Part shown: one piece after another, positions 1 to 64,000 of the stretch
How the letters are laid out: each line of letters starts with the position of its first letter
Numbering within the stretch: position 1 is the first letter of the stretch
Source: Candidatus Thorarchaeota archaeon
GTDB taxonomy: Archaea; Asgardarchaeota; Thorarchaeia; Thorarchaeales; Thorarchaeaceae
NCBI GenBank assembly: GCA_018238375.1
Contig: JABCTJ010000008.1
Location: 5 to 64,004, forward strand
Direction of reading: 5' to 3'
DNA length: 64,000 bases
Notes under the pieces: model-generated
Seen by the model: the letters and a program-made list of their open reading frames with translations, nothing else
Told to the model about the DNA's origin: nothing
Databases searched by the model: none
Position numbers and translations under genes: made by a program

Positions 1-1005
1 GTTGGGATTCCTTACGACACCCTTGTCCGTGATGATGGCTGTGATGAGCTCAGGTGGTGTCGTGTCAAACGCAGGGTTGTATACCTTGGCAGATGGGACC
101 GTGATATACTCGCCGTTTATCATTCGAACTTCATTTCCATTACGTTCCTCGATTTGAATATCATCCGGACTAGTTTGCATGTCAATTGTGGACATCGGAG
201 CTGCAACGTAGAACGGTATGTTGTGATACTTCGCGGTGATTGCCATTGTGTACGTTCCGATTTTATTGGTCACATGACCCGTTCTTAGTATCCTATCAGC
301 ACCAACCACACAGCAATCAATTCGTCCTTCACGAAACACTGTACCGATCATGCCATCTGTTATGAGCGTTGTATCTATTCCGTCCTCCATTAGTTCGAAC
401 ATAGTCAATCTGGCACCCTGTTGTCTGGGTCTAGTTTCAGCTGCATAGACTTTGATGTTTCCATCATACTTCTCGTGAGCCACGCGAATTACGGCGCCTA
501 CTGTACCAAGATGTACCGTTGCAAGAGACCCTGCATTGCATATTGTCTGAATTGTGAAGCCAGGCTTAATCAGAGACAACGCATGTTCACCTATGCTTCT
601 GCACATACGAACGTCTTCCTCAGCGATTTCTTTGGCTTCATCAACCAGAATATTGACTATGTCGTCCGCACTGCCTTCGCTGTTTCGTGCTACACTGAGC
701 ATACGTGATGTAGCCCAAGTGAGGTTAACAGCGGTTGGTCGTGTGTTCAATGTTACAGCAGCCGTTTCCAGAAAATTGAGCAGCTCGTCCTTTGTTTTCG
801 AGTTGCTCTCGATTGCAGCCAGTGCCATTCCCATTCCTGCAGCGGCCCCAATGGCAGGAGCACCGCGAATCTCCATTATTTTGATAGCATGAGCAATCCG
901 CTCATGATTCTCGGTGATGATATGCCCAGTCACTAAAGGCAGCTTTGTCTGGTCGACAAGTCTGACTGCCTGCTCTTCGTCAAGCCACTCGATAGTTCTA
1001 AACAT
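1..1005 (-). CDS. MtnA / aIF-2B-related (e2b2) family isomerase, 3' end outside window
   Basis: My reverse-strand translation from ATG (1005..1003) reads MFRTIEWLDEEQAVRLVDQTKLPLV...IKIMEIRGAPAIGAAAGMGMALAA...LNTRPTAVNLTWA. This is the N-terminal signature of the methylthioribose-1-P / ribose-1,5-bisphosphate isomerase family. The frame stays open to position 1, so the gene is absent from the ORF track. Confidence 0.8.
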   Translation of the reverse strand, partial: MFRTIEWLDEEQAVRLVDQTKLPLVTGHIITENHERIAHAIKIMEIRGAPAIGAAAGMGMALAAIESNSKTKDELLNFLETAAVTLNTRPTAVNLTWATSRMLSVARNSEGSADDIVNILVDEAKEIAEEDVRMCRSIGEHALSLIKPGFTIQTICNAGSLATVHLGTVGAVIRVAHEKYDGNIKVYAAETRPRQQGARLTMFELMEDGIDTTLITDGMIGTVFREGRIDCCVVGADRILRTGHVTNKIGTYTMAITAKYHNIPFYVAAPMSTIDMQTSPDDIQIEERNGNEVRMINGEYITVPSAKVYNPAFDTTPPELITAIITDKGVVRNPN

Positions 1006-1501
1006 CTTTCAGCCCTCGCACATGGTCGGAGAGTAGAATGTTTAGCGTGCTAATAATCTTCTGTGCGACCTTGCTTATCTCAGGAGTCAGTCCTTCCCCG
1101 AATTGGATGTCTTGGGGTTGAATCCCTAGAAGAATCGTCTGAGCACCAGTTTCCTGCTCCAGATACATCATTAGAAAGGACAAAGGCATGCTGTGTGTGC
1201 TTATCGCAATCCCACCTATCCTGTCTTTTGTGACTAGCTCGATGTGACCCGGTGGTTGCTTCATATGTGCAGCATCTATCATTATGATTCTTTCAGCCTT
1301 AAACTTTGCAAGCGGTCGTGCGAAGGCCTCAGGAACCGATCCAACATTCTCAATCAACAGGCTTGGACTCTCAACGTTCAGCCCTTCAATGATGAATGGA
1401 CCGATACCGTCGTCCGTCCGCAGCTCATTTCCAATTCCCAAGACAGCGATACGTCTTGTGCCAGATATGAACTTCTTCAAGCTGGCTCCGATGTCTGTCA
1501 C
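998..1501 (-). CDS. hycI: Ni-Fe hydrogenase maturation endopeptidase (HycI/HybD family)
   Basis: 167 aa. It has IAVLGIGNELRTDDGIGP (GNxxxxDDGxG motif) and a downstream STHSMPL His. Its stop overlaps the start of the downstream gene by 8 nt (ATGTTTAG). Confidence 0.75.
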   Translation of the reverse strand: MTDIGASLKKFISGTRRIAVLGIGNELRTDDGIGPFIIEGLNVESPSLLIENVGSVPEAFARPLAKFKAERIIMIDAAHMKQPPGHIELVTKDRIGGIAISTHSMPLSFLMMYLEQETGAQTILLGIQPQDIQFGEGLTPEISKVAQKIISTLNILLSDHVRGLKDV

Positions 1502-1603
1502 GAACCTGCAGTTTCTTGAGTCTGCTATTAGTTGTTGTCATCTAGTGCGTCGAAGGGTTTTTCACAGGAACGTCAGGGCTTAGGTAAAACAGGCGATTAA
1601 GAC

Positions 1604-2218
1604 TTGTCAGACGATGACGGAGAAGGCCCAAATCTAGAGCCGATTGATCCATTCAACGACAATGAGGTTGCGGAAGAACCTCCAGAACCGGAAGTTGAAC
1701 CAGCTGAAGCTATTTTCGATGGACTGAAAGGCTATGTTGCGAAGGAAGATGCGGACCGGATATCGCGTCAGGGGTTCTATGGTGTTAGACTTGACGATGG
1801 CAGGCTTGAGCTTGAGCCGATTGAGCTCATACACCTGATTGATTGGAAGAGGGTTGTTGCCAAGAATGCCGCCAGAGAGAGAATTCAAGCCAGTTACATT
1901 GTCAGTGAACTGATAGAAGAAAATCCTGAATTGTGGGTCAATTACTTGGTCTTTCGAGACCTAAGAAGCAGGGGATTTGCAGTCCGTCAAGGATTTGGAG
2001 GAGGATTAGGCTTTCGAGTCTATGCACGCGGAGACAAGCCCGGCACCACACCGGCAAAGCAGTTGATTTACGTGCTCAAGGAAGGAATTTCCATAACTCT
2101 CGATGAATTGGATAGAGTGACAGAAGCTGCCTCTGCTGCAAGGAAAAAGCTTGTGTTCGCCCTTGTGGACCAGAATGGGGAAGTAAATTATTACAGGGTT
2201 TCACAGACAATTCTATAG
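1604..2218 (+). CDS. endA: tRNA-splicing endonuclease homolog (EndA family); catalytic His apparently absent
   Basis: 204 aa with a TTG start. YLVFRDLRSRGFAVRQGFGGGLGFRVYARG and ARKKLVFALVDQNGEVNYYRV match the EndA C-terminal domain. The N-terminal tail is acidic. Confidence 0.65.
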   Translation: MSDDDGEGPNLEPIDPFNDNEVAEEPPEPEVEPAEAIFDGLKGYVAKEDADRISRQGFYGVRLDDGRLELEPIELIHLIDWKRVVAKNAARERIQASYIVSELIEENPELWVNYLVFRDLRSRGFAVRQGFGGGLGFRVYARGDKPGTTPAKQLIYVLKEGISITLDELDRVTEAASAARKKLVFALVDQNGEVNYYRVSQTIL

Positions 2219-2238
2219 AATCGTGATGGTGAAAGCAA

Positions 2239-3519
2239 ATGACAGACACCTCTAATGAAGCTGAATACAAAACTGAGGATATTGTGAATCTTGAAGCTTT
2301 CTTTGATGCCCACACAATGTCGGTTCATCTCGTTGAAAACAATCCACCCAGAGCTAAACGTGGTGAACCAGGTAATTGGGATCTTGTTGAGCTGTCCGAT
2401 CGGCTTCTTACATGTGAGGAACTGGAAATTCTGGCAGAGGCGATAATGGAAAGCGCAAGATACGATAAAGCCTCATTCATAGAGATAGAGGAGCATGGGG
2501 CTGCTGTGGTTCAGCTTAGAAATCTAAGAATCGCGATTGCCATGCCCCCATTCTCCGACAAGATGGAAATCTCTGCAATTCGTCCCATTACTAAACTGAA
2601 TATTGAGGACTACAAGCTTAGCCCGAAACTAATGAAGCGACTCGAAACTCGAGCTGAGGGTATCTTGGTTTCCGGATCACCAGGCTCAGGAAAAAGCACT
2701 TTCGCTGCAGCTCTTGCGGAGTTCTATAGTAGGAAAGGTAACGTTGTTAAAACACTTGAACAGCCCCGAGACCTTCAGGTTTCAGAGGACATTGTGCAGT
2801 ATTCCCCCCTGGATGGCAGTATGGAAAAGGCTGCAGACATCTTATTGCTTGTGCGCCCAGACTACGTAATTTACGATGAACTCAGAAAAACAGCTGACTT
2901 TCGGGCCTATTCAGACCTCAGGTCAGCGGGCGTAGGCATGGTGGGAGTAGTACATGCTGGTTCGGCCATTGACGCAGTTCAGCGTCTTATCTTGGGTGGG
3001 CGAGTCGAACTTGGCCAGCTGCCCAGCACAGTTGATACTGTCCTTCATATTGAAGCAGGTCGCGTTGCCAAAGTTTCCTCGCTCGCTCTCAAAGTGAAAC
3101 TCCCTACAGGCATGGGCGGCAGTCAGAGAGATTTGGCAAGACCGGTTATAGAAATCAGGGATTTTGAGGTGGGGGTTCTTGAGCATGAAATCTTCTCGTT
3201 TGGAGGTGAGAAGATTATAGTACCTGTGAGGGGTGGAATGCGGCCTGAGGGCAGGCAACGCGGTAGGGGTCCTAGGCGAGGCGCCCCAGGGCAGTCAGTG
3301 CCTGTCAGTGTGAGTTATTCCAAGAAGAAAGTCACAATTACTGCGGGTCGGAAGTTCGCAAAAATGAGGATAGAGGTCTTTGCTGATGATCACTACCTTC
3401 TAACAACGGTCATTGGTCGTAATGGTGAGAGTTCTATCCGAATCAAGACTAGGCAGGGTGGTACGCTGGTTGATGCACTCGAAGGGAATTTGGTAATTAC
3501 TGCGAAAATTGCGGAATAG
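2239..3519 (+). CDS. PilT-family ATPase of the archaeal COG1855 type
   Basis: 426 aa. It has Walker A GILVSGSPGSGKSTFAAALAEFY, TLEQPRDLQV, LLLVRPDYVIYDELR and GVGMVGVVHAGSAIDAVQR, matching the conserved archaeal PilT-like ATPase core as I recall it. Confidence 0.65.
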   Translation: MTDTSNEAEYKTEDIVNLEAFFDAHTMSVHLVENNPPRAKRGEPGNWDLVELSDRLLTCEELEILAEAIMESARYDKASFIEIEEHGAAVVQLRNLRIAIAMPPFSDKMEISAIRPITKLNIEDYKLSPKLMKRLETRAEGILVSGSPGSGKSTFAAALAEFYSRKGNVVKTLEQPRDLQVSEDIVQYSPLDGSMEKAADILLLVRPDYVIYDELRKTADFRAYSDLRSAGVGMVGVVHAGSAIDAVQRLILGGRVELGQLPSTVDTVLHIEAGRVAKVSSLALKVKLPTGMGGSQRDLARPVIEIRDFEVGVLEHEIFSFGGEKIIVPVRGGMRPEGRQRGRGPRRGAPGQSVPVSVSYSKKKVTITAGRKFAKMRIEVFADDHYLLTTVIGRNGESSIRIKTRQGGTLVDALEGNLVITAKIAE

Positions 3520-3581
3520 TATCCTGCTGATAGAATTCTACAAAAGCTTTAACAACGGACTGGCCGCACGGTTTCGTTCAT

Positions 3582-3659
3582 GGGCCCGTGGCTTAGCATG
3601 GATAGGGCACTTGCCTCCTAAGCAAGGTTTCCCCGGTTCGAATCCGGGCGGGCCCGCCA
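3582..3659 (+). tRNA. tRNA-Arg (anticodon CCT), CCA encoded
   Basis: Hand-folded cloverleaf: GGGCCCG/CGGGCCC acceptor, anticodon arm CTTGC-CTCCTAA-GCAAG, T arm CCCGG-TTCGAAT-CCGGG, discriminator G, then CCA. Confidence 0.9.
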
Positions 3660-4343
3660 TCATTTCTTCAGCACACGCGCGCCGGTTTTTGTGCCAACAT
3701 GCACCTCGTCAGCCATGTCAATGAAGAGTCCGGTTTCTACCACGCCGGAAATCATCTTTAGATCTATTGCAACTTGTCTTGGCTCACTGATTGGCTTGGA
3801 AAACTTGAGGTCAAGAATGAAATTCCCATTATCAGTTACTATGGGACCCATCTTCTTCTGAGCCTGTCGTAAGTTCGGAGTAATCCCCATCTCCACAATT
3901 TTCCTCCGAACGACGCCCAGCGAGAATGGGAGCACTTCCACTGGAATCTCGAACTTAGTAGCAAGACGTTCTACCAATTTTGATTCATCCACTATGATGA
4001 TTAGCTTCTTGGATGCTGATGCAACTATCTTCTCCTGAAATAGAGCGCCACCTCCGCCCTTCGTCAGGTTAAGGTCCTTGTCAACTTCATCAGCACCATC
4101 AATAGTCAGAAGCAATTCAGGATTCAAGTCCAGATTCGTGAGGGGTATTCCATGTTCAATAGTCAGTTCATAGGCTTGATAGGAAGTTGGAACGACACTT
4201 ATGTCGATGCTTCCATTCAGAGCCTGTTTACCAAGTTCCTCTGCAAAGATTGCTACAGTGGAACCACTGCCCAAACCTATCGCTCCACTTTTAGGAATCA
4301 GGGGAATGACGCTCTTTACTGCATTTAGCTTAGCACCTGACAT
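3660..4343 (-). CDS. rpiA: Ribose-5-phosphate isomerase A
   Basis: 227 aa. GLGSGSTV, DGADEVD and LTKGGGGALFQEKIVA motifs. Confidence 0.9.
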   Translation of the reverse strand: MSGAKLNAVKSVIPLIPKSGAIGLGSGSTVAIFAEELGKQALNGSIDISVVPTSYQAYELTIEHGIPLTNLDLNPELLLTIDGADEVDKDLNLTKGGGGALFQEKIVASASKKLIIIVDESKLVERLATKFEIPVEVLPFSLGVVRRKIVEMGITPNLRQAQKKMGPIVTDNGNFILDLKFSKPISEPRQVAIDLKMISGVVETGLFIDMADEVHVGTKTGARVLKK

Positions 4344-4470
4344 GTCGTCAGCATCCTTAACTCAGTGATACGGAGCTTCATGAGTGGGCTACTCAAAAAG
4401 GCTTCTGACAATCGAATCCAATCTAGGATTCAGTGAATCCTAAGGATGGATGCAAGGACTGGTGAATCTA

Positions 4471-5487
4471 TTAATCCCCACTCATCAGGGTTCGTAAGCG
4501 TTCCATTTCTGCGAGCATCTCAGACTGGAGAGAGCTCTTACCAGGTGCACCAGAAGGTTTCTCGCTTGAAGTGCCACCTGGAGGACCACTCGGGATTCCG
4601 CCACCTGGAGGACCGCTTGGAACACCGCTACTAGGTGCGCCTCCACCTGGAGGTCCGCCACCACTAGGTGCACCACCGCCTGGAGGTCCACCACTTGGAG
4701 CATCTACACTTGGAGATTCGCCACTAGGTACACCACCACCTGGAGGTCCACCACTAGGTGCGCCTCCACCCGGAGGTCCGCCACCACTAGGTGCACCGCC
4801 GCTAGGGGGTCCGCCACCAGGTGCGCCTCCACTTGGAGGGCCAGCTGAAGGAGCTGCTGCATCACTTGGTGTAACCGCAGCTGCGCTTGGTGCCCCAACG
4901 CTGGGCGGCCCTGACTCAGTAGTGTCTACTTCTACAGTGGTACCAGACATCGCTGCAAGTTTCCGAAGGTAATCAGATCGTGCTCGATCCATCGCGGAGT
5001 CTGCATCCACGACAGCCTTCAGCTCCTCGTCTTTGGCAATTGCAGCCTGTACAGCAGTAAGCCTGCCTTGATAGAGTGAAATAAGCTTGTCTTGAAGCGA
5101 GCTATCTATCTCGCCTTCTTGAGCGTAATAATCTACAGCAGACAGCGCCTGCTGTACAGCGTTCTCTTCCACCTTAAGGAAGACTAATGCCTCCCCAGGG
5201 GTCTTGATGAAACGCACCTTTTTCGTGCCTGCAATGCCCGAGCTAACATCTCCGGTTGATGCAATGATTCTCTGTACGCCATCAGGCAAGCCGCCGGCTG
5301 AGCCCTTGAAACGATAGGTGTACAAAAGAAACGCAATGACTACGACCATAGGCACAGTAACAACAATAACGAACCAAGCAATCGGCCCAAATGGTAAGGT
5401 TGGTTGGAACACGTTGGAGAGACCTCTGAATAGGTCCACGATAGCTTGAGTAAATTGGGGGTACCAATCCGATTGCAAATGTATCAC
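4471..5487 (-). CDS. Membrane-anchored protein with a coiled-coil region and a long Pro/Gly/Ser-rich repeat tract
   Basis: 338 aa. An N-terminal hydrophobic helix (PFGPIAWFVIVVTVPMVVVIAFLLYTY) is followed by a helical region and about 130 aa of PSGG(G)PPGGGA-type repeats. The C-terminal helix reads SLQSEMLAEMERLRTLMSGD. Confidence 0.6.
   Translation of the reverse strand: MIHLQSDWYPQFTQAIVDLFRGLSNVFQPTLPFGPIAWFVIVVTVPMVVVIAFLLYTYRFKGSAGGLPDGVQRIIASTGDVSSGIAGTKKVRFIKTPGEALVFLKVEENAVQQALSAVDYYAQEGEIDSSLQDKLISLYQGRLTAVQAAIAKDEELKAVVDADSAMDRARSDYLRKLAAMSGTTVEVDTTESGPPSVGAPSAAAVTPSDAAAPSAGPPSGGAPGGGPPSGGAPSGGGPPGGGAPSGGPPGGGVPSGESPSVDAPSGGPPGGGAPSGGGPPGGGAPSSGVPSGPPGGGIPSGPPGGTSSEKPSGAPGKSSLQSEMLAEMERLRTLMSGD
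4560..4870. repeat. Imperfect in-frame tandem repeats (about 30-33 bp period) encoding the PGG/PSG tract
   Basis: ccacctggaggtccgccaccactaggtgc-like units recur head to tail across this interval. Confidence 0.8.
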
Positions 5488-5741
5488 CTAGTTATACGTC
5501 GTCCTTTGAGGAAATCCTGTATGCTATTTGAGCTTTCCCGTAGCATTTAGCCTTTGTATGACACACATGTGATATAGGACTTTGTGCTAAGGTCGGATTT
5601 CTGAAGGTTAGATGCGCTCAATGGCACATAAACATGTGCGTGACGGATTGCGTTATCCGAGTATGCCTGTGGACGTATCAGTGATTCTTCATTCTGGTCG
5701 AGATTCGCTTAATAGGTAGCGTAAGAATATCACAAAGGAGT

Positions 5742-6293
5742 GTGCAGATGATGAGCTTGCTGGACCCTAAGATTACTCACTATGTAATAAATGAAAAAAA
5801 ATGGCGGTTGGGTGGTGGTGACATTCTTGATACAGATGGCCAAAAAATTGGTAGCATGAAGCGGAAAATTATCTCATTGCGTGCCGAGATCGAGTTGCGA
5901 AATGCTGATGAAACGCCAGTCTGCATTATTAACAAGAAGCTTGCTGCAGTGCGGCCAATCTATGATGTGAAGACCCCAGATGGACAACTCATTGGTCGTG
6001 CTAAGAAACCCATGATTGCCTTCAGAGGCTCAGTGGATTATTACGATTCCCAAGATATTCTCATATTCAAGGCCCAAGGTGGAATTACGAAGTGGAATTT
6101 TGAGATACGTCATCCAAAAGACAAGAAGAAAGTGTATGCTACCATCAAGAAGTCAGACAAATGGCGAGATGTGTTAGCACCTATGTTCAACTTCAAGGAC
6201 AGGTATGTAATTCACGTAGTGGATCCCGAGGTGGACCGATTGATGCTACTTGCCTACGCGATTATCATTGATAATGTGTATCATGATAAGTAG
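5742..6293 (+). CDS. LURP-one-related / tubby-C-like (DUF567-like) protein
   Basis: 183 aa. The overall pattern (repeated beta-strand segments, ...KKWRLGGGDILDTDGQKIG..., C-terminal hydrophobic helix LMLLAYAIIIDNVY) resembles the LOR/scramblase-like family. The assignment is by eye only. Confidence 0.45.
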   Translation: MQMMSLLDPKITHYVINEKKWRLGGGDILDTDGQKIGSMKRKIISLRAEIELRNADETPVCIINKKLAAVRPIYDVKTPDGQLIGRAKKPMIAFRGSVDYYDSQDILIFKAQGGITKWNFEIRHPKDKKKVYATIKKSDKWRDVLAPMFNFKDRYVIHVVDPEVDRLMLLAYAIIIDNVYHDK

Positions 6294-6319
6294 TAGTACT
6301 CACTCCTAAGAGGAAGTTA

Positions 6320-6425
6320 TGGAGCCTCGGGCGGGATTTTCAAAAGCCGCGGAAGTCGCAACTCTTTTTGAACCCGCGATCTCTTCCTTACAAGGGAAAC
6401 GCCGTAGCCGCTTGGCCACCGAGGC
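6320..6425 (-). tRNA. tRNA-Thr (anticodon TGT) with an approximately 30-nt intron inside the T-loop; CCA encoded
   Basis: The minus strand reads GCCTCGG-TG-GCC..GGC-G-TTTCC-CTTGTAA-GGAAG-AGATC-GCGGG-TTCAAA[AAGAGTTGCGACTTCCGCGGCTTTTGAAAA]T-CCCGC-CCGAGGC-T-CCA. Removing about 30 nt restores a standard 73-nt cloverleaf. Confidence 0.75.
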
Positions 6426-6772
6426 CCAACTAAAGCCGCTTGCCTCTGGAGTTGTTATAAAACTATTCACCTAGTTGGATAATGTACTCGAAATTCACGA
6501 TATAAGGGCATAGCGAATTGTAGATGGAGAACAATGCCAATGCACGGTCTTGTGACTGAAAGAGATTAGCATTTCGCGATTGTGTTATAGTGTTCGTAAT
6601 TGGGTATGGTTAGCATCCGAGTGTATGAACGAACCTCCACGTCCCCGGCCAGAGCCCTGGTAAACCCTTGAAATCATGAGGGTACAGAAATGTGCCCTCA
6701 TCAACATTTCTTGCTCCGGCTGTACTGCTTCTTTCTACACGTACCTCCACTCTATTGGCTTAATCGAATAGC

Positions 6773-7081
6773 TTACATCATTGGCACAGGACCGAATGTC
6801 AATATTTTGAAAGCAATATAGTAGATAATTAGGGAAACGATAAGACCAATAATAGCAACTGCTCGAAATGAGCGTTTCAGGGTTTTGTGCCGAAACTTGA
6901 ACATTCCAAAGAATAGGCCCAAGGCCCCACCAATGAATGCTAGCAGAAGAAGTGTAGCCTCTGAAACACGCCAGTCTTTCTTCCTAGCCTTTCTCTTGTC
7001 CCACCACATAAGGGTGAGAGTGAAGATGTTCACAGCGATTAGGTAAATCAGAAGTATATGTGAAAATTCCAGCAGCTGCAT
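6773..7081 (-). CDS. DUF1294-family small membrane protein
   Basis: 102 aa. It has WWDKRKARKKDWRVSEATLLLLAFIGGALG..FKFRHKT, characteristic of DUF1294. Confidence 0.7.
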   Translation of the reverse strand: MQLLEFSHILLIYLIAVNIFTLTLMWWDKRKARKKDWRVSEATLLLLAFIGGALGLFFGMFKFRHKTLKRSFRAVAIIGLIVSLIIYYIAFKILTFGPVPMM

Positions 7082-7083
7082 AA

Positions 7084-8292
7084 CTATCCCATCCTCTTTG
7101 CGGCGGATTCAAGTGCAACCACGAGATCTAACTTTTTCCCAGTCAGGAAATTGATTGTTGCGCCACCGCCCGTACTGATGTGTGAAATCCTGTCTGCAAA
7201 GCCCTCATTTATTGCCATCGCTCCCAGATGCCCACCCGAGACAACTGTAACACCTTCACACTCAGCAATTGCAATCAGAACATTTCTTGTGCCTGAAGCA
7301 AAAATATCCTTTTCGAAGTATCCGAGTGGCCCATTTGCTACCACTGCTGCAGCTCCACGTATTATCTGCACGTACTTTGTGACTGTGAGTGAACCTATAT
7401 CGAGAAATGGATCACCATCCATCTCATTGAACGCGCACTCGACTCGCTTGCCATCCCGCTCGACTGCTGCATCCTCTGGGAGAATCAGTATGTCAGGGTA
7501 CTTCTCTAGGAGTTGTTTTGCTGTTTCCACTGCTGATTCGAAACCCTTGATGGGAGCAGAATATTCAATGGGGACCAAGCTCTTTGCAATCAAGAACAGC
7601 TGGCCAAGAAGGCCTCCTAGTAATGCATTGTCAACTCGTCCAGTGGCCAATAGCTTGCCTAGAGTCTTCACCTTGTCAGCGACCTTAGCCCCGCCGAATA
7701 CAAGAATCCAAGGATGCTTCTCTGTAGCTGTGGCTTCGGTTAGTATACGAATTTCCTTCTCGACAAGTCGACCTGCAACTGAAGGCAGTACTGTTGTGAA
7801 ACCAACAAGCGACGCTTGAGACCTGTGTGCTGCACCAAAAGCATCGTTCACGAATAAGTCAAACAGAGGATAAAGCTCCTGAACAATTGCTTCTTTTGCA
7901 ACTTCGTGCGGTGGTGCCTTCTTCAGTTCACCCTCGAACATCCTCACGTTTTGGAGAACAAGTATCTCTCCCACCTGCACCTTCTCTATGGCCGCCTTGG
8001 CTTTCTCTCCGAATATGTCATCCACAAAAGTGGCATTGACATCTAGTCCCCGCAGAATCTCAGTATGCTGTTCAAGCGATATGAAATCGTTACTGCCCGG
8101 ACGTCCTTGGTGTGCCATCAACACAACCTTGCTTTTAGACAATTCTTTGAGTGTGGGAACAATCGCATCTATTCTAGAACCGTCGGTTATCTTCTTAGTA
8201 TCAGGGTCAACAGAGCAGTTTATGTCGACACGAACCAAAACACGTTTTCCTTCGGTTTCAACGTCATCAAGGGTCTTGAAGGGAAGTTTCAT
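7084..8292 (-). CDS. pgk: Phosphoglycerate kinase
   Basis: 402 aa. It has VLVRVDINCSVD, MAHQGRPG, GGAKVADK and VSGGHLGA/STGGGA motifs. Confidence 0.92.
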   Translation of the reverse strand: MKLPFKTLDDVETEGKRVLVRVDINCSVDPDTKKITDGSRIDAIVPTLKELSKSKVVLMAHQGRPGSNDFISLEQHTEILRGLDVNATFVDDIFGEKAKAAIEKVQVGEILVLQNVRMFEGELKKAPPHEVAKEAIVQELYPLFDLFVNDAFGAAHRSQASLVGFTTVLPSVAGRLVEKEIRILTEATATEKHPWILVFGGAKVADKVKTLGKLLATGRVDNALLGGLLGQLFLIAKSLVPIEYSAPIKGFESAVETAKQLLEKYPDILILPEDAAVERDGKRVECAFNEMDGDPFLDIGSLTVTKYVQIIRGAAAVVANGPLGYFEKDIFASGTRNVLIAIAECEGVTVVSGGHLGAMAINEGFADRISHISTGGGATINFLTGKKLDLVVALESAAKRMG

Positions 8293-8384
8293 TCCAAGTA
8301 ACCTCTCTTTCTATAGGTCGAATCTCATTCCTACCGAAAAACTATGTACACACAAAAACATACCTGCAAAGCAGCAGTGAGGAG

Positions 8385-8526
8385 TGGTGCCGCGAGAGGG
8401 ATTTGAGCCCTCGACTTCGAGATTTCTCATCTCGGGTCAGGCTTGAGATAATGACCCCATGATTTTGACCGGAAATATCCAGCAAGATTATGAGTCTCGC
8501 GCCCCACCAGGCTAGGCTATCGCGGC
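8385..8526 (-). tRNA. tRNA with anticodon CAT (elongator Met or Ile2) and an approximately 65-nt intron at the canonical 37/38 site; CCA encoded
   Basis: The minus strand reads GCCGCGA-TA-GCCT..GGGC-G-CGAGA-CTCATA[intron]A-TCTCG-AAGTC-GAGGG-CTCAAAT-CCCTC-TCGCGGC-A-CCA. A G1:C72 pair and the lack of GGG/CCC in the anticodon stem argue against an initiator. Confidence 0.8.
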
Positions 8527-8569
8527 ACGTGATTCAAGTTAGACGGGCCGATGGTGCAGACTCTTAAAT

Positions 8570-10495
8570 CTATTCTTCAGCGGGTGTAAGAACACGTTGA
8601 ATCTCAGCTGCAAGAAGCTTCTTGATGACTTTCCCGTCAGCCTTTCCTCTTAGCTGTTTCATTGCAATACCCATGAGCCCACCGAGTGCTCTCTCTCCTT
8701 GTTCGCGTACGAAGTCAATTCGGTCCTCCACTATCTCTCGAACCAAGTTCTCAATCTCGGTAGTATCTATCTTGCCAAGATCTGTTGCATCCAGCGCATC
8801 TTGAATCCCAGAAACGGGGTTATTCGCAAGGTATGTCAGAATTGCAGGGATTGCATCTGGCGAAACTTCAGCTTTAGTGACGCATTCGAAGAGCTGCCGG
8901 AAGTGATTATCCTCCAATCGTTCAATAGGAACACCATCGCGATGGAGACTTACGACCGTATTTTCCAGTGTTACGGCTAGCAGTGTTGCAGGGACTTCCA
9001 TCTCGCTTATGATTTGCTCAAATAGTGGAAGATTCAGAGAACGCACCATTTGTGACGCAAGGTCCTTGCTGAGACCGTATTCCTTGATGAATCGCTTCTC
9101 TTTGCTGTCAAAGGTTTCAGGCATGTTTTTCCTAGCCCGCTTCAAACGGGACTGCGTTATTTTCACCGGTCTCACGTCGGTTTCCGGATACATCCTCTCC
9201 GCACCAGGGCGAGGGCGTGCATACTTCGTCGTTCCGTTAGGCAGTGGAGTTCGAGTTTCAGCTGGCACACCTTCAATTGCCTCACGTGCTCGTCGTATTA
9301 CAGCCTCGAGCGCATCCACGCAATTGCGGAATGGGGCTGCGACTATTACCACGGCATCTTGAAACCCTGCGCTCACGGCTTCTCTTAGTTGGGTTACTTC
9401 TTGTGCGGATATTCCATATCCTGGCAGTTCGTCAGTATGAAAGATACCTCCTACGTCCCCCCAAAATTTGGCATAATCTGATAGTTCTGTGCCAAGCCTG
9501 CGCTCAGGTTGCACCTCACGCCCTATCAGACCAGCAAAACCTGGAAGCTGCACCCCATAGATCGTGTGGCCGGCCTTCAACGCTTTCTTGATCATCTTGG
9601 AGCTTGATTCTGCAAAGATAGCGCTGATGTCTATCGGTTTGCTACTAATTTGCTTAGGAGATGTGTTTCTCTCTTGTAGGGCGTCACGTATCTCCAGCAA
9701 GCGCTCCTGCCGAAGGGCTTCTAGTTCGACAAGAGTAGATAGCATGTCGAGTTGCTGAAATCCCTTAATCTCGATAATGGCCCCTCCCTTGATGGACACA
9801 TTAACATCTTGACGGATTGTGCCAAGTCCACGCTTTACCTTCCCAGTGGATCTCAAAAGCAGACCAATCGCCAAAGCAGTTTCTTGAGCTTCGGAGGGAG
9901 TTCTGATGTCAGGAGCTGTTGCAATCTCAATTAGAGGAATGCCTAGTCTGTCTAGTCGATATATCTTCATGTTCTTTTTGTCATCATCTGCGATCTTGCG
10001 GGCTGCGTCCTCTTCAAGACTGATTGCCAGTATACCAATTTCTTTGGTCCCCACCAAGATCTTGCCACCCATGGCAATAATGGCTGTGCGTTGAAAGCCA
10101 GTTGTGTTGCTACCATCTATCACGATTTTCCTCATTGCGTGTATCTCATCTAATGGAGATGAACCTAGGAAGGTAGCCATTGTAAGAGCCACATCGATTG
10201 ATTCTTCACACAAATTGTGGGGGGGCTCCTCGTCAGCTTCAACCAAGCATGTTGTGTCATTGTAATACTCGTAATAGAACCTCTTCTTCCTCTGAAATTC
10301 AAAAAGTGCTGCGGGATCAACCGCGCCCATTTCGCTCTGTGTGGGTCTGAGTCTTCTCACAAACCCGCCGTCAGGCTTGTCGTCACGAATCTCTGTCGGA
10401 CAGTGGCAGAAGAGTTTGCGCGATGTGTTTAGTTGCTGATGAAGTTCAAGTCCCACCATTAAACCAATTCTTCTATAGCGACCCTTGTCGCTCAC
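8570..10495 (-). CDS. gatE: Glutamyl-tRNA(Gln) amidotransferase subunit E
   Basis: 641 aa. GLELHQQL..KLFC, a GatB-like core and a C-terminal YqeY-like tail. It starts directly after the gatD stop. Confidence 0.9.
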   Translation of the reverse strand: MSDKGRYRRIGLMVGLELHQQLNTSRKLFCHCPTEIRDDKPDGGFVRRLRPTQSEMGAVDPAALFEFQRKKRFYYEYYNDTTCLVEADEEPPHNLCEESIDVALTMATFLGSSPLDEIHAMRKIVIDGSNTTGFQRTAIIAMGGKILVGTKEIGILAISLEEDAARKIADDDKKNMKIYRLDRLGIPLIEIATAPDIRTPSEAQETALAIGLLLRSTGKVKRGLGTIRQDVNVSIKGGAIIEIKGFQQLDMLSTLVELEALRQERLLEIRDALQERNTSPKQISSKPIDISAIFAESSSKMIKKALKAGHTIYGVQLPGFAGLIGREVQPERRLGTELSDYAKFWGDVGGIFHTDELPGYGISAQEVTQLREAVSAGFQDAVVIVAAPFRNCVDALEAVIRRAREAIEGVPAETRTPLPNGTTKYARPRPGAERMYPETDVRPVKITQSRLKRARKNMPETFDSKEKRFIKEYGLSKDLASQMVRSLNLPLFEQIISEMEVPATLLAVTLENTVVSLHRDGVPIERLEDNHFRQLFECVTKAEVSPDAIPAILTYLANNPVSGIQDALDATDLGKIDTTEIENLVREIVEDRIDFVREQGERALGGLMGIAMKQLRGKADGKVIKKLLAAEIQRVLTPAEE

Positions 10496-11860
10496 TCAAC
10501 GAACCTCCGATTGAATTCTATACTCGGACTGTTCAGTTCGCATGTTTGTTTCGCCAACGATGCACTCAGACATTGCAGTATGTGCCTTCTCTACAGTCTT
10601 CGTGTTTGCAAGAAGCCACATTAGCTTGACCGTTGCTGTTTCAGTGAGCATATTTTCGCATGGTATGACGCCCATTTCGAGCATTTCCACACCTGGTCGA
10701 TATACGTTCATGTTGATGCGTCCCCAGATGCATTGGCTTGTCATGGCCACAATGACGCCCGCATCTATGGCTCGTTTTAGTGCTGAATGAATAAGTTCAG
10801 GAGCATGTCCAAGACCAGTTCCGGCCAGTACAAGTCCTTTGTATCCGCCATCGACATACGAGTCAATCACATCAGGTTTGATTCCTGGAAAAGTGTTCAC
10901 GATAGTAACTCGATCATCAAACTTGGGTTTCATCTTGAGTTTGCGATCGCGGTTTCGTCGCAGAAGAGGAGCAGACAGCTCATCTATGCCTGTTTCGTCT
11001 ATTCTGAATAGGGGACTGTGGTTAACTGATTGGAAAGCATCCCTTCTGCTAGTGTGGCATTTACGCACCCGAGTTCCCCTGTGTGCATATGCGAACGTAT
11101 CATCTGTTTCGCCGTGCATTACCACCATTATCTCTGCAGCATTCGCGTGTCCTACGAAATCAGTAGCTCTAATCAGGTTCATAGCCGCATCAGAAGACGG
11201 TCTATCGGATGACCTTTGGGAGCCTACAAGAACGACTGGAACAGGTAAATCTTGGAGTGCAAAAGCAAGCGCAGCAGAAGTGATTCCGAGCGTATCAGTG
11301 CCATGCGCAATGACAACTCCGTCTACGCTCTTCTTGATTTCGGATGAAACACTTCTGGCAATCTTCGTCCAATCGGCAGGTTGAATGTTCTCTGAAAGAA
11401 CACTCATTACAATACGAGCATGAATATTCGCATGATCCTTGAGCTCGGGAACTGTATCATAGAGATCCTGTGCCGACAATGCAGGATTGACAGCGCCAGT
11501 CTGATAGTCTACCTTGCTTGCAATCGTACCTCCAGTACTCAGGATTGAAACAGTAGGCAGATCGGATTGTGCTTTGGATGGAGTCTTTTCTGCGGGCCGC
11601 TTTCTTTTCTTTCCGGATTTAATCGAGTGAATTTCAGACAACTCATTCAACCGAATGCCAACATTGTATCCGGAAACGAGCTTTATCACCACATGGTCAG
11701 GATCGCGTCCAGCCTGCGCACGAGGCATGAGAATGCCTACATACTCTCGTCCTTGATGGTCGATTGTAATTGTGTCGCCGACCTTTGCGCCAGCAGCGGA
11801 TAGTTTCTCAAGAACCAAGCCCCTATAACCAGAGTCGTCTAGAGTCAATGCCATCCTCAC
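10496..11860 (-). CDS. gatD: Glutamyl-tRNA(Gln) amidotransferase subunit D
   Basis: 454 aa. Asparaginase-like motifs ILSTGGTIASKVDYQTGAV and VIAHGTDTLG. Confidence 0.9.
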   Translation of the reverse strand: MRMALTLDDSGYRGLVLEKLSAAGAKVGDTITIDHQGREYVGILMPRAQAGRDPDHVVIKLVSGYNVGIRLNELSEIHSIKSGKKRKRPAEKTPSKAQSDLPTVSILSTGGTIASKVDYQTGAVNPALSAQDLYDTVPELKDHANIHARIVMSVLSENIQPADWTKIARSVSSEIKKSVDGVVIAHGTDTLGITSAALAFALQDLPVPVVLVGSQRSSDRPSSDAAMNLIRATDFVGHANAAEIMVVMHGETDDTFAYAHRGTRVRKCHTSRRDAFQSVNHSPLFRIDETGIDELSAPLLRRNRDRKLKMKPKFDDRVTIVNTFPGIKPDVIDSYVDGGYKGLVLAGTGLGHAPELIHSALKRAIDAGVIVAMTSQCIWGRINMNVYRPGVEMLEMGVIPCENMLTETATVKLMWLLANTKTVEKAHTAMSECIVGETNMRTEQSEYRIQSEVR

Positions 11861-11942
11861 CTATGAGTTCCGCAGCTCTTCGCCTTTGGCGTAGTCATAA
11901 ATCTTCGCTCAGAAGCTATCTTGTGCTTGTTTTTGGAGAGAT

Positions 11943-12064
11943 TGGTGCGGGAGGTGGGACTTGAACCCACGGACCCCTACGGGAGCGGATATCTTATTCG
12001 AATGACCCCATATCTTCATACGATCTTAAGTCCGCCGCCTTTGACCAGTCTTGGCTACTCCCGC
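11943..12064 (-). tRNA. tRNA-Leu (anticodon TAA) with an approximately 34-nt intron at 37/38; CCA encoded
   Basis: The minus strand reads GCGGGAG-TA-GCC..GGC-G-GCGGA-CTTAAG[ATCGTATGAAGATATGGGGTCATTCGAATAAGAT]A-TCCGC, followed by the long variable arm TCCCGTAGGGGTCC, then GTGGG-TTCAAGT-CCCAC-CTCCCGC-A-CCA. Confidence 0.85.
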
Positions 12065-12162
12065 GTTCTCTGGTCAACCCCGCAGGAACTCACCGCAAGA
12101 CTTTGGGCTAGCAAATTGGCTCTTCAATGCTTTGGTGACTGATGACACGTTATTCAGAAGTA

Positions 12163-12271
12163 TGGTGGGGCGGGCCGGATTTGAACCAGCGACCTTCGAG
12201 ACCAACAAGCTTGATGCTCATTGGATTCTCGGTGTAAGCGAGACATCATAGCCGGGCTAGACTACCGCCCC
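12163..12271 (-). tRNA. tRNA-Val (anticodon TAC) with an approximately 31-nt intron in the variable-region side of the anticodon arm; CCA encoded
   Basis: The minus strand reads GGGGCGG-TA-GTCT..TGAT-G-TCTCG-CTTACAC-CGAGA-[ATCCAATGAGCATCAAGCTTGTTGGTCTCGA]-AGGTC-GCTGG-TTCAAAT-CCGGC-CCGCCCC-A-CCA. An alternative fold is discussed in the findings. Confidence 0.65.
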
Positions 12272-12310
12272 TGCGAAGCGTGCCAAGCGGTAGCTGAATA
12301 AAAGCGTTGC

Positions 12311-12988
12311 TTACTGGTAAGTGGCGATTAGATGCACTTCTTGCCGAGATTGATCTAGTACGACCTTCTGAATCTCCCCGTAACCGAGCTCAACCAGTTT
12401 ATCCTGTAGGACTTGTAATTCCTCACTTGTTGGTTTGACTTTCATCGCTGCCACAATCATGCCGCCACGCTTCAACAAGGGCGTAAATCGTTTTGTCAAG
12501 GTGATTGTATTGTCGGGATTCGTTGTGACATCAACGAGTAGAAGATCGAGTTCGTTTGGACCGCAGACAATCATGGGGTCGACTTCAAATGCATCACACA
12601 TAAGAACTGAAACGTCTGGAAATGTTTCCGAAATTTTGCTCAATTGAACAACAAAATCTTCTGAGTATTCGAGACCGATAGCTTTGGCGCCTTTTTCTGC
12701 CAGATAGGTTAGGAATCCACCAGCTGAACTGCCGATATCAAGAGCCAAGATACCAGGGCTAGCTAACTGAATGTCGAGTGTGGATTCTATCGCCATAAGT
12801 TTGGAATAGCCCTGTGGAGTATTGGATGCACGGTCATTGACCAAAACTTCTTCTTTGCCTGAAATCCAAGTTGAAGGTTTAGCTAGTTTTCCATTAACCG
12901 TAACACCGCCAGCTCGTATTGCACGTTTTGCCACTTGACGAGATGAGAACAGTCCTTGTTCTGTGAGCCAGACATCAAGCCTTGGCAT
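12311..12988 (-). CDS. TlyA-like rRNA 2'-O-methyltransferase (S4 domain + FtsJ-like methyltransferase)
   Basis: MPRLDVWLTEQGLFSSRQVAKRAIRAGGVTVNG forms the S4 domain and LDIGSSAGGFLTYLAEKGA is the SAM motif. I place the start at the internal Met (12988), which gives a 14-nt overlap with the upstream gene. Confidence 0.7.
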   Translation of the reverse strand: MPRLDVWLTEQGLFSSRQVAKRAIRAGGVTVNGKLAKPSTWISGKEEVLVNDRASNTPQGYSKLMAIESTLDIQLASPGILALDIGSSAGGFLTYLAEKGAKAIGLEYSEDFVVQLSKISETFPDVSVLMCDAFEVDPMIVCGPNELDLLLVDVTTNPDNTITLTKRFTPLLKRGGMIVAAMKVKPTSEELQVLQDKLVELGYGEIQKVVLDQSRQEVHLIATYQ

Positions 12989-13745
12989 CACGAACCGCCT
13001 CCATTTCGCGCGGAATGACAAGATGCATTGGAACACCCCGTAGTTTGGGCCCGATGGCTGTGACTATCCCTGAAGCGCGTGTGCTTCGTTTACATCTTAG
13101 AGAATACTCGAAAGGACCAATTCTCTCAACTCTGTAGATGTCCCCTTCGTGGCCCGATTTTGAGAGAACTCTGTCAAGTAGCTCTCTTGTAACACCAAAG
13201 ACAAGAAGGCGCTCATGATCATCCTTGCTCCACCTCTTGATTCTGTCAAGAGTCTGCTTGCTGAACTCCGCTTCAATCTTGGAATTAGGAATGTCAATGC
13301 CAGTCAATACTATTTCAACGGGGAGATTGTCAACTAGGATAAGGGCTTTGGCGATTTTTCTCAATGGAGTCTTTGGTATCTCAAACTGATCGCGAATTTT
13401 GTGTAGTGGTAGCAAAGCGTCCATACGACTCGGTTTCGAAACACCAACATTCGCGTATAGTCCATACCCTACTTTGCCAACGTCCACAAGGTAACCATTT
13501 TCAACTTGTCCAATCGTGAGTTTCTCCGGTCTTGGTATTATGCCGTACTCGCGATCTAGAAGATTTGCAATGAATTCCTCGTCTTCTCCTGTGATAGTGA
13601 GTATGATGTGACCTCTCTTGTCAGTAGCTGCCTTCTGCACCTTTGAGTCGAGTTCTGAAATCATGCTAGTAATCTCAGATTTCATCAGACCTAGTACCCG
13701 TCCTCGGTATGGACCGTATGCTCGAGCAATGAGTGTTATTTTCAA
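12975..13745 (-). CDS. Conserved archaeal protein of unknown function (possibly DUF2110-like)
   Basis: The long ORF has coding-like composition. The start is uncertain (TTG at 13745, ATG at 13781 or ATG at 13685). The family name is from memory only. Confidence 0.4.
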   Translation of the reverse strand: MKITLIARAYGPYRGRVLGLMKSEITSMISELDSKVQKAATDKRGHIILTITGEDEEFIANLLDREYGIIPRPEKLTIGQVENGYLVDVGKVGYGLYANVGVSKPSRMDALLPLHKIRDQFEIPKTPLRKIAKALILVDNLPVEIVLTGIDIPNSKIEAEFSKQTLDRIKRWSKDDHERLLVFGVTRELLDRVLSKSGHEGDIYRVERIGPFEYSLRCKRSTRASGIVTAIGPKLRGVPMHLVIPREMEAVRDAKA

Positions 13746-13830
13746 AGATAGCCTATCCTGACAATGATGGCACCTATGCAATTGCTAAGTACCTTTTGCA
13801 CTGGACCCAGTTTCTTGTGAAATTGAGAAA

Positions 13831-14352
13831 TTATGTGGATGCTTTCAGGTCAGCTCTGAGCTCCTCCACGCGCTTGCGGAGAAAACTGATTGCCTTTTCG
13901 TTGTTTACATACTCCAGTTGACTATTGCACACAGGACACCGGAACGAGAGATTCATTGCTTCCTCAAAGGGGACTGGCGAGGAGTCCCTGTTGATACAGG
14001 TGTATAAATCGTTGTTACTCTCGTGGTCTAGTCTTTGTTCCAGAAGGTTCAAGACCATGAATTTTTTCTTGTTCACCAGAGATTGCGCTTTTTTCGGGTC
14101 GATGCGCCAGTAATACAGAAACCAACCGGTGTTAGTGTCACGGATTCGTCTGTAGGATGCGAGATGATTGTCATGAAGTTTGTATAGTATTCTGCGAACT
14201 ACATTCAGTTTTAGATCAGTCTTTGTAGCGATTTCCTCATCGGTTGTTTCTTCAGAGTTCACAAGAACTGTTGATACATCGACGCCCTCTTTTCCTGCTA
14301 TCTCCTCCACTACAAGACGAAAGAGGTCATGATTGAAGGAGCTGTGTACCAT
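13831..14352 (-). CDS. tfe: Transcription factor E (TFIIE-alpha homolog)
   Basis: A winged-helix N-terminus (EEIATKTDLKLNVVRRILYKLHDNHLASYRRIRD..GWFLYYWRI) plus a zinc ribbon (C..CPVCNSQL). The start is taken at the internal Met. Confidence 0.8.
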   Translation of the reverse strand: MVHSSFNHDLFRLVVEEIAGKEGVDVSTVLVNSEETTDEEIATKTDLKLNVVRRILYKLHDNHLASYRRIRDTNTGWFLYYWRIDPKKAQSLVNKKKFMVLNLLEQRLDHESNNDLYTCINRDSSPVPFEEAMNLSFRCPVCNSQLEYVNNEKAISFLRKRVEELRADLKAST

Positions 14353-14475
14353 GGAAGTAATCACCTTGACATATTGAATTCGATTTGTCGACTGGTTTCG
14401 TACTATCATTGAAAACGTCGTAGTTGAGAGATTTGGCCCTGTAGTATTAGTGGTTTAGATACTATATAAGACCTA

Positions 14476-15051
14476 TTACTTGACTTCGTCTTTCTGGGAC
14501 TTCTTTCGTTTGATACGCACAACATCTCCGAGTGTGGGGCTTCCTCCTGATGTCACTCGGCTACTCTTTATCGGTACAGGTCCGATTGATTCCAGCAGAG
14601 AGATTTCAAGCTCTCTCTCTAGCCCCCGAATCGTCTTTTTTATGGGCTTTAGCCTGCCAGTTTCAATACCTTGGAGAGTAGAAACTCTCTCACCAACTTT
14701 CTGGGCAAGCTCATCTTGGCTCAGATTCCTCTTCTGCCTGGCACCCCGAATAGCCTGTGCGTAGTCCTCAATCAGAATCATATCTTCGAGCAAAGCACCC
14801 CTGGGTGTTGGTCTTCGTTTGACGCGAGCTCGAGGGGGTGCTGAAGCAGGAGTGGCCCTTGAAGGCTCAATTGGGCTGCCCATCCATGACGGATTTCTTG
14901 GAGCTGATTGGATTCTCCTTGAAGTGGAATCTGTTGTGTGTCCTCCAAATTTGGCGGCACACTGTGGACATACAAGCATGTCAGCACCCTCTATGGTAAC
15001 ATCTCGACCGGCACCTTTCATATTTCGACCACACAACTCACAGCTTGGCAT
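14476..15051 (-). CDS. Archaeal multiprotein-bridging factor 1 (Zn-ribbon + XRE-type HTH)
   Basis: 191 aa. CELCG...CPQC at the N-terminus, and RQKRNLSQDELAQKVGERVSTLQGIETGRLKP as the HTH. Confidence 0.8.
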   Translation of the reverse strand: MPSCELCGRNMKGAGRDVTIEGADMLVCPQCAAKFGGHTTDSTSRRIQSAPRNPSWMGSPIEPSRATPASAPPRARVKRRPTPRGALLEDMILIEDYAQAIRGARQKRNLSQDELAQKVGERVSTLQGIETGRLKPIKKTIRGLERELEISLLESIGPVPIKSSRVTSGGSPTLGDVVRIKRKKSQKDEVK

Positions 15052-15223
15052 GGGAGTATCCCTCTTCGAGTAACTTCATTGTGTTTCAACAGATAAGCAT
15101 TGCCGACCTGACACAATACGGAAGCTCAAACTCTTAGTTAGGATCAGAAGCTACCGCCAATGGTACTTCTTCAAAGCAATCCTTAAATTCTAAACAATCG
15201 AAGAAGATGTAAGGTGACCTTCA

Positions 15224-16423
15224 TTGCCAGGGACTACGGATGCAAAGAAAGAGGGTAGCATTGATGATTCAACCTACACCGAAACCTATACTCGGCATCT
15301 GGAACGCCGACTGCGTGCTCTCGAAACCGAGAAACAGATACTGCATGCCGAGCGCAGTCGATTAGAGAAGGAAACTCAAACCCTGAGAACAGAACTTGAG
15401 AAACTCCGACAGTCCCCACTCATTACTGCAACCGTAGTTGAGATACTTGACGATGGAAGGGCTGTTGTAAAAAGCTCTACTGGACCTAACTTCGTTGTAC
15501 ATGTAGCAACTTCAATCTCAAGAGACCGGCTTTCACCAGGTATGCGAGTTGCTCTGAATCAGCGATCATTTGCTGTAACTCAGGAGCTTCCGCCCCCGCG
15601 AGACCCAATGATTCGAGCCATGGAGATTGAGGTGGCTCCAGACGTTTCGTATTCAGATATTGGAGGCTTGGATAAACAGCTTGATGATCTTAAGGGGACT
15701 GTTGAACTGCCTCTTCTGAAACCGGAGTTGTTTGAGAGGGTTGGTATTGACCCACCTCGTGGCGTATTGCTCACTGGGCCCCCTGGTACAGGAAAGACTT
15801 TAGCTGCTAGGGCAGTTGCACATGAAACCACAGCTACCTTCATCCGTGTGATTGGTTCAGAATTAGTTCAGAAGTTCATAGGGGAAGGTGCCAGATTAGT
15901 ACGAGAAGTATTCTTGCTCGCGAAAGATAAAGCTCCTGCGATAATTTTCATAGATGAATTGGATGCAGTGGGCTCTCACCGACTTGATGTAGCGACTTCG
16001 GGAGACCGTGAAGTGCAGCGCACACTCATGCAACTACTTAGCGAGCTAGATGGATTTGCTTCTCGTGGACAAGTTGCCGTGATTGGAGCCACAAATAGAC
16101 CTGACATACTGGACCCGGCCTTGCTTAGGCCTGGACGCTTTGACCGGATTATTGATTTCCCGCTACCTGATGACAAGGGCAGAGAAATGATTTTTACCAT
16201 TCACACTCGTGGAATGAATATTGAATCAGAATTTAGCTATAGGCCATTGATATCATTGAGTGACAAAATGTCGGGAGCAGATATCAAGGCAGTCTGCACA
16301 GAAGCTGGCATGTTTGCAATCAGTGAGGATAGAGGATGTGTTACTCAGGACGATTTTCACAAAGCAATAAAGAAGATTCAGGAGCGACAGCAAGAAAACT
16401 TTCCAAGTAATATCTACTGCTAA
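15224..16423 (+). CDS. pan: Proteasome-activating nucleotidase
   Basis: 399 aa. An N-terminal coiled coil, an OB segment, [29 protein letters not shown] and [20 protein letters not shown]. Confidence 0.92.
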
Positions 16424-16451
16424 GTGACAACGACCTCAGAGTCTACATGCC

Positions 16452-17288
16452 ATGCGTTATCGAAAGTTCCTCAGAGAGAAGATTGGGAATCGACTTCCAG
16501 ATCGTGTTTCTGTCCCTTCGGGTTTTCAAATCGTAGGACATGTTGCCCTACTAGAGCTTCATGAAAAGCTGAGTAAATTCACACAGCTTATCGGAGAAGC
16601 TACAATGGAGTTTGATCATAGAATCCGCTCAGTGGCGGTCAAAACAGATCCAACGATAGGAATCATGCGTAAGCCAGGGTATAGGCTGATAGCAGGTGAC
16701 TCCAATACTGTTACTGAGCACATTGAGGGGGGCGTGGTATTCCGACTTGACCCGCTGCGGCTAACCTTTTCGGGTGGAAATGTCGCTGAGCGAATGCGCT
16801 TGCCTAACATGATCAAGGGAGATGAGATGGTTCTTGATATGTTTGCATGCGTAGGACAGTTCTCTCTGCATATCGCTAAGAAGACTAGATCTAGGGTGGT
16901 GGCCATTGAAATCAACCCAGAGGCGTACCGCTTTCTTGTTGAGAATATCAAGTTGAATGGAGTAGAAGACAGAATGCAAGCTCTGCTTGGTGATTGTAGG
17001 GAGATGCACCCGGTTAATGAAGCGAATCGTGTAATCTTAGGATATCTTCACAACACCATCGAGTATCTGCCTTACGCTCTGAAAGCATTGCGTGAGGATG
17101 GCGGATATGTACATCTTCATGCTGCATTGCCAAAGAGAGATATCCCAAGCGTTGGTAATACAATTAATACTATCGCAATGAAGCAGGGTTTAAACACTGA
17201 GTTTTCTGTGCGAGAAGTGAAGCACTACTCTCCCGGTATTGAGCACTATGTGTTTGACATCCACGCCACACCAATCCGTGCATGTTGA
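16452..17288 (+). CDS. tRNA (guanine37-N1)-methyltransferase Trm5/Taw22 family (Met-10+ like)
   Basis: 278 aa. FSGGNVAERMRL, VLDMFACVGQFSL and NPEAYRFLVENIKLN. Confidence 0.8.
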   Translation: MRYRKFLREKIGNRLPDRVSVPSGFQIVGHVALLELHEKLSKFTQLIGEATMEFDHRIRSVAVKTDPTIGIMRKPGYRLIAGDSNTVTEHIEGGVVFRLDPLRLTFSGGNVAERMRLPNMIKGDEMVLDMFACVGQFSLHIAKKTRSRVVAIEINPEAYRFLVENIKLNGVEDRMQALLGDCREMHPVNEANRVILGYLHNTIEYLPYALKALREDGGYVHLHAALPKRDIPSVGNTINTIAMKQGLNTEFSVREVKHYSPGIEHYVFDIHATPIRAC

Positions 17289-17387
17289 AACTAAGCACAA
17301 GCATTTTATCAGGTTCGAAAGACCACATATGATGAAATTGGATACCAAGTCCATGACTAGGAAGATGATTGACTGAGGTGTGATTCA

Positions 17388-17768
17388 ATGGGATTCAGAG
17401 GTATGTCACCGAAACAAATGGCGCGGATGATGAAAAAGGCGGGAATCGAGCAGAAGGATATTGCCGGTGTGAAAGAAATCCTGTTTATATTCGAAGATAA
17501 GGAATGGGTCATATCAAATCCCCAAGTTGTGATGATTAAACAAGCAGGTAGTGAATCGTTCCAGGTATCGGGTACAAAGACAGAGCGCGGACTTACTGCT
17601 AGCATTGAAACCGATGAAGTAGCAAAAGAAAAAGTGATTGAAATTCCTATGGAAGATGCAGCCTTGGTGGCAAGTCAGACTGGAGCCAGCATTGAAGATG
17701 CGATAGAAGCTCTGAAGGAAAGTAAGGGGGACTTAGCTTCTGCGATACTGAAGCTTCGTCACGGTTAG
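17388..17768 (+). CDS. nac: Nascent polypeptide-associated complex protein (NAC + UBA domains)
   Basis: 126 aa. PKQMARMMKKAGI..., a NAC beta-barrel segment and the C-terminal UBA-like EDAIEALKESKGDLASAILKL. Confidence 0.85.
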   Translation: MGFRGMSPKQMARMMKKAGIEQKDIAGVKEILFIFEDKEWVISNPQVVMIKQAGSESFQVSGTKTERGLTASIETDEVAKEKVIEIPMEDAALVASQTGASIEDAIEALKESKGDLASAILKLRHG

Positions 17769-18410
17769 CTATTCTTCTGCAGCAATCCGGTCTCGTATGA
17801 TCTTGGTTCTGAAGAAGTCTTCTCGTTCTCTTTCTTCTAGAGCCAACTTCACATGTCTCGTTGTGGCCTCTAATCTTGGGATGACAATAGTTTCGAGAGC
17901 GGAAACCCTTCTCTTTGTTCGTTCAATCTCAAGGGCAAGGCGTTTCACAGTTGTTTCGATCTCAGCAAGTCTAACAATGGCCCTCAGTGCATCTCTGAAT
18001 TTCGTGCTCATCACATCTAATCTTGCGCTTGAGTCAACCAATGAATAGGGAAGATCTGGGTAACGCTGTTGAACTGCTAGAACAGGAACACGAACCCCCA
18101 TCATTAAACGAGTTGTGATTCGGAGGTCGGCGCGTACCTGACTTGCATGAGCGAACTCCACAACTCTTGATGGTCCCATAATCATCTTAGCTTGGGTAAG
18201 TGCTGAGAATGCCTCAGACAATGATTCTTCCATGGCTTCACGAGACTGCTTGATTGCTGCAATTGAGTTAAAGAACTCCATGATTAGTGAATCTAGCTTC
18301 TCTTTGAGAAGATCGTAGCCACGCTGAGCTAGTCGTTTCCTGTTTTTGAGACGAAGCAGTTCCATACGTGTTGTCTTCGTGCCCGGTAGGATTTTGCTCA
18401 TTGGGTTCAC
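17769..18410 (-). CDS. atpD: A/V-type ATP synthase subunit D
   Basis: 213 aa. TRMELLRLKNRKRLAQRGYDLLKEKLDSLIMEF and the C-terminal coiled coil are typical of subunit D. Confidence 0.85.
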   Translation of the reverse strand: MNPMSKILPGTKTTRMELLRLKNRKRLAQRGYDLLKEKLDSLIMEFFNSIAAIKQSREAMEESLSEAFSALTQAKMIMGPSRVVEFAHASQVRADLRITTRLMMGVRVPVLAVQQRYPDLPYSLVDSSARLDVMSTKFRDALRAIVRLAEIETTVKRLALEIERTKRRVSALETIVIPRLEATTRHVKLALEEREREDFFRTKIIRDRIAAEE

Positions 18411-18493
18411 TTCTGCAGAAGAGATCTGATTTCGTGCCTATTACTCTAATGAATAGCTCAATTTTAGAGTTCCTAAAACTCTTGTGCTGAACG

Positions 18494-18859
18494 TCAGGCA
18501 AGTGTAAAGGCTAAGGCGGCCACCATGACACCGAAGATACAAATTACAAGCCATTCGCGTAGATACTTCTCAATCATCTGAGGCTTCTCGTCAATCTGTC
18601 CCGTGACTATGAGAGTCAGGATGCACAGGAAAAGGAAAGCGAATGGGAGTGCAACAGTTGAATTCGTGAGAGGTGTATTTGTAATGAGCAGCACACCTGA
18701 GAGACCTCCGAATATCAAGAAAGCGAGAATCATCAATGAGTTTAGTATATGTTGAGTTCGATTGATGTCCATTTCACTTGACTTCCTGTTACACCGGTTC
18801 GGGTCGATTTTCCGGCTGCGCTTCTCAATTTGGTCTGCTTGAAAAAGGTTATCGTTCAT
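18494..18859 (-). CDS. Small membrane protein, unknown function
   Basis: There are three hydrophobic helices in the C-terminal 90 aa. I prefer the internal Met (18859) because the longest ORF would overlap the divergent neighbouring gene. Confidence 0.45.
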   Translation of the reverse strand: MNDNLFQADQIEKRSRKIDPNRCNRKSSEMDINRTQHILNSLMILAFLIFGGLSGVLLITNTPLTNSTVALPFAFLFLCILTLIVTGQIDEKPQMIEKYLREWLVICIFGVMVAALAFTLA

Positions 18860-18970
18860 TGTGATAGATTTGGTATAGCCCCGGTAATCGACCATACTAT
18901 TTATATCAGAACAATGAATAGCAGAAACTGTATTACATGAAGTACTTGTGATACAAGAGGGCAAAAATAG

Positions 18971-19945
18971 ATGACAATTGCCATCCATGAAAGCGCTTTG
19001 ATCAGGCACTTCAACACTAGAAAGGAAGTTTTGCGTGCGTGGGAAGAAGCTGTTGGCTGCAGGTCTTCACCATTCCGGGGCTATAAGATGCCGGATTCAA
19101 GGCTATACATTGAGCATCCAACGTTCCTTGATAGTATCGTTGATTTGATTCTTACGAATGAGCGTCATGTGTTCTTGAGGGGTCCAGTGGGATCTGGCAA
19201 GAGTACTTTGATGCTCTTGGCTCTTCGAGACTTGCCCACTTTGGCGGACAGACGCGGAAACAAGTTTGTCACGGGCTATGTCGGAATGACCGGTCTCTAT
19301 GAAAAGCAAATGTCAGCAGCAATAGCTGATTCCCTTAGAATTAAGTATCGTCGGTCATGGGAGTCAAGTCAGATTGTCGAGGCTGTTGCCAAAGAGAGCC
19401 TAAGAAGGTATGTCCAGGACAAGTGTCGCACAGCTCTATTCATAGAAGATGTTGCTGACAACCAAGAAGCGGCTTTCCACAAACTGAGATACTTAGCAGA
19501 TTTGCCTACTGAAGAGATGGTTGATTCACATGGCGGAAGTGCACTTGATGAGCCCATTATCACGCTTATCATGAGTGGAACAATGGAGTATTGGAATGCC
19601 ATGCTCAACTTCCTGCCGCAGATTGCACACAGGACTGAACCACTTGATGTGCCGCCCCTCGATGATCAAAAGGCGAAGGAATTCGTTGGTCGTAGATTGG
19701 CGTATGCGAAAGGGAAAATCGATACATTCGATCCCACTAATTTCGACCTATATCCGTTTGATGAGAGAACAATAGAAACTATCAACCGTGCAGCCAGAGG
19801 GAATCCACGCGATATACGGATGCTTGCCCGCGGGTGCCAACAGGTGGCAGCAGAAAAGTTCAGACAATCAGAAAATCCAGCTGTTACCTCAAAGATTGCC
19901 GAGCTGGTGACAGAAGCTTATGCCAGTATTTTGAAGGAGGTGTAA
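18971..19945 (+). CDS. AAA+ ATPase (Orc/Cdc6- or ExeA/AAA_22-like), unknown role
   Basis: 324 aa. It has Walker A RGPVGSGKSTLMLLAL, Walker B ALFIEDVAD and ARGNPRDIRMLAR (sensor-2-like). The start may be Met39 (19085). Confidence 0.6.
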   Translation: MTIAIHESALIRHFNTRKEVLRAWEEAVGCRSSPFRGYKMPDSRLYIEHPTFLDSIVDLILTNERHVFLRGPVGSGKSTLMLLALRDLPTLADRRGNKFVTGYVGMTGLYEKQMSAAIADSLRIKYRRSWESSQIVEAVAKESLRRYVQDKCRTALFIEDVADNQEAAFHKLRYLADLPTEEMVDSHGGSALDEPIITLIMSGTMEYWNAMLNFLPQIAHRTEPLDVPPLDDQKAKEFVGRRLAYAKGKIDTFDPTNFDLYPFDERTIETINRAARGNPRDIRMLARGCQQVAAEKFRQSENPAVTSKIAELVTEAYASILKEV

Positions 19946-20256
19946 TGATGGTTCTAGGTAAATATAGACGAGATGAAGAAGATAGACGAAAGAAGGGTGA
20001 GTCTACAGCAGCGATTAGTCAACCCACACACACCTCTGTAGAGAGAGTAGATGAAGCTGGGCATGTTGAGGCTGTGCCAAACCGTGAGCGTAAGAGCCCT
20101 ATTGTTTCGTTCTCAATTCCAATAGACTTGAGAAGTTGTTTGCAGGCTGTGAGAAGTGAAAAGTCGATCAACCTGAGCATGTGGGTTGAGCGTAAGCTGC
20201 GCGAAGCGGTGACAAATGAGTTTCCGACCATTGCAGAAAGACATCTGAAATCATAA
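19945..20256 (+). CDS. Small ribbon-helix-helix-like protein
   Basis: The ATG overlaps the upstream TAA (TAATG) and is preceded by GGAGG. The C-terminal SPIVSFSIPIDLRSCLQAVRSEKSINLSMWVERKLREAV fits a beta-strand plus two helices (RHH). Confidence 0.5.
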   Translation: MMVLGKYRRDEEDRRKKGESTAAISQPTHTSVERVDEAGHVEAVPNRERKSPIVSFSIPIDLRSCLQAVRSEKSINLSMWVERKLREAVTNEFPTIAERHLKS

Positions 20257-20304
20257 TAGTATCGGCTCTAATACATGTAATACATGATATTCCAGCAGAA
20301 CGAC

Positions 20305-21699
20305 CTACTTGGAAGAGCTATGCATCTCAGCGTATTGTGCCACTCGTGACATGCAAAGAGCTGCTAGCGCAGGGTCGTCATAGCATGGTATTCTGTTCAT
20401 TTCTAACAAGTCCTTACCTGGCTTGCCAACGTCACCCGCCAACCAGACTCCGACAACAGGCTTCCCGCTCTCGGCAGTTCGCAGTCCTTCGAGAGTGCCT
20501 GCTGCATGTTCAGTCTGTGTCATTCCTGCAAATGTTGGCACACCACAAATTACCAATAGCATATCTATGTTTGGATCTCTTAGCAATAGCTCTGTTGTAA
20601 TACTGTACTCTTTTCGGCCAGCACCGGCCACTACGTCCACTGGATTGTCTATCGACGCCATAGGAGATAGAACCTGTCTGAGTTCATGACGTGTTTTTCT
20701 TTCCAGATTCGGAACTTCTAGATTGAATTCAGATACTGCATCAGTGGCCAGAACTCCCGCTCCGCCTGTATTACTAATAATACCAATACGATTTCCCGCA
20801 GGAAGGGGTTGATAATCAAATAGCTTGCATATCTCAAGCAGTGAATCGAATGTTGGGGCTGTGACACAGCCAGCTTGACGAATCATTCCTTCAAACAGCT
20901 TCGGAGATCCAGCCATAGATCCAGTGTGTGACCGTGTGGCTTTTCCACCTACATCACTCCGCCCACCTTTCAGAACAACAACTGGTTTTTCGTTGGCAGC
21001 GTTACATAGAGCATTGAAGAATGATCTGCCATTATCTACTCCTTCTACGTATACCGCAATGACTGCAGATTTTGCGTCTGTTCTGAAGTAGTCGATTATT
21101 TCATCGAAGCTCACATCTGCCGCATTTCCAACGCTAGCGAACTTGCTTATGCCTATGCGTTTCGCTCGCGTCATATAGATCGTCATGCCTCCAAGCGCAC
21201 CACTCTGAGATAGGAATGCTATGTTGCCGCGCTCTGGCATCATAGTAAATGTGCCATTGAAGATTCGACTGTTGGATACTCCCACGCAGTTCGGACCGAT
21301 GATTCTAACATTGGCTTTTCTTGCAGCTGCAACTAGTGCATCTTCGAGCTTCTCTCCTTCAGGACCAGTTTCACTGAATCCACCGGAAATCACCACTGCA
21401 TGTCTAGCCCCAGCATCTTGTACTTCTGGCATAAGTCCCGCACAGTATTTGGCAGCTACCGCAATGATGACCAGATCAACGGATTCGGGTAGGCTTCTCA
21501 AATCCGGATACGCCTTGACACCGAGAACACGGTCTCTACTTCGGGTGACGGGATAAACCTGTATTTCTGAAGCTAGGAGATTCATCAATATTGAGTTGCC
21601 TAACTTCCTGTAATCAGATGAAGCTCCAACTAAGGCAACGGAATGAGGTGTGAAGAATTTACCAATTTCCTCCATTGCGTTCCCTTTTGATTTGCTCAT
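20305..21699 (-). CDS. ADP-forming acetyl-CoA synthetase alpha-type subunit (CoA-binding / succinyl-CoA-ligase-like)
   Basis: 464 aa. FFTPHSVALVGASSD..KLGN, IGPNCVG and the phospho-His context RSHTGSMAGS. Confidence 0.8.
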   Translation of the reverse strand: MSKSKGNAMEEIGKFFTPHSVALVGASSDYRKLGNSILMNLLASEIQVYPVTRSRDRVLGVKAYPDLRSLPESVDLVIIAVAAKYCAGLMPEVQDAGARHAVVISGGFSETGPEGEKLEDALVAAARKANVRIIGPNCVGVSNSRIFNGTFTMMPERGNIAFLSQSGALGGMTIYMTRAKRIGISKFASVGNAADVSFDEIIDYFRTDAKSAVIAVYVEGVDNGRSFFNALCNAANEKPVVVLKGGRSDVGGKATRSHTGSMAGSPKLFEGMIRQAGCVTAPTFDSLLEICKLFDYQPLPAGNRIGIISNTGGAGVLATDAVSEFNLEVPNLERKTRHELRQVLSPMASIDNPVDVVAGAGRKEYSITTELLLRDPNIDMLLVICGVPTFAGMTQTEHAAGTLEGLRTAESGKPVVGVWLAGDVGKPGKDLLEMNRIPCYDDPALAALCMSRVAQYAEMHSSSK

Positions 21700-21748
21700 G
21701 TTCTCACGCGAGAAGGCCAGTTGATTTATGTCTGTCGTGCTTACAACA

Positions 21749-21777
21749 TGTAATACTTATATTAACTGTAATACTTA
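21749..21777 (+). promoter_or_regulatory. Direct repeat of TGTAATACTTA (two copies, 18-bp register)
   Basis: The copies sit at 21749..21759 and 21767..21777, 50-78 nt upstream of the acetyl-CoA-synthetase-like gene start (21699, minus strand). Related copies are listed in the findings. Confidence 0.5.
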
Positions 21778-23039
21778 CGTCTACTGGTCTTCAAAAGCTT
21801 CTTCTGCAAGCGTCTTAGTCTGCCGCGATTTCTACACTCCGATGCTAGGACTGTATCCAATACGACTTCAACCTCTGGACACTTTCGGTGAATGTTTGCG
21901 ACGGATATGAGCGAAGCAGCTTCGACTTCCTTGCTCCTTGTCCCACATGCTAGCTCAACTAAGACTGAAGCCGCAGATTCATGATAAAAATTCCCAAGAG
22001 CAATGGTGACCGGTGTCGCAAGGCGGCTGTTATCTAGTCGCATAATTCGCTCGAACGTTGCAAGTGAATTTAGTGATCGAACTTGCACATGGCTGTTTAT
22101 GCAAGAGATGAATCTCCTAAACGGATTGTTGGATTCATCTTGCTGATAATCAACAACCGCTGATTCTAATACAGTATTGAGAAGAGGATGTGCGTATTTG
22201 CTTCCAAGAAGGCCAAGTCCATTGATGTCTTGGGTGATCAGCATGGTGAGAAGGTTTCCATAGTCAGCATTAGCGGGTGAAGTCGCTGGTACTTCCAGGG
22301 GACTGTCATCTTCATTGGTCATAGGCCGACGGCCAGTTCTCAATTGTATTACAGATAATACCGAGTCAAGATCGGAGAGTAGTAGTTCGTTTCCTTTAGC
22401 TCCTTGTTCTGCCAAGGCTGTCCGACCATACTCAGAGTACCACAGCTGTTTCACGTGTGCTTGGTTCCTGCCAACCGGAATGATTAGCTTGCGCATTCGT
22501 TTCTTGTGAGTCGCTTCAGCCATTTCGATCAGGTCTGTTGGAAGAGAGCTGCTCACGCTCGTCAGATCGAAGAAAAGGGCATCTCCACTTTGGAATTGCT
22601 CAATTGCAAGATTCTGAACTCTAGCAGCAAATGCATGTGTAGCGGATACCATCGACTCCTCAGCTCGTAGTTCATCGAGCAACGCTACTGTATCATGATT
22701 CACAGGCTCTAGGCCTGCGGAGGAGAAGATGGCAAAAATCATTTCCCGATACTTCAAAGGCTCGATTCTTCTTTGGTTTCCCCCTGTGCCAATTGGAGCC
22801 GAGTAGGTAGAATTTGCCGACTCGATTAGAAACTGAACTACGGTTTCCCATCCGTTTTTAACTTCGATGTTGGCTAGGAGATCAAGTAGGTCTCGTTCTC
22901 TTCGGTCGCCAATTGCATTCGCAATCTCATCAAGCTTATCGCGATTCCTAATTTCCGCAACTCGTTTTCTACTCTTTTTCAGTAGCCTGTCCAAGGGATT
23001 TTCCTTGACCACTGTTATCACTATCACTGCCTGAATCAA
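21762..23039 (-). CDS. Hypothetical protein (425 aa), no family recognised
   Basis: A long uninterrupted ORF, mostly predicted-helical, with a basic C-terminal tail (RNRGRLRRLQKKLLKTSRRKYYS). Confidence 0.5.
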   Translation of the reverse strand: MIQAVIVITVVKENPLDRLLKKSRKRVAEIRNRDKLDEIANAIGDRRERDLLDLLANIEVKNGWETVVQFLIESANSTYSAPIGTGGNQRRIEPLKYREMIFAIFSSAGLEPVNHDTVALLDELRAEESMVSATHAFAARVQNLAIEQFQSGDALFFDLTSVSSSLPTDLIEMAEATHKKRMRKLIIPVGRNQAHVKQLWYSEYGRTALAEQGAKGNELLLSDLDSVLSVIQLRTGRRPMTNEDDSPLEVPATSPANADYGNLLTMLITQDINGLGLLGSKYAHPLLNTVLESAVVDYQQDESNNPFRRFISCINSHVQVRSLNSLATFERIMRLDNSRLATPVTIALGNFYHESAASVLVELACGTRSKEVEAASLISVANIHRKCPEVEVVLDTVLASECRNRGRLRRLQKKLLKTSRRKYYS

Positions 23040-23440
23040 GATTCACTGATTTGTCCAAGTAGGATAAAGGTTGGCTAAATAAAAGATAATTGTATTATTT
23101 GTATGTCAAGTATTACAAATGGGCCATTTGTACGTGTATCATGAGCGAAATTCCTGTTCTAAGATTAGAACTATGTATCATTGTGTCTCTGTCCTGTATG
23201 AGTGTGTCGTGTCAAAGATGACATGCCAATGCCGAAGTTTCGGATTGCCTTGGTAAGTTTAGGCGATATCGTTGGCATCTCTATCTCCTCAAGATATACT
23301 TCCAAGATGATCAATGTGGCTATGAACGACCCGATGGGAAAACGAACTTAGCCGGCGTTGCAATGCGTCTTCGATGACACGACACATTCGTACAGTTTTT
23401 TGCTCTTCTACAATCACCGGTCTAGAACATCTATTCAAAG

Positions 23441-24118
23441 CTAATCAGTTGTGTGACTAGATTTTCTTCTAGAGAGATCGGATTTCAACGCAACGGACGA
23501 AGTAAGCTCATCAAGGGCTGCAAGAATCATACGTTCAGCTGCACGGTAGCTCTCGACGTCTTCAGTTGTCAACTGAACCTTGTCGCCCAGTATATCGCGG
23601 ATGTGCCTGTAGTTTCCGATTCTTCCAGCTATCTCTTCAAAAGGCCGAAATATAGTGAATTCAAACAATCCAAGATAAGCTAGTAGAAGCATTGTACTTA
23701 GACACCGCGTCAGGTTCCTCCGTGCCTGGCTCAGTGACCTGTTAAATGCTCCACGCGATACTCCTCGTGCTCTAGTACCGCGACGAGACCTGAATGCTGC
23801 CTTATCATCATAAGGAATGTGAGCTCCGTAATTATCCTCCACGAGAAGATCAATAATTAGTGTTTCAAGTTGTGTTTCAGTGAGCGTTGACTGTTTAACT
23901 AGGGTCTTCAATATTGGTTCGTTCAAAACCTGCTTAACATTGGATTGGATTCTCCTTTTCGGTATTCCCCGAAATCCTCGCTCCTTCCTATTCGATTCCA
24001 AGACTCTACACTCCGTTATTCTATATGATATTGATGATTGGGCCCCATCATAGTCACAGGGAACGTGCCTCATATAGCTCAATTTTGATTGTAGAGGTCT
24101 ATGATGGCTGTTCTTCAT
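23441..24118 (-). CDS. Hypothetical protein with a possible sigma-70-region-4/LuxR-like HTH
   Basis: 225 aa. LTETQLETLIIDLL....GVSRGAFNRSLSQARRNLTRCL resembles a helix-turn-helix. The call is weak. Confidence 0.35.
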   Translation of the reverse strand: MKNSHHRPLQSKLSYMRHVPCDYDGAQSSISYRITECRVLESNRKERGFRGIPKRRIQSNVKQVLNEPILKTLVKQSTLTETQLETLIIDLLVEDNYGAHIPYDDKAAFRSRRGTRARGVSRGAFNRSLSQARRNLTRCLSTMLLLAYLGLFEFTIFRPFEEIAGRIGNYRHIRDILGDKVQLTTEDVESYRAAERMILAALDELTSSVALKSDLSRRKSSHTTD

Positions 24119-24251
24119 GTGAGTGATAGGAGCCTCTTAGCGGATACAGTATCGTATACCAGTGCTTTATGAAGTAAGCTTGAGATATGTCTTTCGCGAA
24201 CTACATACCATTGAGTAATATCTGTAATACAACCCACTAGGTTTTGGGATG

Positions 24252-24683
24252 CTAAGTGGATGATCTCGGCTTAAGAAACCATTCTGAGTTCGGAGATACT
24301 GTCACAAAACTAAGTATTAGATTCCCTCGTATCTCGTCAAACTTGTAAACTCCAAACACATATCTTTCTGATGCAGATTCCCATTCCAAGCGGCCTTGGG
24401 CAAGAGTGTGCCTGAAGACTGCTCTACAGTGCTTCCTTACTGCTGCGAATAGATTTCGATAGTGCCTGCGTTGTGAAGGGTGGATTCCCCACCTAGAAAG
24501 AATGAATCGATTTGCAAGACTATTACTTGAGATTAAAACCGACTTCCTCCGCTTCTGTGTCTTGCTGATGGACTTTTTCAGAGTGTTCCGTAAGCACTCT
24601 GGCACAGTAGCAAGAATGGAAGGGGTAGTTATCGGTTCATGAACGATGGACTCGGTGTTCTTACTGAAAACATGCAAGGTCAA
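24252..24683 (-). CDS. Hypothetical basic protein (143 aa)
   Basis: Supported by the ORF only; no motif recognised. Confidence 0.3.
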   Translation of the reverse strand: MTLHVFSKNTESIVHEPITTPSILATVPECLRNTLKKSISKTQKRRKSVLISSNSLANRFILSRWGIHPSQRRHYRNLFAAVRKHCRAVFRHTLAQGRLEWESASERYVFGVYKFDEIRGNLILSFVTVSPNSEWFLKPRSST

Positions 24684-24798
24684 TCATACATGTATTCTGG
24701 CATTTCCTTAAGAGGTCCTACAAGGTCACATGCAATATATCGTTGCTTCACTGGATTAATATCATGACTAGGCAAGGCTTCTGAGAGGCCGTTACTAG

Positions 24799-27171
24799 GT
24801 GAAACGCAGAGCCAGCATTCATGTCACTGGAATCGTACAGGGAGTAGGCTTTCGACCGTTTGTGTATCGTGCTGCAAAGTCTCTCTCTCTAGAAGGATAT
24901 GTCTTGAATCTTGGCGATGCTGGTGTCCGCATTGTTGTTGAGGGCAATTCAGGGAGTATCAAAGAATTGATACATAAGATTGAGCAGGATCCTCCATCCA
25001 TATCACGAGTGGATAAGCTTGACATCGAATGGGAAAAATTAGGGAAACCCTTCAAGGATTTCATTATCAAGAAATCCTCTACATCTAGGAGTACGGGATT
25101 GGCTCCCGACATACCCCCCGATATTGCGATCTGCTCGGCCTGCATTACTAACATGACCAATCCCAATTCAAGGTGGTACCTGTATCCGTTTACTTCCTGT
25201 GCTGCTTGCGGTCCACGATTCTCAACAATTACTGATCTTCCCTATGATAGACCCAATACTACAATGGTTGATTTTCCTCTATGTGATACTTGTAATACAG
25301 GTTATACAGACCCTCTTGACCGCCGGTATCATGCTCAAACTACTGCTTGTGAGGATTGTGGGCCGACCTATCGACTCGTAGATGCACATAATCGACCAGC
25401 TGTGGATGCCAATTCGATTGCTGGTGCTGCAGATTTGTTGTCACAAGGATCCATCATTGCAGTTCAAGGAATAGGAGGAACTCATTTGGTCACGAAAGTA
25501 ACCGACGCTATTCCTATACGAAGTCTTAGAACTCGGAAACAGAGAGCGTACCGGCCCTTTGCCATCATGGCAAGAAACCTCGATGTCATTAGAGCATTCT
25601 CAAGACCCACGCCGATGGAGGAGAAATTACTCACTTCATGGAAAAGGCCAATTGTACTTGTGAAGAAACGAAATCGAATTGATGACAGGAATCAGCAATC
25701 TGAGGAGGGAGGTACAATACCTGACGTTTCTTTGGAGCTAATATCACCAGGTCTTGATACTGTGGGAGTGATGCTCCCGTATTCTCCTCTTCATCATCTA
25801 TTGTTTCATTTTTCAGAGGAGCCAGCACTAGTCATGACAAGTGCGAATCCTACGGGACTTCCAATGTATATTCATCCTGACACTATCATGTCCAATCTAG
25901 AGAGTGTTGCGGATTATTTTCTAATTCACAATAGGAGGATACACCAAAGAGCTGATGATTCTGTCATCAAGCTTGTCAGTAGTGATCACGCTGTTTTCAT
26001 ACGACGAGCAAGGGGTTACGTACCTAATCCGATGAAACTAGAGGGCCCTTTTAGTTTGTCAACAATAGTTGCGGTAGGTCCAGAAGAAAAAACGACTGGT
26101 GCGGTGTTGAAGTCTGGACGCATCTACATTACTCAGCACATTGGTGACACAGACCGACTTGAGAACATCGAGTTTCTGTCTGACGCACTGAATCACATGG
26201 TTCATCTATTGGCCGTCGATCAGATTGATGCTGTGGCTTGTGACCTCCATCCTGAATTCCTAACTACTGAATTCGCAGAAGCGCTATCATCGGACAAGGG
26301 CATTCCACTCTTCCGGGTACAGCATCATCATGCTCACTTAGCATCCCTCATGGTTGACCATCAACTGTCATCCAATACACGTATCACTTGTATTACAGCG
26401 GATGGATTTGGCTATGGTGATGATGGTAGTGCATGGGGTGGTGAAATCCTTGTAGGAGATTTCGAAGGGTATGCAAAAATCGGGGGGTTGGAGCAGACTG
26501 CGTATGCCGGTGGAGATCTTTCTGCAAAGTATGCAGTGAGATCGTTCGTAGGACTTCTTGGAAGAGAACTGAGCACGCATGAGATGTTGGATGTTGTTGA
26601 AGGAAGCTTGATTGCACCTAGCATAAGAACTACGAATGAATCGCTGTCATTGCTCGTTGAAGCAACCAAACGAAAAGTGAATGTTGTTCAAAGCAGCAGT
26701 GCTGGACGATATCTTGATGCAGTGGCAATAGCACTAGGGATTTGCTCAGAGAATACCTATGATGGTGAATGTCCCATGAAACTTGAATCGGTTGCTCATA
26801 AAACGAAGATACGACTTGAACCCAAATTCCATACAAGCAATCGTGGTACATTTTTGGATATCGCCGAGTCATTAATGCAGCTACTCGAGCTCAAGAAAGA
26901 TGGAAGTAAGCCTGTTGAACTCGCTTATGCAGCTCAATGGTACCTTGGGGAATCACTTGCCAAGATAGCTTGTGATGCAGCACACAATGAAGAGCTAGAC
27001 TACGTAGGGTTTTCTGGAGGTGTTGCATTGAATCGAATCATAACCAAGGCAATCATCAACCATGTCACCAATGAGCATCTTACTCCATTAATCCATAGAC
27101 ATATTCCACCAGGTGATGGGGGAATTTCATCAGGTCAAGCCGTAGTCGCAGCTGCAAAGCTTGTAAAATAG
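24799..27171 (+). CDS. hypF: Hydrogenase maturation carbamoyltransferase HypF
   Basis: 790 aa with a GTG start. An acylphosphatase domain (VTGIVQGVGFRPFVY), two CxxC-x18-CxxC zinc fingers, and YrdC-like and Kae1-like domains. Confidence 0.92.
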   Translation: MKRRASIHVTGIVQGVGFRPFVYRAAKSLSLEGYVLNLGDAGVRIVVEGNSGSIKELIHKIEQDPPSISRVDKLDIEWEKLGKPFKDFIIKKSSTSRSTGLAPDIPPDIAICSACITNMTNPNSRWYLYPFTSCAACGPRFSTITDLPYDRPNTTMVDFPLCDTCNTGYTDPLDRRYHAQTTACEDCGPTYRLVDAHNRPAVDANSIAGAADLLSQGSIIAVQGIGGTHLVTKVTDAIPIRSLRTRKQRAYRPFAIMARNLDVIRAFSRPTPMEEKLLTSWKRPIVLVKKRNRIDDRNQQSEEGGTIPDVSLELISPGLDTVGVMLPYSPLHHLLFHFSEEPALVMTSANPTGLPMYIHPDTIMSNLESVADYFLIHNRRIHQRADDSVIKLVSSDHAVFIRRARGYVPNPMKLEGPFSLSTIVAVGPEEKTTGAVLKSGRIYITQHIGDTDRLENIEFLSDALNHMVHLLAVDQIDAVACDLHPEFLTTEFAEALSSDKGIPLFRVQHHHAHLASLMVDHQLSSNTRITCITADGFGYGDDGSAWGGEILVGDFEGYAKIGGLEQTAYAGGDLSAKYAVRSFVGLLGRELSTHEMLDVVEGSLIAPSIRTTNESLSLLVEATKRKVNVVQSSSAGRYLDAVAIALGICSENTYDGECPMKLESVAHKTKIRLEPKFHTSNRGTFLDIAESLMQLLELKKDGSKPVELAYAAQWYLGESLAKIACDAAHNEELDYVGFSGGVALNRIITKAIINHVTNEHLTPLIHRHIPPGDGGISSGQAVVAAAKLVK

Positions 27172-27174
27172 ATG

Positions 27175-27783
27175 TTAGCGATTGAGATCCTCGACCTTTT
27201 TGCGACCCATCTTGACTGCTTTGATATTGATTGACTCAAGCTTCTTTGAGAAAGTGCTGCGGACCGCATCTATGGCTGTTTCTTCAGTTATCGGAGTCAG
27301 TCCTGTACCAATGATGGCACCAAGCATAATCATGTTAAGTGCCCTTGAACTCCCTGCTTCCTTTGCCATTGCCATTGCGTCGAATTCAAGGATGCGTTTA
27401 GTGAACTTGCGAATGCCGCTAATGATTTCTTTGTTTGGAGGGTATGATGCATTGCCCATGGAAACTGCTACAGGGTATTGTATGTGTGAGCTTAGCAAAA
27501 CGCACCCATCTTCTCGAATCATGTGGGCTTCGCGTAGTGTTTCAACTGGTTCAAAGCCAACAAGAAGATTAGCTGTGCCCGGGTCTATTATTGGACCTCG
27601 CGCACCAGCGCCAATGCGAACAGTGCATACCACATGACCTCCTCTTTGGGCCATTCCATGTATCTCACCCACGCGGACATTGTGCGAATCAGATAGAGCA
27701 GCCTTTGCTAGTATCTCTGCCAATGTAAGGACACCTTGGCCACCAACCCCTGAGATAACAATGCTTACTGTTTCACTCTTCAT
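27175..27783 (-). CDS. iorB: Indolepyruvate:ferredoxin oxidoreductase beta subunit
   Basis: MKSETVSIVISGVGGQGVLTLAEILAKAAL.. The start is taken at the Met immediately after the iorA stop. Confidence 0.85.
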   Translation of the reverse strand: MKSETVSIVISGVGGQGVLTLAEILAKAALSDSHNVRVGEIHGMAQRGGHVVCTVRIGAGARGPIIDPGTANLLVGFEPVETLREAHMIREDGCVLLSSHIQYPVAVSMGNASYPPNKEIISGIRKFTKRILEFDAMAMAKEAGSSRALNMIMLGAIIGTGLTPITEETAIDAVRSTFSKKLESINIKAVKMGRKKVEDLNR

Positions 27784-27784
27784 T

Positions 27785-29704
27785 TCAGGTACCCTCCTGT
27801 TTGATTGCACCTTGTGGACATACAGCAACGCATGTTCCGCAAAAATTACACATTGTCTGATCAATCACTGCCTGTCCAGTTTCCGTATCGAGATACATAG
27901 CTGGACATGACAAGCGATTCAAACAACGTTTGCATGAATTACAGAGTTCAGAATCGACGTAGTAAGGTGGGGGGAACTCGCCAGTCTTACGGCGCTCAGC
28001 GGCTTCAAGGAGTGCACAAGGGGCAATTGAAACTAGTACTGATGGTTTATGATTTTCTCTTGACCATGTGGTCATCTCTCGAACTGCAGCAACAAGACCT
28101 GCTAAGGAGGCGAATGGATCGATTGTCTTCACATATTCCACTCCAAGTCCCTTGCAGACTTTTGCAATGTTGATTGGTGGTACCTTTTCCTGCATTCCTG
28201 TGACACCAGTTCCTGGATGAGGTTGGTGTCCGGTCATTGCAGTTGTGCGATTGTCAAGTATGACAAGACTAATTCTATGCTGATTGTAAACAGCATTGGC
28301 AATCCCAGGTAATCCAGCTGCGAAGAAGGTACTGTCACCTATTGTAGCAACAACATCTTGGTCTGTGACTTCAGCTAGACCACAGGCTGTTGTAATTGAA
28401 GAACCCATGTCGAATAGAATGTCAGCGGTTTCTAATGGTGGTGAAATGCTGAGCGTATAGCACCCGATGTCCGATGGGTAGATTGCTTTTCCACGTGTAG
28501 CTACTCGAATTGCATAGTACGAAGCCCTGTGAGGACATCCAGCACAAAGAAGTGGAGGTCGTGGAGGCAATGCCGAGATTTCACTAGCTTTCTGGTCGAT
28601 TACTTTCCAGTTAATACTCGTATTACGATTCAGAATCTTTGAGAGGGCTTCAATCACAATTCGTGGACTGTATTCGAGCGTTCGAGGGAAGAAACCCTGT
28701 TCTTTACCGAGAATGTTTACCTTGATTCCGTTGAGCTGTGCAATCCTTCTAGCATGTGTTTCCAAGAATGGATCAAGTTCCTCGACTATCACCACTTGCT
28801 TATGATGCTTGAGAAACTTTGATATCATCTTCTCAGGAACAGGATGTGTTATTCCAAGCTTCAAGGTTTCAGCGTCAATGTCTAAAGCTGATAAAGCCTC
28901 AATCACATAATTGTATGAAACTCCACTAGTTATTATTCCCAGATTTCCACTACCAATTGTGAAGTTGAGCTTTGATGATTCTGAGATTTCCATTGCCAGT
29001 TCAATCTGTTTCAAGAGCCAAGAATGGCGAATTCGAGCTACTGAAGGTATTGGCACAAATCTGAATGGGTCTTTGACAAATTCAACCTTCTTTGGTCTGT
29101 CTCGAATCGGGCCGAATGTGACTGGTGACCTAGTATGATTGATTCGAGTGGTTGTACGAAAGAGAATAGGTAGCTCGAGCTTCTCTGAGATTTCGTAAGC
29201 TTGGAGCAGCATTGACTTCGCTTCAGAGGGATCAGACGGTTCTATTAGAGGCATATTACCCATAAGCGCGTAGTAACGAGAATCGTTCTCGTTTTGGGAG
29301 CTCCACATGCTTGGATCGTCAGCAACAACTATGACCATCCCACCTCGAACTCCAACATAAGCTAATGAGAAGAACGGATCGGCTGCTACATTGAGACCGG
29401 GTCCTTTACATACCATCATGGATCGAACGCCAGCTACGGCAGCAGCTCCAGCGACTTCCATTGCAACTTTTTCGTTAGTACTGAATTCGAAATAGAAATC
29501 GGGTATATGTGGCGCCATGAAAGTGAGATTGTTTCCTATCTCACTACTTGGAGTACCAGGGTACAAAGCAACCAGACGTACTCCCGCCTCAAGCACCCCA
29601 CGTGCTATCGATTCGTTGGCAAGTAGAAGTATTTCTTTGCCAACGTTGTCTTCCAGAAGCTGTTTCGGTTTGGTCACTGATTTGCCTCCTTCTCGCATTC
29701 GCAC
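27785..29704 (-). CDS. iorA: Indolepyruvate:ferredoxin oxidoreductase alpha subunit
   Basis: 639 aa. LLLANESIARGVLEAGV, a TPP-binding GDSTFFAAGLPG motif and a C-terminal 2x[4Fe-4S] motif (CNSCKRC...CPA, CNFCGTCVAVCP). Confidence 0.9.
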   Translation of the reverse strand: MRMREGGKSVTKPKQLLEDNVGKEILLLANESIARGVLEAGVRLVALYPGTPSSEIGNNLTFMAPHIPDFYFEFSTNEKVAMEVAGAAAVAGVRSMMVCKGPGLNVAADPFFSLAYVGVRGGMVIVVADDPSMWSSQNENDSRYYALMGNMPLIEPSDPSEAKSMLLQAYEISEKLELPILFRTTTRINHTRSPVTFGPIRDRPKKVEFVKDPFRFVPIPSVARIRHSWLLKQIELAMEISESSKLNFTIGSGNLGIITSGVSYNYVIEALSALDIDAETLKLGITHPVPEKMISKFLKHHKQVVIVEELDPFLETHARRIAQLNGIKVNILGKEQGFFPRTLEYSPRIVIEALSKILNRNTSINWKVIDQKASEISALPPRPPLLCAGCPHRASYYAIRVATRGKAIYPSDIGCYTLSISPPLETADILFDMGSSITTACGLAEVTDQDVVATIGDSTFFAAGLPGIANAVYNQHRISLVILDNRTTAMTGHQPHPGTGVTGMQEKVPPINIAKVCKGLGVEYVKTIDPFASLAGLVAAVREMTTWSRENHKPSVLVSIAPCALLEAAERRKTGEFPPPYYVDSELCNSCKRCLNRLSCPAMYLDTETGQAVIDQTMCNFCGTCVAVCPQGAIKQEGT

Positions 29705-29817
29705 GAATGTTGTCGGGCGAAGAAAGAATCGTTGGTATCAGTCTTGCGGTACTGGACTTTATGGACCCAAAACACTAAACAAAATCGCAAATATGGAAAT
29801 ACAGCCGGTAAATTCCA

Positions 29818-29834
29818 TAGAACACGTGTTCCAA
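29818..29834. promoter_or_regulatory. Palindromic box TAGAACACGTGTTCCAA (copy 1)
   Basis: The core GAACACGTGTTC is a perfect 12-nt palindrome. The 17-mer is identical to the copy at 30098..30114. Confidence 0.7.
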
Positions 29835-29891
29835 GCATTTCGATCACATATTACACAAATAGCTATCCATGTATTCGGCTAATATGACATA

Positions 29892-29916
29892 ACACCCCTT
29901 CATTTCCACTGGAGAA
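29892..29916 (-). repeat. ORB-like element (origin recognition box), G-string distal
   Basis: The minus strand reads TTCTCCAGTGGAAATGAAGGGGTGT: a TCCA-G-TGGA dyad, AAAT, a spacer and GGGGT. Confidence 0.65.
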
Positions 29917-30035
29917 TAGTATGTGAGATGCGTTGGGTGGTTATATATATAATATAATAAAATGGAGATAATCATCGGGTTCGAAAACATCTATATATAC
30001 TTTTCGACATCTATTCTTATCGATATCGCTCTTAT

Positions 30036-30057
30036 TTTCCACTGGAAATACAGGGGT
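30036..30057 (+). repeat. ORB-like element, inverted relative to 29892..29916
   Basis: The plus strand reads TTTCCACTGGAAATACAGGGGT. Confidence 0.65.
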
Positions 30058-30097
30058 TAGAGAGCTGCATTGATCGAAATAAACATGAAATGAGATT

Positions 30098-30114
30098 TAG
30101 AACACGTGTTCCAA
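30098..30114. promoter_or_regulatory. Palindromic box TAGAACACGTGTTCCAA (copy 2)
   Basis: Identical 17-mer to copy 1, placed symmetrically on the other side of the ORB pair. Confidence 0.7.
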
Positions 30115-30151
30115 CAATTGTAATACAATAAATACGAAAACTGGAACAGTC

Positions 30152-30451
30152 TTATGTCACTTCTTCAAGTATTTCGAAGATTCGAATTGTCAGAATATCC
30201 TGATATGAGTTGAAGAGAGAATTAAATTCACCTTGATATTCTCCCGGTACAAAGATCGCAGAGTCAGCAACAGCTTCTGCACCTATGCACTCATCTAGTA
30301 ACCCTGGTTTTCGTTTTTGTTTGATCCCCGTCTTTGTCTTCCAGGAATACAAGAATCCGTAAAGCTCCTTGGTAAAAGAAACCCTTCTGGCATTTCTCTG
30401 ACGAGCATGTTTACAGTCATAGAGATAAACAAAATTTGCCATCTTTCTCAT
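30152..30451 (-). CDS. Small orphan protein (99 aa, or 96 aa from the second Met)
   Basis: An ORF between palindromic boxes 2 and 3. The sequence is MRKMANFVYLYDCKHARQRNARRVSFTKELYGF... and no family is recognised. Confidence 0.45.
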   Translation of the reverse strand: MRKMANFVYLYDCKHARQRNARRVSFTKELYGFLYSWKTKTGIKQKRKPGLLDECIGAEAVADSAIFVPGEYQGEFNSLFNSYQDILTIRIFEILEEVT

Positions 30452-30458
30452 CTAAAAC

Positions 30459-30473
30459 TAGAACACATGTTCT
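30459..30473. promoter_or_regulatory. Palindromic box variant TAGAACACATGTTCT (copy 3)
   Basis: Half-sites AGAACA/TGTTCT. It lies 8 nt upstream of the ATG of the 99-aa ORF (minus strand). Confidence 0.6.
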
Positions 30474-30588
30474 GATTTTTTAGTTCAAGTATTACAGGTA
30501 CAAGAGGGAAGGCTTAAAGCGGAAATGCATTGCTCAACAGCCGCCCCAGTCCTTGGGTCACATTCCCATCTTTCAAGGAGGAAATGTC

Positions 30589-31902
30589 ATGAACATCATT
30601 GGCCTGAGAAAAGAAGAGAAGATGTTCGAAACTAGAGTCCCTGTTGTTCCTGAGCATATCAAGCTCTTGAGCACCAAACATGGGATTCAGTTCGCTGTTG
30701 AACCGAGTAATCAACGCGCTTTTGGACCAGACGAATTTGAAAAAGTTGGCGCGCAGATCAAACCCCTAAAGGGAACAGAAGTTTCTGTGATTCTGGGAGT
30801 GAAAGAGATGCCCAACGACTTCTACGAAAAAGGAAAGACGTACGTTTTCTTCAGCCATACAATCAAGGGCCAGAAATACAATATGCCAATGTTGAAGAAA
30901 ATCATGAACGTAGGTGCAACTCTTATCGATTACGAACGCATTGTGAATGAGAAAGGGTTCAGATTAATCTTCTTTGGCAACTGGGCTGGCCTCGCAGGGA
31001 TGTCCGAAACATTTCGTATTCTGGGCTTAAGACTCGAGGTCGAAGGTATTAAACCGAATCCATTCTCTGGTATGAAACATACTGCACAATACAAAGACCT
31101 TAATGGACTCAAAAAAGGAATCCAAGCATTGGGCAAACGCATCAAAGAACAAGGTCTGCCTGACTCTTTGACACCTTTCATCGTTGGATTTGCAGGATAC
31201 GGGAATGTATCACGGGGTGCCCAAGAAATATTCGACATACTCCCATACGAAACAATAGAACCCAAAAACCTAGCCAATGTTACAGCAAAACGGGATCTGC
31301 TCTACAAATGTGTCTTCAAGGAAGAGCATATGGTAAAGCCGCTAAACTCCTCAGCAAAATTCGAACTCATGGACTATTACGAACATGGTGCTACGAAATA
31401 CAAGGGCAAATTCGAATCTTATATTCCTCATTTGACAGTACTAATAAATTGCATCTACTGGACGAAGAAGTCCCCACGTCTAGTTACAAAAAACTTCATC
31501 CGAAAGCACTGGAATAATTCTAATCGCCGCCTACGAATTGTCGGAGATATATCGTGTGATGTTAACGGCGCAATGGAATTCACTCTTCAGTGTACCGATG
31601 CTGGCGAACCCGCATTCACCTACCTTGTGGATGAAGATCGTGCGGTTTTGGGCGTAGAAGGTAATGGACCAGTTGTCATGGCAGTAGACAATCTCCCCAC
31701 AGAGCTTCCACGCGAATCATCCACTTCATTCAGCGAAACTCTGCTAGATTTCATACCTGCTCTAGCAAAGGCTGATTTCACAGTTCCTTTTAGTCAGCTC
31801 ACGCTTCCCAGAGAGCTCAAGGATGCAACGATTGTGTACAACGGAGAGCTGACCAAGAATTACGAATACCTCAAAAATCACTTGCTAACCAAGGAGAATT
31901 AA
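30589..31902 (+). CDS. Lysine-ketoglutarate reductase-type saccharopine dehydrogenase (AlaDH/PNT fold; LKR half of eukaryotic AASS)
   Basis: MNIIGLRKEEKMFETRVPVVPEHIKLL, TYVFFSHTIKGQKYNMPML, LIDYERIV, FGNWAGLAGM and GYGNVSRGAQEIF are collinear with the LKR domain of animal AASS as I recall it. The ATG at 30589 is preceded by GGAGG. Confidence 0.8.
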   Translation: MNIIGLRKEEKMFETRVPVVPEHIKLLSTKHGIQFAVEPSNQRAFGPDEFEKVGAQIKPLKGTEVSVILGVKEMPNDFYEKGKTYVFFSHTIKGQKYNMPMLKKIMNVGATLIDYERIVNEKGFRLIFFGNWAGLAGMSETFRILGLRLEVEGIKPNPFSGMKHTAQYKDLNGLKKGIQALGKRIKEQGLPDSLTPFIVGFAGYGNVSRGAQEIFDILPYETIEPKNLANVTAKRDLLYKCVFKEEHMVKPLNSSAKFELMDYYEHGATKYKGKFESYIPHLTVLINCIYWTKKSPRLVTKNFIRKHWNNSNRRLRIVGDISCDVNGAMEFTLQCTDAGEPAFTYLVDEDRAVLGVEGNGPVVMAVDNLPTELPRESSTSFSETLLDFIPALAKADFTVPFSQLTLPRELKDATIVYNGELTKNYEYLKNHLLTKEN

Positions 31903-31904
31903 AA

Positions 31905-33221
31905 ATGCAAAAAGTACTCTGTCTTGGTGCGGGTCTCGTAGCCCGCCCGTACATTCAATACTTGTGCAAACATGGATTTCATGTCATTGTGGCCAGTCGA
32001 ACAAAAAGCAAGGCCGAGCGATTGATTGAAGGGTGTAAGAGCGCAGAAGCTGTCGCCCTGAATATCAAGACCGATGATGAACTACTTGACAAGCTAGTTG
32101 CCAAAGCTGACCTGACTTGTTCGTTGCTACCTTACACATATCACGTGAAAGCTGCAAAACTAGCAATCAAATATCGCAAGCCATTCTGCACGACTTCATA
32201 CATTTCTGATGAAATGCAGGCCCTAGATGATGAGGCAAAGAAAGCAAGAATCTTGGTACTGAATGAGTGTGGAGTTGATCCTGGAATCGATCACATGAGT
32301 GCCATGAAGATAATCGATGACATTCACAACAAGGGCGGCAAGGTCATAAGTTTCACATCTTTTACTGGAGGACTTCCTGCTCCTGATGCCAATAACAATC
32401 CATTTGGTTACAAACTCTCTTGGAGTCCAAGAGGCGTTCTTCTTGCAGGCAGAAACGATGCACATTTCCTGCGTGACGGCAAGGATGTAGTGATTCCGGG
32501 TCCTGAACTCTTTGATAATTATGAAATCATGGAGGTTCCAGGTATGGGGAAGTTTGAAGGATATCCCAATAGAGACAGTACATCCTACATTGACATCTAC
32601 AATATATCAGAAACAAAAACAATGCTACGTGGAACCTTCAGAAACCCCGGTTGGTGCAGCACTCTCAAGAAAATTGCAGATTTGGGTCTACTAGAACTTG
32701 ATGAACATGTCTTTGAAAATATGACATACGCAGATATAATGCGTAAGCTGATAGATTCCAAAAATGGCGATATACAAGGCGCAGTTGCTGAAGCAGCCGG
32801 TCTCAAGAAGAGTGACCCAATCATTTCCCGTCTGGATTGGCTTGGCCTCTTCAATGATACAGAGATTCCTTCGAATGTTACAACATATCTCGATGCACTA
32901 TGTCATCTCTTTGAAGAGAAGCTGCAGTATGCTCCTGGAGAACGTGACATGATAGTCATGCATCACGAGTTTATAGCAGAGTACAGTGATAGGAAGGAGA
33001 AGATAACATCAACACTGATTGACTATGGTATTCCAAATGGTGACAGCTCAATGTCAAGAACTGTTGCACTACCTGTAGCAGTAGCAAGCAGAATGATACT
33101 TGAAGGGAGAATCAACCTAACCGGAGTCCACAGACCAATCATATCTGAACTATACGAGCCGATTCTAAACGAACTTGAAAGCCTTGGAATCAAGCTTGAA
33201 GATCGCATTACAGCACTGTGA
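31905..33221 (+). CDS. Saccharopine dehydrogenase (NADP+, L-glutamate-forming; SDH half of AASS)
   Basis: 438 aa. KVLCLGAGLVARPYIQYL, GVDPGIDHMSAMKIID, GGLPAP, NPFGYKLSWSPRGVL and EGYPNRDSTSY. It starts 2 nt after the LKR stop. Confidence 0.85.
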   Translation: MQKVLCLGAGLVARPYIQYLCKHGFHVIVASRTKSKAERLIEGCKSAEAVALNIKTDDELLDKLVAKADLTCSLLPYTYHVKAAKLAIKYRKPFCTTSYISDEMQALDDEAKKARILVLNECGVDPGIDHMSAMKIIDDIHNKGGKVISFTSFTGGLPAPDANNNPFGYKLSWSPRGVLLAGRNDAHFLRDGKDVVIPGPELFDNYEIMEVPGMGKFEGYPNRDSTSYIDIYNISETKTMLRGTFRNPGWCSTLKKIADLGLLELDEHVFENMTYADIMRKLIDSKNGDIQGAVAEAAGLKKSDPIISRLDWLGLFNDTEIPSNVTTYLDALCHLFEEKLQYAPGERDMIVMHHEFIAEYSDRKEKITSTLIDYGIPNGDSSMSRTVALPVAVASRMILEGRINLTGVHRPIISELYEPILNELESLGIKLEDRITAL

Positions 33222-33307
33222 GCTAGAACCCCCAACTCGGGGCCACTCACAAGCTACCCCCTCAAGAATAGAACAATCCATGCAATATAGCTACTCTGAG
33301 GAACAGC

Positions 33308-33934
33308 TTACTTACCAATTTGTATCTGAATCGCTGCCAATACCTCTTCTGCTCTCTCAATGTCGCTTTGAACCTCTGGCAGCTCTGTCTTGAGACGGTA
33401 TGTATAACCTGATCTGTTGCCATGTCTCTCTAGATGCGCTTCACCGTTATTCCACATCCGTGCGAGGTACGTTGATGCAGTACTTTTCGGCAAGTCTTCC
33501 TCAAACGTAGATTCATAGATCTCTGCCACATCCAATGATGAGAACTTTCCATGTTTGAACGAGGCATAGATTATCATCTGCATCTTCTCATAGTTGCTCA
33601 TAGATTCATAGCTAATGTTTTCGAAATTAACATCTGCCAACTCTTCAACTGTTGGGGCGAATATGCAGCCTGTACTAGTTTCTAAGAACACCTTAAACTT
33701 TCCAACCATCTCTTCGGGATTCCCTTTTACTTGGAAGCTTGATTCTTCTCCAGTCGATTCATCAGAAACTAGAATCTTGAAATCAAAAGGCGATTGGGTA
33801 AGTGAAAGAATCTTTTGAAACCGATTGAGAGCTTCATCTGGCCTGACATATTTACATTGAAAGATCTCGCGCAAACCAGGTCCTGAGCTATATGTGAACT
33901 CGTAAACGTAATTGGTTCTTTCACCTTCCGCCAT
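33308..33934 (-). CDS. Hypothetical protein with a C-terminal winged-helix-like domain
   Basis: 208 aa. ..LDVAEIYESTFEEDLPKSTASTYLARMWNNGEAHLERHGNRSGYTYRLK fits helix-turn-helix plus a wing. Confidence 0.45.
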   Translation of the reverse strand: MAEGERTNYVYEFTYSSGPGLREIFQCKYVRPDEALNRFQKILSLTQSPFDFKILVSDESTGEESSFQVKGNPEEMVGKFKVFLETSTGCIFAPTVEELADVNFENISYESMSNYEKMQMIIYASFKHGKFSSLDVAEIYESTFEEDLPKSTASTYLARMWNNGEAHLERHGNRSGYTYRLKTELPEVQSDIERAEEVLAAIQIQIGK

Positions 33935-34138
33935 GATTTCATCATTCCCCGAATAAGCGGTCTATATTATTGCTATTCACAACGAATTACACACATTCCA
34001 CAAATAAATGTGAGTATGTGAATTACCAATACCTGGATAAGCGCAAGATATTGCGCCTGTATACGTTCAAGACCCCCCTGTCACGATTTTCCTGTGATGG
34101 CATGTTCTACACTCCGTAATGAACATAATAAGGCCTAT

Positions 34139-34163
34139 CCGCCCCTTAACTGGAAAAATAAGC
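34139..34163 (-). repeat. Degenerate ORB-like half element
   Basis: The minus strand reads CTTATTTTTCCAGTTAAGGGGCGG. The half-dyad TTCCAG and the G-string are retained and the TGGAAA half is missing. Confidence 0.35.
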
Positions 34164-34244
34164 GATTATTCCATATCTTCAAGCATTCACTAGAATATGT
34201 GGCTTGTGAATAGCCTATAGGGGATAAAGAGCTCTTCTTACTCA

Positions 34245-34268
34245 GTTCCAGTGGAAACGGAGGGGTGT
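34245..34268 (+). repeat. ORB-like element (best match in the window)
   Basis: The plus strand reads GTTCCAGTGGAAACGGAGGGGTGT: dyad, AAAC, GGA and GGGGT. Confidence 0.7.
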
Positions 34269-34414
34269 GTCCATTCACAAGGATGAACGGCATTATGAAC
34301 CCCTTTTACATACAATAAAGGCTCATAGCTCCCTATTTCTCTGGACAATTCACAATTATGGCGCCATTCACAACAGAATGATGTGAATTAGTGTTAATGT
34401 GGTGAATATGATAA

Positions 34415-35425
34415 TCAAAGGCGTATTAAATAATCGTCCCAACTTTCTCCAAGCACTATCTGGCTGAACTCTTCTCCAGATCGTCTATCCATAACGGATT
34501 CAAGCCGTCCTTTGGCTTTCACGTCCATTCCCTTTGAAACCTGCTCTGTGAAACGTCCTCGGTAGCTCACAAGTTTCCTTAGATCGTCAAGCCTGTCGCA
34601 TTGAACCCCATACGCACATGGAGTGAAGATTGAATCATGATCATCTGTCACATGACACTTGACTGTTAGCGTTCCTTCATTATGAATCGTAAAATCCCCA
34701 TACTTGTACCCAATCTCATCCGGTGATTTGACCATCCGAATGAAGAACTCATACCCGCCGGAGAGTCCTTGTAAAACCTTGTTTGATTCAACCTTTCGCA
34801 AAACATCACGCCATCGAGGATTTTCACCCCATCTGAATGTTACATGCTTATCCAGTAGCTCGCCTGCATACCAACCCAAGTTCCCAATCGCATGAAACTG
34901 CTCCTTCAGAATGGAGTGTACCTTTCTTGCTGGCTTTTCGCCATAAATTACGAGGTCCACGTCAGATTCACCCGAAGCAAGCCCAACCAGTTGAGACCCT
35001 GTAAGCCCAATGGCCCCCCATTCAATTCCCGTTATGTCAACCAATGTTTGAGCCAAGTCCAAAGATGCCTGCTGCAATGAGCTTGAATGTCGTCCCATAT
35101 CTCCTAACTGGCGTAGATAATCAACTGGGTCAAGGACAAATGCAATCCTATTCAAGGGCACAGCCTGCAATTGCCGTCCACGGGCTTCATCAAACCAGAG
35201 GTATTCGCTATGCTCTCTTTGTAGATAGTCTTCACGTTCTTTCAGCGCGGTGATTTTTCTATATCGAACCCCACTTGAAGAAACACGATTTCCATTCTGG
35301 GCAGGCAAATACCTCAGGTATGCGACTACTCGATTCTTGGGATGAACGACACCTTTCACCTCAAAGATGTGATCGTCATCAGTGACAAGGAAAAACCCCT
35401 CAACAGTTTGAAGATTCAATACCAA
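34415..35425 (-). CDS. Pol-beta-superfamily nucleotidyltransferase domain protein
   Basis: 336 aa. GLTGSQLVGLASGESDVDLVIYG matches the G-S...D-x-D nucleotidyltransferase motif. The rest is unassigned. Confidence 0.55.
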   Translation of the reverse strand: MVLNLQTVEGFFLVTDDDHIFEVKGVVHPKNRVVAYLRYLPAQNGNRVSSSGVRYRKITALKEREDYLQREHSEYLWFDEARGRQLQAVPLNRIAFVLDPVDYLRQLGDMGRHSSSLQQASLDLAQTLVDITGIEWGAIGLTGSQLVGLASGESDVDLVIYGEKPARKVHSILKEQFHAIGNLGWYAGELLDKHVTFRWGENPRWRDVLRKVESNKVLQGLSGGYEFFIRMVKSPDEIGYKYGDFTIHNEGTLTVKCHVTDDHDSIFTPCAYGVQCDRLDDLRKLVSYRGRFTEQVSKGMDVKAKGRLESVMDRRSGEEFSQIVLGESWDDYLIRL

Positions 35426-35481
35426 TCAGAAACATCAACCATAGCACGATGTTAAAAACGTGTAGCAAATGATGTCAAACC

Positions 35482-36699
35482 ATGCCAATCAATCCGGACG
35501 ATGTGAAGAAGGAATTTGGCATCTATGATGACAATCCGGACCTTGCCTATTTCGATTCAGCAAGCACAACATTGGTTCCAAAGACTGCCATAGATGCGAT
35601 GACCACATTTCTAACGTCAACAGTGGTGTCTTCGCGACGTGGAGCCTATAAACTAGCAGTCAAAGGAAGCGCCATCGTTGAAGACGTTCGCGCAAAGCTA
35701 GCTGCATTCTTGAACACTGACAAGGCACAAATTTCCTTTCAGAAGTCAATTCCGTCAGCCGTTGCTTCTCTTGTGTACGGCTATGATTGGAAAAAGGAAC
35801 AACGAAACAAGATTATCATCTCTCAGAGTGAGGAACATTCAGTACTAGTTGCGCTCCTGCGAGCAGCCCAGATTCTCAATCTTCAGGTCGAAACAATCCC
35901 CGTAGACAAGAACGGTACTATAAGCTTGGAAACGCTTAAGGACACAATCGATGAGAAGACGGGAATTGTCGCAGTTGGTCATGTGACTGTTGGCATCGGT
36001 GTGTTCAACCCAATTGAAGAAGTCGCAAGAATTGCCCACGAAAACGAATCCTTACTCCTGACTGATATCTCGCGCTCTGTTGCGTTCCTTGATACGCCAC
36101 CTACTTCACTAAAGGCGGACATTCTGCTATTCTCAGGCAATATTGGGTTAATGGGTCCTCCAGGTCTCTCAGTACAATGGATCACGAAGACACTAGGCAC
36201 CAAACATATTCCAGGAATCGTAGGAGGATCTTCAGTGGCAAACGTAAAGAAAACCTCATTCGAGTCTTCATTTCAGCCTGACAAGTTCGAATCCGGAACA
36301 ATCAATATTCCTGCTATTACTGGCTTGGGAGCAGCAATCGATTATCTATCCCATCTCCATCAAAATGACTTCCATAGTCACATGAGGAAAATTTCCCGTC
36401 ATATGACTGATCAACTGAATGACATGAAATGTTTGACTGTATATGGTACACCAAACGATAGAAACACCATCTTTGGATTCAACCTAGGAAGCGACAGCAG
36501 CATGAGCTGTCATGATGTCGCTCTCTTTCTGAACGAGTCCAATATAGCTGTAAGAAGTGGACTTGTCTGTGCCCATCCCTTAATCAGACCCTTATCTTCG
36601 GAAGGAGTTGTACAAGCCTCCTTGCATGTCTACAATTCTCTTGAGGAAATCAATCGTCTGATGGACGGTCTCCGTTTGATATGCAATCATTTACTCTGA
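35482..36699 (+). CDS. Class-V aminotransferase / cysteine-desulfurase-like protein lacking the PLP lysine
   Basis: 405 aa. YFDSASTTLVP, FSGNIGLMGPPG in place of FSGHKxxGPxG, ESGTINIPAITGLGAAIDYL and RSGLVCAHPL (Cys retained). Confidence 0.7.
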   Translation: MPINPDDVKKEFGIYDDNPDLAYFDSASTTLVPKTAIDAMTTFLTSTVVSSRRGAYKLAVKGSAIVEDVRAKLAAFLNTDKAQISFQKSIPSAVASLVYGYDWKKEQRNKIIISQSEEHSVLVALLRAAQILNLQVETIPVDKNGTISLETLKDTIDEKTGIVAVGHVTVGIGVFNPIEEVARIAHENESLLLTDISRSVAFLDTPPTSLKADILLFSGNIGLMGPPGLSVQWITKTLGTKHIPGIVGGSSVANVKKTSFESSFQPDKFESGTINIPAITGLGAAIDYLSHLHQNDFHSHMRKISRHMTDQLNDMKCLTVYGTPNDRNTIFGFNLGSDSSMSCHDVALFLNESNIAVRSGLVCAHPLIRPLSSEGVVQASLHVYNSLEEINRLMDGLRLICNHLL

Positions 36700-36719
36700 T
36701 GTGAATTAAACGCATTTCA

Positions 36720-36989
36720 CTAACCGAGACTGAACACTGGAGGATACATAACGAAGTACTGAATTACGACTGCTAAAAGTATGCCACTAAACACTAGTCC
36801 CTTACCTCTCTTCATATTGGCTTCTGTAAACCATAGTATCGCTCCGATGAGCACAATAATGCTTGCCGAAACCCGGCCAATAAAAATCAAAAAGTCCCAT
36901 ATCTCACCAAAATACCCTGCAATGAGAACCGCGAAATCAGTAAGTGGGCTTAGCAATTCGAAGAACATTAGCTTCTCACAGTAATCCAC
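36720..36989 (-). CDS. Small membrane protein (89 aa)
   Basis: Three hydrophobic segments; no family recognised. Confidence 0.4.
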   Translation of the reverse strand: MDYCEKLMFFELLSPLTDFAVLIAGYFGEIWDFLIFIGRVSASIIVLIGAILWFTEANMKRGKGLVFSGILLAVVIQYFVMYPPVFSLG

Positions 36990-37013
36990 TCATCAATGAG
37001 GGATTTAAGGTCC

Positions 37014-38837
37014 TCAAAGCACAGTAACCGACTTGGCAAGGTTTCGAGGCTTGTCAGGATCGTATCCATTTCTTGTCGCCATGTAGTAACTAAAGAGTTG
37101 CAAAGGAACTACATACACCATTGTTGAGAACTCCGGCTCAACTCCCGCGGGAACCGTGAATATATGGTCTGACAAGCTATCCAAGTCAATATCGCCTTCC
37201 TCGATGACAGAAATAATGGATGCCCCTCTTGCCTTCATCTCCATAATGTTTCCAATTATGGTACTTCTGGTTCCATCATTGGGCACCACGAATATGACCG
37301 GATAGTCGCTCTGAACAAGGGCGATTGGCCCGTGTTTGGATTCGCCTGCAGAGTATCCCTCCGCATGATTATACGCAATCTCCTTGAGCTTAAGGGCTCC
37401 TTCGTACGCTGTGGCCATAGAAACCCCTCGTCCTAAGAACAGAAGACTTGGTCTGTCATAGAGAATGCCAGCTAATCGTCTTGCTCGCTCTTCTTGTGTT
37501 GAGATAACATTTGAAACTATCTCGGGAAGTCCTTGCAAGGATTGACGCTTTCTCTCTATCTCTTTGGAATCCATGAAACCCGTAAGTTCTCCTAGAGCCA
37601 GTGCAATCTGAGCAAGCGAAGTGAGCTGGACCATGAATGTCTTCGTAGCAGCCACGCCAATCTCAGGCCCTGCTTGTGTGATAACGGTATAATCGGCCAT
37701 TCTCGTGATGGAACTACCTACTACATTCGTTATTGCAAGCACCTTGACACCAAATTTCTGCGCGTACTTGACAGCTGTAATCGTGTCAGTTGTTTCCCCT
37801 GACTGTGTGATTGCAACTATGCAATCATCTTTGGATAAGGCACCATAGACTGTGTTCGGGAAATCACTAGCCAGTTCAAAGGTCGGAAGGATTCCAGCGA
37901 TTGATGCAAACATGTGACGTGATGCCATTGCGGCATGTCCAGATGTTCCCATTGCAAGCAGATAGACTCGTCGTGCATCGTGTATGAGCTTGGCAGCACC
38001 CTCAATTAGTTCCGGTTTCAATCGAAGTGTATTCCTTATCGCATCGGGCTGTTCATGTATTTCTTTCAACATGAAATGCGGAAACCCACTCTTCTGCGCT
38101 TGATCTGCTGTCCAGCTTATTTTGATTGTTTCTCGATTCACAAGCATGTTATCGTTGAGTTTCCTGATTTCAATACCATCCACAGATAATGTAGCTATCT
38201 CACCATCTAGCAGGAGAATCATGTTGCTAGTCATCGGCAGGAATGCTGGAATATCCGAGGAAACATACGATACACCATCTTCCCTTCCAAGGACAAGCGG
38301 ATTTCCATTGCGTGTGCATACAATCGTTTTGGGTTCCTTTGTTGATATAGCTACTATGGCATAAGTACCCCCAATCTGCTTTGTGACCTCTTTGAGAGCA
38401 GTCGCAAGGTCCATCCCCTTTTTCATATGCTCCTCAATCAAATGTGGAATTATTTCCGTATCTGTTTCAGATTTGAACTTGTGACCTCTTGAATGCAAGT
38501 CTGTTCTTAGTTGAAGGAAATTATCTATTACTCCATTATGTATTACAGCTATTTCGTTCTTGCAGTCAAAATGTGGATGCGAATTCTTGAGCGACGGAAT
38601 ACCATGCGTTGCCCAGCGAGTGTGACCTATTCCAATGGATCCTGGCATGTCATCAAGGTTCAGGCTCCTATGAACATCATCGACCTTGCCTTTGTCCTTC
38701 TTTGTGTGCAGGTGATTGTCTGCAATCGTAGTAATGCCTACGGAATCATAACCCCTATACTCAAGACGTTTCAGGGCTTGATGAAGAAATGAGGCAACCT
38801 CGCCTCGCCCTTGAATGACACCGATTATTCCGCACAT
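37014..38837 (-). CDS. glmS: Glutamine--fructose-6-phosphate aminotransferase
   Basis: 607 aa. An N-terminal MCGIIGV (Ntn Cys), two SIS domains and a C-terminal ..NLAKSVTV. Confidence 0.93.
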   Translation of the reverse strand: MCGIIGVIQGRGEVASFLHQALKRLEYRGYDSVGITTIADNHLHTKKDKGKVDDVHRSLNLDDMPGSIGIGHTRWATHGIPSLKNSHPHFDCKNEIAVIHNGVIDNFLQLRTDLHSRGHKFKSETDTEIIPHLIEEHMKKGMDLATALKEVTKQIGGTYAIVAISTKEPKTIVCTRNGNPLVLGREDGVSYVSSDIPAFLPMTSNMILLLDGEIATLSVDGIEIRKLNDNMLVNRETIKISWTADQAQKSGFPHFMLKEIHEQPDAIRNTLRLKPELIEGAAKLIHDARRVYLLAMGTSGHAAMASRHMFASIAGILPTFELASDFPNTVYGALSKDDCIVAITQSGETTDTITAVKYAQKFGVKVLAITNVVGSSITRMADYTVITQAGPEIGVAATKTFMVQLTSLAQIALALGELTGFMDSKEIERKRQSLQGLPEIVSNVISTQEERARRLAGILYDRPSLLFLGRGVSMATAYEGALKLKEIAYNHAEGYSAGESKHGPIALVQSDYPVIFVVPNDGTRSTIIGNIMEMKARGASIISVIEEGDIDLDSLSDHIFTVPAGVEPEFSTMVYVVPLQLFSYYMATRNGYDPDKPRNLAKSVTVL

Positions 38838-38922
38838 CTCAAAGATGCCCCACGAAACTGCTGTAACTGACCTTACTTACACTAACTTGAAAGAGCTTGT
38901 GAAAGAGATAAATGTTGACCAA

Positions 38923-39234
38923 TTAGCCAGTTAGCTCAATCTCGATGTATACCGAGTCTGGAATTCTCACACGCATTATCTGGCGTATTGCACGTTCATC
39001 CGCATCAATATCTATTAGACGTTTGTGAACTCTCATTTCCCATTTATCCCACGATTCAGTGCCTTGACCACATGGGGTCTTGCGAGTAGGTACTACCATT
39101 CGTCGGGTTGGCAGCGGAATAGGCCCCGCCATTCGGACGCCTGTTTTGCGTGTTATACGCTTAATTTGATTGCAAACACCATCAAGGTCTTCTGTACTTG
39201 TGCTTGATAGTCGAATTCTGGCTTTCTGAGTCAT
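38923..39234 (-). CDS. rps10: 30S ribosomal protein S10 (uS10)
   Basis: 103 aa. [15 protein letters not shown]...GPIPLPT...HKRLIDI. Confidence 0.9.
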
Positions 39235-39423
39235 TTGGAATTACAGCTCCACTTGGTAAGGCATCCAAGGCAACCGTCTTGCATCCTGATAAAAAGATTG
39301 TCTTGTGGGGCGCGTCATGAAGGTATGCAGCTGCTCCTAGACGAATAGCAGTATTTTGGCCAGCTTTGTCCAAAATCCAATGGACGGTATATCAATAAGC
39401 ACGCAATTCCCCTCCGAACCTAA

Positions 39424-40227
39424 GTGTTGCATTTGAAATCTCTTACACTTGTGAAACTAGGCGGTTCAGTAATAACTCAGAAAAAACTCTCTCCGCCTAC
39501 TGTCAACGAGATGGCAATTAATCGTATTGCCAAAGAGATCCGAGCTCACAAAGGACCTTTAATTGTCGTTCTCGGAGGGGGTGCACATGGTCACCAAGCT
39601 GCACACGCTTATGGATTTGGAGATTCATCTACTCCACCAGCGCAACTTCTTGCAGGCATCCCATCGATACGGCACAATATGACGCTGCTATCACTTGAGG
39701 TTGAACAAGCGCTAAACGCCCATGGCATCCCATCTGTTGTAATTCCGCCTTTTTCTTCAGTTAGCATGCACGATGGCGTGATATCGAGCTTTCCAATAGA
39801 CATAATCAAAGGGGCTCTTGAGGCGCGCTGTGCAGTCATCATCCACGGCGATGTGTGCCTTGACGATATTAAAGGGGCATCCATTCTTAGCGGCGATACT
39901 ATTTCGGTCTACCTAGCAAAAGCATTGGATATCCAAAGAGTATTCATCGGCACAGATGTAGATGGCATCTTCGAAGAAGATCCCCGTATCAACCCGAATG
40001 CCACACTCGTATCTGTGATTGACAGTTCTAACAAGGACTCTGTCCTCGCAGGTGCAGGGACTTCCGCAGCCATAGATGTCACAGGAGGCATGACACAGAA
40101 GACACAGGAGCTTCTTGAGCTAGCCAATCAGACAACTCAGGTTGCAATCTTCAACCTCACGGTTCCAGGACGTCTAACCTCTCTTCTCGAAGGCAAATCA
40201 ACTATTTGTACCAGAATCGAATTCTAA
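39424..40227 (+). CDS. Isopentenyl phosphate kinase (amino-acid-kinase fold)
   Basis: 267 aa with a GTG start. LVKLGGSVIT, VVLGGGAHGH and GTDVDGIF. Confidence 0.8.
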   Translation: MLHLKSLTLVKLGGSVITQKKLSPPTVNEMAINRIAKEIRAHKGPLIVVLGGGAHGHQAAHAYGFGDSSTPPAQLLAGIPSIRHNMTLLSLEVEQALNAHGIPSVVIPPFSSVSMHDGVISSFPIDIIKGALEARCAVIIHGDVCLDDIKGASILSGDTISVYLAKALDIQRVFIGTDVDGIFEEDPRINPNATLVSVIDSSNKDSVLAGAGTSAAIDVTGGMTQKTQELLELANQTTQVAIFNLTVPGRLTSLLEGKSTICTRIEF

Positions 40228-40231
40228 AACA

Positions 40232-43200
40232 CTAAATCAGCATTTCTGCAATCGCGTCGTCCATCGTCTTCATGGTTAAATTCGCTGGAACTATAGCACT
40301 ATCATCAAGATATTCAGCTGCTGTTAGGAGACAGATCACTTGAGTTGACCCACAAATCCGGCATGCCAAATCACTATGAAGATTAAGAAGTGTGTTAAGC
40401 TGTTGCTGAGTCGGAAATACAACATAGGATTTCTTACCAACGCAGAAATCGTAGTATTCATGGCCCAGAGAAACAGGCCCATTCTGCTTCCCAATCTCTC
40501 CAATTAGCAGATTGATTGCTCTTTCCTTGAGATTTCCCAGTACTGCTGAATTTACAATCCAGAGGTCTTTTTCAAAATCGGTGTATCGCTTCTTACCCCC
40601 CACACGCAATGCCACAAGTACTTCGTCAGCAAGGAGTTCTGTGAGAGCACGTTTGCCTTCCTCGACACTCATGGGAGCTGATCTCCCTTTGAGCGACTGC
40701 AATGCGGTAGTTTCGATGAATTCTAGAAGGGCATCCCACGCAACATGTCCATCCGACAGACCAACGAAATCTTCGATTAGACCAAACCAGAGGCGCATTT
40801 GGACTGCACGACTCGTAGCTGAACCGACTTCATGCACAGCTCCCCTCAAATCAATTTTTTCTGATTCGGAGAAGCTAACAACTGCACTTGGCTGCTCTTC
40901 AACTATTTCGTTTCGATGGGACCTTCCGTGGACAAGTTCATCCACCACATTGTTTATTGAGCTGGGAAATGCTGAGATTACAGTCACATCATCAAATGCC
41001 TCCGACCGGTTAATGAGTTCTCTTAGCTTAGCTGCGGCGATGCTTCCTCTCACCACTACCACCAATTTGTTGATGTTATTCCCGAGCTCACTCATACATG
41101 CTCCAATCCGTTCCAGAACCAATTCAATGGAAGATGCTTTCAGATGGTTTGGCAAGATGAGTATAGCATGATTGCCCACAATCAACTGTGCCCCATTTGA
41201 TTCTAGCTTCTGATATTCAAAGTTATGAACTGAGTTCAAACGTTGAATTATGTAGTCCATAATAACGTCCTTAACAGCTTCTAATTCTCTGCCTGGCAGT
41301 GTAAATACGAAACCTCCGGGGACAAGTGAAAGTGCTTCGCGTGCAATAGTTCCCAGAGATACAAAGTCCCGGATTATCTCAGCAATATCGTTTTCAGCAA
41401 ATTGTGAATCCAGAGTCATCAATATGCTCCTTATCTCAATTTCAGTGGCCATATCTCTGGATGCAAGAAAGGCAACCACATGGTTCGCCAGCTCACCCAA
41501 CCGATCAAACACTACACACTCGGGTTCAGTAATAGTGCGCGTTTCGTGTATGACTGCACCATTTCCAGTTTTCTCACAGTCTTGAGTAACCGTTTCTTTA
41601 ACATCTTGTCCTGAGGTTTCAGACATGGGTCCAAACAGCTTGGTTGCAATCTCGAAAGTACTAGAACTCGGAATATGAATGAGGGCTCTGCCACACTTCA
41701 GTGACTTAAGATATTCCTCTTGTTCAGCATTGAGGGCCATATACCGCGCCCCAACTGAGCTGTCGTAAGGCAGACGAAATGTAATCTTGGTTGCAGTATT
41801 GGCCAAAATATTCGAGGAGATGTTTGGCCTTGTTGACACAACAATGACTCCTTGTCCAGTGGCCCTTTGAAGCATAACCATTGACTCGCCAGTGGTGACA
41901 TCTGCTGCAGAATGCCTTGTATAGCTTTCAGGCACCAAATTACTTGCTTCTTCAAGAACCACTACGTGATGCAGTCCAGGCTTTATTCCTCGCCTCATCG
42001 CACTATCGAATATTCTCTTGGCAACAAGATTGTAGAGGATCCGGACAGCATCCATTCCTCCTACCCGTGCAACGTGGCGCATGTCGAATACCACACGCTT
42101 GTTCAACAGAGTAGAAATCTTGAGTGCTTTTGCTCCCCCCTTTAGTATGGATCCGAGGGGCTCACGTGACAATATTTCAAGACGGTTTAGAAGCGCATCC
42201 CTAGTCATGTTTCCAAAGCGATCATTACCAGTCAGTTTCGAGATAATCTGGTTGAGGGCCTGGACTGACTTTGTTTTACGTTTTAATTTCGCTAACTCCA
42301 CCACTGATTCTCGTAAGAGCTTCTCCATGGCAGGCGAAAGTTCAGATGACAGACCTCTTTCATTTATGAGCTCCCTTAGAATCGTAAACGTTGCATGTGC
42401 ATCTATCTCACCTGAATCCGTTTCAGTGTCTAACAAATCCATCACGAAGGAGGCATCTTCTCCCGGACTGAGTATGAGAATGCTGGAATCCCATCCTGCA
42501 AGGTCCGCATATTCAGATCCCTTAATATCAAATATCCACCAAGGAACGTTAGTCTTCAAGCTCAGTTCAAGCATCAATTTTTTCACAAGATTTGTCTTGC
42601 CCGTGCCAGTGGCACCAAGAACTGCAACATGTTCTCTTAGCCACTCCGGTTTAATCCCGATATCACTAATGCGTCGCCCCCCATAGATTGTCTTTCCAAT
42701 AATCAGATCATTTTCTATCAGCTCTCTCAGCGGAACTGGAAAGACTGGAGCCATGGTCACTGCAATTACAGGAAGCTGTTGTACAGGGGTGTTCACGTAA
42801 CCCACTAAGGAACTTACATGGATTTTTTGACGTTTGAGATGTCGTCTAGTGAGAAGTCTACATGCAGTTCTACCTCGAATTCTTCCTTTCTTCAGGGAGA
42901 TGTTTTCCTCCCCACCCCAAATCGAGGCGACAAGACCGTTTACACCATTCGTTACCCTTTCAAGTTCAGCAGCATCTCTTGCTTTAGCATGAACATATAC
43001 AGAGTTGTAAAACCAGCCTGAATCACCTTGTATTCTCTCATGTTGGTCTAAAAGCTTCCTCTTGGTGGCATGATCAGCCAAGGATTCCTCATTCCTCAAC
43101 TCCTTTGCGCGAATGTTTTTCCATTCTCCTTCCATTCTCCTCCTCTCTCTGCCTGCTTTTGCACTTGAGAATACACACGTAAGCGTGACAGAATATCCCT

Positions 43201-43963
43201 GTTTGATTGCAGTAGAGATGAATGTACCAACCTGTGATGCATCAATCGAAGGCGCCACTCGGGGGATTCCCGAAACAAATGTGAGTGACTGATGCATCCC
43301 GTCACCATGAGCCAATGCTGAGGGTTCTTTCAACGAGTCTATGTGATGTACTATTTCAACTGCCCCCCTCAGCTTATCTTCTCCTAGCTGATGCACTTCA
43401 ACCCCGTTTAAAGAAGCTAGAAGAATAGCTTCTGTTCGTGTGGCTTCTCGCCTCAGAATTTCTTTCATCTCAGCTAGATTCTTTCCAGATACTGTAATGA
43501 ATAACCGCAGGAATGGTTCCCCTCTCTCCACTCCCACCTCATATGCTATGGAAACTCTACTATCCAATCCTGCACGTAGTGCCAAAAGCATGGCTGTATT
43601 ATACCTAGGCTTTTTGCCCGGATCAACAACAATCGAGCTTGGCACAGAAGCAAGTTCCAGAACGCAAGTCACAATAACATGCCCATCCAGCTGAATAACA
43701 AGAAATTGCTCATCGATAAAAACCGACAATTTATCATTGCGAATTCTCTCACTGGTTAACAACCCACCTGACAGTACTGGTAGTGCACAAACAACAATCT
43801 CGACAGTCAGTTTTAGAGGCACAGGTGGCTGTTGGATAAGACCAACAAGAGGTAACAAGTACACGAATGTCATGTAGAGGCCGCAAACAATCGTTCCACC
43901 TATCCACATTGCTCTGACCAAAGCCCATGGTCCTAGATACGTGCGACTGGATACCAGTATCAC
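40232..43963 (-). CDS. Membrane-anchored HerA/VirB4/FtsK-superfamily ATPase with a large uncharacterised C-terminal extension (1243 aa)
   Basis: Three N-terminal hydrophobic helices, then Walker A HVAVLGATGTGKTNLVKKLM at about residue 450 and Walker B HHVVVLEEASNLVP. About 460 further residues have no recognised motif. Confidence 0.65.
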   Translation of the reverse strand: MILVSSRTYLGPWALVRAMWIGGTIVCGLYMTFVYLLPLVGLIQQPPVPLKLTVEIVVCALPVLSGGLLTSERIRNDKLSVFIDEQFLVIQLDGHVIVTCVLELASVPSSIVVDPGKKPRYNTAMLLALRAGLDSRVSIAYEVGVERGEPFLRLFITVSGKNLAEMKEILRREATRTEAILLASLNGVEVHQLGEDKLRGAVEIVHHIDSLKEPSALAHGDGMHQSLTFVSGIPRVAPSIDASQVGTFISTAIKQGYSVTLTCVFSSAKAGRERRRMEGEWKNIRAKELRNEESLADHATKRKLLDQHERIQGDSGWFYNSVYVHAKARDAAELERVTNGVNGLVASIWGGEENISLKKGRIRGRTACRLLTRRHLKRQKIHVSSLVGYVNTPVQQLPVIAVTMAPVFPVPLRELIENDLIIGKTIYGGRRISDIGIKPEWLREHVAVLGATGTGKTNLVKKLMLELSLKTNVPWWIFDIKGSEYADLAGWDSSILILSPGEDASFVMDLLDTETDSGEIDAHATFTILRELINERGLSSELSPAMEKLLRESVVELAKLKRKTKSVQALNQIISKLTGNDRFGNMTRDALLNRLEILSREPLGSILKGGAKALKISTLLNKRVVFDMRHVARVGGMDAVRILYNLVAKRIFDSAMRRGIKPGLHHVVVLEEASNLVPESYTRHSAADVTTGESMVMLQRATGQGVIVVSTRPNISSNILANTATKITFRLPYDSSVGARYMALNAEQEEYLKSLKCGRALIHIPSSSTFEIATKLFGPMSETSGQDVKETVTQDCEKTGNGAVIHETRTITEPECVVFDRLGELANHVVAFLASRDMATEIEIRSILMTLDSQFAENDIAEIIRDFVSLGTIAREALSLVPGGFVFTLPGRELEAVKDVIMDYIIQRLNSVHNFEYQKLESNGAQLIVGNHAILILPNHLKASSIELVLERIGACMSELGNNINKLVVVVRGSIAAAKLRELINRSEAFDDVTVISAFPSSINNVVDELVHGRSHRNEIVEEQPSAVVSFSESEKIDLRGAVHEVGSATSRAVQMRLWFGLIEDFVGLSDGHVAWDALLEFIETTALQSLKGRSAPMSVEEGKRALTELLADEVLVALRVGGKKRYTDFEKDLWIVNSAVLGNLKERAINLLIGEIGKQNGPVSLGHEYYDFCVGKKSYVVFPTQQQLNTLLNLHSDLACRICGSTQVICLLTAAEYLDDSAIVPANLTMKTMDDAIAEMLI

Positions 43964-44011
43964 TTTCTCATCTCTCTTCGTTATATTCTAGGCCGTGTGT
44001 TAGGGTGGATT

Positions 44012-44028
44012 TCATCCATTGTGGATGA
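44012..44028. promoter_or_regulatory. Perfect inverted repeat TCATCCA-TTG-TGGATGA in a divergent promoter region
   Basis: Read directly from the sequence. It is nested in a longer imperfect palindrome (GTGTT...AACAC) between the ATPase gene and the surface-protein gene. Confidence 0.5.
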
Positions 44029-44182
44029 CAACACCCAATTTCTTTAGCATAGATATACGACCAGTTCATGGTTTCAGATTTCTCCATAAGAACTCCCCTC
44101 AGTTATCCTACAATCTGGCTCACTGAGAAACAACACAGAAACGGTAGGAGGTTAATAGCCCCAGTTCACGATTCACATTAGA

Positions 44183-46234
44183 GTGATTCAGACATGCTGC
44201 TTCGTGCTAGATCAAGAAAAACACAGGCAAATGGAACTCAAAACACAAATTGAGGAGGAATCTATCTTGAGAAACAGTGCAGTTCCCTTGCTGATTGTTC
44301 TGGCTGCCATTTTTCTTCTATTCGCATGCAGCATGCCTACCGTTTCCGCTGAAGGCGAAGTTGTTGTTTCCAGAGGGGAAACCATAACCATTACTGCTCA
44401 GTTGCTGCAAAATGGAACCTATGGCGATCCAGTTGTCCACCAGAGGATAGAATTCTTTGACCAGACCCACGATTCGTTTCTTGGTTCCAACATGACCGAT
44501 TCAAATGGCTTTGCACACATCGATTGGCTTCTCCCCTTCGGACATCCATTGGGTTTCATGATGATTAACGCAACTTTTCGCGGCAATCAATCGCTGTCAC
44601 TCTCGCCTTCTTGCCAGTGGATGCCGCTTACAGTTGTTTCATCGACAACAATGGAGATTCAAGTCGAGGACAGTGACTTGGCACCAGGCGACAATCTATC
44701 TCTCATAGTCCGCCTGCTTGACGATATGAACGAACCACTTTCAAGTGCCTTTCTTATGATAATCAGTGATTCCTTATTACTTGACTCTGGCATTACCAAT
44801 GACACCGGCTATGTTAGTTTCTCCTTACACTGCAACACTTCTTGGGCACAGCTGGGTGCGAATACTATTACTGTCATCTATGAACGGAACTTGGTACTTT
44901 TTCAAGAAGGCGCAGAGTCATCCTTTTCCGTGACAATAGAGCAGATTGCAACCCTTATTGAACACGATAACGCATTATCTGATACTGTTACCTTGAATGA
45001 CTCGATTGCTCTATCCATCACGCTTTGGGCCAGCGACGAAACATTGCCAAGTTTCCCCATGATGGTATCGCTTGATGGCACAACGCAGTCCTCAATAACG
45101 ACCAACGGGTCGGGCATAGCAACTTTTGATTTACAAATTGATGAGGCAATCTCTCTGAACAATCACACACTAACAATTGAATACATGGGAACTGACCGGT
45201 ACAGCACTTCAATTCTCCAAATTCACTTTGTTGTCACAAGCCCTGCACTGATGGAAGTACTCTTGCCAGAGTACATTATCACGGGGGCTGAAATTGAAAT
45301 CTCAGTTATGGTGCACGACATTCTAAATCGATCGATTCTCAATGCATCCATTACAATTCTCGATACACTAACTGAAGAAGCAGTTACAAAACCCATGACT
45401 GGTAGCAACAACCCAACACTGCTTCTTCTACCTATAACAGGATCTAGAGGAAACAGAGAGTTCATTGTAATTGTCAATGAGGCACCATGCATCACAAACG
45501 GAACTCTCCGATTCAGTGAAGCAGTATGGTTCCGTCCTACATTGTCACTGAATCAGAGCAACATTATGGGATTTGCATCCCCCCGACAGGAGATATTACT
45601 TACAGTTCATCTTATCAACGATAATACCAACTACTCCAACAAACTAATGGAAGTCTACTCGATTGATAATACTCTCGTCGCACAGTCGATGACCAATCAG
45701 GACGGCACCGCAACCATGGCTTTCATGGCACCTTCCAGTGAAGGCCACTTTGCTTTTCTAATAACATGCAGCGGAAATGAGTCAGCGTACGAACTGTCAG
45801 TTATCCTAGAGTATAGTTTCACTGTAGCTAAAATGATACCAGTCATAATTACTTTAGAGTACTATGAGATAGTACCAGAGCTTAAGGCGATACACGTTCA
45901 GCTTGCTATTCAAGCGCTGAATGGGTCTCTACTGAGAAGCATTCCAATAAGTTACGTATGGCTCTCAGCTCATATGGAAATAGGCAGCAGTAACGATGGT
46001 TTCATCAATCTGCAGCTAATGATTCCATTTGCATCGGGTAGCTATCTTCTATCGTACGAATCGGAAGCGTCGGATTCCCTTCAGTCATACGCAGGATCAG
46101 CTGTAATTGTGATTGAAGATGCCGATATTTTGGCAGCTCAAGGCGTCGGAATAATTGGTCTAGCTATTGGTTTTTGCCTGTCAATTGGCCTAGTTAGCAT
46201 TCCATTAATCAGGCGTCGGCATATGTTAGCTTGA
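44183..46234 (+). CDS. Large secreted, C-terminally membrane-anchored surface protein rich in N-glycosylation sequons
   Basis: A Sec-type signal (LLIVLAAIFLLFACSMPTVSA-EG), many N-x-S/T sites (NGT, NMT, NAT, NQS, NLS, NDT, NTS...) and a C-terminal TM plus basic tail (GIIGLAIGFCLSIGLVSIPLIRRRH). The probable true start is Met17 (44231). Confidence 0.65.
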   Translation: MIQTCCFVLDQEKHRQMELKTQIEEESILRNSAVPLLIVLAAIFLLFACSMPTVSAEGEVVVSRGETITITAQLLQNGTYGDPVVHQRIEFFDQTHDSFLGSNMTDSNGFAHIDWLLPFGHPLGFMMINATFRGNQSLSLSPSCQWMPLTVVSSTTMEIQVEDSDLAPGDNLSLIVRLLDDMNEPLSSAFLMIISDSLLLDSGITNDTGYVSFSLHCNTSWAQLGANTITVIYERNLVLFQEGAESSFSVTIEQIATLIEHDNALSDTVTLNDSIALSITLWASDETLPSFPMMVSLDGTTQSSITTNGSGIATFDLQIDEAISLNNHTLTIEYMGTDRYSTSILQIHFVVTSPALMEVLLPEYIITGAEIEISVMVHDILNRSILNASITILDTLTEEAVTKPMTGSNNPTLLLLPITGSRGNREFIVIVNEAPCITNGTLRFSEAVWFRPTLSLNQSNIMGFASPRQEILLTVHLINDNTNYSNKLMEVYSIDNTLVAQSMTNQDGTATMAFMAPSSEGHFAFLITCSGNESAYELSVILEYSFTVAKMIPVIITLEYYEIVPELKAIHVQLAIQALNGSLLRSIPISYVWLSAHMEIGSSNDGFINLQLMIPFASGSYLLSYESEASDSLQSYAGSAVIVIEDADILAAQGVGIIGLAIGFCLSIGLVSIPLIRRRHMLA

Positions 46235-46244
46235 GAGAAATAGG

Positions 46245-46322
46245 TGGTGCTCCGGCCGGGATTTGAACCCGGGTCGGGGGATCGAGAGTCCCCTATGCTG
46301 GGCCGGACTACACTACCGGAGC
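46245..46322 (-). tRNA. tRNA-Glu (anticodon CTC), CCA encoded
   Basis: The minus strand reads GCTCCGG-TA-GTGT..-GGGGA-CTCTCGA-TCCCC-..-CCGGG-TTCAAAT-CCCGG-CCGGAGC-A-CCA. Confidence 0.9.
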
Positions 46323-46485
46323 CATCCTAGTCGAGTCCGAAGCGCGAAACCTCTCCAACTATAAATAAGGCTTTCCCACGAACTGAAGCATTTTCATTCT
46401 GAAATACAATTCTTGCTGTGTATCTGATGCGGGCTGAAACAGATCGCGTAGCTCCATGGAAGCGGTGCAGTTAGACAAGTGAAAT

Positions 46486-46692
46486 TTACGGGACCAGCCC
46501 AGTAAAATCACTCCAGCTATTCTCCAAAAGCTGAAGAAGGTTGGTGACTACATCTTGAGCCCAACCAGTGGCTTGCAGGATTACTGCAATTACTATAGAA
46601 ACAGTAACTACTGCTATACCTAGTAGTAAGCTCTCTTCTACTAATGGACCCGCGTGATTATCATGAAGGAGATCAGCATTATCAACCATCAA
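46486..46692 (-). CDS. Minimal type-IV-pilin-like (Flp/class-III-signal-peptide-like) protein
   Basis: 68 aa. ..NHAG-PLVEESLLLGIAVVTVSIVIAVIL gives a Gly at -1, Glu at +4/+5 and a hydrophobic helix of about 20 aa. It lies directly downstream of a secretion-type ATPase. Confidence 0.5.
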   Translation of the reverse strand: MMVDNADLLHDNHAGPLVEESLLLGIAVVTVSIVIAVILQATGWAQDVVTNLLQLLENSWSDFTGLVP

Positions 46693-46780
46693 CTAACACC
46701 TAGCTACTAACCTCTCTGAGTGCTATTTTAACTCCTTCAAGAACTCACATCTACTGAAGATTATCCTACCCTAGATGAAT

Positions 46781-48490
46781 CTAAATCATATCGTGCTCAA
46801 CGCACCACAATTCTTCGACCAATGAGGTTACTGAGTCAATAGCAGCTTCCTCAAGCGCGAATATGAGGCCTTCTGTCGCTTTCTCGAACACCTGGGTATA
46901 ATCCTTACAACTAACAATCTGTGCACGTAGTCTGAATGCCCCGTCCTTGACCCACCTTCCGACCTCAGCTCCTGGATTTCGCAAATCAAAGACCTTGTTA
47001 AGTCCCACAAAGACCACGCCGCGATGGTCAATATCTCTTCTTACTTCAACAATTTCCCTCACATGACGTCTAGACTGTCCAGGCACTGGTCTGTCAAGTG
47101 TAACTATGACATCCATCAAAGCAATGCTAGATGAATCAACTTGGTGTCCTATTGTCCAACGAGACATAAGACTTGCTGCAGAGTCGCTGTGACACGTCTG
47201 AATTGTACGAAGTCCTGCTGCCACCGCTTGAAACAACGCCTGGCTGTGTTCAGCTGTCTGAATCTCACCTAGAATCAGATAATCAGGGGATCGATGCAAG
47301 CTCTTCACTATCTCAATGCTCTTGTCAGATTGTCTACTTCTCTCGTCCACTGGATCAACTTTTATCCTGACCTGATGGTGCCCTTCAATCAACCTACTCT
47401 CAATAGCATCCTCGATGTAGATTTTTCTCCAAGTGATTGGTGTAACCATATCCAATGCATTCAACAAAGTAGTCTTACCAGAACCTGGTCCTCCAGTGAT
47501 AGTGATGTTGAAACGTCCAGCTATGGCAACAAGTAGTGTTGCTGCTGCGTTAACTGTCAATGTACCAATACGTATCAAATCCAAGATTGTGAATGGACTA
47601 GATCGGGCTCTTCGAATTTCAAGGTGCAGACCGTCTGGACTTAATGGTGGCACACATGCAGAAAAACGAAGATTCGTGCCGGCTATTCTCATGTCGGTTT
47701 TTAATGAAGGATTTGCTCGGTCTAGATGTAAATTACTCTCTGCTCGCATCAGTGTAACAAGGCGTGACACCATCTTATCGGTCAGAATGAAATTTGAATG
47801 ACATCGCCCAAATCTCTGATGATCAAAATATAGCGCTGCTTCTGGCCTGTCCAGAAAGACTTCTTCAACTTCATCGTCCAGCAACAATGAGAAGAACAAT
47901 CCCAATACAGTCATTCTATGAGCAACAACATCTGAAATCCTCCCTTTGGTTGATTCACTTATTTCAGGAAGTGACTCGGCGATGCTTGATGAAACTTGGG
48001 ATGACGCGGCACTGACTCTCTCAGAAATACTAACTCTAAAATCCAAATGGCTGTTTGTAAGATACCTAGTCTTGTTAGATAATTCATCTAGAAGAGCAAG
48101 TTCAAGAGATGTTCTAACTAATGGATATGACCTATACATAATCTGATTCTTTCCTTGCAGAAAGAACACAGCTAGATATGGCCCAACTATGTAGGCGTCA
48201 ACGACATTTTGAAGACTTGGTTCATTTTCGCCTATGTAGATAGACTCCCAGCCTTCAGCATGCCAAGGGGGTTCCAGTGAGAGCCCTACGTTGTGTCCTC
48301 CAAGATGGATAAGCTTCTTTTCAGTTTCTAGAAGAATTGCCCTTGCTTGATGATTTGAGGTACCATGTAGAGATTCAAGCTTAGCACATATTGGAGCCGA
48401 AAAGTAGCGACAGCCGCTGCATCGCGTACTAGGACATTCTACAACGAGTACATCACGACTAGTCATCAAAAGACACATCCTACAACTCAT
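46781..48490 (-). CDS. Type II/IV secretion-system ATPase (TadA/CpaF/VirB11/FlaI family)
   Basis: 569 aa. DDEVEEVFLDRP...YFDH, Walker A ITGGPGSGKTTLLNAL, IYIEDAIE, RSPDYLILGEIQTAEH and TCHSDSA. The N-terminus is Cys-rich. Confidence 0.8.
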   Translation of the reverse strand: MSCRMCLLMTSRDVLVVECPSTRCSGCRYFSAPICAKLESLHGTSNHQARAILLETEKKLIHLGGHNVGLSLEPPWHAEGWESIYIGENEPSLQNVVDAYIVGPYLAVFFLQGKNQIMYRSYPLVRTSLELALLDELSNKTRYLTNSHLDFRVSISERVSAASSQVSSSIAESLPEISESTKGRISDVVAHRMTVLGLFFSLLLDDEVEEVFLDRPEAALYFDHQRFGRCHSNFILTDKMVSRLVTLMRAESNLHLDRANPSLKTDMRIAGTNLRFSACVPPLSPDGLHLEIRRARSSPFTILDLIRIGTLTVNAAATLLVAIAGRFNITITGGPGSGKTTLLNALDMVTPITWRKIYIEDAIESRLIEGHHQVRIKVDPVDERSRQSDKSIEIVKSLHRSPDYLILGEIQTAEHSQALFQAVAAGLRTIQTCHSDSAASLMSRWTIGHQVDSSSIALMDVIVTLDRPVPGQSRRHVREIVEVRRDIDHRGVVFVGLNKVFDLRNPGAEVGRWVKDGAFRLRAQIVSCKDYTQVFEKATEGLIFALEEAAIDSVTSLVEELWCVEHDMI

Positions 48491-48643
48491 CAGCCGAATA
48501 GTATCTTCTTTGTTGGAGATTTAAGCACCCAGCCGAGATGACATCTGCCCTTACTCAGCGTCACTAATCCATTCACTAATATCACCGTTTGCCGCCGATA
48601 GCACACTACTCAACAGGGTTAGTTCAAATTCACGCTGACGTTT

Positions 48644-49702
48644 CTAGGCTGTTTTTTCTATAGGTTGAATGAGCTTCTTCATCATACCAAAGTGATCACG
48701 AATACTGTATTCAGCAACCTGTGTTGCTATCGACGCAAGCTTCTGAGTCAATACCGCCCGTTTACCATATTCATTGGCAATTAACCGATCGCCAGCGTAG
48801 GCTGCTGATACGGTAAAGATGAATGGATTCCGCCCCCCACGTTTCGATGCAGGAATCGCCTCAAGAACTTCAAAGATTCTATCTCTAAGGGCACTCTCAT
48901 AGGCCTTCGAGTCCCATCCACGAAGCTTCACCTTACCTATGACTCTCTGATTATTCATTAACATTGACAGAACTCTGGGCACATAGTCCCTTGGCTTGCG
49001 AATCTGAGGAGCATATCCTATCATCGACTTGAGTCTAAGTGCTTCTCTGACAATTGATCTTACGCTCACTCTATGTCCACATTTCTCGAAAACATCAGCA
49101 ATCTCTTCAAGTGTTATCGGTGCGCCATCTTTGAATTCCCTCACTGCCATCAAGAGGCATACTGCCATAAGCAGAATGTTGTTAGTCACTTTAGGAGATT
49201 CCGAAACCACCTTCTTGTATAGGTATGCAGTGCGATCGCGCACTTGCTCATTCAGCATCAACAGCTTTGACACATGATTCAGTGTTCTAAGAGCACGATA
49301 CTTCGCCTCACTCGTTCCAATTCGCACTTGAGTACTGTATCTACTCTTCAGGCGCTTGAACCTTTTCTGGCTTGCTGCAGATAGTGAACGGCCATTTACA
49401 TCGCGAAAATACCAGTCCTTGTGAAACCCTATGTAACTACCAAGCCCATCAACAATATGCATCCTATTACCGAGAGAAACGTACATGGTTGCATCAGGAG
49501 CATCACCACGCTTAGGCTCCCCCATCTGATATGTGGGATTGACATACTTTCTCGAGATTGCAATGCCGCATTCAGAACATACTATGTATCCTTGACTGTG
49601 TAGCAATCGCCCACGACAATCAGGACAAGACCAAGACATCAAACTCGATGATTCAATCATTCTACCAGTCAATAACCACACCCGTATCGAATCAAACATC
49701 AA
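48644..49702 (-). CDS. tfb: TFIIB/TFB-family transcription initiation factor, divergent paralog
   Basis: An N-terminal zinc ribbon (CPDCRG..x..CSECG) and two cyclin-like repeats (LNEQVRDRTAYLYKKV..., LLMAVCLLMAVREF..APITLEEIADVF). The start is uncertain among several N-terminal Mets. Confidence 0.7.
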   Translation of the reverse strand: MMFDSIRVWLLTGRMIESSSLMSWSCPDCRGRLLHSQGYIVCSECGIAISRKYVNPTYQMGEPKRGDAPDATMYVSLGNRMHIVDGLGSYIGFHKDWYFRDVNGRSLSAASQKRFKRLKSRYSTQVRIGTSEAKYRALRTLNHVSKLLMLNEQVRDRTAYLYKKVVSESPKVTNNILLMAVCLLMAVREFKDGAPITLEEIADVFEKCGHRVSVRSIVREALRLKSMIGYAPQIRKPRDYVPRVLSMLMNNQRVIGKVKLRGWDSKAYESALRDRIFEVLEAIPASKRGGRNPFIFTVSAAYAGDRLIANEYGKRAVLTQKLASIATQVAEYSIRDHFGMMKKLIQPIEKTA

Positions 49703-49904
49703 CTCATAACTGCGTTTCAGGGGGGTTCAATACGTTCACAGGAACTATTCATTTACTCGAATGGACTTGCATAGAGGCAGAGTAGTTACTGATGGCCTCC
49801 TCAGAATGAGAGTTCACCGAAACTATTCAGCGCTGTCACTTCCACCTGCTAGAAATTTCCTGACGAGGGACTTGAAAGCCCCATTTCGTTACAGTACCAG
49901 ATCG

Positions 49905-50270
49905 TTATGAGAGCATCAAATAGAATTTGTCAGCAGCAAACATTTTCTTCTTCGCTGGCGTTGGGTTGGCAATGGTAAGGACAACCCTCAAACCGCCTAT
50001 CGCTCCCACCATCTCTAAGTCACCATTCCCTCCAATCTTGAAGATATCGCCCTCTGCATAGAGCTTGCTCTTGTCCCCACTCGCAATTGGTTTGGAATCG
50101 ACAACTACCACGATGCCATCACGCACATTCATTTTGTCACAAAGTGCTTCTGGAAGTTCCAATGTCAATTTGGCTCCTTCAGCCTTGGAAGCAATTCTCA
50201 GAAGCTTCAATCTTTTTATTTCTGTGTCTTCAATTGCATCGATTGTAGCATTCCTTAACCTGATGACCAT
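49905..50270 (-). CDS. RNA polymerase subunit Rpo8 (Rpb8/RpoG-like)
   Basis: 121 aa. The C-terminal half (YAEGDIFKIGG..LEMVGAIGGLRVVLTI......DKFYLMLS) parallels the eukaryotic Rpb8 C-terminus (..YGxxYK...SFGGLLMRLxG......YLLIRR) from memory. Confidence 0.55.
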   Translation of the reverse strand: MVIRLRNATIDAIEDTEIKRLKLLRIASKAEGAKLTLELPEALCDKMNVRDGIVVVVDSKPIASGDKSKLYAEGDIFKIGGNGDLEMVGAIGGLRVVLTIANPTPAKKKMFAADKFYLMLS

Positions 50271-50391
50271 CGCTTACTGCACTCCGTGTTCCTTCAGTGT
50301 AGCACTGCTGCTGAGCGGTCTTGAATTAAACCTGTCGCTATATCAAGTGCTGTTTTTTAGGCAACATAATGACTGATGTTTGGTGTGATGA

Positions 50392-53046
50392 TTGAATCGA
50401 AACGCACTGGTAATAGTTGCAATCGCAGTGTTCATCACCTTTGGTCTGATATCGCCAGTTAGCGCCTTTTACTTCGAGTTTGATTACTTCGAAACCGATA
50501 TGCTAACATACGAGGTTGGCGAAGCTATTCACATGGTGGCTAAGATCACTGCTGATTTCGGCGAGGATGGATGGTGCTACGTTTCTTTCGCAATAGTTAC
50601 AGACTTAGGGCCAGTCTTTGATGACGACTATTTCATACCGCCATCACCTGACACTAGAATTCTTCTCTCCTCATACATAATCCAGCCTGAGCATACGTTC
50701 CCAGGCGTCAATGGGACTAGTGGCTTTGTAATTTTTAATATCGAAGCCTTCGATGGCTATTCCCAAGGAGCCAGTGAAATCATAGAGATTAACATAACTA
50801 GGGGGCCACTAACAGCATATGCGCTGGAACCACTATCTGTCCCCTATGGCACAGACAAGAGCTTCGATCTTGGGATTGTGAGCGCACATAACAGCAACAT
50901 AACTCTCTCGAATAGTCCAGTTTCCATAGATATCTATAACGCGGATAGCGAATTAGTTGTGCACTCAAATGACACGACAGACAATAACGGTGTAGTCACA
51001 GTGAACTGGAACTCATCGTTAGGACCACCTGGGGACTACAATCTCACTGTTTCGTGTAATGGCACCGATTCATTCCATCCACTTTCAGAATCTCTCACAC
51101 TCACTGTTCAACTCCCAGAATCTAGCCTGATTGTTGCTTCGTATTCTGACTCAGTACACTGTCAGTCACACGATGGGAGCCATGTTGACTTGGCTGATTT
51201 GCGTGTGAAACATCTTAATCATCTCTCAGAGCCGATAAATGATAGTATGGTTAGATGGAATACTGAATTTGCAAACGGAAATATAACTAGCCTAGGAAAC
51301 GGTACATACAGTTCCACAATTGCTTTTGCAGTAGATCCTGGTTTCTATCGGGTAAATGTAACTGCAACTAACCCCTCGTATCAAGTAGCTCCAACTTCTG
51401 TATTGATTGCCGCCATCCAACGAGATGTGATTGTCAATGTCGAGAGTGCACAGCCTGCCATATGTGGACAGTCAATTACCATTGAAATTATCGTGACAGA
51501 CCAGGCAGTCAATACTACAATCAGCGCGATTCCACTATCTGTTAGTCTTACAATCGGAAACAGCACAGAAATCATAACCCAAGGGGCGACTAATGAATCC
51601 GGTTGCTTCAGGCATTCCTTCCTGATTCCAGAAACAAGCTGGGGCATAGGAATAATCTCAGTTCAAACAAATGAAACAACTCACTACGTCCAGATGAACT
51701 ACCAGGAACCACTAATTGTTTCATTCATCCCAGAGGTAACCCATGAAATATTGTTTCCTTCCGTTCTTGGCTATGAAGCTGCACTATTACTACATCTGAC
51801 AGACCCACTGGATGCTGACGTTGGAAGCATTTCTGTCGAACTACTCAATTCTTCGGGCTATGTATTGGCAACCGGTACGAGCGATATGATTGGTCTGATT
51901 CTGCTGCAATGGCACACGACTTCAGGAACACAAGTAGGACTAGCGAACTATTCATTAGTCATTCTTGACGAGCCTTCGAAGCATGTCTGTGAAACAACAC
52001 AGCTCCTTGAATTCATGACGTACTATCCTCTTACATTCTCTTCTGTCCATACAACATGGAACGCTGTGCGTGGTCAAACTGCAACTGTCAATTTCTTGAT
52101 AGAGTCCGAATGGGCTTTCCAACAGACCATTGGGATATCTCTTCTAGATGGCGAACACCATCTCTCCACAACTGAAATCATCCTAACTGATACGATTGTG
52201 AACATCACATTTACAATGGATCACAATGTGATTCTCGGTATACATACAATTACTGTAAGCATCAATGACACAAAATGCATCGCGATAGGGCCTTTTGATT
52301 TCGAACTATTTGTCTATGGAAGCATGGATGCAGATATCGTGGTTATGGAGGCATTCTATGGAGAAACCATCACCATGAGTCTAGATGTCCATGACGACAA
52401 TGGCAGCATCCCAAATTCGATTAATGTCAGTGTTTTTGTGGATCATATTGTAGATCCGTTCTTCGTATGGATGAATCTAAGTCCGAGCCTACTTGATTCG
52501 ATTCCGCTACCTCTTTGGATTAATCCTGGAGTTCACAACATCACATTCAAAGTGAGCAGTCCGTGGCTCGAAACCACTAACAGGTTTCTAGATGTTCACA
52601 TCTGGATGCGAACGAATCTGACACTCACAATATCAGTGGACGATTGCAGACAGGGCGACCAATCGAGTGTAGAATCGCTTGGTATTCAGACTGAAGCCAT
52701 CGCAGCAGCTATCTCATCAGGCTCAATCATAAGTCCGCCCCCAATCTTGTTGAGAGATACTACACCGACGGATTCGCCAACTGCACGCAATACTTCTCCT
52801 GCCAATTGCCCCAAGTTGAGCTCCGGCACGAGCAATCGCTCCACAGTATGGGCAAACTCCCTAATCTTCTTGTCTGGGAACGGCCAAAGAGTACGCAATC
52901 TTAGAGATCTTATTGAGCTTGCAGTGGTGTCAGTGGTCATGACTTCATCAACTGACCTAGAAGTACAGCCAAATGAAACAACACCCCATTCAGCTTCTGA
53001 GGGGCCAACAACAACAACATCATCTAAGAAATCGCGATTCTCCTGA
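50392..53046 (+). CDS. Large secreted sequon-rich surface protein; the last ~120 codons overlap korA antisense and may not be genuine
   Basis: TTG start. A Sec signal (ALVIVAIAVFITFGLISPVSA-F), repeated beta-rich segments and many N-x-S/T sites. No C-terminal anchor. Confidence 0.6.
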   Translation: MNRNALVIVAIAVFITFGLISPVSAFYFEFDYFETDMLTYEVGEAIHMVAKITADFGEDGWCYVSFAIVTDLGPVFDDDYFIPPSPDTRILLSSYIIQPEHTFPGVNGTSGFVIFNIEAFDGYSQGASEIIEINITRGPLTAYALEPLSVPYGTDKSFDLGIVSAHNSNITLSNSPVSIDIYNADSELVVHSNDTTDNNGVVTVNWNSSLGPPGDYNLTVSCNGTDSFHPLSESLTLTVQLPESSLIVASYSDSVHCQSHDGSHVDLADLRVKHLNHLSEPINDSMVRWNTEFANGNITSLGNGTYSSTIAFAVDPGFYRVNVTATNPSYQVAPTSVLIAAIQRDVIVNVESAQPAICGQSITIEIIVTDQAVNTTISAIPLSVSLTIGNSTEIITQGATNESGCFRHSFLIPETSWGIGIISVQTNETTHYVQMNYQEPLIVSFIPEVTHEILFPSVLGYEAALLLHLTDPLDADVGSISVELLNSSGYVLATGTSDMIGLILLQWHTTSGTQVGLANYSLVILDEPSKHVCETTQLLEFMTYYPLTFSSVHTTWNAVRGQTATVNFLIESEWAFQQTIGISLLDGEHHLSTTEIILTDTIVNITFTMDHNVILGIHTITVSINDTKCIAIGPFDFELFVYGSMDADIVVMEAFYGETITMSLDVHDDNGSIPNSINVSVFVDHIVDPFFVWMNLSPSLLDSIPLPLWINPGVHNITFKVSSPWLETTNRFLDVHIWMRTNLTLTISVDDCRQGDQSSVESLGIQTEAIAAAISSGSIISPPPILLRDTTPTDSPTARNTSPANCPKLSSGTSNRSTVWANSLIFLSGNGQRVRNLRDLIELAVVSVVMTSSTDLEVQPNETTPHSASEGPTTTTSSKKSRFS

Positions 53047-53819
53047 ATCTTCATTGCCAATCTGCGTACAAGTTCATCATGGACTCTGGGGTCAGCAGTC
53101 TTCCTGAAGCCATGTTCATCATGAGTGGAACCAGTAACAAGTAGATTGTGACCATCTCCAAACCTCGGCATCATTGATTTGCCCTCCTCGTCTACTGCTC
53201 CATACGGCAGATCACCGACTCTTGCTAGTCTTCTATTGATGGTAACGTTTTGGTTGGGATTCACAACCACTCTCTCTCGGGAATGTGCCACTACCTCATC
53301 AGAGAGGAGTATCACAGGATGCCGGAGGTGTTCTGATAACTCGAATGCTCTTACAGTAAGCTCGTAAGTTTCTTGAGCGGAGCTTGGTGCCAAGACAATG
53401 CTCTCATGGTCCCCGTGGGTTCCCCATCTGGCCTGCATGAAGTCGCCTTGGGCTGCTTTCGTAGCTTGTCCCGTACTAGGTCCAGCACGTTGCACGTTAA
53501 CAATTACACAGGGAGTTTCAGTCATAATGGCATATCCGATGCTTTCCTGCATCAGACTGAAACCAGGTCCCGAAGTGGCAGTCATTGTGAGCTTTCCACC
53601 CCACGAACTGCCAATGACTGCTGAAATCGCTCCAATCTCGTCCTCCATCTGGAGATAAACGCCTCCCACTTCTGGCAAACGGCGCGCCATTATTTCAGCA
53701 ATCTCCGAAGCAGGAGTTATCGGATAGCCTGCAAAAAATCTGCACCCTGCGGCAATTGCAGCTTCTGCACAGGCGTGGTTTCCTTGCCAGAAATTCACAG
53801 ACTGCTCTTGGGAAGACAT
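52686..53819 (-). CDS. korA: 2-oxoacid:ferredoxin oxidoreductase alpha subunit
   Basis: 377 aa. GNHACAEAAIAAGCRFFAGYPITPASEI, TSGPGFSLMQE and VNVQRAGPSTG. Confidence 0.88.
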   Translation of the reverse strand: MSSQEQSVNFWQGNHACAEAAIAAGCRFFAGYPITPASEIAEIMARRLPEVGGVYLQMEDEIGAISAVIGSSWGGKLTMTATSGPGFSLMQESIGYAIMTETPCVIVNVQRAGPSTGQATKAAQGDFMQARWGTHGDHESIVLAPSSAQETYELTVRAFELSEHLRHPVILLSDEVVAHSRERVVVNPNQNVTINRRLARVGDLPYGAVDEEGKSMMPRFGDGHNLLVTGSTHDEHGFRKTADPRVHDELVRRLAMKIQENRDFLDDVVVVGPSEAEWGVVSFGCTSRSVDEVMTTDTTASSIRSLRLRTLWPFPDKKIREFAHTVERLLVPELNLGQLAGEVLRAVGESVGVVSLNKIGGGLMIEPDEIAAAMASV

Positions 53820-53947
53820 ATGATCAATCTCAAGAATCCCAACTCCATGAACTCAAGATAAGGATATTCTTGCGGCACTTCTAGCGTCATATAGATTTCT
53901 TATGCCGATACCTTTTTTTCATCCTATGACACAATACGGGCTGCCAA

Positions 53948-54021
53948 GCGGCCATGGTCTAGTTTGGTTAGGATGGAAGCTTCCCAAGCTTCTCGCCCGG
54001 GTTCAAATCCCGGTGGCCGCA
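53948..54021 (+). tRNA. tRNA-Gly (anticodon CCC), no encoded CCA
   Basis: GCGGCCA-TG-GTCT..-GAAGC-TTCCCAA-GCTTC-TCGC-CCGGG-TTCAAAT-CCCGG-TGGCCGC-A. Confidence 0.9.
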
Positions 54022-54283
54022 CATTCTTGTTCCTATATCCCACCCTAGGTAGGCTACCATCTGCACATGCCATGCTCCTGCAGTCAAGTTTAAGGGCAAT
54101 GCGATGAATCTATCCTTGGCGAGTGATGATTGCTATGACCCCGATGAGTCAAACATGACGATGATATGGATCTTGAGTGAGGAGCTCGCCACAATTACTT
54201 TCGGCAACCTCTGCCGTCAGTGTGCATTTAATCGCACACTGCACATAATGCTTTTATGCAGCCATACGTGAGCAAACAATGAG

Positions 54284-55477
54284 ATGCCCCGCGATTATGT
54301 TGAGGAAGAACTGGGTCGACACAGTGTATTCAAGGCAGAACAATTTCTATCCATAGACTATGTCCCTGAAGTTCTTCCACATCGAGAACTAGAACTAAGG
54401 ACTTTGGCACAGAGCTTCAAGACACTCATAACAACTCCAGGGCGCACCAGTCAGCGATTTATAATTGAAGGTCCAGTCGGGACCGGCAAGACTGCCGTTG
54501 CGAAACGTTTCACAGAACAAATGGTTCAAGCCGCTGAGAGACGCGGAATTCGTCTGCATAAGCTTCACATCAACTGCAGGATTAACAAGAGTGAGTACCT
54601 AGTATACTTACGAATGCTAAGAGAATTTAAACCGAAATTTCCCCGTCGAGGCCATTCACCCGAAGAGCTTTTGCAAATGCTAGTTGAAGTCCTAGACATG
54701 GAGGACCGGTATCTGCTCCTGATTCTAGATGAACTTGACTACTTCATCAATCAGAGGGGGGCTAACATTCTATATGACCTTACACGTCTAATGGATGATC
54801 GATTGAATGCGCCACAACGGCTTTCCATGATTGCGGTAGGACGAAACATCCCTCTAGACCGGGACACCCTCGATTCAAGTATTTTAAGCACGCTCCAGCG
54901 GAATCTTATGCGGTTTGAGAGATACAGTTCAGAAGCTCTCTATGCTATTCTGGAAGATAGAGTAAAGATTACTTTCAAGAATGACACAATAATGGACGAA
55001 ACACTGCAGGTAATTTCTGACATCGCATCAGAACATGGAGATGCCAGATACGCCATCGAACTACTGTGGCGAGCAGGAAAACAGGCTGATCGTAGCCGAG
55101 TTAGAGTCGTAATTCCCGATTATGCTCGCCAAGCAAAGGTTGACACACATCCCGAGCTCCGGAAGGAAATTTTCGCAACACTTCCCATTCACAACAAGCT
55201 AGTCCTTCTGGCTGCAGCGAGACAACTCAAGGAAGTTAGGAGTGCTTACGTGACAATGGGGGAGGTTGAAGAGATGTATAGAGCAGTCTGCGAGGAGTAT
55301 GGCGAAGAGCCACGGGCACACACTCAAGTCTGGGAATGGGTTCAAAATCTTAACGCACATGGTGTAGTAGATACAAAGCGCTCTGGAGCGGGCCAAAGAG
55401 GGCAGACCACACTCATTGGCCTTTCTGATGTGCCTGCCGAGATGTTAGAACGATTTCTTTTGGAACTGCTAGAATAA
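54284..55477 (+). CDS. cdc6: Orc1/Cdc6 replication initiator
   Basis: 397 aa. YVPEVLPHRELELRTL, IIEGPVGTGKTAVAKRF, LLILDELD, GDARYAIELL and a C-terminal winged helix. Confidence 0.9.
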   Translation: MPRDYVEEELGRHSVFKAEQFLSIDYVPEVLPHRELELRTLAQSFKTLITTPGRTSQRFIIEGPVGTGKTAVAKRFTEQMVQAAERRGIRLHKLHINCRINKSEYLVYLRMLREFKPKFPRRGHSPEELLQMLVEVLDMEDRYLLLILDELDYFINQRGANILYDLTRLMDDRLNAPQRLSMIAVGRNIPLDRDTLDSSILSTLQRNLMRFERYSSEALYAILEDRVKITFKNDTIMDETLQVISDIASEHGDARYAIELLWRAGKQADRSRVRVVIPDYARQAKVDTHPELRKEIFATLPIHNKLVLLAAARQLKEVRSAYVTMGEVEEMYRAVCEEYGEEPRAHTQVWEWVQNLNAHGVVDTKRSGAGQRGQTTLIGLSDVPAEMLERFLLELLE

Positions 55478-55485
55478 TCCATGAT

Positions 55486-55782
55486 GTGGTGACCCCTATG
55501 GATTTGCAAATACAGACCAAGATTCCCATTGAAGAGCTATTCTCTTCGAGGGGGCGAATCAAGATAATCAAAGAACTTGCAACATCAAGCGAGCTAAACA
55601 TCACAGAACTATGCAAACGCGTAGGCCTTAATCATAGCTCAACAAAACAACATCTCACGGTCCTTATGAAAACCGGCCTTATTGAAGAGAAGGTCTTTGG
55701 AAGAATCAAGATCTATAGATATCGCATCGAGGACATACGTGCCCGTTCTCTTAGGAATCTCATTGATTTGTGGGAATCATAA
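55486..55782 (+). CDS. ArsR-type winged-helix transcriptional regulator
   Basis: 98 aa. RIKIIKELATSSELNITELCKRVGLNHSSTKQHLTVLMKTGLIEEK. Confidence 0.7.
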   Translation: MVTPMDLQIQTKIPIEELFSSRGRIKIIKELATSSELNITELCKRVGLNHSSTKQHLTVLMKTGLIEEKVFGRIKIYRYRIEDIRARSLRNLIDLWES

Positions 55783-55798
55783 TGGAGACCGGAGTCAA

Positions 55799-56629
55799 TT
55801 GACCTCTTACATTGGACGACTTTTCTATCTCGGGGATGAATATCATGGGTCCCAGTGGCAACCTGGTCTACGTACAGTTCAGGGCGAGCTTATCGATGCC
55901 TTAGCTGCATGGAGCGGAGAAACTCATTCCCCCTCCACAGTTCAGCTTGCTGGCAGGACTGATAGAGGAGTGCACAGCATCGGTCAGATAGTGTTAGTCC
56001 AGACGGGCAAGCGTTTCGATGTTGATGGTGTAAACAAACACTTACCAGATGACATCAGACTGTGGGCACATGCTGAAGTTCCCAAAGATTTCAAACCGCG
56101 CTACAATATACTCATGCGACATTACAGGTACTATCTTGATACCACAAAACTCAATCTTGATTTTTCCTTGATGAAACAAGCTACACAACTCTTAACGGGG
56201 TCACACAATTTTTCGTTGTTGTCAAAGCCTGATGGAAACCGTGGCACATCTGCCACAATCCTGAATATATGCCTAAAAGCATCAAACGGGACCCTCTCGA
56301 TTGATGTCTTTGGCATTAGTTTTCTCTGGAAACTTGTTCGAAAAATGGTTTCTCTATTGACCCGGATTGGGAATGGCGAACTTCAGCTGAACGCAGTGCG
56401 CAAGCTCTTGGAACAAACCAACGTACTTCCCGGGGGAATCAACCCCTCTCCTCCAGAGAGTCTTGTTCTGTTGGATGTAATAGTGCCGATTCGTATGAAT
56501 GTGAGTAAATACGGTAGACGAAGAATGCAAAAGGAACTCGCAAGACGACTTGGCTATCTTCACAGATCTACTATGATTCTTTCCGCTCTTACCGAGCACT
56601 TCGACTCCGGTCGAAGGCACCACTCTTGA
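55799..56629 (+). CDS. truA: tRNA pseudouridine synthase A
   Basis: It has YLGDEYHGSQWQPG and GRTDRGVHSIGQIV (catalytic Asp). The ORF opens at 55682, but homology starts near the in-frame TTG at 55799, so the start is uncertain. Confidence 0.8.
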   Translation: MTSYIGRLFYLGDEYHGSQWQPGLRTVQGELIDALAAWSGETHSPSTVQLAGRTDRGVHSIGQIVLVQTGKRFDVDGVNKHLPDDIRLWAHAEVPKDFKPRYNILMRHYRYYLDTTKLNLDFSLMKQATQLLTGSHNFSLLSKPDGNRGTSATILNICLKASNGTLSIDVFGISFLWKLVRKMVSLLTRIGNGELQLNAVRKLLEQTNVLPGGINPSPPESLVLLDVIVPIRMNVSKYGRRRMQKELARRLGYLHRSTMILSALTEHFDSGRRHHS

Positions 56630-57809
56630 TTTCCAGCCAGCGAGCAAAGACTCCTTTCAGATTCGGTTCTCGCTCAATTATTTTCTCAATCGTATCCTGA
56701 TGAGTGCGAGCGCCTCTTCTAACTGAAACCCCCGTAAATTCCGTAAGTTTCGTGAGAATTTGCTTCTTTTTCTCCTGCTTTCTGTTTCCTTGCCAGACCA
56801 ACAATGGCCAATTGGGTTCAGTATAATCAACATGTCGAAATGGAGATTCTTGTCGACTTGTCGCTACTCCTGCAGAGAGGAAGTCATAGACATAAGAGAG
56901 CAGTTTCCAGTTCTGCTTTCGCATTATTCGTCCCAGAGTGAGGTCTCCAAGAGATAGCGCCTCAAATCCCAAGTCCAATTCCTTTGTACTCCTAAGATGG
57001 AGATGCACATTCTGCTCAAGCCACAGCAGTAGGCTCTCATGATCGACATCAGCTTCAGACACAACTCTCCGTGCTGCAACTGAGTCAGTAGTCATGAAGA
57101 GTCGACTAAGTGTTTCCTTCACATTGCGCTTGATGTCCCGCGAGGGAAGTTCTCCCTCTAGAGGATATCCTCCTCTCAGAATAGCTTCCAAGTCTGAAAT
57201 CGCAGCACGAAGGTCTCCGGCAGAGCGATCTGCTATCTCCTCTAGAATCTTATCTTTCACAAGTGCATCTTGACTATCAGCTATCCCCTTCAACACACCC
57301 ATAACATCACTGGGTTCTAGAGGTTCAAAGACCAAAACAAGAGAGTTTTTTCTAAGGTCTTTCAAACGGGGACTACTAGGATTATTCGCTGTCATCACAA
57401 TTGGATGTACAGACTCTGCAATCACATTCAGTATTGCGCCAACTCCTCCTCGATCACTTGTTCCCGAAAGCCCATCCACTTCGTCGAGCATAATTATCCT
57501 CAGACGTCCATCTAGAGTCTGCTGCGTGGCAGCTATCCAAACAGTTGTTCCTATACTCCCCTTGTTGCGCTTATCACTTGCATTGAATTCAACTAGTTCC
57601 ATGTCTAGGTCGTGGCTCAATGCACCAATGGATGCTGTCTTTCCTACTCCCGGCGGACCGATAAGGAGTATTGCCTTTTTTTTAGGAATTCCTCTCCTCC
57701 AAGATGATATCCACTCCCTCAGCGTGCGAATTGTATCTGTATTCCCCACAAGCTGCTCCAAGCTTTTTGGCCTGTATCTCTCTGGCCATGGAAGGCTTTC
57801 TCTGCTCAC
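56589..57809 (-). CDS. rfcL: Replication factor C large subunit
   Basis: 406 aa. PWPERYRPKSLEQLVGN, LLIGPPGVGKTA and IMLDEVDG. Confidence 0.88.
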   Translation of the reverse strand: MSRESLPWPERYRPKSLEQLVGNTDTIRTLREWISSWRRGIPKKKAILLIGPPGVGKTASIGALSHDLDMELVEFNASDKRNKGSIGTTVWIAATQQTLDGRLRIIMLDEVDGLSGTSDRGGVGAILNVIAESVHPIVMTANNPSSPRLKDLRKNSLVLVFEPLEPSDVMGVLKGIADSQDALVKDKILEEIADRSAGDLRAAISDLEAILRGGYPLEGELPSRDIKRNVKETLSRLFMTTDSVAARRVVSEADVDHESLLLWLEQNVHLHLRSTKELDLGFEALSLGDLTLGRIMRKQNWKLLSYVYDFLSAGVATSRQESPFRHVDYTEPNWPLLVWQGNRKQEKKKQILTKLTEFTGVSVRRGARTHQDTIEKIIEREPNLKGVFARWLEIKSGAFDRSRSAR

Positions 57810-57815
57810 GTTCTG

Positions 57816-58760
57816 TCACAGCCCCATAAAGGCAAGTAATGCAGCCAGCTGAACTTCTCCATCTGCTCCCTCTGATATTCTAAACTCTACCTCTGCAGTC
57901 CTTTCTAGCACATTCATTTTTCTTTGCTCAGGGAGTTCGGACGACAGTACCTCTCGGTGAATTTGTCGAACCAAATCTACGGATGAAACGCCCTGATGAT
58001 ACGTCAGGTCCTTCAAGATATCAAGAGCCTCGTGATACCTTTTCTCCTGGGACGCACTCAGCATACTCCTAATTCTCTTAGGATCAGCTCGTCCAGAAAT
58101 TGCGTAGATAACATCGTCGGTGACTTTCTCACCTGTAGATGCTGATGCCTGTAACAAGTTGATTGCAGCTCTCATATCACCCTTGGAAAGATAGAGGATC
58201 GCATCAATTCCCTTAGTGCCCAGCTTGACTCCTTCTGCCTTTGCAATGTATTTCAGTCTCCCTAATATCGCTTCATCGCTAAGTCGAGCGAACTTGAAGA
58301 TAACACATCTTGATTGAATCGGCGGAATTATCCGGCTTGAGTAGTTGCATAATAGAATCATTCTACAGGACGCCGCATATGACTCCATGGTTCGTCTCAG
58401 AGCGTGTTGGGCATCTCCAGTCAGATGATCGGCCTCATCTAAGGCAAGAATCCTGAATGGGGCATCACCAGATGGCATCGCCCTTGCGAAGTTCTTAATC
58501 TGATTTCTCACGACATCGATGCCCCTTTCGTCACTCGCATTCAGTTCCATAAAGTTACGATCAAAGGAATCGCCAAAGAGGTCTCTTGCCATTGCCATGA
58601 CTGCAGTTGTCTTACTGGTCCCAGGAGGACCTGCGAATAGACAGTGAGGTACTGCTTTTGCCTTAACGAATCTGATTAACCTATCGACCACAGGCTCTTG
58701 CCCGATGATATCATTCAGTGTCTGAGGGCGATATTTTTCAGTCCATAGATCGACATCCAT
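57816..58760 (-). CDS. rfcS: Replication factor C small subunit
   Basis: 314 aa. LWTEKYRPQTLNDIIGQ, FAGPPGTSKTT, LDEADHLT and SRC motif (QSRCVIF). No intein. Confidence 0.92.
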   Translation of the reverse strand: MDVDLWTEKYRPQTLNDIIGQEPVVDRLIRFVKAKAVPHCLFAGPPGTSKTTAVMAMARDLFGDSFDRNFMELNASDERGIDVVRNQIKNFARAMPSGDAPFRILALDEADHLTGDAQHALRRTMESYAASCRMILLCNYSSRIIPPIQSRCVIFKFARLSDEAILGRLKYIAKAEGVKLGTKGIDAILYLSKGDMRAAINLLQASASTGEKVTDDVIYAISGRADPKRIRSMLSASQEKRYHEALDILKDLTYHQGVSSVDLVRQIHREVLSSELPEQRKMNVLERTAEVEFRISEGADGEVQLAALLAFMGL

Positions 58761-58934
58761 TCAAAATCCCTTCCCAAATGCAAAGTTGAAATTCCTGTCT
58801 TCTGTAGAGAGGAGTGATAGACACACTCTGCAAGACCCTTAAAAGATTCACCGGAGAGTCTTGATAGCTTTGCTACGTTCCCTATACATATGAACTGCAA
58901 CTAGTCTAGCATTCTCATACAAACAAGCATCTCT

Positions 58935-59567
58935 TTGTCACAATTCCCGTGCCATTTTACAGCAATGTCTTTATCACATTGGAATGCAGTTGCATGTAGT
59001 GCAACCATCATGAAGGTCCAAAGCGAATCTGCAGAAGTTATTGACCGCTTCAGAATGCTGTTCATGAATGACTCTCGAACGTGTACATTCAAGGAACAAG
59101 CCCCAGAGCTAATAATCGGAGGCCGAAAACTTGGTCCTTTTCAATCCGGTGAGCAAGCAAACCTACCGAATTGGGTCATAGAGCAACTCGTTATACATGG
59201 ATTGGCTCACATAGCTCCTGAAGATGCCTACGAATCGTTGAGACGCCTCCTGAATCTTCACCGGGAGGAGGAGAAACAACCTCACAAGCTTCAGACATTT
59301 CATCCATTTCTGTATGCCGCGCTCAACCGCAAGATGCTTCGACTCCAAGAGGACAGGACCTCAATGGATCCGCGCAGGTACGAGGAGATTGAGAGGATGC
59401 AGCGCATGATTCCGTTTTTAGTAGAAACTCGACTCTCCAAAATAATCCGCGTGGCCAAATCGGGTGCATATCAGGAAAAACGGAAGCAGATGACAAATGA
59501 AGAACGATGGTTGTGTGAGGAGATCGCAGAGCTACTCTCTGTTTGGCGCGCAAAAGTAATGGAATAG
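58935..59567 (+). CDS. GINS subunit (B-domain-first order, Gins23-like)
   Basis: A beta-rich N-part (PELIIGGRKLGPFQSGEQANLPNWVIEQLVIHGLA) is followed by a helical part (..YEEIERMQRMIPFLVETRLSKII). It lies directly upstream of mcm. The start is uncertain (possibly 59010). Confidence 0.65.
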   Translation: MSQFPCHFTAMSLSHWNAVACSATIMKVQSESAEVIDRFRMLFMNDSRTCTFKEQAPELIIGGRKLGPFQSGEQANLPNWVIEQLVIHGLAHIAPEDAYESLRRLLNLHREEEKQPHKLQTFHPFLYAALNRKMLRLQEDRTSMDPRRYEEIERMQRMIPFLVETRLSKIIRVAKSGAYQEKRKQMTNEERWLCEEIAELLSVWRAKVME

Positions 59568-59657
59568 ATCCCATGAAATACAGGAGCTTAAATACAATTC
59601 CAATGGACTTAACGATGAGGGCTGAGCAGATGCTCGGCCGAATCTCTCTTTCGTGCA

Positions 59658-61754
59658 ATGACTTCGAGGCGCAGTCTGATGTCAGGGCTTAATGATGAAG
59701 GTCCACAAGAACGATTCGAAGAGTTCCTTCGTACCTACAAGGATGAGGTAGGTAAGCTTGTTTATTGGTCACGTTTGCAGCAAATGTCTATTAACGATGA
59801 GTCTTCAATTGTTGTGAACTTTCAAGATTTGGCCAGCTTTGACAGTGTTTTCATAACGCTGGCCACAGAGGATCCCATGCAGTTCTTGAAGATGATTGAT
59901 AGTGCCCTAGTTTCAGTTTTAAAAATCGAGGACCCAGAGTATGTCAGCGCAATCGACACAAATCTGCTGAAAGTTCGAATTATTGATTATCCTGAGCATA
60001 TTCCGCTTAGATCTATTCGTTCGAAACATATCGGACGACTGTTGCACATCAGTGGCATCATGATGAGGGCGAGCATAGTCAAGCCGCTTCTAGTTGAAGC
60101 AATGTTCAGATGTCGCATCTGTGGTGGAGATATCCCTCAGACTCAAGAGGACGGAAGATACACAGAACCAGCACTTTGTCCTGTTTGCGGAAAGAAGACA
60201 GCTATGAGGCTTATCCCAGAACTATCCCATTTCATCGATTGGCAAAAGGTGAGAATTCAGGAATCCCCCGATGAGCTACCTCCAGGACAGATGCCGCGAT
60301 CCGTTGATGTTATTTTTGAGGGTGACATCGTTGACATATCAAGACCAGGCGATTTCGTAAAAGTAACAGGAATTCTTGAAACAACACCAGATTTCACCAG
60401 ACGTGGGAGCAGACTGGCAACGTTCAATGTATTTATCGATGCAAACGGGGTAGAGATTACAGAGAAGGAATACGAGCAGTTGGAAATCTCTGAGGACGAT
60501 GAGAAGAAGATTCGGGAGCTGGCGGAAGATCAGTATGTTTACGAGCGAATAAATGCTTCAATTGCCCCATCCATTCATGGCCACGAACAAATCAAGGAGT
60601 CAATTGCTCTTCTTCTTTTTGGCGGAGTTGAGAAAAAGCTGCCAGACGGCACCAGACTCAGAGGCAAATCGAATATCCTGATGATTGGGGACCCTGGCAC
60701 CGGGAAGAGTCAAATTCTCAAGTTCGTTTCTGGTTTGGCTGCACGAGCGTTGTACACTTCTGGCAAAGGTACTACTGCTGCAGGTCTTACTGCTGCAGTA
60801 CTCCATGATACCGAAACAGGTGCTATGACTCTGGAAGCAGGGGCATTAGTATTGGCTGACCAAGGAATCGCATGTATCGACGAGTTTGATAAAATGGACC
60901 CGAATGATAGGAATGCAATTCATGAGGCCATGGAACAACACACGGTCAGTATCGCGAAAGCTGGAATCATAGCAACATTGAATGCAAGAACATCAATATT
61001 GGCAGCAGCAAATCCAACGCTTGGCAGATATGAGCCTTCGCTTTCTGTACAGGACAATATACGACTTCCATTCACAATCCTCTCACGGTTTGACCTGATG
61101 TGGATTATGGTCGATACAGTGGAAGCCACCAAAGACCGAGAGCTGGCACAGTTCATTCTTAGTTTACATCAGAAGAAAAAGCCATCAACCAAGTCTGCAA
61201 CGCCGCCACTCTCCCCTGAATTTCTGAAGAAATACATTGGTTATGCCAATCGATACGTTGTGCCTCAACTCACTTCTGAAGCCGCAGAAGTGATTGAGAA
61301 CTTCTATGTTGACCTTCGAAAGACTGCTGAGGGCGGTGCCGCACCTGTTCCTATAACTGCACGTCAACTGGAGTCCTTGGTTCGTCTTGCTGAGTCAAGA
61401 GCTCGGATGGCGCTGAGGTCTAAGGTGAACAAGGAAGATGCGCAGGCTGCAGTGCGGCTAATGGAGGCGTCACTGCGAATGGTTGCACTCGATAGTATCA
61501 CTGGCAAAATCGACATAGACCGTCTAGTATCAAAAATGAGCGCATCCCAGCGTAGTTCTTCTGATATTATCCTCAAAGTGATGAAAGATTTGGAATCTGA
61601 AGGAACATCCACAGTCGATGAAGAGGCGCTGCTTCAACGAGTGCAATCAATGGGTCTCCCCCGCGATAGAGCGGAACAAGTAATCAAAAAACTAGTTGCA
61701 GAAGGCATCCTCTTTCATCCTAGGGAGGGCAAGGTTAGACGGGCCCAGAGTTGA
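59658..61754 (+). CDS. mcm: MCM replicative helicase
   Basis: 698 aa. A zinc motif (CRICGG...CPVCG), Walker A MIGDPGTGKSQ, Walker B CIDEFDKM, the arginine finger SRFDL and a C-terminal winged helix. No intein. Confidence 0.95.
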   Translation: MTSRRSLMSGLNDEGPQERFEEFLRTYKDEVGKLVYWSRLQQMSINDESSIVVNFQDLASFDSVFITLATEDPMQFLKMIDSALVSVLKIEDPEYVSAIDTNLLKVRIIDYPEHIPLRSIRSKHIGRLLHISGIMMRASIVKPLLVEAMFRCRICGGDIPQTQEDGRYTEPALCPVCGKKTAMRLIPELSHFIDWQKVRIQESPDELPPGQMPRSVDVIFEGDIVDISRPGDFVKVTGILETTPDFTRRGSRLATFNVFIDANGVEITEKEYEQLEISEDDEKKIRELAEDQYVYERINASIAPSIHGHEQIKESIALLLFGGVEKKLPDGTRLRGKSNILMIGDPGTGKSQILKFVSGLAARALYTSGKGTTAAGLTAAVLHDTETGAMTLEAGALVLADQGIACIDEFDKMDPNDRNAIHEAMEQHTVSIAKAGIIATLNARTSILAAANPTLGRYEPSLSVQDNIRLPFTILSRFDLMWIMVDTVEATKDRELAQFILSLHQKKKPSTKSATPPLSPEFLKKYIGYANRYVVPQLTSEAAEVIENFYVDLRKTAEGGAAPVPITARQLESLVRLAESRARMALRSKVNKEDAQAAVRLMEASLRMVALDSITGKIDIDRLVSKMSASQRSSSDIILKVMKDLESEGTSTVDEEALLQRVQSMGLPRDRAEQVIKKLVAEGILFHPREGKVRRAQS

Positions 61755-61780
61755 ACACAGAAGTCACAACAGGTGTCCCA

Positions 61781-64000
61781 ATGACAAGGAAGAAGAAGAC
61801 CCTAGAAAGCCTCCCAATCAATCGGAAGATCATCGATCTTCTTCATAGTTTCGGCATAAGCAAGCTCTTTCCCCCTCAAGAACATGCTTTTGAAACGGGT
61901 GTACTTGAAGGCAAAAATCTTGTGCTTGCAATCCCCACAAGCTCAGGAAAGACACTTGTTGCTGAGATCTGCATGCTCAAGACCATTTTGGAGGGGAACG
62001 GCAAGGCTCTCTATCTAGTTCCATTACGTTCTCTAGCCCATGAAAAATATGTTGAATTTAAGAAATATGAGCAGCTTGGAATCACGACAGCGATGTCAGT
62101 GGGAGATTATGACTCGCCAGGCACACGCTTGCGTGAAGCTGACATTGTCATACTGACAACAGAAAGGGCTGATTCGCTCATTCGTCATGGCACAAATTGG
62201 TTGAGTGAAATCGGAATCATTACGGTTGACGAAGTTCATCTCGTGAATGACCCGTCAAGGGGCCCCACAGTTGAGATGGTCCTGGCGAAGCTATTGCGAA
62301 TAATCCCGGGGATTCAGATTGTAGCGTTGAGCGCAACAATATCAAATGCTGAAGAGATAGCTGACTGGCTGGATGCAGAACTTGTGAAAAGCGATTGGCG
62401 TCCTGTACCATTACGCGAAGGAGTCCTACTCGATGGCACGATACTGTTCAATGATGGATCAACGAGGGGAATTAAGCGAGCTCGCAAAGAGGAATTAATT
62501 GATCTTGTTTGTGATATCCTTGATGAGGAAGGCCAAGTTTTGGTGTTTGTATCAAGTCGAAGGTCCACAGTATCAGTCGCTAAGAAATTAGCATCTAGTG
62601 TACGTCCATACGTTGCTAAAGATACTCTCACAGAACTCTCTAGAGTAGCTCGTCGAATCGGGAGTGGCGAGTCAGTTCCTGAATCGTCCAAGACTCTTGC
62701 TCGAGTTATGAGCATGGGTGTAGCGTTTCACCATGCTGGTCTGGCGAATCGCGAGCGCACGCATGTTGAGGAATGCTTCAAGAAGGACCAGCTGAAGGCA
62801 ATCGTTGCTACCCCCACACTTGCAGCTGGCGTAAACTTGCCTGCAAGACGAGTAATACTACGCGACTATCATCGTTTTGAAAAAAGTCGAGGACGCTATG
62901 CAATTCCCATACTTGAATACAAACAGATGGCGGGTCGTGCAGGACGACCTAAGTATGACAAGTATGGTGAAGCAATACTAATCGCGAAAACTGAGCAAGA
63001 ACAGGAGTCTCTGATGGACCATTATGTACTCTCAGAACCCGAATCAATCACTTCCAAGTTGGCTTCTCCCTCTGCATTACGCTCTCATTTGCTGGCATCA
63101 GTTGCCGCGGAGATGACGCGTAACCGTGATGAGATAGATGATCTGATCAGTGGCACTTTCTTCTCATCTCAATTTGAAGGCTGGGAAATTGAAGATCATA
63201 TCTCAGCTGCTTTATCTTTCCTTGAGAATGGCAGCCTGCTTGAGCGTAATGAGCACGGAACACTGGTGGCCACTCCTTTAGGTCAGAGAGCTTCCAAGTT
63301 GTACATAGATCCATACACCGCCATCCTGTTTCGAGATGCTCTCTCTAAAGCACAGGTTCTCTCATCGATTGGAGTGCTTCACCTCATTTGCCACACTCCA
63401 GATCAGCCTACCACTTATGTGGCCCGTTCTGAAATTGAGGATTATGAATACTACATCGAAGGTCACCTTGATGACTTTCTCGTAGACCCGCCAGACAGCT
63501 GGGAAGACCGAGATGCCTACTCTTCATTTCTAGCCCAAGTTAAAACCGCTCGTATGCTGCAAGATTGGCTCTCGGAGCGATCAGAGAGAGATATTACTGA
63601 GGACTATAGTGTCGGCGTAGGCGATGTTCGTCGCTACATCCAAACTGCTGGATGGCTGCTTTATTCTGCATCAGAGATTGCCAGAGTCATAGGGGCAACT
63701 CATCATGTGCCGCTTCTGCATACACTCCATTCGAGAATGAAATATGGAGTGCGTCAGGAGCTACTTGAACTTGTTATGCTCAGAGGAGTTGGACGCATCA
63801 GAGGAAGAATGCTACATAATCATGGACTGCGTGCAATGGCTGATCTGTATCATACACCCCTTGAGGAGATTGCGCGTGTGCCAACGATAGGCACAGGTGT
63901 GGCAACTTCAATCAAGAAACAATTGGGTATTGAGGTTGACACAATGGGCCAGCCTACTCAGGTCTCCTCAGATGATGAAGGCGATTTAAGCCCAGTACAG
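61781..64000 (+). CDS. Hel308/Ski2-like DNA helicase, 3' end outside window
   Basis: My translation from ATG 61781 gives MTRKKKTLESLPINRKIIDLL..FPPQEHAF..AIPTSSGKT...TVDEVHLV...SATISNAEE. The frame stays open to 64000, so the gene is absent from the ORF track. Confidence 0.88.
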   Translation, partial: MTRKKKTLESLPINRKIIDLLHSFGISKLFPPQEHAFETGVLEGKNLVLAIPTSSGKTLVAEICMLKTILEGNGKALYLVPLRSLAHEKYVEFKKYEQLGITTAMSVGDYDSPGTRLREADIVILTTERADSLIRHGTNWLSEIGIITVDEVHLVNDPSRGPTVEMVLAKLLRIIPGIQIVALSATISNAEEIADWLDAELVKSDWRPVPLREGVLLDGTILFNDGSTRGIKRARKEELIDLVCDILDEEGQVLVFVSSRRSTVSVAKKLASSVRPYVAKDTLTELSRVARRIGSGESVPESSKTLARVMSMGVAFHHAGLANRERTHVEECFKKDQLKAIVATPTLAAGVNLPARRVILRDYHRFEKSRGRYAIPILEYKQMAGRAGRPKYDKYGEAILIAKTEQEQESLMDHYVLSEPESITSKLASPSALRSHLLASVAAEMTRNRDEIDDLISGTFFSSQFEGWEIEDHISAALSFLENGSLLERNEHGTLVATPLGQRASKLYIDPYTAILFRDALSKAQVLSSIGVLHLICHTPDQPTTYVARSEIEDYEYYIEGHLDDFLVDPPDSWEDRDAYSSFLAQVKTARMLQDWLSERSERDITEDYSVGVGDVRRYIQTAGWLLYSASEIARVIGATHHVPLLHTLHSRMKYGVRQELLELVMLRGVGRIRGRMLHNHGLRAMADLYHTPLEEIARVPTIGTGVATSIKKQLGIEVDTMGQPTQVSSDDEGDLSPVQ

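Follow-up and report, generated by a model that had tools for sequence, protein, structure and literature searches.

At positions 40232-53046 of a 64,000-nt stretch of a Thorarchaeota (Asgard archaeon) chromosome, here called the window, genes for two ATPases of translocation-type families lie among genes for a minute pilin-like protein, a TFB paralog, an Rpo8-like protein and two large extracellular-looking proteins. Do these genes form one apparatus, and is that apparatus non-canonical, as an earlier note on this DNA had proposed, or a recognizable filament machine with its remaining parts encoded elsewhere? All listed open reading frames and the tRNA gene were confirmed at their coordinates, and the gene list, positions and family assignments of the earlier note agree with our ORF, profile and fold results. 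The note had described the cluster as devoid of a platform and a peptidase, and indeed neither a T2SSF platform gene nor an A24 peptidase gene was found in the window.

The region is almost certainly vertically inherited core chromosome and not an island, because its gene order is kept in the family, its GC content is flat, no att-like repeat accompanies the tRNA gene and its flanks are housekeeping genes. On one flank they comprise glmS, uS10 and isopentenyl phosphate kinase, on the other korA and orc1. Gene order from glmS to orc1 is identical in 11 loci (10 genera) of the Thorarchaeota family (Thor family); two Thor-family loci stop short of the orc1 side in this comparison, and in the Thor-family genome G016 the block from glmS to surf683, the gene for the 683-aa surface protein, is inverted. 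With GC between 0.44 and 0.46 throughout and the whole gene order conserved across the family, the "accessory" look that the earlier note had seen does not hold. The tRNA-Glu(ctc) gene (46245-46322, minus strand; ARAGORN), taken there for an integration landmark, is an incidental neighbour: it is absent from this position at 10 of the 12 relatives' loci checked and present in a same-genus genome and in one other genus. An element integrated at tRNA-Glu, mobile or conjugative, would explain a tRNA gene in mid-region and the conjugation-type ATPase families there (VirB11-like, VirB4/HerA-like), but its probability is negligible, given that the window holds no integrase, that the repeat search bore out the note's remark that no att-like repeat touches the tRNA, that composition does not shift, that the arrangement is kept across the Thor-family loci examined, and that only 2 of the 12 relatives' loci checked have the tRNA.

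The core of the locus encodes parts of a type IV filament system. Judged by its sequence, the 68-aa protein (46486-46692, minus strand) is a Flp-like type IV prepilin with a class-III signal: its charged leader is variable and is followed by a predicted cleavage site A↓GPLVEE, which puts Glu at +5, and by a hydrophobic helix of 22 aa. Across 12 genera the mature N-terminus, GPLVEESLLLG(I/L)AVVTVSIVIAVILQATGWAQ, hardly varies, and in operons of Odin, other Asgard archaea and Thermoproteota the platform genes are followed by homologs with (R/K)G↓SPLVEEGLLLG; the 68-aa protein itself matched nothing in Pfam or NCBIfam. Its gene starts 88 bp downstream of that for a 569-aa protein (46781-48490, minus strand), which profile matches (T2SSE family PF00437, 76.4 bits; TIGR03819, 102.8 bits) and PDB comparisons (best match A. 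fulgidus GspE, 2OAP, E 8.6e-28; CpaF, 4e-18) identify as a TadA-type assembly ATPase of the GspE/TadA/VirB11 secretion superfamily. An N-terminal motif, CPxxRCxxCx6-9C, is kept in the Thor-family sequences. By profile search this is the sole secretion-type ATPase of the genome, and it was found in 69 of 71 Asgard genomes. A second T2SSE match in the window (2239-3519) proved to be the PINA Holliday-junction ATPase, not a secretion ATPase.

The genome-wide search for tadB/C and peptidase homologs that the earlier note had suggested recovered both in trans, the outcome that the note itself had set against its reading. The platform is a single fused TadB/C gene (C21:3058-4587) encoding 509 aa with seven TM segments and matching PF00482 at 38-43 bits, above the cut-off. 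TadB and TadC from the operons of other Asgard lineages match this gene alone in the genome (N-terminal half, E 1e-24; C-terminal half, 2e-7), and on this sequence evidence it is orthologous to both. It is single-copy and the only T2SSF gene, a second match on C56 being a false positive from a Hef-type helicase/nuclease, and an ortholog is present in 22 of 24 high-quality genomes. Wherever found within the family the platform sits away from the ATPase; in other Asgard and TACK lineages it lies inside the pilus operon. The peptidase is a short A24 enzyme (C234:6068-6592; 174 aa, five TM segments, PF01478 at 36.6 bits) with both Asp motifs, LDVRERKVSN and GGADVK; it is single-copy, occurs in 24 of 25 family genomes, and is likewise encoded apart from the operon in other Asgard genomes sampled. 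The C21 platform gene is followed by that for a conserved 224-aa six-TM protein; homologs of this partner, of a 458-aa C21 protein and of the peptidase were not found in the operons of other lineages. In the sister-family genome G025 a platform-like gene is kept and neither a TadA-type ATPase nor an A24 peptidase was found, so that there the platform may have another role or the system may be in the process of being lost.

We consider it highly probable, on these grounds, that the filament machine is completed in trans. The earlier reading, in which a non-canonical apparatus lacks platform and peptidase and the polytopic N-terminus of the giant ATPase replaces both, took its force from a window without either gene and from the N-terminal TM helices of that ATPase. 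Since this genome and almost all others of the family encode an orthologous platform and an A24 peptidase at other loci, we regard it as very improbable, and nothing points to the giant ATPase standing in for the platform.

Transcription-related genes adjoin the filament genes. The 352-aa protein (48644-49702, minus strand) matches the TFB profile NF001658 weakly, at 55.7 bits (cut-off 384), versus 398-454 bits for the three canonical TFBs of the genome, which sit on C105, C118 and C136. It is a divergent fourth TFB with an intact Zn ribbon, whose Cys are invariant, and with both cyclin repeats alignable. This TFB paralog was found in 66 of 71 Asgard genomes, lying no more than 4 kb from the ATPase in 45 of the 71 (13 families) and 4-12 kb away in 10 more, and it adjoins the ATPase in 20 of 24 TACK loci. 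The 121-aa protein (49905-50270, minus strand) is a true Rpo8/Rpb8: its profile matched S. pombe Rpb8 (E 1.5e-5) and archaeal Rpo8 (5.5e-4) in the PDB, its AF2 model has a pLDDT of 91.9, and Foldseek superposed it on Rpb8/Rpo8 with TM 0.78-0.80, all 50 among the matches listed being Rpb8/Rpo8. The grouping made in the earlier note thus stands in part. TFB paralog, ATPase and pilin, joined in some lineages by Rpo8, are neighbours across Asgard and TACK; the 884-aa surface protein and the tRNA are not.

Similar promoter-like boxes precede two of the genes. The pilin box GGAGTTAAAATAG (46723-46735, minus strand), ~35 nt 5' of the pilin start, comprises a G-rich box followed by TTAAAAT/TTAAAT and is recognizable in most of 12 genera. 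The box GGGGAGTTCTTATGG (44084-44098, minus strand), ~130 nt 5' of the giant-ATPase start, resembles it, a likeness found post hoc; GGGG(A/T)GTTCATATG lies upstream of the giant-ATPase ortholog in ~6 of 11 loci, and some others show G-rich/TATA-like variants of a looser kind. Genome-wide, the motif GGAGTT[ACT]WWAW has 14 sites, of which the other 12 include none at an obvious module gene, and no regulon could be defined. From the sequence we infer that the GGGGAGTT/TATA-like boxes upstream of the pilin and giant-ATPase genes are candidate promoters.

The company of a TFB paralog and Rpo8 raises the possibility that the locus is a repurposed pilus remnant that builds no filament and acts in a transcription-related pathway. 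Just this was proposed for subsystem 4D of Pyrobaculum and Thermoproteus, which likewise combines a secretion ATPase bearing a small Cys-rich N-domain with a TFIIB homolog and RPB8 (Makarova, Koonin & Albers 2016, PMC4858521; PLoS Genet 2026, PMC13705601). The near-universal, mostly single-copy occurrence of the ATPase and TFB paralog in Asgard archaea fits such a role, as does a Thermoprotei locus, L173, with TFB, ATPase and membrane proteins and no pilin. However, the near-invariant mature pilin N-terminus, the T2SSF platform and the A24 peptidase have all been kept under evident purifying selection. Moreover, Rpo8 is the only copy in the genome and hence simply a polymerase subunit, and its adjacency was seen in 3 of 24 TACK loci and in 3 of 36 loci from other Asgard archaea, although the profile used was built on Thor sequences and its reach is limited. 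We regard a remnant as improbable.

As the earlier note had it, the two large proteins are sequon-rich and extracellular-looking. The 683-aa protein, surf683 (44183-46234, plus strand), has a signal peptide, a C-terminal TM anchor and Ig-like repeats (PF16640 Big_3_5, 40.4 bits), with 17 sequons or 2.5 per 100 aa; the secreted 884-aa protein, surf884 (50392-53046, plus strand), has a signal peptide, 27 sequons (3.1 per 100 aa) and weak Ig-like Pfam matches, all sub-threshold. The two ATPases have ~0.4 sequons per 100 aa. The two surface proteins share no BLAST similarity and were rejected as paralogs. surf683 is transcribed divergently from the giant ATPase, a pairing kept in the Thor family and in G025; where the module occurs in TACK and other Asgard archaea, it lacks surf683. 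The 3' 361 nt of surf884 (its last ~120 aa) run antisense to korA, an overlap kept at 355-436 nt in 11 of 12 relatives' loci. No linkage of surf884 to the module was found outside the Thor family; beyond family-level synteny nothing ties it to the cluster in which the earlier note had placed it, and it is probably not part of the module.

In the giant ATPase (1243 aa; 40232-43963, minus strand), TM segments at the N-terminus precede an ATPase core, at about residues 400-780, and the C-terminus is extended by 469 aa. Its central DUF87/HerA domain matches PF01935 at 58.6 bits, and its top NCBIfam match is CedD (NF053655; E 9.8e-12), at 44.3 bits weak against a cut-off of 600. These matches suggest a membrane-anchored ATPase of the HerA/VirB4 superfamily, distantly CedD-like. 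The 469-aa tail was modelled at pLDDT 73 and gave no Foldseek match below E 5e-3; weak fold matches of the model hint at wHTH-like and ERCC1/nuclease-like domains.

Is this ATPase part of the filament machine? In 17 of 20 further Thor loci it lies 2.3-2.7 kb past the pilin on the same strand, with an inverted arrangement in one more, and within the Thor family this linkage is indistinguishable from general synteny. In 13 of 24 TACK (Thermoproteota) loci, drawn from several lineages, the gene that comes directly after the pilin on the same strand encodes a membrane HerA ATPase; one of these loci is from the complete genome of Ca. Methanosuratincola petrocarbonis. Two of these pilin-adjacent ATPases, when tested, scored 203 and 254 bits on NF053655, and for three of four tested the giant ATPase was the best match in its own genome (E 1e-16 to 3e-20). 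The earlier note had considered a cooperating role for the giant ATPase and, as one option, a DNA-transfer apparatus. Joint action of this ATPase with the pilus genes, perhaps in DNA transfer, gains genuine comparative support, because a CedD-like homolog directly follows the pilin in these 13 Thermoproteota loci. By contrast, 36 non-Thor Asgard loci have no HerA-like gene closer than 7 kb to the module, and no giant-ATPase homolog was found in Odin-type genomes with the pilus operon; pilus and giant ATPase can therefore exist apart.

The strongest alternative is that independent systems stand side by side through inherited gene order only. ATPase, pilin, platform and peptidase would then form an adhesion pilus of the ordinary kind, and the TFB paralog and Rpo8 would be housekeeping neighbours; the giant ATPase and surf683 would have an unrelated task, for example in protein export, chromosome handling or defence. 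Within the family, synteny extends over all 20 kb of the neighbourhood and takes in the housekeeping genes, which makes adjacency uninformative there; LSm, Rpo8 and ribosomal genes are recurrent neighbours too. Furthermore, giant-ATPase homologs are unlinked in 36/36 non-Thor Asgard loci and missing from some operon carriers, and the G016 inversion splits the giant ATPase and surf683 from the pilin and assembly ATPase. Against this stand the tight same-strand adjacency of pilin and CedD-like ATPase that recurs in the 13 TACK loci, with the same order in Thor, and the link between TFB paralog and assembly ATPase, which holds in 13 Asgard families and in TACK despite changed orientation and intervening genes. 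We judge independent systems unlikely, although they deserve to be taken more seriously than a remnant. The best explanation, to which the sequence comparisons lead us to assign a probability of about 0.5, is that a Flp-type filament machine and a CedD-like translocase are coupled, perhaps in the service of DNA exchange. Functional coupling of the filament machine to the giant ATPase, taken by itself, is an evenly balanced proposition.

The gene orders point to an old module common to Thermoproteota (TACK) and Asgard archaea, consisting of Rpo8, the TFB paralog, the assembly ATPase, TadB/TadC, a Flp-like pilin and a CedD-like ATPase. In the Thorarchaeota family the platform genes would have fused into the one 509-aa TadB/C gene and moved to another locus, and surf683, in some genera together with tRNA-Glu, would have come between the pilin and the CedD-like ATPase.

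We propose that the coupled machine would work as follows. The short TadV-like A24 peptidase would cut the prepilin before GPLVEE, whereupon a hexamer of the assembly ATPase, with the fused platform, would raise membrane pilins into a thin Flp-type filament or pseudopilus. The giant CedD-like ATPase, held in the membrane by its N-terminal helices and equipped with a wHTH-like tail, would move a macromolecule through the membrane in step with the filament, the two ATPase systems being, we infer, physically coupled. DNA would be its most likely cargo by analogy with CedD and the Ups pili of Sulfolobales and with ComG/ComFA of bacterial competence, an assignment that we make tentatively and at somewhat less than even odds. 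The TFB paralog would act as a dedicated initiation factor for the module promoters. At the cell surface, surf683 may partner the giant ATPase; surf884 and the tRNA would be bystanders.

T4F genes of Asgard archaea have been reported as few and scattered, and subsystem 4D has been dismissed as a remnant. Here, one secretion ATPase and a TFB paralog prove near-universal in Asgard archaea, accompanied by a highly conserved Flp-like pilin and a platform, and in Thermoproteota and Thorarchaeota the module is linked with a relative of CedD, an ATPase required by Sulfolobus for DNA import. If the parts cooperate, they constitute a candidate DNA-exchange or secretion machine in lineages with none known, and the TFB paralog would exemplify a general transcription factor whose paralog is devoted to a surface machine. 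A bolder and rather doubtful extension is that the locus represents the Asgard version of an ancestral TACK and Asgard machine for DNA uptake or exchange between cells, in which a Flp-type filament and a CedD-type translocase would form a single apparatus under a dedicated TFB paralog; the stand-alone CedD, Ups and TFB3 of Sulfolobales and the pilin-less "4D remnant" of Thermoproteales would then be derived forms of it. A practical lesson is that, when an Asgard locus has a "missing" platform or peptidase, the rest of the genome should be searched for it before any non-canonical mechanism is put forward.

Several known systems share parts of this design. In Gram-positive competence (ComG pseudopilus, ComEC and ComFA), a short type IV filament and a membrane-associated ATPase import DNA; ComFA is a DEAD-box helicase, a translocase not homologous to the giant ATPase, and no ComEC-like channel was identified here. 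The bacterial Tad/Flp and methanogen Epd systems resemble the present one in combining a CpaF/TadA-type ATPase, TadB and TadC, a tiny Flp-type pilin that has Glu at +5, and an A24 peptidase that is short and TadV/CpaA-like (Denise et al. 2019, PMC6668835). They differ from it in the pilin motif, G↓xxxxEY there versus G↓(G/S)PLVEE here, and in the dispersal of the genes here; nor are Tad and Epd genes characterized by links to a TFB paralog and a HerA-like ATPase.

Among published systems, subsystem 4D and Ups/Ced come closest. CedD consists of TM, NTD and HerA-like ATPase, is essential for DNA import and is induced via TFB3 (PMC11868833, PMC11823120). The Ups/Ced/TFB3 set of Sulfolobales resembles the present locus in pairing a type IV pilus, here a predicted one, with a membrane-anchored HerA/VirB4-superfamily ATPase (TM, NTD and ATPase) and in including a TFB paralog, which there controls the pilus and CedD and here may do so. 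In contrast, the Sulfolobales parts lie in separate loci and TFB3 is a truncated TFB, whereas the giant ATPase here is distantly CedD-like (44 bits) and carries the extra 469-aa tail; a search of the window found no CedA/VirB6-like channel, CedB/VirB4 ATPase or CedA1/TedC VirB2-like pilin. The small protein here bears type IV pilin hallmarks and the polytopic partner is of T2SSF type, which also sets the locus apart from Ced/Ted.

Subsystem 4D, with arCOG05558/arCOG05559, was compared by its published description, and shares with the present locus the ATPase with a Cys-rich N-domain and, here, the order Rpo8-TFB-ATPase on one strand. Asgard genomes have been described as having scattered T4F genes, 17 of them with 4D-specific parts (PMC13705601). 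The 4D-like Thermoprotei locus L173 is related to the Thor module; a single-protein scan with its ATPase matched only itself, a word-based protein search for 4D genes returned only three close relatives, and the TFB alignment was too divergent for a pattern search toward Pyrobaculum and Thermoproteus. As described, a 4D locus encodes neither a pilin nor a secreted protein, only an adjacent membrane protein of 4-5 TM segments, and its TFIIB has a single cyclin domain. Here, by contrast, a Flp-like pilin is encoded, no membrane protein adjoins the 569-aa ATPase, both cyclin repeats of the TFB paralog can be aligned, and there is linkage to a CedD-like ATPase. By sequence the T4F parts are all present, namely the assembly ATPase, a T2SSF platform in the form of a seven-TM TadB/C fusion in trans, a Flp-like class III pilin and an A24 peptidase.

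All listed reading frames, and tRNA-Glu(CTC) at 46245-46322, lie where the earlier note had placed them, and its family labels agree with our family scans. The 1243-aa giant ATPase (40232-43963, minus strand) has a central DUF87/HerA domain, and among NCBIfam models it best matches CedD, a DNA-translocating ATPase (E 9.8e-12), at a score far under the cut-off. The T2SSE/TadA-type ATPase (569 aa; 46781-48490, minus strand) belongs to a family whose homologs are nearly all assigned to PF27713 in precomputed Pfam annotation, and the TFIIB match of the 352-aa TFB paralog (48644-49702, minus strand) is weak. Signal peptides begin both large proteins, the 683-aa surf683 (44183-46234, plus strand), which contains Ig-like domains, and the 884-aa surf884 (50392-53046, plus strand); their description as sequon-rich holds, with 17 and 27 N-x-S/T sequons, respectively, or 2.5-3.1 per 100 aa versus ~0.4 in the two ATPases. 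The 3' 361 nt of the surf884 frame (52686-53046) are antisense to the korA 3' end, and a convergent overlap of 355-436 nt recurs in 11 of 12 relatives' loci (L015-L025, L034). Such a long antisense frame over many genera may be a genuine overlapping C-terminus or a by-product of korA codon usage.

We propose that a peptidase, the 569-aa ATPase, a fused platform and the 68-aa pilin (46486-46692, minus strand) would form a Flp-type filament machine, completed in trans and coupled to the CedD-like giant ATPase, and we place the probability of this coupling at about 0.5. In 13 of 24 Thermoproteota (TACK) versions of the module, a membrane-anchored HerA-type ATPase of 600-640 aa lies directly 3' of the pilin on the same strand; two of these ATPases matched the CedD model at 203 and 254 bits, and for three of four tested the giant ATPase is the top match in this genome, above other HerA paralogs. 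Furthermore, in 17 of 20 additional loci from the Thorarchaeota family of the source genome, the giant ATPase follows the pilin at a distance of 2.3-2.7 kb, on the same strand and separated from it by surf683; in one more locus it is inverted. The pairing of giant ATPase and surf683 extends to G025, a sister-family genome. Counting against coupling, a HerA-like gene was found within 7 kb of the module in none of 36 Asgard loci outside the family, and some operon-bearing genomes are without any giant-ATPase homolog. That independent systems are merely juxtaposed fits these absences and is less readily reconciled with the TACK arrangement; we consider it unlikely, but the strongest rival. Should the coupled machine exist, its cargo might be DNA, a tentative assignment. 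The C-terminal 469 aa of the giant ATPase (residues 775-1243; 40232-41641), modeled with moderate confidence (pLDDT 73), contain a pair of wHTH-like units, a pair of alpha/beta domains and conserved cysteines at four positions (C1174, C1201, C1204 and C1211), with no significant fold match and only weak winged-helix and nuclease-like hints.

The neighboring transcription genes admit another explanation, namely that the module is a transcription-related remnant with no filament function. The family profile of the 121-aa protein (49905-50270, minus strand) matches Schizosaccharomyces pombe Rpb8 (E 1.5e-5) and archaeal Rpo8, its AlphaFold model (pLDDT 91.9) aligns with Rpb8/Rpo8 at Foldseek TM values of 0.78-0.80, and only Rpb8/Rpo8 chains appear among the 50 matches listed. 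As this Rpo8 is the sole copy in the genome, it is the genuine polymerase subunit. The TFB paralog scores 55.7 bits on NF001658, versus 398-454 bits for the three canonical TFBs of the genome; its family retains the four cysteines of the Zn ribbon, and its two cyclin repeats are both alignable. Among 71 genomes drawn across the Asgard phylum, 66 possess the TFB paralog and 69 the ATPase. The distance between the two genes is at most 4 kb in 45 genomes (13 families) and 4-12 kb in 10; in 9 they are on different contigs. Orientation and intervening genes differ among these loci, a pattern that favors selection for linkage over plain inheritance of an operon. With a pilin in the module, a non-filament remnant seems improbable, and the TFB paralog could instead serve the proposed filament machine as a dedicated initiation factor. 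In the rpo8/TFB paralog gap, an element A(G/C)TTTCGG-N5-CTCTTTCTG (~49795-49825, minus strand), ~120 nt 5' of the TFB paralog start, is kept in most of 10 family loci compared. It includes ANTTTC, a hexamer that is a DNA-damage-responsive element in Sulfolobales; we regard this as a lead only. G-rich/TATA-like boxes upstream of the pilin and giant ATPase are alike, a similarity spotted post hoc that would be compatible with a shared promoter type.

A public-genome search with pilin and ATPase alignments also recovered Thermoproteota, including Thermoprotei MAGs, a single Nitrososphaerota MAG and Methanomethylicia, one of them represented by the complete genome of Ca. Methanosuratincola petrocarbonis. 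Their loci run from LSm (opposite strand) through, sometimes, Rpo8 to the TFB paralog, several small N-anchored proteins, the ATPase, TadB-like and TadC-like proteins and a Flp-like pilin. The archaeal module is also carried by contigs (L135 and L191) whose MAGs bear the names Bacillaceae bacterium and Gammaproteobacteria bacterium, probably binning errors in public records.

The cluster had been described as lacking a platform protein and prepilin peptidase, but canonical genes for both lie elsewhere in the source genome, an outcome that the earlier note itself had named as refuting its reading. This genome is a 2.5-Mb Thorarchaeota (Asgard) MAG of 282 contigs and 92.6% completeness, and the names of close homologs in public sources bear out the taxon. 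Directly after the ATPase ortholog, other Asgard families encode either two polytopic proteins, of ~280 aa and ~240 aa, or a single fused protein of 482 aa, and next a 61-86-aa protein whose motif, (R/K)G|SPLVEEGLLLG, is the same as GPLVEESLLLG of the 68-aa protein. These platform proteins match a single gene here, C21:3058-4587, encoding 509 aa with seven TM segments and PF00482 above cut-off, whose N-terminal half aligns with TadB-like (E ~1e-24) and C-terminal half with TadC-like proteins. The platform gene is single copy and occurs in 22 of the 24 high-quality genomes that were sampled; in the family it is apart from the ATPase wherever it was found, and in most other Asgard lineages it adjoins the ATPase. 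The next gene (C21:4633-5307) encodes a 224-aa six-TM protein without family match; it comes after the fused platform gene in every case, both in the family and in G025, and may be an unrecognised machine component. The sole A24 peptidase, a short one (C234:6068-6592; 174 aa, PF01478 36.6 bits, motifs LDVRERKVSN and GGADVK), is conserved, as one copy each, in 24 of 25 genomes of the family, and a 134-aa N-anchored protein on contig C255 is homologous to a gene between TFB and ATPase in other lineages. The 569-aa protein is the sole secretion-type ATPase of the genome; the only other T2SSE match, considered as a second (2239-3519, plus strand, beside tRNA-Arg), is a PINA-type Holliday-junction branch-migration ATPase (PRK13764, 528 bits). 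As a caveat on the platform-ATPase partnership, G025 (96% complete; L038, L050, L213-L215) keeps the platform-like gene, its 224-aa partner, the giant ATPase and surf683, and neither TadA-type ATPase nor A24 peptidase was detected in it. Overall, a filament machine completed in trans is very probable, agreeing with the published scatter of type IV filament (T4F) genes in Asgard genomes (PMC13705601), and a platform-less apparatus, as the local gene order had suggested, is highly improbable.

The region also proved not to be accessory. In 20-kb stretches around the ATPase ortholog from 12 same-family genomes, 11 loci (10 genera) share the order glmS, uS10, isopentenyl phosphate kinase, giant ATPase, surf683, pilin, ATPase, TFB paralog, Rpo8, surf884, korA and orc1, with two of the 11 stopping short of the orc1 side. 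In the relative G016 the glmS-to-surf683 block is inverted. The breakpoint there (L034), as in a further inversion at L193, falls between surf683 and the pilin, so the giant ATPase/surf683 pair is separable from the pilin-ATPase-TFB-Rpo8 block. The tRNA-Glu gene occupies the same spot in two of 12 relatives' loci, from one same-genus genome and one other genus. We are nearly certain that this is core chromosome; a mobile element, for which the tRNA would be a landmark, can be dismissed given the conserved gene order, flat GC content, absence of an integrase from the family scan of the window and, as previously noted, of any direct repeat touching the tRNA.

DNA import in Sulfolobales requires CedD, which joins a TM segment and NTD to a HerA-like ATPase and whose induction runs through TFB3 (PMC11868833, PMC11823120). 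In the literature searched, no publication was found that unites, for either TACK or Asgard archaea, a Flp-like pilin with a TFB paralog and a CedD-like ATPase. The T4F subclade 4D of Pyrobaculum and Thermoproteus has no pilin; its ATPase carries a Cys-rich N-domain and is accompanied by a 4-5-TM protein, a TFIIB homolog and RPB8, and Makarova, Koonin and Albers, who described it, suggested a transcription-related role (PMC4858521); a 2026 PLoS Genetics survey, in which HerA is unmentioned, considers 4D a probable remnant (PMC13705601). Likened by these described features, 4D and the window have the ATPase, TFIIB homolog and RPB8 in common, whereas the pilin, missing from 4D, is present here.
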